DNA from: a virus
Taxonomy: Duplodnaviria > Caudoviricetes
Virus record (IMG/VR): IMGVR_UViG_3300005573_000174
Coordinates: 1-38,043 of that record
Direction: 5' to 3' (one strand)
Length of the DNA stretch: 38,043 bases
This document shows positions 1 to 38,043 of this stretch, one piece after another. The translations under genes and the position numbers were made by a program. Within the stretch, counting starts at the first letter, position 1. Each line of letters starts with the position of its first letter. The notes beneath the pieces are model-generated. The model ran no database searches. It saw only the letters and a list, made by a program, of their open reading frames with translations, and had not been told where the DNA came from.

Positions 1-208
1 TTCCTAGCAGCACGCCCGCCACCTCATCATAGCCGAGAGTGATGGCCACGCGCATGGCATAGTCATTATCCGTATGAGCATCCGCGCCCGCCGCCAGCAG
101 GATGCGCACCACAGCCGCATCGCCCCGCAAGCTCGCCCTGCAGAGTGCCAGGTCTTTTTGGGTCTGGCTCATCCGTGCCACCCGCGCCGCCTTGCTAATT
201 TTCGACAT
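1..208 (-). CDS. Ankyrin-repeat protein, runs off the left window edge (not in ORF track)
   Basis: AAGGAGG RBS then ATG at 208; my translation MSKISKAARVARMSQTQKDLALCRASLRGDAAVVRILLAAGADAHTDNDYAMRVAITLGYDEVAGVLLG contains the same 30-aa ankyrin motif as 26613..27569. Confidence 0.8.
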   Translation of the reverse strand, partial: MSKISKAARVARMSQTQKDLALCRASLRGDAAVVRILLAAGADAHTDNDYAMRVAITLGYDEVAGVLLG

Positions 209-283
209 TTATCTTGGACCTCCTTTTTTATTTTTTTATTTTTTTTCTTTTTTCATTTTTTCTTTTTCTGCTTACTTTTTAGA

Positions 284-300
284 TGCTAATGCCGTGCCAA
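284..300 (-). promoter_or_regulatory. Sigma54-type -24/-12 promoter for the leftward arm
   Basis: Minus strand TTGGCACGGCATTAGCA: GG-N10-GC, one mismatch to TGGCACG-N4-TTGCW; about 75 bp upstream of the ATG at 208. Confidence 0.6.
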
Positions 301-382
301 CTGATGCAAAAAAATTTTTCTTAACAAAATCAATGAGATAAAAAAATAAAAAAATGCCAACATATAGAAAAAATACAAAAAT

Positions 383-410
383 TGTCATTTTTCACTGACA
401 AAAAGTGTCA
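383..410. promoter_or_regulatory. TGACA-N5-TGTCA palindrome plus extra TGTCA half site (candidate activator or operator site)
   Basis: TGTCA(383-387), TGACA(396-400)-AAAAG-TGTCA(406-410); the same palindrome recurs at 1227-1241. Confidence 0.5.
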
Positions 411-625
411 TAATTACTTTATAATAAACAAAGTAATAGGAATAAATGGATAAATAATAAGATAGACATGTATTGTATAAAATTGTATATTTATAATTAT
501 GCCTAAGAAACAATAAAATTAAGTTTCTCAATATATACATGAGAGATATATATAATATAATATAATAATATATAACCAGGACATAATAGAGAAGAAAATC
601 GGAAAGGATACAAAATAACCAAAAC
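410..625. other. Very AT-rich low-complexity non-coding tract
   Basis: Runs such as tatatataatataatataataatatata; ORFs here are Y/I/L-rich artefacts. Confidence 0.6.
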
Positions 626-1075
626 AAGCCATGTTTCTTTATCGGCTAGAAAAAAATCGGGATGGACCGGATGGGCCAGAGGCCTGGCACAAATAGGTAT
701 TAGTGCCAACCCCTCCAAAAAAAAGAGAAAAACCCCCATCACCGCAAAAATGGGATGCCCAGACGCCCAGGGCGGGCCGTCCATAACTACTTGATTTATT
801 AGGTTATATCGTGGTAATTCTAGTAAGATGGGGGGGGTATGCGCCCCCAGACCGCCGCCCAAAAATACTAGTCATGTTCTTCTACACCCCGGACCATTTT
901 CGAAACCCACCTTTAAACGCGTCAGGTTGCCCCAGGAGTGATTTTCTCTCTCGGGTAGCTACCTACCCCTTACCTGCCCTATTTTGGGGTTTAACTCGTC
1001 TCATATTTGATTTTAAGCGGTTGGTGTATTTTTGGGGTGGTTTTTAATGAGGTGGGGGGGGGTAATTTTATGATT

Positions 1076-1171
1076 GCGGTGGGCGGGTGGTTTTCAGGCC
1101 ACGGGATTGTCTGGAGTTGGTCTTCCACGAATCCTTGCGAGCTTGATTAGAAGCATCGCCCGCCCGTCCGC
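1076..1171. ncRNA. About 96-nt rod-like hairpin, candidate small RNA
   Basis: GCGG-T-GGGCGGG pairs with CCCGCCC-GT-CCGC; inner stems TCAGGC/GCTTGA, GGATT/AATCC and TGGA/TCCA; right edge abuts the predicted start of a leftward promoter. Confidence 0.45.
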
Positions 1172-1179
1172 TGATTTTG

Positions 1180-1208
1180 AGTGTATAGGATTTTTGGTTT
1201 ATTGTCAA
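1180..1208 (-). promoter_or_regulatory. Leftward sigma70-type promoter
   Basis: Minus strand TTGACA(1208-1203)-17 nt-TACACT(1185-1180). Confidence 0.55.
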
Positions 1209-1224
1209 GTTTTTTTTATTGGCA

Positions 1225-1243
1225 GCTGACATTTTTTGTCAGC
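1225..1243. promoter_or_regulatory. Palindromic operator between divergent promoters
   Basis: GCTGACA-TTTTT-TGTCAGC perfect inverted repeat. Confidence 0.6.
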
Positions 1244-1245
1244 AC

Positions 1246-1274
1246 TTGACAAAATTTATTTTTTATGGTATAAT
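1246..1274 (+). promoter_or_regulatory. Consensus sigma70 promoter for the packaging/structural operon
   Basis: TTGACA-17 nt-TATAAT with extended -10 TG. Confidence 0.8.
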
Positions 1275-1287
1275 ATGCGTGTAAAAG

Positions 1288-1590
1288 TTGAATACCAAGT
1301 TAGTTAGAGTTAAGTCTGGAAGGTTGGGTGTAATTACCTGGCGCGAGGTGGGGATTCTTTTGGGTCGTTTGGGTGTTGACGGTGTTTATTTGGCTCGGCT
1401 GATAAAGGAGGGTTTGGACAACAACGACCCTAATCTGTTGGGGGTTATGGAGAGTAAGCGCAAGTTTTTGCAGTTTATTGCTGATACGATTTTATCCCAG
1501 GACAAGAAGTTGCGGGAGCCGGTTGGTGTGGAGCATGAGGAGATTCTAGACGATTTGATGAAGGAGTTAGATGTCCGCCAGGAGCATTAA
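1288..1590 (+). CDS. Putative terminase small subunit
   Basis: 100 aa, helical with acidic C-terminus; directly upstream of and overlapping terL; synteny only. Confidence 0.55.
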   Translation: MNTKLVRVKSGRLGVITWREVGILLGRLGVDGVYLARLIKEGLDNNDPNLLGVMESKRKFLQFIADTILSQDKKLREPVGVEHEEILDDLMKELDVRQEH

Positions 1591-3151
1591 GTTCACACCT
1601 GACGACCTTCCCCGGTTGCGCAATTATTATGCGCAGAATTTTTTTGCTTTTGCTCGTCATGTTTTGGGTTATGACCGTTTGGTGTTGGATGTTCACGGGC
1701 CGATTTGTGATTTTATTTCTTCCAGTCCTGGTGATGGCAGGTGTCGGAGCAGTAATCGTGGGCCGCTTCCGGTTCTTCCCCCGAGTGAGCCTCTGAAGAC
1801 CCGGATGCGGAGGTTGGCTTTATTCACTCCACGCGGCACTTTCAAGAGCACCATTGTTGCTGTGGCTTATCCTTTATGGCGCTGGGTGAGAAATCCGGAG
1901 CTGAAGGTTCTGATTTGTGGCTACAACATTTTAAGGCCGCGTGCGATTATCAAGGAGATACAGGGTCATTTGGAGGGGAACGACCGTCTTCGTGCTCTTT
2001 ATGGGAACTTCCGTGCGCCTTCTTGTGCCTGGACCAAAGACGGATTTGAGTTATGGAATCCGAGCAAGGGTCGCAAGACCAGTTCCCGGAACATGATGAG
2101 TTGTGTTGGGGTTGGCACTGGCACTGGCATTGCCGGTTTGCATCCGGACATTGCTATAGTGGACGACATTGTTAACGAGCAGACTGTAAACAGCCTGGAG
2201 ATGATGGAGGCTAGTCGCGAGTTTTTGCGTTATCTGTCCAGCACTTTCGTTCCCGGCACCGAGGAGATAATCACTGGCACCATTTACGACGAGCATGATG
2301 CTTATCAGGACATTATTCGCAACCCCTATTTCGATGTCTATTTGCGGGGGGCTATAGACAACAAACAGGAACTATTCTTCCCGCAGGAACAGGATTGGGA
2401 TTTTCTCAAGCTCAAGCGTCTTGAGCTGGGTGAGCGGGTTTTTGCGAATCAATACCTGAACGACCCCATTTCAGACGAGACATCCATGTTCAAAAGCGCC
2501 TGGGTGGACTCGGTGCTGGTTGACCCGGTCAGTGTAGATGTTTCCAAGTTCCGGATAATCATGGCGGTAGACCCGGCCATTACTGTGAACAAGCGGAGCG
2601 ACCATACCGGCATTTGTGTTTGTGGCCAGGACGCTAACAAGCATATCTGGGTATTTGAGGCTATCAAGCGCAAGATGCAACCAGCCGAGTTAACTGCCGA
2701 GCTTAAGCGTATCTATTCCAAGTGGAATCCGGAATATATGCTCATGGAGGAGGAGAACGCATTCAAGCTTATGCGTCCCATGCTTGAGCGGTATGACCCG
2801 GCATTTGGCGCGAGCTTACGCTACAAGTCGTTCACTCCCGACCGCACCAGGAGCAAGAAAAACCGTATCCGTGCCCTGGTTCCTCTATTTGAGTTTGGTT
2901 TTGTGAAGATATTCAAGAATCAGGTTGATTTCATCAGTGAAGTCAGGAGATACTCGGGTGCTCCAACCGATGATGACAATATTCTTGACGCTTTTGAGAT
3001 GTGTGTTTCTCGGTTGCGTCCCCCGCTTATCACCGTGCCGGTAAAGGTTGAACAGATTATTCGGGACCGCAGGCTGGATGAAGACCGAGACATCGGGAGG
3101 GAAAACCAGCCCGAGGAAAGGAGGCCATTTGAAAACATCTTTTTCTCTTAA
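1571..3151 (+). CDS. terL: Terminase large subunit
   Basis: Walker A-like PRGTFKST, Walker B IAIVDD, RNase H-like nuclease motifs AVDPA and DDNILDA; 526 aa. Confidence 0.92.
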   Translation: MSARSIKFTPDDLPRLRNYYAQNFFAFARHVLGYDRLVLDVHGPICDFISSSPGDGRCRSSNRGPLPVLPPSEPLKTRMRRLALFTPRGTFKSTIVAVAYPLWRWVRNPELKVLICGYNILRPRAIIKEIQGHLEGNDRLRALYGNFRAPSCAWTKDGFELWNPSKGRKTSSRNMMSCVGVGTGTGIAGLHPDIAIVDDIVNEQTVNSLEMMEASREFLRYLSSTFVPGTEEIITGTIYDEHDAYQDIIRNPYFDVYLRGAIDNKQELFFPQEQDWDFLKLKRLELGERVFANQYLNDPISDETSMFKSAWVDSVLVDPVSVDVSKFRIIMAVDPAITVNKRSDHTGICVCGQDANKHIWVFEAIKRKMQPAELTAELKRIYSKWNPEYMLMEEENAFKLMRPMLERYDPAFGASLRYKSFTPDRTRSKKNRIRALVPLFEFGFVKIFKNQVDFISEVRRYSGAPTDDDNILDAFEMCVSRLRPPLITVPVKVEQIIRDRRLDEDRDIGRENQPEERRPFENIFFS

Positions 3152-3395
3152 GCCCATGCGCGGCCAGGCACTGGTGGAAGTAGACAACCCGGAGCGCACC
3201 GTATCGGGTCTGCTCTGCCCATTGGGACATCGCGCTGTGAACAATATCGCCCGGGTAATTTCATTGGGGCCTGGGGCTGGGCAGGATATTCAGCCAGGAG
3301 ACCTTGTCCTGCTGGACAAGTATGACTTGCCACTTCCAAGCGGTAAAAGTCGTGTGTTTGTCCCGGTTTCCTGCATAGGAGCGAAAATACTATGA
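3129..3395 (+). CDS. GroES/Cpn10-like co-chaperonin
   Basis: LKPMRGQALVEVDNPERTVSGLL...ARVISLGPG...IQPGDLVLLDKY follows the GroES pattern; probable TTG start at 3129 after GGAGG. Confidence 0.7.
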   Translation: MKTSFSLKPMRGQALVEVDNPERTVSGLLCPLGHRAVNNIARVISLGPGAGQDIQPGDLVLLDKYDLPLPSGKSRVFVPVSCIGAKIL

Positions 3396-3604
3396 AGCTG
3401 TTGGGCCGGTTTTTTAAGAGAAAGGTGCTCACAGATTATTCCTCTGAAATCCGCCGTCTGGAATCGGAACTGGCACAATTGCGCGCCGAGCTGTCCGAGA
3501 CCCGGAAACAGATTGATGGGCTTCTTTTGTGGAAGGCAACCGAGTCTACCGCCCGGAACGACCAGGTTTGGAGCCACGAAGCCTATCTAAGGAGCATAGT
3601 CTAG
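3392..3604 (+). CDS. Small coiled-coil hypothetical protein
   Basis: ATGA overlap with the upstream stop; heptad-like sequence; fills the gap before the portal. Confidence 0.6.
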   Translation: MKLLGRFFKRKVLTDYSSEIRRLESELAQLRAELSETRKQIDGLLLWKATESTARNDQVWSHEAYLRSIV

Positions 3605-3605
3605 C

Positions 3606-5528
3606 TTGGAAACTATAGCTGACACAAAGGAAAAAAGAGAACAGGAAATCAGCCTGAAGTTCCAGCGGGCAGCTGCCGCTAAAAGCAAAATTCATCCCCG
3701 GATGAGACTTGACTTGGCTTATTTCCTGGGACACCAATACGATTACCTGCATTATCGCACCGGGAGATATGTCCGCAGTGATGAGAGTGAGTTGCTCCGT
3801 CTCCAGCAGGCTGGAATCATCCTGGCACATATCAACCTGTTGCGTCCGCTCTGTAATGCGGTGATAGCGAAATTCACCCAGAAAGTCCCGCAGCTTTATG
3901 CTGTGCCCAAATGCACCACTAGCGGCGGAGCTTATAAGGCCAAGAGTTATACCGACTTGTTGACTTATTTCAGGTATCGACAGGATTATATTACCAAGAA
4001 CATTGAGAACGCCACCAACATGGTGGTATTAGGCAAGAGCTATAAGCAGGTCTATCCCGACCAGAAGACTGGCCATACCAAAGTAGCGGTGCTGAATCCG
4101 TTTGAGGTCTATCCTCCGCCGGGAATAATACGCCTGGAGGAGATGCCCTGGATAATCATAGCCCGGTATGTTGACCGGGAAGTGCTGGAGCAGAGATTCG
4201 ATGTGGACCTTCCCCCGGGGTCGTCCCTGGCGGGAGTGACTCGCCAGCCGGGCATGGAATATCTTTCCGAGGAAATCAAAGCCGACCAGAAACTCTTCCT
4301 GGAATATTACGAGAAGCCGAACCGCCGGAACGAGCGCGGAGCGCATGTCTGCCTGGTGGATTACCAGGAAGTATTCGCCGAGGAGTGGCCCTACTGGAAC
4401 AAAAACGGCACTCCGGACGGATTCCGTATCCAGGAATACACTTACGACCCGGAAATAACCAATCACTGGGGACAGGGGCTGCCTCGTATGCTCCTGCACC
4501 TGCAAAGGAGATACAACGGAGTTTTCAGCCAGTATCTTACCAATCTGGTGCTGACCTCTTCCTGCAAGCTTTGTGTGCCGGATAATAGCCCACTGGCTAA
4601 TGACGAGAACCTGTTGAGCAACTACCCGAGAGTGGTCAAAATACCAGCAGGAGAGGAAAAACCCTTCTGGCTTCCACCCTCCAGGCTGAATGAGCAGATT
4701 GTCAACGCCCTGGACCGGATAGAGCGAGCGATTTTTGAAATCTCGGGAATCCATCCCATAACTATGGGTGCTCAACCCAGCTCACGCACTCCGGCTATGA
4801 GTCATCAGCTGGAAATCGAAATGGATATGGAAAAGTTCCAGCCGAAATTTGACCGCTACGAAGAGTCGGAAATGAAACACGGACTGGACATTCTCAAGAC
4901 TATGCAACAGTTCAGCCCGCAGCAGGTGTTTTATATCCTGGGTAGCAACCGGGCCTACGACGCGCAGGAAGTGGTGGTGGACGACCTGGACGATTACGAA
5001 ATAGTGGTGGAGCCGGGAAGCTCCAAGCCGGAATCACAAGCCGGACAGATAGCCATTATCAGCGAGTTGCAGCAGTATGGATTATTCGGCCCGCCTGGAC
5101 AGTTGGACCCCATGACCCAGCACCAACTACTCAAGGCCATTGATACCAAATGGAGCCGAGGAATTATAAGCGACCAGCTGGACAGCATGAAACTCGCCGA
5201 GCAGGAAAACCAACTCATGGCTAAGGGCATAAGGGTGGGAGTGCTTCCCTACCAGAACGACCAGCTCCACATCAAAATCCATCAAAAGGTGTTTGATGGA
5301 CCGGAGTCCCTGGAAATGGACGCAACTACTGCCGAGATTTATACCACGCATATAAAAATACACGAGATGAATCAGAGCAATAAGATGCAGGAAATGGCGG
5401 CTAAAACTGCCGAGATGAGACGGATAGTCTCGGGGCCGGAGATGGCCACTAAAACCACGGGTATGCAAGCACCAGCAGTAGGAACCAAAGGAGCAGGCCC
5501 AGTTTCGCCGCCCGGAGGGGCCATTTGA
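3606..5528 (+). CDS. Portal protein (podovirus/P22-like)
   Basis: 640 aa after terL; INLLRPL, HWGQGL..LQRRYN and EISGI patterns, plus C-terminal D..HIKIH...HIKIH typical of this portal type. Confidence 0.85.
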   Translation: METIADTKEKREQEISLKFQRAAAAKSKIHPRMRLDLAYFLGHQYDYLHYRTGRYVRSDESELLRLQQAGIILAHINLLRPLCNAVIAKFTQKVPQLYAVPKCTTSGGAYKAKSYTDLLTYFRYRQDYITKNIENATNMVVLGKSYKQVYPDQKTGHTKVAVLNPFEVYPPPGIIRLEEMPWIIIARYVDREVLEQRFDVDLPPGSSLAGVTRQPGMEYLSEEIKADQKLFLEYYEKPNRRNERGAHVCLVDYQEVFAEEWPYWNKNGTPDGFRIQEYTYDPEITNHWGQGLPRMLLHLQRRYNGVFSQYLTNLVLTSSCKLCVPDNSPLANDENLLSNYPRVVKIPAGEEKPFWLPPSRLNEQIVNALDRIERAIFEISGIHPITMGAQPSSRTPAMSHQLEIEMDMEKFQPKFDRYEESEMKHGLDILKTMQQFSPQQVFYILGSNRAYDAQEVVVDDLDDYEIVVEPGSSKPESQAGQIAIISELQQYGLFGPPGQLDPMTQHQLLKAIDTKWSRGIISDQLDSMKLAEQENQLMAKGIRVGVLPYQNDQLHIKIHQKVFDGPESLEMDATTAEIYTTHIKIHEMNQSNKMQEMAAKTAEMRRIVSGPEMATKTTGMQAPAVGTKGAGPVSPPGGAI

Positions 5529-5687
5529 CCAGGCATAAATACAGTATGGGAACAAAGATGATACCACCAATGCCCAGGTTCCAAAATATCCAGGCGATAA
5601 GAAACGCGTTTTTGCTGCTCATTTTAACCTCCCTATTGGTTAGGATGCAGCAAACCTATCACAAGATTCACAAGGAGGTATTTTCTA

Positions 5688-6152
5688 ATGGTTGACTCAA
5701 TAAACAAGAACGAAAGACCACAGTTGGTAGATGTGGGTGCTTCTTGGCCCCAGAAGAGTATCTGGGACAAGATTCTTGACTGGATTGCCAATGCTCCGGA
5801 GTTGCCCTATGGAGTCCAGATAATACCACCATCCAATCCCGGCAAACCTTCAGACACTGGCACAGACTCCAGCAACCTCCTGGACAGAATTCTCGCCATA
5901 CTTAAGGGAGGGGGTAAAAGTGTTAGTGTCAGTCCTGCCCAGCCCAACCCCAGGCCGGGAAAGGGGATAGATGACCAGGTTCCGTCTTGGGCGAAGGACC
6001 TTCCTGAAGATGATAAAAGATTCATCAAATTGATACTCGATGCCTCTACCGCCGAGCCAAGTAGGGGGATAGGCAATCAGGTCCCGCCACCTGGGACGCC
6101 CACCCCCACTTTAATCGAAAAATGGATGCTTGAAGCCGCAGGGAGGAAGTAA
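5688..6152 (+). CDS. Pro-rich hypothetical protein with internal repeats
   Basis: AAGGAGG RBS; repeated KILD/RIL helices and GI(D/G)(D/N)QVP motifs. Confidence 0.7.
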   Translation: MVDSINKNERPQLVDVGASWPQKSIWDKILDWIANAPELPYGVQIIPPSNPGKPSDTGTDSSNLLDRILAILKGGGKSVSVSPAQPNPRPGKGIDDQVPSWAKDLPEDDKRFIKLILDASTAEPSRGIGNQVPPPGTPTPTLIEKWMLEAAGRK

Positions 6153-6226
6153 TCGGGTGCTTCTTCCCTTGCGTAAACCGAATCCCGTAGCCGCCATCAG
6201 CGGGCGATAAACGCTGTAAGGAGACT

Positions 6227-7141
6227 TTGATGAGTAATGAACAAGGATTACCGGCCAACTCGGTGCCGCCGACCGACTCAAAGGGCGAAGGCCAGGGGTC
6301 CACTCCTCCCACTCCGGCTGCAACCCCACCGCAGCCACAGCAAGACCAGGAATTTTCTCATGAATTCAAACCTGGGTGGGTTCCAAGCCAGAGGCTGGGG
6401 GAGGTAAGCAGGAAGTATCAGGAAGCCAAAGCCCGGGTAAACGAGCTGGAAAGCGCGTTACGGGTTTTGCAGGCACAGGCGGCTGCAACTCCCGCGCAGC
6501 CGAAAACGAGCAGGGAGATAACATCGACACAACCTTTGTCGGATATTATCTCCAAGCTTGGACTGGAGCCAGGAATTCCCGAAAACGAGAATGTGGCGAA
6601 AATAGTCCAGGAGATGTTGGCCGAGGCCAGGAGGACGGAAACGCTCACCCAGCCTGCGGCTACCCCTGAAATCGCCAAGGAGATTTCCGCGCTTAAGCAG
6701 GAACTTGCCGCGATAAAAAACGAGCGGGAAGCTGCTGCGTTTTCCTTTGGGCTTAAGCAGATAAGCGACCAGACAGTCAACGCCCTTAATCTTGGAAACC
6801 ATGTTTTCAAAGACGAGATTTTCCTGCAAGCCAGCAAAGAGCTTGCCGACTATCTCGTCAAGATGCCGCCGGAAACACCTTTACCGGTCAAGTTGAACGA
6901 GGCCGGACGCATTCTCAACGACCGCTTCAAATTCTGGAAGGGAGTTTATGACCAGAAGCTGGTTGCCCTCAAGGGGGGCGATAAGCCCAAGGGCGGAATC
7001 GGGGCGCAATTGCCTGGAGCCGCTGCCCCTGCTACCGAGATAGACCCGTTGAGGCAGCAACTTGACCAGGGCCAAATTTCTATCCGGGAATTCATGACAA
7101 GAAGGCGGGAATCACTCAAGGAAAAAGTATCTGGAGGCTAA
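6227..7141 (+). CDS. Capsid scaffolding protein
   Basis: Disordered N-terminus, WVPSQRLGEV motif, coiled coils; immediately upstream of the capsid gene. Confidence 0.75.
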   Translation: MMSNEQGLPANSVPPTDSKGEGQGSTPPTPAATPPQPQQDQEFSHEFKPGWVPSQRLGEVSRKYQEAKARVNELESALRVLQAQAAATPAQPKTSREITSTQPLSDIISKLGLEPGIPENENVAKIVQEMLAEARRTETLTQPAATPEIAKEISALKQELAAIKNEREAAAFSFGLKQISDQTVNALNLGNHVFKDEIFLQASKELADYLVKMPPETPLPVKLNEAGRILNDRFKFWKGVYDQKLVALKGGDKPKGGIGAQLPGAAAPATEIDPLRQQLDQGQISIREFMTRRRESLKEKVSGG

Positions 7142-7144
7142 CCT

Positions 7145-8482
7145 ATGGCTTATATGGACTTTTCCTCTATATCTTCTCAAGCGCTGGAGGTGTGGGAACG
7201 AGACTTGAACCATGTAGTCTTGCGCTCACAGCCCTTGCTTGAGAAAATTCAGAGGCAGAATGTGTTCAATCCCCAAATCGGCAAGTTCTATGACAACAAG
7301 CTGATTATCGATACCCAGTATGGCTATGGCGCGTCATCGCGTTATGTGGCGCCGGAAGGGTATCTGCCGAGTTCCACTGTGCCCACCTATGTCAAGATGA
7401 CCGCAGAACTTGCGACCATCAAAGACCGCAGGCACATCGATTGGGAAGTCTATCACTCGGCAGCTGGCAGAGGAGATGGGGCATGGTTTATCGATGCTGG
7501 AACCAACCTCATGGAGTCAATGGTTATCAGCTGCAAACATCGCCTGGAAGCCGCGCTTATGGGCTTCAAGGTCAATGGAGCGCTGGCAGCCATTGTTTCC
7601 GGGGCAAACAGCGCCACACAGACTTGCCAGTGGAACGCGAACAACTATGTTGGCTATCCTGGCACCAAGTTCCTGGCGACAGGGATGCCGGTGGTTATCG
7701 CCAACGCGGTGGACCTTGCCGGGTCGTCTTATGGCACCGGGTCTGATGTGAACAACACCGTGTCGAAGATAGTCAGCGATACCTCCGTGGTATTCGCCAA
7801 CAGCATCGACACGACTTCGGGCGGGCCGTATTATATCTGCCCGGGCGAATACAGCAATTCCACCAGGCAGTGCGATTATGGCAAGGCGACTCCCGGCCTC
7901 TGGCAACATGTGGACGATGGGACCGATTCAGCTACCTACCAGGGTATAACCCGGTCGGATTATCCGGTGCTCTGGGCGAATAAAATCAGCTCCGGCACTC
8001 CGGGGACAGTGGCGGCCCTGACCGAGGCGATGATTGACCAGGCGCTGGACGCCGCAGCCGAATACATGAGCATCGAAGAAATCACCCCCGACATCATCCT
8101 TTGCACCAGGAAGATGAGGCGGACCATCAAGGCGCTAACTGCTACTACCAATCCGAGCCGTTGGCTGGATTTCAAAGAAGCGCCTGATTTCGGGTCAATC
8201 GAGTCTCGTCCCAGAATACAAGGCAAAACCCTTCTGACCAGCAAATACGCCCATCCGGGGCGCATTTACTTCCTGAAGAGTGATAGCTTTGTGTTCTACA
8301 CTTCCCATACCAGCAACGACCCGGACCGCTTCTTCGAGTGGGATACGGCCAACATGTTCCAGCGCAAGGGAACTCTCGGAGATAAGGACATCCTGGAACT
8401 GCTTGTGAGATGCAGGCACGCGTTTGTCTGCTTGCGTCCGCGCGAGAACACCTTGCTGAACGACCTGGTTGAGACTAGCTAA
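7145..8482 (+). CDS. Major capsid protein (HK97 fold, with a beta-rich insertion)
   Basis: 445 aa after the scaffold; YQGITRSDYPVLWAN, LTEAMIDQA and terminal LRPRENTLLNDL patterns. Confidence 0.85.
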   Translation: MAYMDFSSISSQALEVWERDLNHVVLRSQPLLEKIQRQNVFNPQIGKFYDNKLIIDTQYGYGASSRYVAPEGYLPSSTVPTYVKMTAELATIKDRRHIDWEVYHSAAGRGDGAWFIDAGTNLMESMVISCKHRLEAALMGFKVNGALAAIVSGANSATQTCQWNANNYVGYPGTKFLATGMPVVIANAVDLAGSSYGTGSDVNNTVSKIVSDTSVVFANSIDTTSGGPYYICPGEYSNSTRQCDYGKATPGLWQHVDDGTDSATYQGITRSDYPVLWANKISSGTPGTVAALTEAMIDQALDAAAEYMSIEEITPDIILCTRKMRRTIKALTATTNPSRWLDFKEAPDFGSIESRPRIQGKTLLTSKYAHPGRIYFLKSDSFVFYTSHTSNDPDRFFEWDTANMFQRKGTLGDKDILELLVRCRHAFVCLRPRENTLLNDLVETS

Positions 8483-8495
8483 CTCTATCGGGCAA

Positions 8496-8519
8496 GGGGA
8501 GGGGGACATCCCCCTCCCC
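8496..8519 (+). terminator. Stem-loop after the capsid gene (attenuator or mRNA stabiliser)
   Basis: GGGGAGGGGG-ACAT-CCCCCTCCCC perfect 10-bp stem; no U tract. Confidence 0.5.
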
Positions 8520-8539
8520 AAACCCGGGAAAGGGCAGAG

Positions 8540-8971
8540 ATGAAACGGAAACCTCCTGCCTGGTTTGAAGAGGAGCTACGGGCAATAAGTCCAGCCTTAA
8601 GGGTTTTGTTCCATCCCCGTAAGGGCTTGTGGGGAATCTATCGGATATATGACCCGGAATTCGATTCGCGCACATGCGCAATAAAACTCATGCGGGTATT
8701 TGAGATAGACGGCATTCCCTATTTCAAGTCCCGGCCTGCACTGAAATTCCTTGGCTGGATTCATGATGGCAAAGGAGGATACGCAGCTCCTGACCGGAAC
8801 ATCTTGCGCCAACTGCGTGAGCAGAAAATGGGGCTGTATTGGGAAAAAATTGACAAAGACGAGGAGGAGCGGGAGAGAGCGGAGCGGAATGTAATAGAGG
8901 AGGCCGGACGCGACTATGGCAAGACGCTTTTCAACCATGCAACCAAAATGACCTTTGATATGGGAGGATGA
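8540..8971 (+). CDS. Hypothetical protein in the head module
   Basis: 143-aa ORF, co-oriented, between capsid and adaptor. Confidence 0.7.
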   Translation: MKRKPPAWFEEELRAISPALRVLFHPRKGLWGIYRIYDPEFDSRTCAIKLMRVFEIDGIPYFKSRPALKFLGWIHDGKGGYAAPDRNILRQLREQKMGLYWEKIDKDEEERERAERNVIEEAGRDYGKTLFNHATKMTFDMGG

Positions 8972-8972
8972 T

Positions 8973-9662
8973 GTGGCCTGGACTGAATTCGGCAAAACTT
9001 TCAAAAATCTTTATGAGGATACTTCCACCAGGCTCGGGGACAGCTCCAATGTCACCTGGCCACTGGCGCTGATTAAGGACTTCATCAATCAGGAATATGT
9101 GGATATGCAGGATAACATGAACCGGTTCGGGGACTGGTATAATGCTTCCACAACCATCAGCGTTTCAGCTGGGACACAGGAATACGACCTGCCTGCGGAT
9201 TTCGACTCCATGCGGAAGGTTTATCGGGCGGACTCTTACATTGAATTAAAACAAGGAAAATATGACGATTACCTTCGGCAGGGCACCGAAATTCAAACTG
9301 GCTATAGCTACTCATATTATATCCGGGGTGGCTGCATGACTGACAACACCACTACAACCTACAACCTGCTCGGATTGGTTCCCAGCCCAAGCACTAGCTT
9401 TTCCCTGCATATCGACTACCAGAAAAAACCTCACCAATTGACCAACGACAACGATGTCCCGCTGATTCCTGCCACATTCAGCGAGGTGCTGATTTATGGA
9501 GCGATGAGGCGGGCAAGAATGATGAAAGGCTCAATCCAGGAATTGCAAATACTTGTGCCTGAATACGAGCGGAAAGTCAGAAAATTCCAGAGATGGTTGG
9601 CCGAGAACCGGGAACGGTTCGGGAATTCTCCCCTGCAGGATATGTGGGCGAGGTTGATATGA
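8973..9662 (+). CDS. Head-tail adaptor / tail tubular protein A-like
   Basis: GGAGG then GTG at 8973; KDFINQEY, GTQEYDLPADF, LVPSPS and DVPLIP..FSEVLIYGA adaptor patterns. Confidence 0.75.
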   Translation: MAWTEFGKTFKNLYEDTSTRLGDSSNVTWPLALIKDFINQEYVDMQDNMNRFGDWYNASTTISVSAGTQEYDLPADFDSMRKVYRADSYIELKQGKYDDYLRQGTEIQTGYSYSYYIRGGCMTDNTTTTYNLLGLVPSPSTSFSLHIDYQKKPHQLTNDNDVPLIPATFSEVLIYGAMRRARMMKGSIQELQILVPEYERKVRKFQRWLAENRERFGNSPLQDMWARLI

Positions 9663-12400
9663 TTCTGGACTTTTCCGGGATACCCATGATGGACGGATTG
9701 GATGATACCACCAATCCCTGGAGAAGAAGTCCCAACTCGGCAAAAGCCCTGTTCAATATCACACACGACCCTTGCCGGTATTTTTCAACTATCAAGGGCA
9801 GGGCTTACAATCTCACCGGATACGAGACTACTACCGCCGGAATTACCGGCCTGATTGCTACCAATTCCCGCTCGCCAATAGCCTCATTCCGACCTGGGAA
9901 CAACTGCATTTCTTTCAATTACGATAGCAACAATTATTATGGGCTGATTCCGCCAGGTGATTATTATTCCTATTACGACTTGCATCAGGCGGTTGTAGGC
10001 GCCCTGACAAACTGCTACAAGGACGCGGACAACTCACCGGTTCATATAGAAATCGGCGGTAGTTTTGATAATACCTGGAATAGCAAGACCTTCGGCCGCT
10101 CGGAGGTCAATTTTAACAACGCTTCCGGATATATCCGCTGGTGCGCTGGCATGGGAAGCGTCAACCACCAGACCACTGCCGACCTCTCCTTCTGGTATCG
10201 CTGGGCGGAAATTCACTACCAGGGAAGCACCAGTTCCAAAGTCCCACGCTATTCCGACCCTATACACGACCCAATGGTGGCGAGCAACTTGAAGCTCTGG
10301 GGCACTCATTGGACCAGCGCCAATCATGATAAAAGCATAAAAGAGATAAAGGGACGGGACTGGGAAACTAGCGCTGAATCCAGTGGCTCGTCTTGGACTT
10401 TTTTCGATTATTACGGCAGGCTATATCTGTCCGACAATCTTCATGCCTACATCATGAGAGACAACCAACACTTCCTGAAACCAGCGACAGCTGATGATAT
10501 TACCCCGCGCCGGGCCGGAATATCAGCGGTAGGCGCAGTCTCTGTTTATAGCCATCTCGCTACTCCCGCCTATTATGACGCAATCACTGCTGATAAATTC
10601 AGGTTCCCGGCAGTCCCGGGTGTGTCGGGATACCCCGACATCAACCTGGTCAATCTTTTCCAAATATACCTTAAAAAAGCAGCTGGGACAGCAACCGATT
10701 TCTGGTTAGATGTTTATTTCGAATTCTCGGACATAAACATCGAGCCAGTAAAATTATGCTCAATCAACTCCGGCGAATTGAGTGATTCGCAAGGAGTGCT
10801 TGTTACAAAATATGTGGAAACCGCAGCTTTGGGCATAGTAAATAATGTTGGAATTTCCCCGGGCTGGATTAGGATTGATTATCGCAACCCGGAGGGGCCT
10901 AAGCCTCTGGAGGTGGGCTGGGCGGTAAGTGATATGGTTAATCAATACCAGTATCTAGACGAAAACGGGGCCTGGAAAAACGCTTCGGCTAACCGCGATG
11001 TTTGTGCTTTCCTGGGCCAGACAGCTTCCCTAACTGGAAGTTATTATTGGAAATATTCTCTGACTAATCGGGAAGGGGTGGAAACCGAACTAAGTGATGC
11101 AGCCCAAATAACTGGTATGAATGGCCAGGTAGTAAAGCAAATAATGGCATTAGATACCCCGCTCCTGCTGGATGTGGAATACATAAATATCTATCGCACT
11201 ATTGCCAGTGGGAGCACTTATTATCTCGTGGGGAGAATTCCCTATGAGTATATCCGCTATTATGGGCATTTATTTAATGGATATGTCGGGCATCTGGAGT
11301 TCTCCATGTCGGAGGGAATTCCGGACAATGAGCTGATAATGCACGCGGAGGCCGATGTTATCACTGCACGGGACCCGCTGCCCCCGGGAATCAAATACGC
11401 CTGCTGGTCAAATCGGGGATGGGTTCTGAAAGATAACGGCTTGCTTTATTATAGCCGCCCATATTTTGTAGATTCGTTTGACTATACTTACCAAATGATG
11501 GAGTTCAATCAGGCGGGAGGGAAGGCCCTGGACCTGATTCCCATGATTGACCGACTGCTGGTCTTGAAAACAAATGGCATCGGCATTGTCTATCCCAGTG
11601 GCGGTAAATTCTCCAGCTATATGATTGATACCAAAGGGGTGGGGGTGTGCTCATCTTCAGCAGCGGTTTTTGTGGCCGAGGCCGCAAACGGAGTTTTTAT
11701 GCAAGCCCAGGATGGGCATTTCTATCTTTTTTCCGGCAATAACAGCCTGGTGAATATCAGCAAGGGGAAAATTGACTCCCTGGTCAACTCGTTCAATAAA
11801 TCTGCCCTGTCTAAGACCAGATGTGTCTATGACAGCGTGAACAAGGATATTCTCTGGTCAGTATGCACCGGGGATAATACTACCCCAGATAAACTTGTTT
11901 TTTATCACTTACCCACGCGGAGTTGGCATACTAGCGATATGGCCTCGGAGTATTTCCTTCAGGACCATCTCACCTCTCCCGACCAAATGATGATTATGGG
12001 ATGCAGTGGCGGTAATACTTTCCACTACTACCAGGGAAACTCCGACTTGGGGAATAACTTGACTGCATATTGGGAAGGCTCGGATTGGGTGTTCCCGGAT
12101 GACAAACAGAGGGTCTTGAGAAAGAACTATCTCGCCGTGGAGATATATTTCGAGAACAGCTCCCCCCTACAGACTGCGACCCTGCGCTGGTATCTGGATA
12201 ATTCTGCCTCCGAATATTCCCATTTGTCAATAGCATTGGACGGCTCCACTAACCGGACATCGAGAGGCACATACCGGATTCCCTTGAGTGGCACTGGAAA
12301 CAGTATTCGCTTCCGGCTGGAATTTGACGACCAGCTCGGTGAGGTCAAATGGTCATTCGTCAGTCTTGAGTTCGAGCCTGTCCTGCAAGCGAGGTTGTAA
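9659..12400 (+). CDS. Tail nozzle / packaged-DNA stabilisation protein (beta-propeller, P22 gp10/T7 gp12-like)
   Basis: ATGA-coupled start at 9659; beta-rich; LLYYSRP, RLLVLK and C-terminal GNSIRFRLE patterns; follows the adaptor. Confidence 0.7.
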   Translation: MILDFSGIPMMDGLDDTTNPWRRSPNSAKALFNITHDPCRYFSTIKGRAYNLTGYETTTAGITGLIATNSRSPIASFRPGNNCISFNYDSNNYYGLIPPGDYYSYYDLHQAVVGALTNCYKDADNSPVHIEIGGSFDNTWNSKTFGRSEVNFNNASGYIRWCAGMGSVNHQTTADLSFWYRWAEIHYQGSTSSKVPRYSDPIHDPMVASNLKLWGTHWTSANHDKSIKEIKGRDWETSAESSGSSWTFFDYYGRLYLSDNLHAYIMRDNQHFLKPATADDITPRRAGISAVGAVSVYSHLATPAYYDAITADKFRFPAVPGVSGYPDINLVNLFQIYLKKAAGTATDFWLDVYFEFSDINIEPVKLCSINSGELSDSQGVLVTKYVETAALGIVNNVGISPGWIRIDYRNPEGPKPLEVGWAVSDMVNQYQYLDENGAWKNASANRDVCAFLGQTASLTGSYYWKYSLTNREGVETELSDAAQITGMNGQVVKQIMALDTPLLLDVEYINIYRTIASGSTYYLVGRIPYEYIRYYGHLFNGYVGHLEFSMSEGIPDNELIMHAEADVITARDPLPPGIKYACWSNRGWVLKDNGLLYYSRPYFVDSFDYTYQMMEFNQAGGKALDLIPMIDRLLVLKTNGIGIVYPSGGKFSSYMIDTKGVGVCSSSAAVFVAEAANGVFMQAQDGHFYLFSGNNSLVNISKGKIDSLVNSFNKSALSKTRCVYDSVNKDILWSVCTGDNTTPDKLVFYHLPTRSWHTSDMASEYFLQDHLTSPDQMMIMGCSGGNTFHYYQGNSDLGNNLTAYWEGSDWVFPDDKQRVLRKNYLAVEIYFENSSPLQTATLRWYLDNSASEYSHLSIALDGSTNRTSRGTYRIPLSGTGNSIRFRLEFDDQLGEVKWSFVSLEFEPVLQARL

Positions 12401-12963
12401 TGCCTTATCAGGAAGCAGCGCATAGTTTCGAGAGCGATTCCAACCAGTTCCAGGCAATCCAGGACTTGGTTAACCAGCTCAAGTTGGGGGAGACTTGGCT
12501 ATCGCCTCCGCAATGCAAGGTCAACTTGAGCAATGTGGCCCCAACCGCAGTGCCAACCGAGACCTGGAATTATTTCACGGTATCTGAAGACTACCCACAG
12601 GCAATTATCTCTGCCGACTTGCGCATAAAGCATAGCTACTCAAGCACATTGAACCTGACCAGTGAGCTGGTCTTCCCCCTGGAGAGTGATACAGTCAATA
12701 CCCAGGAACCTCTTCTGGCGTATCCCTATAGCCACACGAAAGACATCCAGGGGCTGGTATTAAACAGCTGGGGGCAGTCTGGCTGGAACTGGGTGATGCG
12801 AGGCTTTTGGCGTGGCACAGTTCCCGTGATAGGTGGGAAGGTATATTGGCAGCTGAAGCGACGGGTATGGGCAGGGTCGGAATTGGCACTGACAACCACC
12901 GGATGGAGCATGAGCGAAATTTATCTAAGAATAAATCTCTTGGGGTTTACAGGAGGTAGTTGA
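12400..12963 (+). CDS. Putative small tail protein
   Basis: TAATG coupling to the nozzle; short helix followed by a beta-rich domain. Confidence 0.55.
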   Translation: MPYQEAAHSFESDSNQFQAIQDLVNQLKLGETWLSPPQCKVNLSNVAPTAVPTETWNYFTVSEDYPQAIISADLRIKHSYSSTLNLTSELVFPLESDTVNTQEPLLAYPYSHTKDIQGLVLNSWGQSGWNWVMRGFWRGTVPVIGGKVYWQLKRRVWAGSELALTTTGWSMSEIYLRINLLGFTGGS

Positions 12964-12965
12964 AA

Positions 12966-13589
12966 ATGAGCTACTTTACAGATTGGCTTACCAACCCCGT
13001 GGCTTGGCTTAATGATGTTGGAAATTGGCTTAGTGGCGACAGTGGGGGTGGCGACTATTCAAAGCAGGCACACCAATCTTGGGATGACTTGATAAAAAAA
13101 CTGGGCTGGCCCGGGGTTTCCAGTTCCGGATTCGGGTATCCGGGCACAGGCGTGGACACTAATTACCTGAATGCCCTGAATAAGGCTTACGAAGACTACT
13201 ACAGCATGACCGACATCCCGGCTCTTTACAGTGGGTATAATTTGGCAAAGCAGAATCTTGCTAACCAGATGAATGCTGCCAATCTGGGGCTGGGCGAACA
13301 GATGCGAGCGCAAAATCAGCTGGCGAAAGAGCAGTCGCAAGCAGCAGCGGAAGAGCAGATGAAAGCGAAGTATTTGCAGGCACAGGGCTTGGCGGGATTG
13401 GGAGAGATGGAGTTCAGGAACTATATGGACAAGCTTAACTCTCTTTTGCAGATGAACTCTGCGAGAAGCGGCATTGATATGAGCAGGTGGAACTGGGAAA
13501 ATCAGCAGGATATGATGGAGCAGCAGGGCTTAGCTGACCTAGCGAGTACTTTGACGCAACTGGCCGCCATGTCCATAATTTTTGGTTAG
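12966..13589 (+). CDS. Putative ejection/internal virion protein
   Basis: AGGAGG RBS; Gly/Gln/Ala/Asn-rich helical protein in the podovirus ejection-gene position. Confidence 0.6.
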   Translation: MSYFTDWLTNPVAWLNDVGNWLSGDSGGGDYSKQAHQSWDDLIKKLGWPGVSSSGFGYPGTGVDTNYLNALNKAYEDYYSMTDIPALYSGYNLAKQNLANQMNAANLGLGEQMRAQNQLAKEQSQAAAEEQMKAKYLQAQGLAGLGEMEFRNYMDKLNSLLQMNSARSGIDMSRWNWENQQDMMEQQGLADLASTLTQLAAMSIIFG

Positions 13590-13608
13590 CCCGAATCAGG
13601 AGGTTTCT

Positions 13609-14430
13609 ATGGCTAGTTGGGGTATAATGAGCGGAATAAGCCGGGGGTTGAGTTATGTCGCGCAACTGGGGTATGAGCAGGCGCTAGCCAAACAGCGTCT
13701 GGAGCAGCAGCAAAAACTCCAGAACGAGCGGTTAGCTGCTCTGGCCCAGATAGAGCAGATAAAAAGACAGGACCAGCTCGATATGTTCAATGCCAAGATG
13801 AAACTCGAAGAGGAAAAACTGCGACAGGACAATATTCACCAAATGGAGCTGAAACTGAAAGATTTGGAAATCGCCAAGGCGCGCATGGAGGCCGAGCTGG
13901 GAAGGAGTAGGGGTGGATACAGAGATATAGCCGATTCCCGCAAAGCTCTTTTGAGTTTCACCAATGAAATTGACAGCATACTCTATCCAACCGACCCCAG
14001 CCGGGACCCGTTTGCCCTTTTGCAGGGAGACGCAAAAAAAGAGGAACAGTTCAAGGCGGCCTTTGGTAGGTTTCAGGCATACGCACAGGCGTATCCGGAA
14101 TTGAAGGATAATATGGAGAGTTATCTGCGGTTAAGATTCCCGGATATGTATGCCCCCCAGCCACAAGCACAGCCTAAGCTGCCCACTCCGCAAGCGCCGA
14201 ATCTGGGAGAAAGAATCGGGCGAGCGGGAAGGGTTGTTCCTAGTCTGATGAAAAGTGCCATAAAATGGCCATTCACTGGCCCAGGAGATATTGCTGGGCG
14301 CATTGTTAGGGACATTTACACCGGATATAACGCAGCCAAAAAGGAGGAGGAGCCGGAGGGGAAGCCGGAGGAGAAACCGAAGGAGGAGCCGGAGGTATTC
14401 CTGCGACCGAAGGTGGAGCCGGAGGAATAA
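13609..14430 (+). CDS. Putative ejection/internal virion protein
   Basis: AGGAGG then ATG at 13609; GISRGL N-terminus, long coiled coil, E/K/P-repeat tail. Confidence 0.6.
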   Translation: MASWGIMSGISRGLSYVAQLGYEQALAKQRLEQQQKLQNERLAALAQIEQIKRQDQLDMFNAKMKLEEEKLRQDNIHQMELKLKDLEIAKARMEAELGRSRGGYRDIADSRKALLSFTNEIDSILYPTDPSRDPFALLQGDAKKEEQFKAAFGRFQAYAQAYPELKDNMESYLRLRFPDMYAPQPQAQPKLPTPQAPNLGERIGRAGRVVPSLMKSAIKWPFTGPGDIAGRIVRDIYTGYNAAKKEEEPEGKPEEKPKEEPEVFLRPKVEPEE

Positions 14431-17400
14431 TGCCCGGGCCTTTCGCTAGTAGTAGTCCTTTTTCTGGCAACAGGAGCAAAAGCCCGTTTGCCCCGAGCCA
14501 AAAGACTGCACCCACTCCCACTGATGAGCAACTCAAGGATATTAGCGCAAAGGCAGGGGCGGAACCAAGCACTTGGGATAAATTGTGGGCCAACACCGGG
14601 AAAGACATAAAAAGTCTCGCCATGCTGCCTCTCGTGCCATATTATGTGGCCAAAACCATCACCGAGCCGGATGCGGAAAAAAAACTTTCGGAAATGGGCA
14701 AGCAGGTACTGTCCGGACAGATAGAGTATTTCAAAGGGTATCGACATCCAGTAGAGCATTTCATCGAGGACCCACTCTTTACGGTGCTGGATGTGGCTAG
14801 CCTGGCCTCCCTAGGCGCGCCACTAGTCGCCAAGGGAGCTGCAACCGCTGGCGCGGAAGGGGCGGCGAAAATGGCCAGCTCCCTGGGCAAAGCCGCCGAA
14901 CTGATGTCCAGCCCAGCGGCCTTGATAAAATATCCGGCAAAGGTCGCATCCGAGGCAGCAACAAAAGCGGCATTCCGGGATATTGCCTGGCGGAATATTG
15001 AGAAGGAAATGGCCAACCTGGCGGATAAGCCGGGAATGACTAGGGCCGAGGCTGAACTTGCCACCAAAGAGATGCTACGGGAAAAATATCATCTTCCCGA
15101 AAAGGTGGCCACGGACGCGGTTAAAAATGCAGCTCCCATTGAAAACGCCAACACAATCGCCAAACTAGGCTCCTATATTTCCAAGCAGAACGCCGTGCGG
15201 GAAATAGAACATGTCTATAACATATATGGCGAAAAGTTGCACGATGCCAACACCAGGGCGGTAGAGGTTTATAAAAACGCCCCGCTGGAAGAATTCAGGA
15301 AAGAGTTCGGCTCCGAGCCGACTGCCCACGAAATCGGTATTGCTACCGAATATTCCGTGACCCCAAACACTCACCCGTCATTCGAGCTTCTGGAAAAAGA
15401 AGTGAAAAACAATCCCCGGATTTTACGAATCTATCAGCAGATAAAAAAAATCGGAGACGAATTCCGGGAGGAGGGTATAGCTAAAGGTTGGTTCACCCCC
15501 GAAGAGGCGCATCGCCGCCTGCTTAAGCCGTATGCAAGCAAGGCTGCTATGAACGACCTGGTAGAACAAAAATATGACGAGATAGCCCAGGCGTTGAAAG
15601 CCAAAGGCTGGTCGGGGGCGCAAATTACCGAGTATTTCAAGCAGCCGAACCGATACCTAGAGCCGGATGTGTTGAGACATATCACTCAAAAATACCAGGA
15701 ACCGGCTGCATGGGATGTTCTGGTGAATAAAAAAATTGACGAATTGATGAAAGCCCCTCCCCAGGCTATAGAACATCTGGCCTATCATTTCCCCATAACC
15801 GAGCGGGCGGAAAATATCTCCGCTGGCTGGACTGACCGATTCATGGGCAACCTCATGCGCTCGGATAAGGCCGGTTTTATGAAGCATTATACTGGCGGTC
15901 GGGAGGCTTTTTATGACCCGTTTGAATCGGCAGTGCGGTGGAAGCAAAAGGCCAACTGGATGGAAGCCCGCAAAGCCTTCAAAGATGATATGTTCAACAT
16001 TCTCGATAAATACGGGTTAAGAAGGGAGCTGGGGCCGGGAGATGAGCTTCGGGTCGGGGAGCGGAGATACGACATCGGCCCAAGCGTGCAGACCGAAAGG
16101 ACTATTCTCAACACAATATCTCGTGAAAGCGCGTCATATGCGCAAAAACTGAATGAACGGAAAATGTATATCACGGGGTTAATTCCGCACTCGCCAATTT
16201 ATAATACTGTCAACGATATTATGCCATCGGCACTAGATACTATTCTTACCCCATTATCCCGTGAAGCGTCATATGCGAAAAAAATGGGAGTCCATAAAGC
16301 ATTCGAGACGCTACGCGCAGAAAATCCCGCATACGCAATTCCCAAGCAGGTGGCCGATTTTCTTGACCCCAAAAATCGGTCGGTCAAAACAAGCGCTTTT
16401 ATGAGGTATGCTGTTGATTATCCGGTAAATGAGTGGAAAATGTATGTCCTGGGACTAAGCCCGCGCTGGGTGGCTTATAACACAGTTGGCAATGTCATGT
16501 TCTCGGCGTTGCAAATGATGGACCATCCCCTCCAGGGCGCAAAGGCTTTTTATCGGGCATTCAAGAATGATTGGAAAAGTCAGATTCCTCCGGAAATAAG
16601 TAGAACCGGGTTATATGAATCCGAAGGGCGGGTTCCTCGGTCGCTTTTTGAGCGTGCCCGCAACGAGTTGCTTGGGAACGAGCCGAACCATGTGGTGGAG
16701 TTTGAATTCGCGGATAAGAAAATCAAGGTGTATGACCGCCAGGCTGACAAGACCAAAAAAATGCTCGCCTGGCTCAATTTTCCCAAAAAGCTTTCTGAAA
16801 AAGTGATTGCTCTCAACTCCCAGATTGAAAACTATTTCCGCAACGCATCTTACCTTTATGAGTCCGAGCGCATGGCCCGCATGGAAATGGCCAAGAATGT
16901 CGCGGCCAAAGGTGCGGTTATCAACGATGTTATTGAGAGCAAAATGCTCGAGCTTATGAAAGACCCACGCAAGTCAATGGACATCTCCCGCATGGTGGGG
17001 GACTGGTTTTTCAATTATTGGGACGCGTCCCGACTCGACAAGCAGATAAAGCGTATCATTCCCTTTTGGATGTGGACCAAGAATATGATTCGGTTCTCGC
17101 TCTGGACTTTGCCGATGGAGCATCCCTTAAAATTCAGAACTATAATTCTTCTCAATCAGATAGGGGAAGACTTCTGGCGGGAAGACCTCAAGCGGTGGGG
17201 GGTCAACCCGGACGACTTGTCTGATTATCTCCGGGGGAGCGTCCCAATAGGCATAGATAAACGCACCAACAACTTGCTGATGTTCAACACAAAAGGCCCA
17301 AACCCGTTTAATACTTTCTATGAAATGAATCTCGAAAAAATACTTTCCTCGGCCAGCCCGGTTCTTAAGGTTATCATTGAGCGAGCCATTCACCGGGAGA

Positions 17401-17837
17401 TTTTCTCTGGCAAGGATTTTGACAGTCCATTTGTTTGGCAGCAGGGGGGCACTGGACGGAAATTCATGCTGGGGCCGGACGGACATCCTCACGAAGTCAA
17501 AGGGGTGAACCCACCGTTGTTTGAACATATCGGCAGGCAGATTCCCCAGTATCAGCTGCTGACCAAGATGTTGCTGGCCATGAAATACGGCGGAATCCCC
17601 CAGACTTATTCAACTATGAGTCTGCCAGATGTGTGGAATCCAGCGTTTGTCAAGCCTGCGAAAGAGCCGAGTCAGGCGCCAAGGTCAATCATACCAAGTA
17701 TCTCCGGTTTTATGGGGCTTCCCGTATCCGAAGTTTCGCTTAACAGGCAGCAACCCAAGACGCAGAAGGTAATTCGGAGGGGATTGTATAATCAACTGAA
17801 AAAAGTAGCTCTTAAACAAACTCAAGGAGGTTCCTAA
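14430..17837 (+). CDS. Large ejection/internal virion protein (1135 aa)
   Basis: Helical, Ala-rich hydrophobic segment, C-terminal FNYWD...KRIIPFWMWT pattern seen in large injected podophage proteins; TAATG coupling on both sides. Confidence 0.65.
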   Translation: MPGPFASSSPFSGNRSKSPFAPSQKTAPTPTDEQLKDISAKAGAEPSTWDKLWANTGKDIKSLAMLPLVPYYVAKTITEPDAEKKLSEMGKQVLSGQIEYFKGYRHPVEHFIEDPLFTVLDVASLASLGAPLVAKGAATAGAEGAAKMASSLGKAAELMSSPAALIKYPAKVASEAATKAAFRDIAWRNIEKEMANLADKPGMTRAEAELATKEMLREKYHLPEKVATDAVKNAAPIENANTIAKLGSYISKQNAVREIEHVYNIYGEKLHDANTRAVEVYKNAPLEEFRKEFGSEPTAHEIGIATEYSVTPNTHPSFELLEKEVKNNPRILRIYQQIKKIGDEFREEGIAKGWFTPEEAHRRLLKPYASKAAMNDLVEQKYDEIAQALKAKGWSGAQITEYFKQPNRYLEPDVLRHITQKYQEPAAWDVLVNKKIDELMKAPPQAIEHLAYHFPITERAENISAGWTDRFMGNLMRSDKAGFMKHYTGGREAFYDPFESAVRWKQKANWMEARKAFKDDMFNILDKYGLRRELGPGDELRVGERRYDIGPSVQTERTILNTISRESASYAQKLNERKMYITGLIPHSPIYNTVNDIMPSALDTILTPLSREASYAKKMGVHKAFETLRAENPAYAIPKQVADFLDPKNRSVKTSAFMRYAVDYPVNEWKMYVLGLSPRWVAYNTVGNVMFSALQMMDHPLQGAKAFYRAFKNDWKSQIPPEISRTGLYESEGRVPRSLFERARNELLGNEPNHVVEFEFADKKIKVYDRQADKTKKMLAWLNFPKKLSEKVIALNSQIENYFRNASYLYESERMARMEMAKNVAAKGAVINDVIESKMLELMKDPRKSMDISRMVGDWFFNYWDASRLDKQIKRIIPFWMWTKNMIRFSLWTLPMEHPLKFRTIILLNQIGEDFWREDLKRWGVNPDDLSDYLRGSVPIGIDKRTNNLLMFNTKGPNPFNTFYEMNLEKILSSASPVLKVIIERAIHREIFSGKDFDSPFVWQQGGTGRKFMLGPDGHPHEVKGVNPPLFEHIGRQIPQYQLLTKMLLAMKYGGIPQTYSTMSLPDVWNPAFVKPAKEPSQAPRSIIPSISGFMGLPVSEVSLNRQQPKTQKVIRRGLYNQLKKVALKQTQGGS

Positions 17838-18442
17838 TGACCTTAACTTACACACAGGAATTTTTTACGCTGGGAGACGAGGCTACTCCGGTGAGTGGCA
17901 CCAGCTACGATGCCCTGCTCTCCACGGCTCAATATGCGGGCGGGATGCCAATTTGGTCTCCACGCGAACGGCGGGTGCATGTTTTGGCTTGCAACCCCGT
18001 CTGGCAGTCCGGGCTGGTGAAGACAACTATTACCGAGGCAGCTACATCGGATGTTATTTACCTGACTCCGCCAATTGACTGTGGCCCTTATTTTTATAAA
18101 GTGCTGTTCATGCTCAAGGACGCCACCAAACAGCTGAATACGGCAGCGAACCTGGTGGTCTGGACCGGGAACACGCTGAAAGACGACTCCGTAATCGGGA
18201 AAATTATTGATAACACCTCGGGGAGTTTCATGGCTCTACCGGTTCAGTCTTCGGTGAGCAGCATGGGCTTCAAGCTGATTGCCGACGGCACAGACGCCAA
18301 CGCTTATCATATCACACTGGCTGGCCCGGAGATGTTCAGCGATTTCCCGTTGCAAAGATACTTCCAGTTGGTATTTACCGTGGCGTCTGCCATATCCGCA
18401 AAAACCATTCTCAACCGGGTCGTGGGATGGTATTTAACTTGA
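17837..18442 (+). CDS. Putative virion beta-sandwich protein, paralogue A
   Basis: AAGGAGG RBS; shares C-terminal motif with 18459..19022. Confidence 0.6.
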   Translation: MTLTYTQEFFTLGDEATPVSGTSYDALLSTAQYAGGMPIWSPRERRVHVLACNPVWQSGLVKTTITEAATSDVIYLTPPIDCGPYFYKVLFMLKDATKQLNTAANLVVWTGNTLKDDSVIGKIIDNTSGSFMALPVQSSVSSMGFKLIADGTDANAYHITLAGPEMFSDFPLQRYFQLVFTVASAISAKTILNRVVGWYLT

Positions 18443-18458
18443 ATAAGGGAGGTGTCCG

Positions 18459-19022
18459 ATGACGGCTACATACACGATAAGTCCGGTCTTTGCCGATTTT
18501 CCCCAGCCGGATTTCGAGCCACGCAAAAGAAACAAAGAAGGGATGCTTGACCGGGTATATGATAGTGGCCTGATAACTGTCTCTGCGACCAATTGGGTGG
18601 CAGGCGACTACATCCCCCTGACCCATCCCATCAAGACGCTTGGGCTGAAAAAGATAGCCATCTATTCAACCGAGGCTTTGGTGGATACCGGCGGTGATAG
18701 CTTTCTTTTCGGAGATAATAATCTCCTTATGAGAATGGGCTGTAAGCTGACCACGACCGGGGAGATAGACAACACCGACTTTTATCAGATTAAGCAGGCG
18801 CTCACCACTATAGGCACGGCAATGGGGAATAAAATGGTCCAATGCACCGCCTTCCAGGGAGACCCCACATACCGAAGCCACCTGGTTGTGGTTGGTTCAG
18901 AAATGCAAAGTGATGTGCCCCTTACTCCTTATGTCCAGCTCATACTACAACCGTCTACCGGGTATTACGCCGACCAGAATTTCTATACCCGTGTTTTCGG
19001 CTGGTATTTGGGGGAGGGCTAA
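18459..19022 (+). CDS. Putative virion beta-sandwich protein, paralogue B
   Basis: GGAGG RBS; HLVVVGSEMQSDVPLTPYVQL...RVFGWYL aligns with HITLAGPEMFSDFPLQRYFQL...RVVGWYL. Confidence 0.6.
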   Translation: MTATYTISPVFADFPQPDFEPRKRNKEGMLDRVYDSGLITVSATNWVAGDYIPLTHPIKTLGLKKIAIYSTEALVDTGGDSFLFGDNNLLMRMGCKLTTTGEIDNTDFYQIKQALTTIGTAMGNKMVQCTAFQGDPTYRSHLVVVGSEMQSDVPLTPYVQLILQPSTGYYADQNFYTRVFGWYLGEG

Positions 19023-19023
19023 A

Positions 19024-19254
19024 ATGGACAAGATTTTCGAGTGGGTTTTGGGCATAACCACCTCCATCCTGTTTTTCTTGATTGGACTGATTTACCGCCA
19101 TCAGATAAAAGCCCTTGACGAAAAGGTGGAATCTATGCTATGTGATGAAAAGCATCGGGAGATTGGGCGGAGGTTGGAGAGGCTAGAGGATAAGGCTGAC
19201 CAGACTTTGGCGAGTTTGAACCGAATTGAGGGCAGGCTCAAGGAAAACAAATGA
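19024..19254 (+). CDS. Holin/antiholin-like membrane protein (1 TM plus coiled coil)
   Basis: GGAGG then ATG at 19024; MDKIFEWVLGITTSILFFLIGLIY TM; directly upstream of the amidase. Confidence 0.6.
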   Translation: MDKIFEWVLGITTSILFFLIGLIYRHQIKALDEKVESMLCDEKHREIGRRLERLEDKADQTLASLNRIEGRLKENK

Positions 19255-19781
19255 AGACAATAATTATCGACCCAGGACATGGAGGAGACGACCCGGGGGC
19301 AACGGGTAATCTCGCCTCTACGGTCATTAAGGAAAAAGACCTCAACTTGAAGATAGGCCTCCTGACTAAGAGCTTCCTCATTGATGCCAACTATGATGTA
19401 TACATGACTCGATACATAGACACCTGGGTTTCGCTTAGCGCACGGGCCAAGCTAAGCAATGAGCATCATGCCGATTTTTTCCTGTCTATTCACTGCGATG
19501 CCGACCCGGAGAAAAAGGGGAGGGGCTTTACAGTTTATTATTTTTCGGAGAAGGGTCGCGAGTGGGCAGAGAAATTAGCAAGCGGCCTGGCAGGACTCCC
19601 TCTTCACAATCGCGGAATCGCGTTTGGCAACTTCCAGGTGTTGCGGGAGACCAAGTGCCCGGCGATTTTGCTTGAGTGTGGATTTATGACCAACGGGGAA
19701 GACCTGACCTGGCTCTCTCGGGCGACAAACCAGATGGCCCTGGCTAGGGCCATTACCAACGCGATAAAGAAATTTTTATGA
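19251..19781 (+). CDS. Endolysin, N-acetylmuramoyl-L-alanine amidase (Amidase_3)
   Basis: IIDPGHGGDDPGA, EKDLNL, FLSIHCD and PAILLECGF zinc-amidase motifs. Confidence 0.95.
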   Translation: MKTIIIDPGHGGDDPGATGNLASTVIKEKDLNLKIGLLTKSFLIDANYDVYMTRYIDTWVSLSARAKLSNEHHADFFLSIHCDADPEKKGRGFTVYYFSEKGREWAEKLASGLAGLPLHNRGIAFGNFQVLRETKCPAILLECGFMTNGEDLTWLSRATNQMALARAITNAIKKFL

Positions 19782-20023
19782 AAATGGAAGGGAATTCCCA
19801 GGAAGAACGGAAACGGGGCAAGGTTCAAGAGAAAAAGCTCCTGATGGTGATGTTTCTCTGGCTTTGCCTGGTCTATTTTGTGAAAGAGGACGCGCCTCGC
19901 GAATTCCTCCAGAGCTGTGTGTGGGCATTCTCGGTCTTGACCTTTGCCACTTTTTTTATGCGAGAAATAATGAAGCCCGGAGGCAACCTGGGAGAGATTC
20001 TGAAAAGTTGGCTAAAAAAATAG
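19778..20023 (+). CDS. Putative holin (2 TM)
   Basis: Two hydrophobic segments, basic C-terminus, M-K-M dual-start-like N-terminus; coupled to the amidase stop. Confidence 0.55.
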   Translation: MKMEGNSQEERKRGKVQEKKLLMVMFLWLCLVYFVKEDAPREFLQSCVWAFSVLTFATFFMREIMKPGGNLGEILKSWLKK

Positions 20024-20052
20024 TTGACAAACGAAATCTTCTTTGATATAAT
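20024..20052 (+). promoter_or_regulatory. Consensus sigma70 promoter
   Basis: TTGACA-17 nt-TATAAT with extended -10 TG. Confidence 0.85.
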
Positions 20053-20072
20053 CTAGGATAGGAGATAAATTT

Positions 20073-20196
20073 GGAAAAAGAGGGTGGTGAAAAGTTTTTC
20101 CCAAAATCCGGCGGCGGGGTCTGGGTTTCTGGGCGCAACCGCCCCCCTCGGTTGGCCTATTGCCCCTCTCCCTCTTTTCCCAGGCCCCTCGCCGGA
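20073..20196 (+). ncRNA. Structured 5' leader candidate
   Basis: Stems 20107-20125/20179-20196, 20131-35/20161-65 and 20136-41/20149-54, plus a crossing pairing 20076-84/20170-78. Confidence 0.4.
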
Positions 20197-20204
20197 AAAT
20201 TAAA

Positions 20205-20543
20205 ATGAGATTCAAAGAAGTTTGTGAAGCGGAACTCCGCAAGGGACAGAAAAGGCACGGGACTGATTTTTCTGCCGAGGCAATTTCTGCGCGAGGCGAA
20301 TCTGTTTATGGTTGCATCCAGAAAGAGGCCGCCGGAATATGGCTCTACGCCTCACTGCTTGGCTGGCGTGGTCTCTGGCTTCGCTTTTTGGCACGGCTCA
20401 TTTTTCTTCTAACTACCCCTCTTTTCCCAACCAGGGCATTCATTCGGAATACCGGCACGGCCAACTGGCACACCTTTCGGGAAATACCGGCGTGGAAGGC
20501 GCGATTCATATGTGCTTATTACAAAATAAAAAAAATTTTGTAG
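20205..20543 (+). CDS. Hypothetical protein
   Basis: Probable ATG at 20205; first gene behind the 20024 promoter. Confidence 0.55.
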   Translation: MRFKEVCEAELRKGQKRHGTDFSAEAISARGESVYGCIQKEAAGIWLYASLLGWRGLWLRFLARLIFLLTTPLFPTRAFIRNTGTANWHTFREIPAWKARFICAYYKIKKIL

Positions 20544-20552
20544 GAGGTGAAT

Positions 20553-20834
20553 ATGAAAATTTTCTTATTCAGTAAGCCAGATTGCCCGGGTTGTGTCCGA
20601 GCAAAAACAAACTTGAGACAGCTTGGCGTCAAGTTCGAGGAGGTTGACGCTAGCAATGGCGGGATGCCCCTGGCGAGACATTATGGTATTCGTGGAGTCC
20701 CGTCCTTGATTCTCCAGCGGCGCGGGGAAGGACGGGAAAATGAATGGTTGCATATAGATGCCGGGCTGTCAAGTGAAAAACTTGAAAAGAGGCTAAGAGA
20801 GGCGGGGGTGGCTTTTGAAAAAATTTGTAGTTGA
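20553..20834 (+). CDS. Glutaredoxin/NrdH-like thioredoxin-fold protein
   Basis: CPGC active site and GIRGVP cis-Pro motif; GGAGG RBS. Confidence 0.9.
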   Translation: MKIFLFSKPDCPGCVRAKTNLRQLGVKFEEVDASNGGMPLARHYGIRGVPSLILQRRGEGRENEWLHIDAGLSSEKLEKRLREAGVAFEKICS

Positions 20835-21117
20835 CAACAATACGCCCCGTTCTACAGGGGCGGAACCGTTGATGGTTTCCAGGATAAGGAGTCTCCTGGA
20901 TGCCATGCCACCGGGCCGCCTCATCACCATGCGCGGGTTGGCAGGCAGGCTGGGCTGCTCGGTTTTCACTATTTGGAAGTATTCGGCAGACCCCAGATTG
21001 TCAAACCACAAGACTTACGCAGTCCTGAACCGGCAACGGCTAGTGCTTTTCGCTAACCAGAAAACTATCAGCGACTTCAAAAAAGAGCAGGGGGAAAATG
21101 GCAAACGAAGAGATTAA
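20815..21117 (+). CDS. Putative HTH DNA-binding protein
   Basis: ITMRGLAGRLGCSVFTIWKY resembles a helix-turn-helix. Confidence 0.5.
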   Translation: MKKFVVDNNTPRSTGAEPLMVSRIRSLLDAMPPGRLITMRGLAGRLGCSVFTIWKYSADPRLSNHKTYAVLNRQRLVLFANQKTISDFKKEQGENGKRRD

Positions 21118-21949
21118 CCTGGAAGACCTAATCCACCACGAAACCAATGTTGACAAGGAAATTCGGCGACTGCAAAAACAGATTGCAGAGTTTACCAAAA
21201 ACCGCCGCAAATACCAGATTGTTTACGCTCAAAACCGGACGATAAAATTCGGGCTTATTGGTGATACGCAACTTGGCAGCCTCTACGAGCGACTGGACGC
21301 GCTTGATAATTTTTACCGGTTTTGCGCACACGAATCAGTTCGCGATGTATTCCACTGTGGTGATGTCCTGGATGGTTGGCGCGTCTATCGCGGCCAGGAA
21401 TTCGAGCTTTATGCTATTGGTTATGCGGCACAGAAAAAGGTCTTTCGGGAAAAATACCCCAAAATAAAGGGCATCACCACTCATTTTATCACTGGCAACC
21501 ACGACGCCAGTCTGAAAAAACTTGCCGGAGTGGATGTTGGACACGACCTAGAAAAAGAGCGTCCTGATTTTCACTTTCTTGGTGAAGACTATGCGGAGAT
21601 GGTTTTGCGCAACTGTGCCGGGTTTTCCTATAAAATCGCCCTGGTCCATCCGGACGGTGGCACGGCTTACGCGCTTTCCTACCATCCCCAGAAATATATC
21701 GAGTCTCTTGCAGGCGGGACCAAGCCAAACCTGGTGGCATTTGGGCATTACCACAAAGCCGAGCTGATTCCCGAATATAGAAATGTGGTTGGCATCCAGG
21801 TCGGGACTTTTCAGAGCCAGACCCCATTCATGAAACGGCGGGGAGTCGCAGCTCATATCGGAGGCTGGATAGTCGAGGTTATGCCCGAGGGACGGCTTAC
21901 GAGCAGGGTGCGCGCCGAATGGGTTAGTTTTTATGAACCACAAAACTAG
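21098..21949 (+). CDS. Calcineurin-like metallophosphoesterase
   Basis: GDTQ, HCGDVLDG, GNHD, H and GHYH metal-binding motifs. Confidence 0.9.
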   Translation: MANEEINLEDLIHHETNVDKEIRRLQKQIAEFTKNRRKYQIVYAQNRTIKFGLIGDTQLGSLYERLDALDNFYRFCAHESVRDVFHCGDVLDGWRVYRGQEFELYAIGYAAQKKVFREKYPKIKGITTHFITGNHDASLKKLAGVDVGHDLEKERPDFHFLGEDYAEMVLRNCAGFSYKIALVHPDGGTAYALSYHPQKYIESLAGGTKPNLVAFGHYHKAELIPEYRNVVGIQVGTFQSQTPFMKRRGVAAHIGGWIVEVMPEGRLTSRVRAEWVSFYEPQN

Positions 21950-21958
21950 GAGAGAAAA

Positions 21959-22573
21959 ATGAATCTCAAAAAATTGACAATCATTACAGGCGGGATAATT
22001 ATCCTAATTCTGCTGTCTTCCTTTGTGGCGTGGATAAACGACTTGAGCAGGTCTAATCGCTTGCTTGAGGGCGAAAAAATTCGGCTGGAAAAAGAGGTGT
22101 CTAACGCCAAAAAGGAAAACGACCAGCTAAAAAAATCTCTGAACGAAGCCAACAAAGTCGTTGTTGTTTACAAACCTCGTCCTGGTCATGCCGAGCCAAT
22201 TAAACCCGAAAATTTATCCCTACAAGCGAGTGATTCAGCGGAAACCTGGCATTTTAAATACCCACCTGGGGTTCTCTCTGCAGATACGCTCATTGCCCGG
22301 GCATCCGCACCATGGAAAAAGACTGCCGAGGATTGCCTAAAAGCCAAGAGAGAGTCTCCCCGGTTTTTCAGGAAGGCCCAAAAGTTTGACTTTCTGGCAG
22401 GAGTGGGATTTTCATTTTACAAAGGCCAACTTGTATATTCCCCCATTGAATTCGGTGGCACGAAATTCAGCGTAGCCCCATTCATATCCGGGGATGTCCG
22501 CTTTAATCAAATGGGGGGAATTACCGGAAGCGCCTGGGGTGGATTGAAAATATCTACCTCCTTGGGCAGGTAA
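21959..22573 (+). CDS. Membrane-anchored coiled-coil protein, spanin-like candidate
   Basis: N-terminal TM, coiled coil, C-terminal Gly/aromatic amphipathic strands. Confidence 0.5.
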   Translation: MNLKKLTIITGGIIILILLSSFVAWINDLSRSNRLLEGEKIRLEKEVSNAKKENDQLKKSLNEANKVVVVYKPRPGHAEPIKPENLSLQASDSAETWHFKYPPGVLSADTLIARASAPWKKTAEDCLKAKRESPRFFRKAQKFDFLAGVGFSFYKGQLVYSPIEFGGTKFSVAPFISGDVRFNQMGGITGSAWGGLKISTSLGR

Positions 22574-22590
22574 TTTTTTCCAGAAAAAAA

Positions 22591-22605
22591 TTCGCATAGT
22601 GCGAA
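22591..22605. promoter_or_regulatory. Palindrome upstream of the sigma54-like promoter (candidate activator or operator site)
   Basis: TTCGCA-TAG-TGCGAA, flanked by AATTTTT(T)CCA direct repeats. Confidence 0.45.
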
Positions 22606-22648
22606 AATTTTTCCAAAAAGATGGGGAGTTGTAAACCAGCCACCATCA

Positions 22649-22661
22649 TAACTATTTGATA
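22649..22661 (-). promoter_or_regulatory. IHF binding site
   Basis: Minus strand TATCAAATAGTTA matches WATCAANNNNTTR exactly; adjacent AT tract. Confidence 0.55.
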
Positions 22662-22688
22662 ATTATATTTAATTTATTTTGTTTGTTT

Positions 22689-22705
22689 TTGGCATAAATT
22701 TCGCA
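22689..22705 (+). promoter_or_regulatory. Sigma54-type -24/-12 promoter for the replication operon
   Basis: TTGGCATAAATTTCGCA, GG-N10-GC; about 33 bp before the ATG at 22738. Confidence 0.55.
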
Positions 22706-22737
22706 AGATATGGGCATTAGGAAAGTGAGGTGGGATA

Positions 22738-22983
22738 ATGAAAAAGAAAATAACTTGGCCGGATGTTGAACGGCTCGGAGTTTCTGCGTCCCTGCGCAAA
22801 TACCGAGCAATGATTTCCGAGAACCAGCACACCACGGCAAAACTTTATGGCGTATCCCCTAAAGCCTACTGCAATTGGGAAGAGGAAAAGACCAAGCCCA
22901 GCTTGTCGAGCCAACGGAAAATTTTAGCATACTGGATTAAGGTGGGGTTCAACCCGGAAACGGGGGAAGAATTATGCAGATAA
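22738..22983 (+). CDS. Cro/XRE-like HTH regulator
   Basis: NQHTTAKLYGVSPKAYCNWEEEKTKPS fits the XRE HTH pattern. Confidence 0.75.
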   Translation: MKKKITWPDVERLGVSASLRKYRAMISENQHTTAKLYGVSPKAYCNWEEEKTKPSLSSQRKILAYWIKVGFNPETGEELCR

Positions 22984-23972
22984 AAAAGGCGCAATTTAAT
23001 CTCCCGTTTTTGAAAATTGCTCTTATGGGCCAGGCGGGGGCTGGAAAAACACTCACCGCATTGAAGCTGGCAGATGGGTTGAAGGGTGAAAAACGCATCC
23101 TGGTCATCGACACCGACCCCATACCCGGCTCGGAGGCTTACGCCTTACCGCAGGGCAAGTTCGATTTCGATATATTTAGGCCGGAGTCTGTTTCAGATTT
23201 GATTGACGCCATTCCCGAAATTGACCTCAATAAATACGGTGTTTTGGTGCTGGACACAATTACATGGGTCTGGCGTAAAGTCCAGGACGCGGACAGCCTC
23301 AAGCGCACATCTATCGGAAAGCCACAATTCGGGGAGTGGCAATTCATTAAGAGAACCTATCGGGATGTTCTTATGCCCCTTGCCACTATGCCTATCCATG
23401 CTATTATCACAGGAAGAGAGGGGAAAGAATATGCGCAAAGCACAAACGACAAGGGCCAGCAGGAATTGACACAAGTGGGTGTGAGGATGTTGGCAGAAGC
23501 CGAAACGCCTTATGAGTTCAATCTTTGGATTGCGCTCAAGCAAGTCAGGCAGAGTTTGGACGAGCGGGTGCCACAAACCCATCTCGCGGAAATCCTGCGC
23601 GATAGAACTGGTATTCTAAGCGGGCAGATATTCGAGAACCTGGATATTGACGACCTGAAGCCTATAATTCAGGTTTTAACCAGGGGTGGGGTGGGGGAGA
23701 TAGTTAATGAGACAGATGAGGCGATAAAAAATCTGGAAATTTTCGAGAGAGATAAAGTTAAACTTGAAAAGGCCGAACAGAAAAGCGCGGCTCTCCGCAT
23801 GGAGTTTGAGGCAAAATTTTATAAAGCAAAGAGTCTTGACGAGCTGGCCGAATATGGGCTGCAATTAGGGAAGTCAAGCAGGTCCTTGACCGAAAAAGAC
23901 CGAGAGGTGCTGAAAAACCTTTATGAGGTTCTGATGACTTCTCTCAAAAACGAGAAGGAGGGTGTTAAATGA
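22974..23972 (+). CDS. Sak4-like AAA ATPase (ssDNA annealing/recombination)
   Basis: Walker A GQAGAGKT, VIDTD, Walker B LVLDTIT; adjacent to a DUF669-like SSB. Confidence 0.8.
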   Translation: MQIKKAQFNLPFLKIALMGQAGAGKTLTALKLADGLKGEKRILVIDTDPIPGSEAYALPQGKFDFDIFRPESVSDLIDAIPEIDLNKYGVLVLDTITWVWRKVQDADSLKRTSIGKPQFGEWQFIKRTYRDVLMPLATMPIHAIITGREGKEYAQSTNDKGQQELTQVGVRMLAEAETPYEFNLWIALKQVRQSLDERVPQTHLAEILRDRTGILSGQIFENLDIDDLKPIIQVLTRGGVGEIVNETDEAIKNLEIFERDKVKLEKAEQKSAALRMEFEAKFYKAKSLDELAEYGLQLGKSSRSLTEKDREVLKNLYEVLMTSLKNEKEGVK

Positions 23973-24394
23973 CTCCAATTTTTGAAGGCCGGGTAATTGA
24001 CGACAGTAAGCCGTCTAATTTTCTTCTCCTACCTGATGGTGAATATCGCGTGAAAATTTTGGAAATTTTGCCCAAGCCTACCAGGGCAGGGGACGAGATG
24101 TGGCGGGTAAAATATGAGGTATTGGGGAAAGGGAAAATCATCTATGACAATGTTGTCTGGAGCGAAAGGGGTGCAGCTGGTAAAAGGCTGAAACAATTCC
24201 TTAAATGCTTTGGCTTGTATCATGAGGAAAAATTTGAATATAAACCCTTTATGTTTATGGGCAAGGAAGCGACTGTTTTTCTGACGAGCGAGGTTTCTCA
24301 ACAGGGCAAGTGGGCGGGGAAAACCTTTAACAAGATTCCTTTTGACGGCTATTACACCTATTCAAGGGAGAAGGATGAAGATATTCCTTTTTAA
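23969..24394 (+). CDS. DUF669-like single-stranded DNA-binding protein
   Basis: LLPDGEYRVKI N-terminal motif and acidic DEDIPF tail. Confidence 0.8.
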   Translation: MTPIFEGRVIDDSKPSNFLLLPDGEYRVKILEILPKPTRAGDEMWRVKYEVLGKGKIIYDNVVWSERGAAGKRLKQFLKCFGLYHEEKFEYKPFMFMGKEATVFLTSEVSQQGKWAGKTFNKIPFDGYYTYSREKDEDIPF

Positions 24395-24418
24395 GAAAAA
24401 TAGCCAGATGTCGGCAAT

Positions 24419-24489
24419 GCTCCCTGGGGTAGCGGGTTTTCCATCCGCATTGGGCGGACGGTCCTCCTTTTACCGCTACCCTGGGGGGC
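24419..24489 (+). other. Long intergenic hairpin
   Basis: CTCCCT-GGGGTAGCGG pairs with CCGCTACCCT-GGGGGG; inner TCCGC/GCGGA stem. Confidence 0.55.
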
Positions 24490-24507
24490 TTAAAGAAGGA
24501 GAGGGAT

Positions 24508-25002
24508 ATGTGGAAAGATATTTTTGGCGTGTCTCATGAGGAAGAGTCCGACTATCGCACCCGCTACGGACTAGGTGAGGAAAAAAAGTCTAGCAAGGCA
24601 TACCCACCGCCAACGATACCATTCAAAAGCATTTATGCTTTTCTTCTGTCGCACGAAGGCTGTAGTGGGCTAAATGACCTAGCTAAAGCATTCCAAAAGT
24701 CTCCAAGAAAAATCAGGAAGCTAATTCAAGAGGAAATCAATAATGGGGCGTTAATAGGCTCCCGCTCTGACCAGGGTGGTGGATACTTCGCCATTACAAC
24801 AGAGGAGCAGCTCGGGGTGGCAACAGCTGAACTCCGGAGCCGGGCTAGAGAGCTTTTTGCCAGGGCAGACGCCCTGGAGAAAAATTGGCGCAAAAACAAT
24901 TACCCTGACGATAATAACCCCAAACTGTTTGTTAGCAGCTTTTTTCCTCGCACGAACCTTGTTGATTATGTGAAGAAAATTCTGGGGGCGAAAAATGCAT
25001 AG
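24508..25002 (+). CDS. Winged-HTH-like phage protein
   Basis: LAKAFQKSPRKIRKLI...IGS...GGYF pattern; RBS present. Confidence 0.65.
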   Translation: MWKDIFGVSHEEESDYRTRYGLGEEKKSSKAYPPPTIPFKSIYAFLLSHEGCSGLNDLAKAFQKSPRKIRKLIQEEINNGALIGSRSDQGGGYFAITTEEQLGVATAELRSRARELFARADALEKNWRKNNYPDDNNPKLFVSSFFPRTNLVDYVKKILGAKNA

Positions 25003-26059
25003 GGATGTTGACAGCCGGATTTGGGGAGACCAAAAGTTCAGAAAGCTTAGCCATTCTGGGAAATTGGTCTGGTTCTATCTCCTAACTGGGCCTCAAACAA
25101 TGTCTCTGCCAGGTATTTTTGAGGCTGGAGAGGCGCGAATGGCCGAAGACCTGGAAATGACCCTTGAATTATTCAGGGAGTCGTTCCGTGAGGTATTTCA
25201 GCTTGGCCTGGTTATGGTTGATTGGAAGGCCCGCGTGGTGGTGATTCCGAACGCTCCAAAGTATAACCCGCCACACAACCCCAACATCTTAAAATCCTGG
25301 GCTAAGCAGTTCGATGTCATCCCGGAGTGTGAGCTGAAAAATAAATATTATCAAATACTTAAATCATTTATAGAATCATTAGGGGAATCATTTGCCAAAT
25401 CATTCCGGGAATCATTCCCGAAACCAACCCCGAATCATTCCCAAAACCAACCTGAAATCATTCCCGAAACCATCCCGGAATCATTCCCGAAACCAACCCC
25501 GAATCATTCCCCAAACCAACTCGAAACCATTCCCGAAACCATCCCGGAATCATTTCCTATTGGTCCCAATCCCAATCCAGGTCCCAATCCTGGTCCAGGT
25601 CCCAATCCTGGTCCAGGTCCCAATCCTGGTCCAGGTCCCAATCCCAATCCAGGTCCCAATCCTGGTCCAGGTCCCAATCCCAATCCCAGTCTTAAAAGAC
25701 ATGCGCTGGACAAGCCAGCGCGTGTGCAAAAAACCAATCCAGATATAAAAATCTTCATTGACTATTTCTTCCAGGAGTATCAAAAATTCTTTGGGCGAAA
25801 ATATGTGGTCGCGAACGGGAAAGATGGAGAGGCGGTTAAGCGTGCTCTTCAAACCCTAACCCTTGATGAGCTTAAATCAATGCTTCCTGAATTTTTCAAC
25901 GACCCGCTTGACTGGATGGGTGAAAAACCCAACCGGACAATTTCGGTTTTTGTCAGCCAAATAAATCGCTACGGGCTTAACAACGAAAAAATCAGCGCAA
26001 AAACCAGGCAACAATTACAGGGACTTGCGGATTGGTATGCCAAAGGAGAGAAAAAATGA
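24995..26059 (+). CDS. Replication initiator (replisome organiser)
   Basis: IWGDQKFRKLS..KLVWFYLLT N-terminus; internal iterons; followed by a loader-like gene. Confidence 0.8.
   Translation: MHRDVDSRIWGDQKFRKLSHSGKLVWFYLLTGPQTMSLPGIFEAGEARMAEDLEMTLELFRESFREVFQLGLVMVDWKARVVVIPNAPKYNPPHNPNILKSWAKQFDVIPECELKNKYYQILKSFIESLGESFAKSFRESFPKPTPNHSQNQPEIIPETIPESFPKPTPNHSPNQLETIPETIPESFPIGPNPNPGPNPGPGPNPGPGPNPGPGPNPNPGPNPGPGPNPNPSLKRHALDKPARVQKTNPDIKIFIDYFFQEYQKFFGRKYVVANGKDGEAVKRALQTLTLDELKSMLPEFFNDPLDWMGEKPNRTISVFVSQINRYGLNNEKISAKTRQQLQGLADWYAKGEKK
25362..25554. repeat. Iteron array, probable replication origin
   Basis: AATCATT at 25362, 25374, 25386, 25398, 25410, 25433, 25456, 25479, 25502, 25525 (AACCATT) and 25548: 12-bp then 23-bp period. 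Confidence 0.75.
25562..25688 (+). repeat. 18-bp tandem repeat encoding a GPNP(N/G)P linker
   Basis: ggtcccaatcc(c/t)(aat/ggt)cca repeated about 7 times. Confidence 0.9.
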
Positions 26060-26616
26060 CACGCGCGGAGTTTGCAGAAATATTTGCGGAACTTTGTGTG
26101 GCCTTTGGTGTATCCCCCAGTGTTGAGCAGACAGAACTTTATTTCAAGTTTTTGTCTCGCTTCCCCCTTGACCAGTTCCGGTCGGCTGTTCATAGAGTTA
26201 TCGAGACCGAAAAGGGATATGGTCGCCTGCCAGAAATATCAGTTATACTGAAACAATTCCAACCTTCTCTCCATAGCCTAGCCCTAAACAAATGGGCACG
26301 GGTTTTGGAGTTAAGAGAGCATTCAATAGCACATGAGCAGGATTATGACCCGGAAATCGGAACTATATTTCATACACCATTAGAAGTAAAAAACGACCCA
26401 TTGCTAGACAAGGCAATACGCGTCTGTGGTGGGTGGCAGAAGTTTTGTTCAATAACACTGGATAAATTTGACCAAAAGACTTTTATCGATTCAATTTGTT
26501 CGTCTCTGGAAACAGAACCAGATAAGTGGAGTCTTCTTGCGCCCACAACCAAAACATTTTGCCCACCAGAGAAATCGTTGCCTACAAGCCTTAAAAAAGA
26601 TGGGGGGGTAAAATGA
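26056..26616 (+). CDS. Putative helicase loader/inhibitor (lambda-P-like position)
   Basis: MTRAEFAEIFAEL...LPEISVI...DKAIRVCGGW pattern; ATGA-coupled to the initiator. Confidence 0.6.
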   Translation: MTRAEFAEIFAELCVAFGVSPSVEQTELYFKFLSRFPLDQFRSAVHRVIETEKGYGRLPEISVILKQFQPSLHSLALNKWARVLELREHSIAHEQDYDPEIGTIFHTPLEVKNDPLLDKAIRVCGGWQKFCSITLDKFDQKTFIDSICSSLETEPDKWSLLAPTTKTFCPPEKSLPTSLKKDGGVK

Positions 26617-27569
26617 AATTCTACAAATACACCAACCTCAAAGAAGTCCATCAGGGTCTTAAATACCATACCGGACTGAATATAGACATTCTACCCTTCA
26701 ACCCCACAGGGGATTGTAAGCCTGGGGGTATCTATTTTGCCCGAGAAGATATTTTAGCATTCATAGATTATCCTGGTTGGATTAGAGAAGTGAAGCTCCC
26801 AAAAGGGGAGCCTATTTACAAGAACCCCGGCAATCCCCAAAAATGGAAGGCTCACCGGGTCATACTCGGCCCTCGTAAGCCAGTGAATGCCAAGACAATC
26901 AAGGCGCTTATTGCCGAAGGTGCGGATGTTCACGCCAATAACGACAATGCCCTACGCTTGGCAGCTGAAAAGGGACGCCTAGATATAGTCCGTGTTCTGC
27001 TCGCTGCCGGCGCCAATGTCCACGCTAATAATGACTATGCTCTGTGTTTCGCGAGCGCATATGGGCACTTGGCAGTAGTTCGTATTCTGCTCGCTACTGG
27101 GGCTGATATTCACGCCAATAATGACCTTGCTCTGCGTAGGGCTGCCACGCATGGGCATCTAGGGATAGTCAAAACCCTACTCGCCGCTGGCGCCAATGTC
27201 CATGCTGGTAATGACTCTGCCCTATGCTGCGCGAGCACATATGGGCACTCGGCAGTAGTCCGCACCTTGCTCAAGGCCGGTGCGGATGTCAACGCTTGCG
27301 ATGCAGATGCCCTACTCCAGGCCTCTATGGCTGGCCATCTGGATGTGGTGCGCGCCTTACTGGGGGCGGGAGCAGATGTGCACGCGCACGACGACCGAGC
27401 ACTGCGCGAGGCTGCCTGGGCTGGCCACCTGGCTGTGGTGCGCGAGCTGCTCGAGGCTGGTGCCGATGTCCACGCTTGCAATGACATGGCTCTGCGCATG
27501 GCTGCTGATAAGGGCCATACGGATGTGGTCCAAGCACTGGAGCGGGCCGCTGGTGAGGAACAAAACTAA
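26613..27569 (+). CDS. Ankyrin-repeat protein A (N-terminal domain plus seven 30-aa repeats)
   Basis: Repeats GA(D/N)VHAxxDxALxxAxxxGHxxVVxxLLxA. Confidence 0.92.
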   Translation: MKFYKYTNLKEVHQGLKYHTGLNIDILPFNPTGDCKPGGIYFAREDILAFIDYPGWIREVKLPKGEPIYKNPGNPQKWKAHRVILGPRKPVNAKTIKALIAEGADVHANNDNALRLAAEKGRLDIVRVLLAAGANVHANNDYALCFASAYGHLAVVRILLATGADIHANNDLALRRAATHGHLGIVKTLLAAGANVHAGNDSALCCASTYGHSAVVRTLLKAGADVNACDADALLQASMAGHLDVVRALLGAGADVHAHDDRALREAAWAGHLAVVRELLEAGADVHACNDMALRMAADKGHTDVVQALERAAGEEQN

Positions 27570-27589
27570 AATCATCAAAGGATGCTAAA

Positions 27590-27832
27590 ATGACCCAGGA
27601 GCAAAAAACGGATTGGGATGAAATTTTGTGGGCTTCTGTGCGTGAGAGGATTGCCGAGATTCAACAGCGCTTGGCTGAGCTGGACCACGAGATGGACAGG
27701 CAGTGTGCTTATGGTCTGGAGGACAGTTGGTTTGATATGTATCATGAGAAATACGATTTGGAGCGGGAGCTGCGGTCACTTGAGAGCCTGATAAATGAGC
27801 CAGTGCTGAGTGATGAGGATGGGGACGACTAA
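27590..27832 (+). CDS. Acidic coiled-coil hypothetical protein
   Basis: 80-aa ORF between the ankyrin genes. Confidence 0.65.
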   Translation: MTQEQKTDWDEILWASVRERIAEIQQRLAELDHEMDRQCAYGLEDSWFDMYHEKYDLERELRSLESLINEPVLSDEDGDD

Positions 27833-27882
27833 CCCGAAAAGGGGGCTAAAATGAGCAGAGCCAGGAAAGGAAAGAGACAATA

Positions 27883-28338
27883 ATGGGTAAAAGAAGAATC
27901 AAACATAGGAGAGTGGTTATTTATCTTGACACCCCTGGCGGCCGTAAATGTGGTGAGAGTAGTGCTACCAGCCTGGCCGAAGCCGAGCGGAATCTTAAGA
28001 TAGCAGAGGAAGAGTTGAAGCAAGCAGAGCGTGCTCAAAGGTTTGGTCTAAACAAGGATGGATTCGGAAGCACCCGACCTCTAGATATTGCGGTCAGCCA
28101 GTTAGCGGATAGCGCGCATGATTACCGCATTGTGGCTGCGCTCGCGGTCTATGGTGAAAAAGAGGTTGATGTGCGTGATGCCATCCGCGAATACATCCTT
28201 TGGGATGGTCGTGAGCCGAGTGAATGGCGATATACAGAGGCATATCTGCAGGTGCAGGCGGCCCGAGCTGTGTGGGAATTATTTACAAATGGTTACACAG
28301 ATATACGCCGCACATATCCGGATGCGTTTATACAGTGA
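27883..28338 (+). CDS. Hypothetical protein
   Basis: 151-aa ORF, TAATG-coupled to a 10-codon mini-ORF at 27851. Confidence 0.65.
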   Translation: MGKRRIKHRRVVIYLDTPGGRKCGESSATSLAEAERNLKIAEEELKQAERAQRFGLNKDGFGSTRPLDIAVSQLADSAHDYRIVAALAVYGEKEVDVRDAIREYILWDGREPSEWRYTEAYLQVQAARAVWELFTNGYTDIRRTYPDAFIQ

Positions 28339-28362
28339 TGTTCAACAAAAGGAGGGGAGGAA

Positions 28363-29253
28363 ATGAAATTCTATAAATATACTAACCGTAAAGAAGTTCA
28401 TCATGGTCTTAAATATCATACCGGATTGAATGTGGATATTTTACCCTTTAATCCCAGAGGTAATTGCGGGCCTGGTGGTATTTATTTTGCCCGGAAAGAT
28501 ATTTTGGCGTTTATTGATTATCCTGGCTGGATTAGAGAAGTGAAGCTCCCAAAAGGGGAGCCTATTTACAAGAACCCCGGCAATCCCCAAAAATGGAAGG
28601 CTCACCGGGTCATTCTTGGCCCTCGTAAGCCAGTGAACGCCAAGACCATCAAGGCGCTCATCGTTAAAGGTGCGAATATTCATGTCTACGAAGATTGGCC
28701 CTTGCGTATGGCAAGTGCGCGTGGACTCTTGGCAATAGTTCGGGTTTTAATCGCAAAAGGCGCCAATGTCCATGCATGCAACGACGAAGCCCTACACATG
28801 GCTAGTGCTAACGGACATTTGGCAATTGTCCGGGAACTGATTAAGGCTGGCGCCAATGTCCATGCTGGTAATGATTATGCTTTGCGCATGGCAAGCAAAT
28901 ATGGTCGTTTGGCTGTGGTTAAGACTCTACTAAAAGCTGGGGCCAATATTCATGCTTGCAGTGATTATGCTTTGCGCTTGGCCTGCACATATGGACACGC
29001 GAATGTGGCCCGAGTTTTAATCGCAGCTGGAGCTAATATTCACGCTGGTGATGATTATGCCTTAGACATGGCAAGCACATATGGGCACTTATCAGTAATT
29101 CGCGTTTTGCTTAAGACCTGGGGGAATATCAAAGATAGCAACAGTTATGCTATATACAGAGCCATTGAAAAAGGACACGGTGCGGTGATAGAGGAATTGA
29201 AGCAAGCATTAACAAGACAAAAGTATAACCCAAAAAAGAAGGAGAAGAAATGA
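28363..29253 (+). CDS. Ankyrin-repeat protein B (paralogue of A; six repeats, the last degenerate)
   Basis: Near-identical 100-aa N-terminus to A, followed by different repeats. Confidence 0.92.
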   Translation: MKFYKYTNRKEVHHGLKYHTGLNVDILPFNPRGNCGPGGIYFARKDILAFIDYPGWIREVKLPKGEPIYKNPGNPQKWKAHRVILGPRKPVNAKTIKALIVKGANIHVYEDWPLRMASARGLLAIVRVLIAKGANVHACNDEALHMASANGHLAIVRELIKAGANVHAGNDYALRMASKYGRLAVVKTLLKAGANIHACSDYALRLACTYGHANVARVLIAAGANIHAGDDYALDMASTYGHLSVIRVLLKTWGNIKDSNSYAIYRAIEKGHGAVIEELKQALTRQKYNPKKKEKK

Positions 29254-29396
29254 AGATAGACAAAACCATTCAGTTTATTTTGCTAGTCGCGATTCTTCTT
29301 GTGTCCATTGAAATTGGGATGCAAATCCAAGCATGGCTTGACAAAAAGCAATGCGAGCATCGAGAGGAAATCGGATATGAGGAGATATTTAGATGA
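29250..29396 (+). CDS. Small membrane protein (48 aa; not in ORF track)
   Basis: AAGGAG RBS, ATGA overlaps at both ends; MKIDKTIQFILLVAILLVSIEIGMQIQAWLDKK... Confidence 0.65.
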   Translation: MKIDKTIQFILLVAILLVSIEIGMQIQAWLDKKQCEHREEIGYEEIFR

Positions 29397-29809
29397 CCAT
29401 TGAATTCCTGGTGATGGGAGTTCCCGCTCCCGCTGTGCGTAAGAATTTCAAAAAACCCTGGCAGTGGAAAAGGGCGCTGGAGAACCCCGGCAGCAGTTTG
29501 GCCAAAGAATTCTCGTGGCGGAATAAGGTGGTTCTCGCTGCCCGTCCCTTGAAAAAAGCTCTTACATCGCTATCATTCCCGATATCGGTTTCAATGGTTT
29601 TTTGGTTCCCAAAAATCCCCAGGCGCATAGATGGAGACAACCTTTTTAAGGCGACATTAGACGCGCTTGTTTATGACGGGCTTCTTCCTGGCGATTCTTG
29701 TGATATAGTTCAAGCAGGAATGTTTTATGTTTTTGAATCAGAGGAGCCACGGGCTAAAATTAAAATCAGCGAAACAAAAGGGGCAGTAATGCCAAAGGAG
29801 GAAAAATGA
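29393..29809 (+). CDS. rusA: RusA-like Holliday junction resolvase
   Basis: DGDNLFKATLDAL...GDS catalytic motif. Confidence 0.85.
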   Translation: MTIEFLVMGVPAPAVRKNFKKPWQWKRALENPGSSLAKEFSWRNKVVLAARPLKKALTSLSFPISVSMVFWFPKIPRRIDGDNLFKATLDALVYDGLLPGDSCDIVQAGMFYVFESEEPRAKIKISETKGAVMPKEEK

Positions 29810-30087
29810 AAAACATAGTGAGCAGGAGGCTCGTTTGGGCTGCGACGGTTTTTATTATTGCGGGTTTATCTGCCTGCGGGTTTTTTCTAGCTGGATTTTT
29901 CTGGCCACATCAGCCCAATAATACTCGCTCCCAGACACACGGCCAACTCATGGAGCATTTTATTCAAATTCCAGTGGCCGCGCTCAATCAATCCTGCATT
30001 ATTGATTCCCAAGTTTGCTATTGTTATGATTATCTGATAGATATTTGCGGGAAGGAAAAACAAATCCCTGGACGGCGGGAACCATGA
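29806..30087 (+). CDS. Small membrane/secreted Cys-containing protein
   Basis: N-terminal TM; ATGA coupling on both sides. Confidence 0.6.
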   Translation: MKNIVSRRLVWAATVFIIAGLSACGFFLAGFFWPHQPNNTRSQTHGQLMEHFIQIPVAALNQSCIIDSQVCYCYDYLIDICGKEKQIPGRREP

Positions 30088-30929
30088 AGGTTTTATCTCT
30101 TTTCAGTGGCATTGGCGGGTTTGACCTGGCCGCCACAAAGATGGGCTGGGAGGTGGTTGGCCAGGTTGAGAACAACCCGTTCTGCCAAAAAGTCCTTGAA
30201 AAGCATTGGCCAGATGTAAAGCGCATGGAGGATATTCACGATGTCAAGGGAAACGAGTTCGGACCAATTGACCTTATATGCGGGGGACCCCCCTGCCAGC
30301 CAATCAGTTTTGCCGGGAAGCGAAGGGGCGAGGCAGATGACCGTTGGCTCTGGCCAGAAGCTCTTAGAATTATGTTCGTGCTCAAACCGCGTTGGGCCGT
30401 GTGGGAAAACCCTGTTGGAATACTTAGTCAGGACGGGGGAATTCCATTCGAATCTCTGTGTGCTCGAATGGAGAGTAAAGGCTACGAAGTCCAACCGTTT
30501 ATTATTCCAGCTGCGGCCATTGGTGCGATGCACATACGGGACAGGGTTTGGATTATCGCCAACCAGTGCAGCGGGAACCTCAAGCAACACGGGATTGGTG
30601 AATCAAATCGCCATACTAAGAACCCCGACAGCAACGGAGGGTATGGGTGGGACAAGGGATTTGCGTCGGGTGAAGAAAATGGGGTGGAATCCCAGGGTCA
30701 GATTGCGGGACCAGGTTATGCTAATTGGCCTGCGATTGCAACCCGCCTTTGTGGAATGGATGATGGGCTTCCCGTTAGGATGGACGGATTTGAACTCACC
30801 AAGTCACAGCATCGGAGGGAACGGCTGAAGGCACTTGGGAACGCCGTGGTCCCCCGGGTGGTTTTCGAAATTTTCAGGGCGATTGAATTTTGCGAGAGAG
30901 TTTGGGTTGCGTTGGGGCAACCAGAATGA
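30084..30929 (+). CDS. C5 cytosine DNA methyltransferase, alpha-like chain
   Basis: Motifs I FSGIGG, IV GPPCQ, VI ENP, VIII RDRVWI and X LGNAVVP; no recognisable motif IX. Confidence 0.9.
   Translation: MKVLSLFSGIGGFDLAATKMGWEVVGQVENNPFCQKVLEKHWPDVKRMEDIHDVKGNEFGPIDLICGGPPCQPISFAGKRRGEADDRWLWPEALRIMFVLKPRWAVWENPVGILSQDGGIPFESLCARMESKGYEVQPFIIPAAAIGAMHIRDRVWIIANQCSGNLKQHGIGESNRHTKNPDSNGGYGWDKGFASGEENGVESQGQIAGPGYANWPAIATRLCGMDDGLPVRMDGFELTKSQHRRERLKALGNAVVPRVVFEIFRAIEFCERVWVALGQPE
30241..30828 (+). CDS. Nested alternative-frame methyltransferase beta-like chain
   Basis: GGAGG 9 nt before the ATG; 195-aa ORF wholly inside the MTase, ending in LQPAFVEWMMGFPLGWTD (motif IX-like). Confidence 0.75.
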   Translation: MSRETSSDQLTLYAGDPPASQSVLPGSEGARQMTVGSGQKLLELCSCSNRVGPCGKTLLEYLVRTGEFHSNLCVLEWRVKATKSNRLLFQLRPLVRCTYGTGFGLSPTSAAGTSSNTGLVNQIAILRTPTATEGMGGTRDLRRVKKMGWNPRVRLRDQVMLIGLRLQPAFVEWMMGFPLGWTDLNSPSHSIGGNG

Positions 30930-31135
30930 GACAGGAGGGATGTAATAAGAGAATGATTCCCTGTGCAAAAGAGTGCCAAGACCCGAACTGGCTTGTTTTG
31001 GCCGCCCGTGTTCAAGAAATGAGCGGAGGGTATGCCCCTATACCCAGGAGAGGCGTGCCCCCCAAGCTGAAAAAAATAACAGCAGCGGAACTCTTGAAAA
31101 AATTCCCTGGTGGGTATAGAATAGGGTTGAGCTGA
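30926..31135 (+). CDS. Hypothetical protein
   Basis: ATGA and TGATG coupling with neighbours; start uncertain. Confidence 0.5.
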   Translation: MRQEGCNKRMIPCAKECQDPNWLVLAARVQEMSGGYAPIPRRGVPPKLKKITAAELLKKFPGGYRIGLS

Positions 31136-31338
31136 TGCCCATTTATGAATACGAGTGCGACTACTGCGGAAATCGTATGGAGCGGGTTTTCTCAATTTCC
31201 GCCCGCCCCTCTAGAATAGATTGCGACAATCCCACTTGCAGAAACCGCAAGAGCGCGCGGCTAATTATCAGCCGGAGTTTTTTCCGGCTATGTGGGCAGG
31301 GCTGGGCCAAAGATAATTATGCGAAAGGGAAAAAATAA
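31135..31338 (+). CDS. FmdB-family zinc-ribbon protein
   Basis: MPIYEYECDYCG...C..PTC...RLIIS...FRLCGQGWAKDNY. Confidence 0.9.
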   Translation: MPIYEYECDYCGNRMERVFSISARPSRIDCDNPTCRNRKSARLIISRSFFRLCGQGWAKDNYAKGKK

Positions 31339-32933
31339 TGGACACCAAAACACCAGCGCCCAGTTTTGTTCTTTCGGTTCTTTGTTATAATCAGCTGGAT
31401 AAAACTAAATCTTGTATTGAGTCCATTCTTAAATTTACTGGGGGTAATTTTAGGCTTCACATTTGGGATAATGCCTCTCGCAGGGATACCTATCAATACC
31501 TGGACAGCCTGAAAGACCGGGATTGCCGGATTGTCATTACCCACAGCCCCCGAAATGTCGGCTTCATTCTTGCACACAACTGTGTTTTTGAAAGATACCG
31601 GTATAGTTGCGAATATTTTGTGTGCCTAAACAATGACTTGGTGATAAAAGAGCCGGACTGGAACCTCCGCATGGCCGATACACTCGAGCAACACGGATGG
31701 TCGGCGGTTGGAGCCAAACAGAAATTCATGTTCAATAATAAATTTGCGGGAATAACCCGACTGTCATCCCGGCTGGATTATGTTGACGGCTCGCTGCTGA
31801 TGGTCAAGTGCCACGATTTGAATTTCCTGCCAACGCTTTTTGATGAGAAATATTTGAAACACATCTATTACGAAGACGGGGATTTGAGCCTGCGATTGAA
31901 AAACGCGGGGTTGGAGATAGGCGAAGTGGATGTGGCCGTTGAACATGAGGTCGCTTCCACAACCAGCAGAGAAAAAATATGGATAGACCTGGAAGCCGCC
32001 CAGCTCAATAATCAGGCGGTAATGTGCGATAGGTGGAGCATTCCCCGTTTTGAGGGACGCCCTCTGAAAATACTTGTGAATCGTCCATACGCCCTCGGGG
32101 ATGTCCTCTGTGTAGAACCCATTTTGCGGGAGTTGCTTTATAAATATCCTGCTAGCGAAATAACTGTGCGGACGCTGGTTCCCGAGGTGCTGAAATATAA
32201 CGGCCTTCCTCTAAAATTTAATTACAATTCGGAAGGCGCTTTTCTGTGGGACAAGGTTATTGACCTTACGCTCGCATATGAGAGTCGTCCCCATATGCAT
32301 TTAGTTGACGCCTATGCTGCCAAAGCGGGGGTTGTTTTATCGGATAAAGTGCCTCGGTTTTCGCCTGATATAGTTTGGCCTGGCGAGAAAACCTTCCGGG
32401 TTTTGGTCTGTGCCGATGCTAGCTGGCCTTCTCGCTCTTGGGATAAGCAGAAATGGATAGAAGTGGCCTCGGAAATCAAGGCGAACGGGAACGATGTGAT
32501 AGAAATAGGCCGCCAGGGAAGTGGCCTGGGGGTGGGAGAAAACCTTGTTGGTAAATTCCAGTATCCGGGTGGCTTGCGCGATTTAGCTAAACTGATGACC
32601 ACTGCCGACATTTTTCTGGGCATAGACGGTTTTCTAATGCATCTGGCCCAGGCGGTCGGGTTGCCGGTGCTGGTGCTTTTCGGGTGTGTTTATCCGGGTT
32701 ATCGCATCCACGACTGGAGCAAGGCTAAAGTTGTCTGGCTAACCCAGGAACAAATCCCTTGTGCTGGTTGCCACCATTTTCGGGATGCGCCCTCTACTTA
32801 TTGTCAATGCCCGGGAGATAACGATTGTATGAAAAACATAACAGTAGATATGGTTCTGGATTCCTTTTTCAATAGAGATTTTGGGGAAAAACCCCCGCTC
32901 CACATACGCCCGTGGCTGGGGTATATGAAATGA
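31338..32933 (+). CDS. Bifunctional glycosyltransferase (GT2 plus GT9-like)
   Basis: N-half WDNAS, LNND, YYEDGDL; C-half ALGDVL, GIDGFLMHLAQAVGLPVLVLFG and a Cys cluster. Confidence 0.88.
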   Translation: MDTKTPAPSFVLSVLCYNQLDKTKSCIESILKFTGGNFRLHIWDNASRRDTYQYLDSLKDRDCRIVITHSPRNVGFILAHNCVFERYRYSCEYFVCLNNDLVIKEPDWNLRMADTLEQHGWSAVGAKQKFMFNNKFAGITRLSSRLDYVDGSLLMVKCHDLNFLPTLFDEKYLKHIYYEDGDLSLRLKNAGLEIGEVDVAVEHEVASTTSREKIWIDLEAAQLNNQAVMCDRWSIPRFEGRPLKILVNRPYALGDVLCVEPILRELLYKYPASEITVRTLVPEVLKYNGLPLKFNYNSEGAFLWDKVIDLTLAYESRPHMHLVDAYAAKAGVVLSDKVPRFSPDIVWPGEKTFRVLVCADASWPSRSWDKQKWIEVASEIKANGNDVIEIGRQGSGLGVGENLVGKFQYPGGLRDLAKLMTTADIFLGIDGFLMHLAQAVGLPVLVLFGCVYPGYRIHDWSKAKVVWLTQEQIPCAGCHHFRDAPSTYCQCPGDNDCMKNITVDMVLDSFFNRDFGEKPPLHIRPWLGYMK

Positions 32934-33475
32934 ATATCCAGGAGTTGCTGGAAAAACGGGCCAAGCAGGTGTCGGACATCAACGAGCATCTTTATTTTCT
33001 CAAGGATTTTGTGAATAGCAATCAAGTGAAAGAGATTGTTGAGTTTGGGGTTAGGGATGGGAATAGCACCATCGCTTTTCTCTCTTCCGATTGCAAGTCC
33101 CTGGTATCGGTGGATTTAGTTAGAGACCCTCGCTTGCAGGAAGTTTGTGATGCTTATAAGGAGGGTGGCTGTCCGGAGTGGTCGTTCATCGAGGCAGATG
33201 ACCTGGATATTCCACCAGTGTCCTGCGACCTGCTATTTATCGATTCCAACCATACTTACAAGCATTTGAAGGCCGAACTCGCCAGACATGCGAGTGGTGT
33301 TCGGAGATTCATCGCTTTACATGACACTACAACTTTTTGGGATTGGGATGCGTTTCGGAGCGAAATAGGCATAGGTCGGGCGATTATGGAGTTCCTTCGG
33401 GAGCATAAGGAGTGGAAGACCCTGCTCCGGTTTTACAATAACAATGGACTGATGGTTCTTGCAAAATATGCCTAA
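32930..33475 (+). CDS. Class I SAM methyltransferase (Methyltransf_24-like)
   Basis: VEFGVRDGNST, DLLFIDSNHTY and ALHDT motifs. Confidence 0.85.
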   Translation: MNIQELLEKRAKQVSDINEHLYFLKDFVNSNQVKEIVEFGVRDGNSTIAFLSSDCKSLVSVDLVRDPRLQEVCDAYKEGGCPEWSFIEADDLDIPPVSCDLLFIDSNHTYKHLKAELARHASGVRRFIALHDTTTFWDWDAFRSEIGIGRAIMEFLREHKEWKTLLRFYNNNGLMVLAKYA

Positions 33476-33507
33476 TATATTAGGCACAAAAAGAGAGGAG
33501 GCTTGAA

Positions 33508-35838
33508 ATGAAATATTCGGTTATTATTCCAACAGTTAACAATATTTCCTGCGTAATGCAGCTGGCTGACAGCCTGGAAAACGCTATGTGCCCTGAAAGC
33601 GAATATATTTTCGTGGTGCATCCTTCTAATGATGGCACCACTGAATATCTGGAGGCGCTTAAATGGCCAATAGTTATTAAAAGCGACCGGAATACTGGCT
33701 GGGTTGGGGGAATTAACCTGGGAATACGCGAGGCAAAGGGGAAATTCCTGGTATTGCTCAATGACGACACTCTGGTCGGTGTAGACTGGCTGGACCGGCT
33801 TAGTGGGGCAATGGCAAGGCTGGAGAAGAAATATCCTGGTATCAGATGCGGAATATCCGGGCCTTTGTGCAATTATGTAGGTAGTGAGCTTCAAAGAGAC
33901 CATCGTTTCCAAATTCCCAAGCCCACCCGCGAGCAGGTTTCCAGCTATTCATTGAGCCTGACCGACACCTCTGTGGAGAGCGTGGGGTTTGTCAGTGGGG
34001 TATGTATGATGATACATCGGGAGTTGTATTGGAAACTGATTGACCCCACCAGCAGGGAGTTGCTTGACCCCAGGTTTGCACCCGGGGGATACGATGACAA
34101 TGACCTTTGCGTGCGAGCGCAACGGGCTGGTTTCCGGGCTACTATCGCCAGGGATTGTTTTGTCTGGCACCTGGGTGGAGCTACGACGAAAAAGATGGGC
34201 CTGTCCCCCGATTACAACGAAAAGGCAGCGGTCTTTGTGGATAAATATCGAGGAGCCAGTGCGCCCCCAGAGACCTTAATTGCGGCCTATCTGGTAAAAA
34301 TACTTGAAGACGAATCCGACCTGGAAAAAAGCGTGAAACAAGCCACCCAATTCGCAGACGGACTGGCGGTTCTAGTTGACACATGTGGCCAGCCAGAGAT
34401 TCTTCGGAAGGAGTTCGCATCATGCTTGAAATCCTGGGCTGGGGACAAACCTATCCAGATAGAATTTATCCCACCCGGAGAGCCGTTCAATGAGCGCAAT
34501 TATCGCAACCGACTCCTGTCCCTGGCAATGCAAATGGGAGCCACCTGGGTGATATGTATAGACGCGGATGAGGTTTTCGAAATGGACCGGGAGGATGCTC
34601 TTCGCATGATGCTCACTCCCGACCCCCAAGTTGTCGGGTTTGTTTTTCATTTTTTCAACATTTGGGAGCGGGACCTGGTTCGGGTGGACGGGTTTTGGGG
34701 GATACAAAATGATTGCCGTATGTTCCGGGTTATGCCCAACCAGGTCATTACTGGCGGGCATCCAGACACAGGCCTTCATTGCGGGTCAGTCCCTTCCGAC
34801 CTGCCCAAAGATTGGCTGAAAACGACTAATATCCGGGTTATCCATTCGGGTTTTGCCACTCCCCAGAAACGGGCCGCTAAACTCGCCTGGTATGAGGAGC
34901 GAGACCCGGGCGGGAAATACGGTGCGGAGAGATATGACTCTCTTGCAGACGCGGTGGTCACCCTGCAACCACTTGGACCCCGTATGCGCCTGACCTTGGG
35001 AGTCATCGCTAGGCAAGAAGAGGCAAATATAGACGCCTTTTTCCTCAATTCGTCATATCATTTTGACCAGATTGTAGCATTGGCAAATAACTGCGTAGAC
35101 AAGACCGAAGAGCGCTTATCGGTTTGGGCGAGCAAGCCAGTTATATCCTCTGGACGCGTTTCTTTCGGCGAGCTTCGCAACCAGGTTCAGGAAAAAGTTG
35201 ACCCCGACTCTTGGCTGATTTTTCTCGATGTGGATGAGCGACTTGCCCCTCGTATTCCCATATGCCGGTTAATTCATTCCCCGCGTGTTGAGGCATATGC
35301 ATTGCCTATAATTAACATTTTGCCTGGTGGAGAGGCCATTTGGCAACCAGCAGCAATCCGGCTGTATCGCCCAGAGTTTGGGCGTTGGGTAGGCTCCGTG
35401 CATGAGCATGTCCGCCTGGATGATAAGTCAACAGTAGTGGAGCTGAACCACCCCGAAAAGCAATATTTTATCGCCCATTTTGGCTTTCTCAAACCACGCG
35501 AGATAGTTCAAGCCAAGAAAAACAAATACCGGCGATTGCTGCTTGACGAGGTCAAGGCTGACAATCGGAACGCCAGCGCATATTTTTATCTGGGGCTGGA
35601 CTGTTTTGACCGGGACCAGGTCGCCCCCGGGCTGGATTATATGCGCAAAGCAGAGGAGTTGGGGTCTATCGATGCGAAGCGTTTTTTGGGCAATTGGTAT
35701 CTGAATGAAGGGATGCGGGAGCTGGAAGAAGTCATCAGGAATACCCCCCAAAATCACCCGGCCTATCCGGTGCTTTATCGCACCCTGGAAGTGCTTAGCC
35801 AGGTAGTGCCCCCAGCGCTTGACAAAAGGAGATTTTGA
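33508..35838 (+). CDS. Multi-domain glycosyltransferase (three GT2-like domains plus TPR)
   Basis: LLNDD/GYDDNDL, IDADE/HSGF and LDVDE/VHEH/HFGF; C-terminal NASAYFYLG TPR-like helices. Confidence 0.85.
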   Translation: MKYSVIIPTVNNISCVMQLADSLENAMCPESEYIFVVHPSNDGTTEYLEALKWPIVIKSDRNTGWVGGINLGIREAKGKFLVLLNDDTLVGVDWLDRLSGAMARLEKKYPGIRCGISGPLCNYVGSELQRDHRFQIPKPTREQVSSYSLSLTDTSVESVGFVSGVCMMIHRELYWKLIDPTSRELLDPRFAPGGYDDNDLCVRAQRAGFRATIARDCFVWHLGGATTKKMGLSPDYNEKAAVFVDKYRGASAPPETLIAAYLVKILEDESDLEKSVKQATQFADGLAVLVDTCGQPEILRKEFASCLKSWAGDKPIQIEFIPPGEPFNERNYRNRLLSLAMQMGATWVICIDADEVFEMDREDALRMMLTPDPQVVGFVFHFFNIWERDLVRVDGFWGIQNDCRMFRVMPNQVITGGHPDTGLHCGSVPSDLPKDWLKTTNIRVIHSGFATPQKRAAKLAWYEERDPGGKYGAERYDSLADAVVTLQPLGPRMRLTLGVIARQEEANIDAFFLNSSYHFDQIVALANNCVDKTEERLSVWASKPVISSGRVSFGELRNQVQEKVDPDSWLIFLDVDERLAPRIPICRLIHSPRVEAYALPIINILPGGEAIWQPAAIRLYRPEFGRWVGSVHEHVRLDDKSTVVELNHPEKQYFIAHFGFLKPREIVQAKKNKYRRLLLDEVKADNRNASAYFYLGLDCFDRDQVAPGLDYMRKAEELGSIDAKRFLGNWYLNEGMRELEEVIRNTPQNHPAYPVLYRTLEVLSQVVPPALDKRRF

Positions 35839-35847
35839 TAGTAAAAT
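35819..35847 (+). promoter_or_regulatory. Sigma70 promoter
   Basis: TTGACA-17 nt-TAAAAT. Confidence 0.7.
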
Positions 35848-35870
35848 AATTAAAACGGAAGGAGGTTTTA

Positions 35871-36005
35871 ATGATAAGAAAGGTTAAAGGCGGATATGTG
35901 GTGGTGAGCCACAAGGGCAAGCGATTATGCAAACCCACCACCAAGGCGGGCGCGCTTAAGCGGTTGCGCCAGATAGAATATTTCAAGCACCAAAACGGAG
36001 GCTGA
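35871..36005 (+). CDS. Small basic protein (44 aa; not in ORF track)
   Basis: AAGGAGG RBS; MIRKVKGGYVVVSHKGKRLCKPTTKAGALKRLRQIEYFKHQNGG. Confidence 0.8.
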   Translation: MIRKVKGGYVVVSHKGKRLCKPTTKAGALKRLRQIEYFKHQNGG

Positions 36006-36007
36006 AA

Positions 36008-36226
36008 ATGAAGATAACCATTACCTCTTCCATGCCATCTTATTCCCTGAAAATAACCCTGACTAACCCGATTACGGGCGTCAAAGATATCGACATGGAG
36101 GCACTAAAAGAGCCAGCCCGGATTGTCAGATTGACCCCAAGAATGTTCAAAGAAGCTATTTTGATAACACTTCTTGAGGGTGAATATGACATAAGCGGCC
36201 TTCACTTTGCTGGCGAAAACGCTTAA
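36008..36226 (+). CDS. Hypothetical protein
   Basis: GGAGG RBS; last rightward gene. Confidence 0.65.
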   Translation: MKITITSSMPSYSLKITLTNPITGVKDIDMEALKEPARIVRLTPRMFKEAILITLLEGEYDISGLHFAGENA

Positions 36227-36237
36227 TTATCGGGCGG

Positions 36238-36324
36238 TTATCTTTTTTTTGTCATCCGAGCGTTAATCAAGCATAAAATCATCACTGCCCAGATAAACCC
36301 ATACATTAAAAACATAGCAGTCAT
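36238..36324 (-). CDS. 28-aa hydrophobic peptide (not in ORF track)
   Basis: GGAGG RBS, ATGA overlap with the recombinase stop; MTAMFLMYGFIWAVMILCLINARMTKKR. Confidence 0.5.
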   Translation of the reverse strand: MTAMFLMYGFIWAVMILCLINARMTKKR

Positions 36325-36890
36325 TGTATTCCCTCCTTTTCTATTTTATCGACTGCTTCCCAGAGTTCGTTTTCGGTTGGATGCAGGTATAGCCCAGTCA
36401 TTGCCAGGCTGGAATGTCGCGCGAACATTTGCGTTAGTTTTATGTTCCCGGTGGCTTTCAGAAAGCGCGTGATGGCAGTATGCCGGGTGCAATGAAAATT
36501 GAACGGCGGAATGATGTTGTTATCCCGCTGCCATTTCCGCCAGCTGGCGGTCATCCCCTTTTCGGTCCAGCGTTGCTCCCGGTCTTTGCCGTAATTAGTG
36601 CTCGTAAATAGCCATCCCTGTTTTACTCCCGGGCGGTGCTTGGCTAGGTAGTCAGCAGTCTGTCGACGCAGGTCTGGACCCCATCTGACCCCTGCCCATT
36701 TTTTCCGCTTACCCAGCACCCGGACAACTGGGCGGACATTCCCATTTTCATCGAGGACATCCTCAATTCGCAAATGCATTATCTCTGACTCCCGCAGGCC
36801 AGTTGCCCGGGCGATAAGATAGACCAGGCGCAGCCTCGGCTCGGTGGGCGTAGGGAAATCGTCTGGGAGCACTTTTATTTTTAGCTCCAT
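36321..36890 (-). CDS. Tyrosine recombinase, catalytic domain only
   Basis: TGLRESE (R), GKRKK (K), HCTRH (HxxR), RHSS (H), GLYLH (Y); 189 aa. Confidence 0.9.
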   Translation of the reverse strand: MELKIKVLPDDFPTPTEPRLRLVYLIARATGLRESEIMHLRIEDVLDENGNVRPVVRVLGKRKKWAGVRWGPDLRRQTADYLAKHRPGVKQGWLFTSTNYGKDREQRWTEKGMTASWRKWQRDNNIIPPFNFHCTRHTAITRFLKATGNIKLTQMFARHSSLAMTGLYLHPTENELWEAVDKIEKEGIQ

Positions 36891-37162
36891 TATCTACCCC
36901 CTCTTACGCTTAACCAAGCCAGCTTGTTCCGCAGGTATCTGCTCCGGCGGCAGTTAGCTATGTCGCATTCATTGCAGGCGGATGGCTTGGGGCAGGTATC
37001 AACAAAATTTTCCGCGCCAGTGAGCGGGGCGAAGGCAAAGCGGTCAAAGGCAGTTTCCGCTTCCGGCTCTTCCGGCGGTTTTTCGCGCGCTGGTTTCCCC
37101 TCGCATTTTGGGCAGACCTTGACCGTGTCAAACCGGCTAAATCCGCACGCGCAGGTTTTCAT
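36890..37162 (-). CDS. Cys-rich zinc-finger-like protein
   Basis: AAGGAG then ATG at 37162; CxC, CxxC and CxxC motifs. Confidence 0.65.
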   Translation of the reverse strand: MKTCACGFSRFDTVKVCPKCEGKPAREKPPEEPEAETAFDRFAFAPLTGAENFVDTCPKPSACNECDIANCRRSRYLRNKLAWLSVRGGR

Positions 37163-37337
37163 TTTCGCACTCCTTTCCAAATAGTTCGCCCTGTTTTGGG
37201 ATAGTCCCCTGCTTGACAACCTGGATGACCTCATATCCAGGATAGAGCACGGTTTCCTGGATACAAACCAGGCCGCAAGCTTGGCCGCAGACTGGGCATT
37301 TTTCAATTTTTTTAAGTTCGTTTGTCTCTGTTTTCAT
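37137..37337 (-). CDS. Small CxxC protein
   Basis: AAGGAGG RBS; KCPVCG. Confidence 0.65.
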   Translation of the reverse strand: MKTETNELKKIEKCPVCGQACGLVCIQETVLYPGYEVIQVVKQGTIPKQGELFGKECENENLRVRI

Positions 37338-37369
37338 GTTGGCCCTCCTTTTGGTTAGTGGTTAATGTT

Positions 37370-37461
37370 CTATCCCCTATCCGCGGGCAGGGCATAATCA
37401 TCGCAAGCATGCACATCAGCGCCAGCCCCCAGCAGGAGATGCATCACATCCAGATAGCCAT
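37370..37461 (-). pseudogene. Ankyrin fragment 3 (internally deleted, out of frame with its RBS)
   Basis: RBS-ATG gives MAIWM*; another frame reads GYLDVMHLLLGAGADVHACDDYALPADRG*. Confidence 0.65.
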
Positions 37462-37504
37462 TTAGCCTCCTTTTCTTTTTTAATGGTTTTTGTTTGCGTA
37501 TCCC

Positions 37505-37640
37505 CTAACCACGCGCAGCCCTGGCAGCGAGTAGCTCCCGCACTACCGCCAAGTGGCCCTTATCAGTAGCCATTTGCAGCGCCAGGTCATCGCAGGCATG
37601 CACATCTGCCCCGGCCGCGATGAGTGCCTTCACCTCATCC
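37505..37640 (-). pseudogene. Ankyrin fragment 2 (about 1.3 repeats, no clear RBS)
   Basis: DEVKALIAAGADVHACDDLALQMATDKGHLAVVRELLAARAARG*. Confidence 0.7.
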
Positions 37641-37859
37641 GCCCGCCTGGCAATCCGGGCAAAAGTCTCCATCATCGCACCGTTCCCAATTTTCAGGCCA
37701 CAATCCGATTTCCGGGACTTCCGCCCCGCAACTGCTGCAAATGATAGGGCAATCGTCCGCTTCATAAAGTCCATCCTTGACAGGATAGATAGTTTGATAC
37801 TCGATTTTGGTCAGCGGTTCGACTATCCTATTGTTCCGGATTTTTACCCATCTAGCCAT
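37635..37859 (-). CDS. Small zinc-finger protein
   Basis: AAGGAGG then ATG at 37859; CSSC...CPDC. Confidence 0.7.
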   Translation of the reverse strand: MARWVKIRNNRIVEPLTKIEYQTIYPVKDGLYEADDCPIICSSCGAEVPEIGLWPENWERCDDGDFCPDCQAGG

Positions 37860-37902
37860 TTTAAGCCTCCTTTTTTGGTTAGGGTTTTTGTGCGTATCCC
37901 AG

Positions 37903-38043
37903 TTAGCCGCGAGTGGCCTCCATCGCCACCTGCAGCTCGCGCACCACATCCGCGTGGCCATACTCGGCGGCCCAGCGCAGGGCGCGGTCATCATAAGCAT
38001 GGACATCAGCGCCCACTCGGAGCAGGGCGCGCACATCGGACAG
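37903..38043 (-). CDS. Ankyrin fragment 1, or 3' end of an ankyrin gene entering from the right edge (not in ORF track)
   Basis: LSDVRALLRVGADVHAYDDRALRWAAEYGHADVVRELQVAMEATRG*. Confidence 0.75.
   Translation of the reverse strand: MSDVRALLRVGADVHAYDDRALRWAAEYGHADVVRELQVAMEATRG

What the first reader, a model, noticed from the sequence alone, without database searches (positions are those of the whole stretch)
37335..38043. Array of ankyrin-fragment cassettes alternating with cargo genes upstream of a tyrosine recombinase
Seen: on the minus strand one module occurs three times. It is an ankyrin fragment, then CG(C/T)GGNTA(A/G) encoding RG*, then GGGATA, an A/C-rich spacer, AAGGAGG and an ATG (ATGs at 37859, 37461 and 37337). 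Two copies drive unrelated small Cys-rich genes. One drives only MAIWM* and sits out of frame with another ankyrin piece. A fourth ankyrin ORF starts the arm at 208. Inference: ankyrin repeats act here as homology joints for gene capture or loss, or as a silent donor pool for the two full-length ankyrin genes. That would be a repeat-protein diversification system without reverse transcriptase, possibly run by Sak4/SSB/RusA or the adjacent recombinase. I know of no described phage system like it.
Basis: partly seen in the sequence, partly recalled or inferred. Interest (0 to 1): 0.8.

Follow-up and report, generated by a model that had tools for sequence, protein, structure and literature searches.

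The report
Shuffled phage operon with ankyrin genes
A hot-spring phage carries a run of small genes and ankyrin-repeat genes, each headed by a similar ribosome-binding linker; related contigs hold these genes in other orders and with whole ankyrin genes, so the "fragments" here are likely deletion scars of ordinary recombination, not a silent donor pool.

Summary
The module is real, but the repeated joint is not the ankyrin. It is a ~60-bp linker (GCGGNTAR, GGGA, A/C-rich spacer, AAGGAGG, ATG) that in three related contigs also follows non-ankyrin genes. Gene order differs between these contigs, and 4 of 4 internal breakpoints between the two longest lie in a linker or at its start codon.

Ankyrin genes there are whole (237, 199, 76 aa). 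Of the window's three "fragments", one is cut by the contig end and two are microhomology fusions; assembled reads show intact alternatives.

The recombinase occurs in 3 of 4 distant relatives, none of which has an ankyrin match, and four "cargo" genes have homologues there.

Best reading: linker-mediated modular shuffling (PeSL/boundary-sequence kind) of a likely early operon with an unusual ankyrin expansion. All evidence is from assembled contigs; misjoins are not excluded. The scan had no notes on this DNA; similar linker arrays were noted in other genomes.

The parts
37903..38043 (-). 3' end of an ankyrin ORF cut by the contig end (46 codons visible); likely the end of a longer whole gene
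   Evidence: Open at the contig end; Pfam Ank E 9e-5; its last 57 nt are 91% identical to the end of the whole 76-aa ankyrin gene of L039; run X2 record 16 has 56 more letters beyond the stretch
37857..37919 (-). Linker 1: GCGGNTAR, GGGATA, A/C-rich spacer, AAGGAGG, ATG
   Evidence: 25 bases identical to the linker that follows the non-ankyrin gene c1 in L037
37635..37859 (-). c1: 74-aa gene with two CxxC pairs (zinc-ribbon-like, inferred); its last codons are fused to ankyrin remnant B
   Evidence: 75% identical homologue P0001; found in L037, L038, L039; 48-56% identical homologue in distant phage G002; only sub-threshold zinc-ribbon Pfam hits for P0001
37505..37647 (-). Ankyrin remnant B: gene lacking its start in this haplotype, joined to c1 over about 3 shared bases at 37645-37647
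   Evidence: Alignments to L037; loose ends at 37647 (X1) and 37645 (X1, X2) and the X2 joint 37645-37856 show other continuations on both sides. No listed contig bridges this junction
37459..37521 (-). Linker 2, ending in the ATG at 37461
37444..37461 (-). MAIWM* mini-ORF: likely a deletion scar, a c1-type start fused out of frame to the last repeat of an ankyrin gene
   Evidence: The c1 start and the inside of ankyrin gene T share the 7 bases AAATGGC; junction bridged by X1 record 7, 37424-37610, 0 other letters
37370..37463 (-). Ankyrin remnant C: last repeat of gene T, which is whole (199 aa) in L037 and L038
   Evidence: 91% identical unit, 64 bases exact; tree support 100/100 with the last repeat of T; X1 joint 37463-37387 shows a further repeat upstream in another haplotype
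37335..37393 (-). Linker 3, ending in the ATG at 37337
37137..37337 (-). E: 66-aa Cys-rich gene
   Evidence: homologue in distant phage G003, 35%, E 5e-7
36890..37162 (-). F: 90-aa Cys-rich gene
   Evidence: weak homologue at the same position before the recombinase region in G001 (E 9e-6 pairwise)
36321..36890 (-). Short tyrosine recombinase (189 aa, catalytic domain only); lineage gene, no shown link to the array
   Evidence: PF00589 E 3e-21; integron-integrase model 20.5 bits against a cut-off of 265; in 3 of 4 distant relatives
2..208 (-). K: first gene of the leftward operon, ankyrin ORF cut by the other contig end
   Evidence: First 155 nt identical to the whole 76-aa gene of L039, then diverging inside the repeat
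285..299 (-). Sigma-54-like -24/-12 motif upstream of K (consensus recalled; function untested)
   Evidence: 2 matches in the window against 0.15 expected; the stretch is 97% identical in L039
26613..27569 (+). Full-length ankyrin gene 1 (318 aa, N-terminal domain plus 7 repeats); the last three repeats (about 27243-27569) are array-type
   Evidence: GC3 0.63 against 0.48 for repeats 1-4; 36-bp exact tract with L038 gene D, P 0.0013
28363..29253 (+). Full-length ankyrin gene 2 (296 aa), same N-terminal domain, no array-type repeats
   Evidence: relative P0013 shares one repeat 30/30 with it and then carries a repeat 25/30 like array gene T

Best explanation
This is the broken-open variable part of a phage's leftward, likely early operon, in which small lineage genes and several ankyrin paralogues each start with a similar ~60-bp ribosome-binding linker, and general recombination between linkers likely reorders, swaps and deletes whole genes. 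Shown: linker after both ankyrin and non-ankyrin genes; different gene orders in four contigs; order breakpoints in linkers; whole ankyrin genes in related contigs; a shared repeat tract with full-length gene 1. Inferred: co-infecting or replicating genomes recombine at 20-25-bp identical linker blocks, so each gene arrives with a working start site; the 90-bp repeats offer a second homology that changes repeat number (gene K) and moves tracts between the array and the full-length genes; rarer 3-7-base microhomology deletions leave out-of-frame scars such as B and C in this haplotype. The Sak4-like protein with SSB and RusA would be the likely engine (from family knowledge; untested). The ankyrins are predicted to be translated, cytoplasmic binders of host proteins (takeover or counter-defence); no target is known.
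For: Linker upstream of 14 training and non-training sites in window, L037, L038, L039 at E<1e-7 (9 were training sites), after non-ankyrin genes too. Orders: c1 is followed by R in L037, S in L038, remnant B in the window; Q-type gene by S, D or a c1 cassette; T by c1 or (as a tail) by E. L037 vs L038: 4 of 4 internal ends of the three long exact blocks lie in a linker or at its ATG; linkers are about one-sixth of L037 (five of ~60 bp in 1,754; my arithmetic). Three alleles of gene S differ only in the tail that is read through the linker (P0187-P0189). k-mer contigs of two runs reproduce L037/L038 and L039 adjacencies (X2 joint 37863-37374 with the L038 spacer; X2 loose end at 37504 equal to L039 1025-1054, compared by eye). 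Whole ORFs of 237, 199, 76 aa. Twelve scaffold codons: pN 0.05, pS 0.53 over 14 repeats. Lineage context.
Against: All data are assembled contigs of a mixed population; 20-25-bp identical blocks could also mislead assemblers, and L038 repeats the start of gene T twice (121 bases exact). L038 has the same assembly prefix as the window's own record L036, and X1 may be the source sample, so sources are not independent. Only three short related contigs (1.4-2.2 kb) were found. Three breakpoints lie inside ankyrin genes (B, C, K), so linkers are not the only joints. Junction B is not bridged by any listed contig (50 pieces not shown). Some genes lack the full linker (L039 897, L037 1645). No RNA or protein evidence of expression.
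Confidence: 0.6

Rival explanations
1. The different orders and the window's fusions are partly or wholly assembly chimeras from a mixture of strains, each with a fixed arrangement.
For: Both contig ends lie in ankyrin sequence; the assembly graph is heavily branched here; gene T's start occurs twice in L038; junction B is not bridged in listed pieces.
Against: Junction C and adjacencies A-c1, B-C and C-E are each bridged by exact or near-exact contigs (X1 records 6-8, X2 records 15-16). Identical blocks at order breakpoints are 20-25 bp, shorter than the 31-letter words of those contigs. Separate assemblies give the same adjacencies. Even fixed strains must have arisen by some rearrangement.
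Confidence: 0.15
2. One reading: ankyrin repeats are kept as a donor pool that diversifies the full-length genes under selection, a repeat-protein diversifier without reverse transcriptase.
For: Last three repeats of gene 1 group with array repeats; 36-bp exact tract, P 0.0013 in 3,000 codon shuffles; P0013 is a repeat mosaic; surface positions carry up to 8 residues in 14 repeats.
Against: Donors are not silent: whole ORFs in relatives. Direction of transfer is not shown. Surface codons give pN 0.46 against pS 0.56, no excess. Only 1 of 204 cross-locus unit pairs exceeds the null's 95th percentile. Gene 2 in the window has no array-type repeat. Repeat exchange is ordinary for ankyrin families.
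Confidence: 0.12
3. Neutral birth and death: a tandem ankyrin expansion is decaying, and the linker is alike only because the genes were duplicated together.
For: Two of the window's array ankyrins are broken; 0 of 4 distant relatives have an ankyrin match, so the expansion is local.
Against: The linker heads unrelated, non-paralogous genes; whole ORFs persist with conserved scaffolds; intact and broken forms coexist at similar depth in X1 (6.3 and 6.9).
Confidence: 0.08
4. The adjacent tyrosine recombinase acts on the linker as a site-specific cassette site, as in an integron.
For: It lies in the same operon, 450 bases from the last linker; the GCGGNTAR core is kept as DNA even out of frame.
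Against: Integron-integrase model 20.5 of 265 bits; linkers show no shared hairpin (9 folded, structures differ, most within about 2 sd of shuffles); crossover positions vary along the linker; recombinase homologues occur in relatives where the linker profile finds nothing under E 0.03.
Confidence: 0.05

Closest known systems
PeSL cassettes of T4-type phages (PMC2839356, sections 13 and 21 read; PMC4122927, abstract)
   Same: A repeated intergenic element running from the upstream stop codon to a Shine-Dalgarno sequence and start codon, heading small non-essential genes, and serving as the site of homologous exchange that inserts, deletes or replaces genes.
   Different: PeSLs contain a sigma-70 promoter and a terminator stem-loop; these linkers have neither. 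No mini-circles shown. A 38-kb P22-portal phage, not a T4-type one; many cassettes are ankyrin paralogues that also recombine internally.
Boundary/linker sequences of mosaic phage genomes (concept seen in two passages of PMC3029335; lambdoid primary papers recalled, not read)
   Same: Short conserved sequences at gene boundaries that let general recombination swap modules.
   Different: Here one linker family is repeated within a single operon, so it can permute genes within a genome as well as swap them between genomes.
Start Associated Sequences of Cluster K mycobacteriophages (PMC3203893, passages)
   Same: Asymmetric, one-orientation repeat holding the ribosome-binding site, just before ATG starts of non-structural genes.
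   Different: SAS is a 13-bp near-invariant motif, half with inverted repeats, and the passages read propose a translation role, not shuffling; this linker is ~60 bp, more variable, and includes the upstream gene end.
Ankyphages (bioRxiv 10.1101/608950, passages) and Wolbachia/WO ankyrin genes (PMC3563639, abstract)
   Same: Phage-borne ankyrin genes; ankyrin genes that change repeat number through short direct repeats and recombine within genes.
   Different: Two described Ankyphage proteins have signal peptides and come from animal symbioses; here there are at least six paralogues in a hot-spring population, in an early-type operon, with no obvious signal peptide by eye (not tested by program).
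hnwd WD-repeat family of Podospora (PMC2873952, abstract)
   Same: Repeat units exchanged within and between paralogues, creating mosaic binding proteins without a dedicated enzyme.
   Different: Eukaryotic immune receptors with highly conserved repeats; the repeats here are mostly 60-80% identical and show no excess of surface change.

Membership tests
PeSL cassette | sigma-70-like promoter inside the repeat | tested here: not met
   No promoter-like site between 37335 and 38043; 4 found in 35500-38043, all below 36400
PeSL cassette | Stem-loop terminator inside the repeat | tested here: not met
   No terminator-like site in the three linkers; no shared fold in 9 linkers
PeSL cassette | Repeat spans upstream stop to Shine-Dalgarno and ATG of small accessory genes | tested here: met
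PeSL cassette | Gene gain, loss or replacement maps to the repeat | tested here: met
   4 of 4 internal breakpoints L037 vs L038; contigs only
PeSL cassette | Circular excision intermediates | not testable with these tools
   No raw or long reads; back-going joints are explained by repeats
Boundary-sequence modular shuffling | Short conserved sequence at gene boundaries shared by alternative neighbours | tested here: met
   20-25-bp exact linker blocks with different flanking genes; alleles P0187-P0189
Boundary-sequence modular shuffling | Exchange by general recombination enzymes | not testable with these tools
   Sak4-like, SSB and RusA genes present; activity untested
Integron | Integron integrase | tested here: not met
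   TIGR02249 20.5 bits, cut-off 265
Integron | attC-like hairpin at each cassette | tested here: not met
   folds; 0 Rfam matches in the window at gathering score
Diversity-generating retroelement | Reverse transcriptase and a near-identical template repeat differing at adenines | tested here: inconclusive
   No RT hit among the 30 proteins scanned (the other ORFs were not scanned, and the contig is incomplete); cross-locus repeat identity at most 0.77
Silent-cassette gene conversion (antigenic variation type; definition recalled) | Donors are non-expressed partial copies | tested here: not met
   Whole ORFs behind strong ribosome-binding sites in L037-L039; expression itself untested
Silent-cassette gene conversion (antigenic variation type; definition recalled) | Tracts shared between donor and expressed locus | tested here: met
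   One significant tract of 204 pairs, P 0.0013 for the maximum; direction unknown
Ankyphage | Phage genome encoding ankyrin repeats | tested here: met
   Terminase, portal, capsid and ankyrin hits on one contig
Ankyphage | Secreted ankyrin acting on a eukaryote | not testable with these tools
   No signal-peptide program or assay available

The most novel reading that the evidence does not exclude
The phage keeps a two-tier combinatorial library of binding proteins: linkers permute whole ankyrin genes in the early operon, while repeat swapping within the array and into the two N-domain ankyrin genes builds new binding surfaces, selected to track a changing host defence. That would be a natural DARPin-like diversifier in a 40-kb phage, run by Sak4-type recombination with no reverse transcriptase or site-specific enzyme.
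Probability: 0.17. Interest if true: 0.8.

Novelty: new variant of a known kind. Interest (0 to 1): 0.45.

Why it matters
It is a compact case of linker-driven shuffling in which the linker carries only a translation start (no promoter or terminator) and much of the shuffled cargo is a family of repeat proteins that also recombines internally. At least six ankyrin paralogues in a small hot-spring phage population is unusual: an array ankyrin found no match among 50,697 deposited phage records (low-complexity filter on), and the nearest arrays found were mostly giant-virus-type contigs. If the ankyrins bind host defence proteins, coexisting haplotypes would make phage counter-defence diversification directly measurable. 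As it stands, no new enzyme or mechanism is needed.

Tried and rejected
No RNA holder listed for the region; no evidence on expression. Linker pattern: 0 matches in viral contigs and 0 in genome contigs; near records may be left out. Capsid and terminase as single queries found no relatives in viral contigs or genome contigs, so no host or prophage was found. Recombinase: only itself at E<=1e-10 among 55 candidates; one weak 18-residue hit. Closest capsid relative 43%. Self-comparison of the leftward regions of G001, G002, G003 found no repeated linker at E 0.01, though G003 has loosely similar A/C-rich leaders. No Rfam match. N-terminal domain of the full-length ankyrins: no Pfam hit; Atlas lead to DUF7666 at 0.83 only. 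Legionella effector models are far below cut-off and reflect generic ankyrin repeats. Whole-repeat dN/dS (0.44 intact, 0.45-0.59 remnants) does not separate functional from newly broken genes; rejected as a test. The gap between the contig ends could not be closed. Paper searches listed no paper on a shuffled ankyrin array in a phage; the library lacks most subscription papers and no supplements were read.

Full report
Setting. The window is one whole contig of a tailed phage: terminase, P22-like portal and capsid genes run rightward from 1571; Sak4-like, SSB, RusA, methylase and glycosyltransferase genes follow. A leftward operon starts at 208, runs off the left end, re-enters at 38043 and ends near the tyrosine recombinase at 36890-36321. 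Two hot-spring DNA runs hold the region. A distant relative with terminal repeats, G001, is 40,423 bases, so a gap of a few kb between the contig ends is plausible (inference).

Observation. The module is there three times, minus strand only, at the stated starts. Two details differ. In the third module the ankyrin frame reads through the RG* motif. And the first fragment and the ORF at 208 are cut by the contig ends, not by stops.

Related contigs. The gene at 37859 (c1) has one homologue in the protein collection (75%). A metagenome scan with the pair gave 4 loci from 71 candidate stretches: the window itself (L036) and three short contigs, L037-L039. They hold whole ankyrin genes: D (237 aa) and T (199 aa) in L038, T in L037, and a 76-aa gene in L039 whose first 155 nt equal the window's ORF at 208 and whose end matches the window's first 'fragment'. 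So K and that fragment may be two ends of one longer gene, and the L039 form a repeat-number variant; the gap prevents a decision.

The joint. Aligning all starts shows the same linker before and after non-ankyrin genes. A profile of nine linkers finds 14 sites at E<1e-7 in these four sequences and none below E 0.01 elsewhere in the window or in the 35 other loci then held. Orders differ: L037 reads Q, S, T, c1, R, ankyrin; L038 reads Q, D, T, c1, S, T; L039 reads K, G, Q, c1; the window reads ankyrin, c1, B, C, E, F, recombinase. Between L037 and L038, all 4 internal ends of the long exact blocks lie in a linker or at its ATG. Three database alleles of S differ only in the tail read through the linker. 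Contigs of runs X1 and X2 reproduce some of these adjacencies. The linkers have no sigma-70 promoter, terminator or shared hairpin. First codons of unrelated genes are also alike (E, T and S), as expected if exchange tracts run into the starts (inference).

The two true remnants. C is the last repeat of gene T (91% identical) joined to a c1-type start at 7 shared bases, which creates MAIWM*. X1 holds both this junction (record 7, depth 6.9) and a form with another repeat upstream (joint 37463-37387, depth 6.3). B is an ankyrin gene missing its start, joined to the end of c1 over about 3 shared bases; loose ends show other continuations on both sides, and no listed contig bridges the junction (50 pieces not shown). 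Both look like microhomology deletions, and neither partner pair is ankyrin-to-ankyrin.

Exchange with the full-length genes. In gene 1 the last three repeats have GC3 0.63 against 0.48 for the first four, like the array genes at 0.66-0.74. They fall among array repeats in a weakly supported tree (29 units; 4 of 26 inner branches starred), and one shares 36 exact bases with gene D; the maximum run is reached in 4 of 3,000 codon shuffles. It is the only one of 204 cross-locus pairs above the null's 95th percentile. P0013, from another contig, matches gene 2 over one repeat 30/30 and array gene T 25/30 two repeats later. So exchange happened; direction and rate are unknown. Over 14 array-type repeats, scaffold codons show pN 0.05 and pS 0.53 (codons picked for low variation, so pN is low by construction) and surface codons, picked from recalled ankyrin structure, pN 0.46 and pS 0.56: a conserved fold with free surfaces, without evidence of positive selection.

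Lineage. A capsid alignment found four distant phages (30-37% terminase identity). The recombinase is in 3 of 4, an ankyrin match in 0 of 4; three of these records may be fragments. Of eight non-ankyrin operon genes tested, c1, E, F and G have homologues there; S, R, Q and the two genes between the full-length ankyrins (ten queries in all, c1 twice) had none (F, G). The 'cargo' is therefore at least partly native, and the ankyrins look like the late arrivals. Their nearest relatives in viral contigs are mostly AT-rich tandem arrays, several on giant-virus bins; a transfer is not shown.

Mechanism. Most likely, general recombination acts at three scales: linkers (whole genes move with a working start), 90-bp repeats (repeat number and tracts) and microhomologies (scars). 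Sak4 is the candidate by family knowledge only. The ankyrins are predicted early cytoplasmic binders. Rivals: misassembly 0.15, selected donor pool 0.12, neutral decay 0.08, site-specific recombinase 0.05.

Comparison. It works like PeSL and boundary-sequence shuffling (PMC2839356, sections 13 and 21; PMC4122927, abstract; PMC3029335, two passages) but fails two defining PeSL features, so it is not filed as a PeSL. It resembles SAS in position (PMC3203893, passages). Phage ankyrins and ankyrin repeat shuffling are known (10.1101/608950, passages; PMC3563639, abstract). Seven searches listed no report of this combination; supplements were not read. Verdict: new variant of a known kind, interest 0.45.

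Limits. Contigs only, three short relatives, sources not independent, no host, no expression data.

Noticed in passing
window 285-299 (-): Sigma-54-like -24/-12 motif about 75 bases upstream of the operon's first gene; a second match lies inside the terminase gene. A sigma-54-driven early operon would be unusual for a phage.
   Followed up: partly
window 1246-1274 (+): Perfect 12/12 sigma-70 promoter with TG extension ahead of the packaging genes; a similar one at 35819-35847.
   Followed up: no
window 27590-27870 (+): Between the two full-length ankyrin genes, starts resemble array starts: 27590 matches codons 6-11 of gene D, and 27840-27860 resembles a c1 start (partial linker hit E 0.028). 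Possibly array-derived DNA moved here.
   Followed up: partly
window 26613-26890 and 28363-28640 (+): Shared ~92-aa N-terminal domain, 86% identical DNA, no Pfam hit, Atlas neighbours mostly viral with a DUF7666 lead; the same domain heads eight tandem ankyrin genes in L002.
   Followed up: partly
window 25380-25709 (+): Two tandem arrays (11-12-bp and 18-bp periods) encoding a Pro-rich linker inside the replication-initiator-like gene.
   Followed up: no
window 31338-35838 (+): Two large multi-domain glycosyltransferase genes flanking a methyltransferase; possible DNA or virion modification module.
   Followed up: no
window 36681-37049: Runs X1 and X2 hold variant contigs about 10% divergent over the recombinase 5' half and gene F: mosaic alleles extend beyond the array.
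   Followed up: no
window 800-990: High, branched contig depth in the non-coding stretch between the divergent operons; may mark genome ends or a repeat shared by strains.
   Followed up: no
G002:C1:3555-4546: Two tandem matches to the short recombinase in one distant relative; that contig also begins inside its c1 homologue.
   Followed up: no
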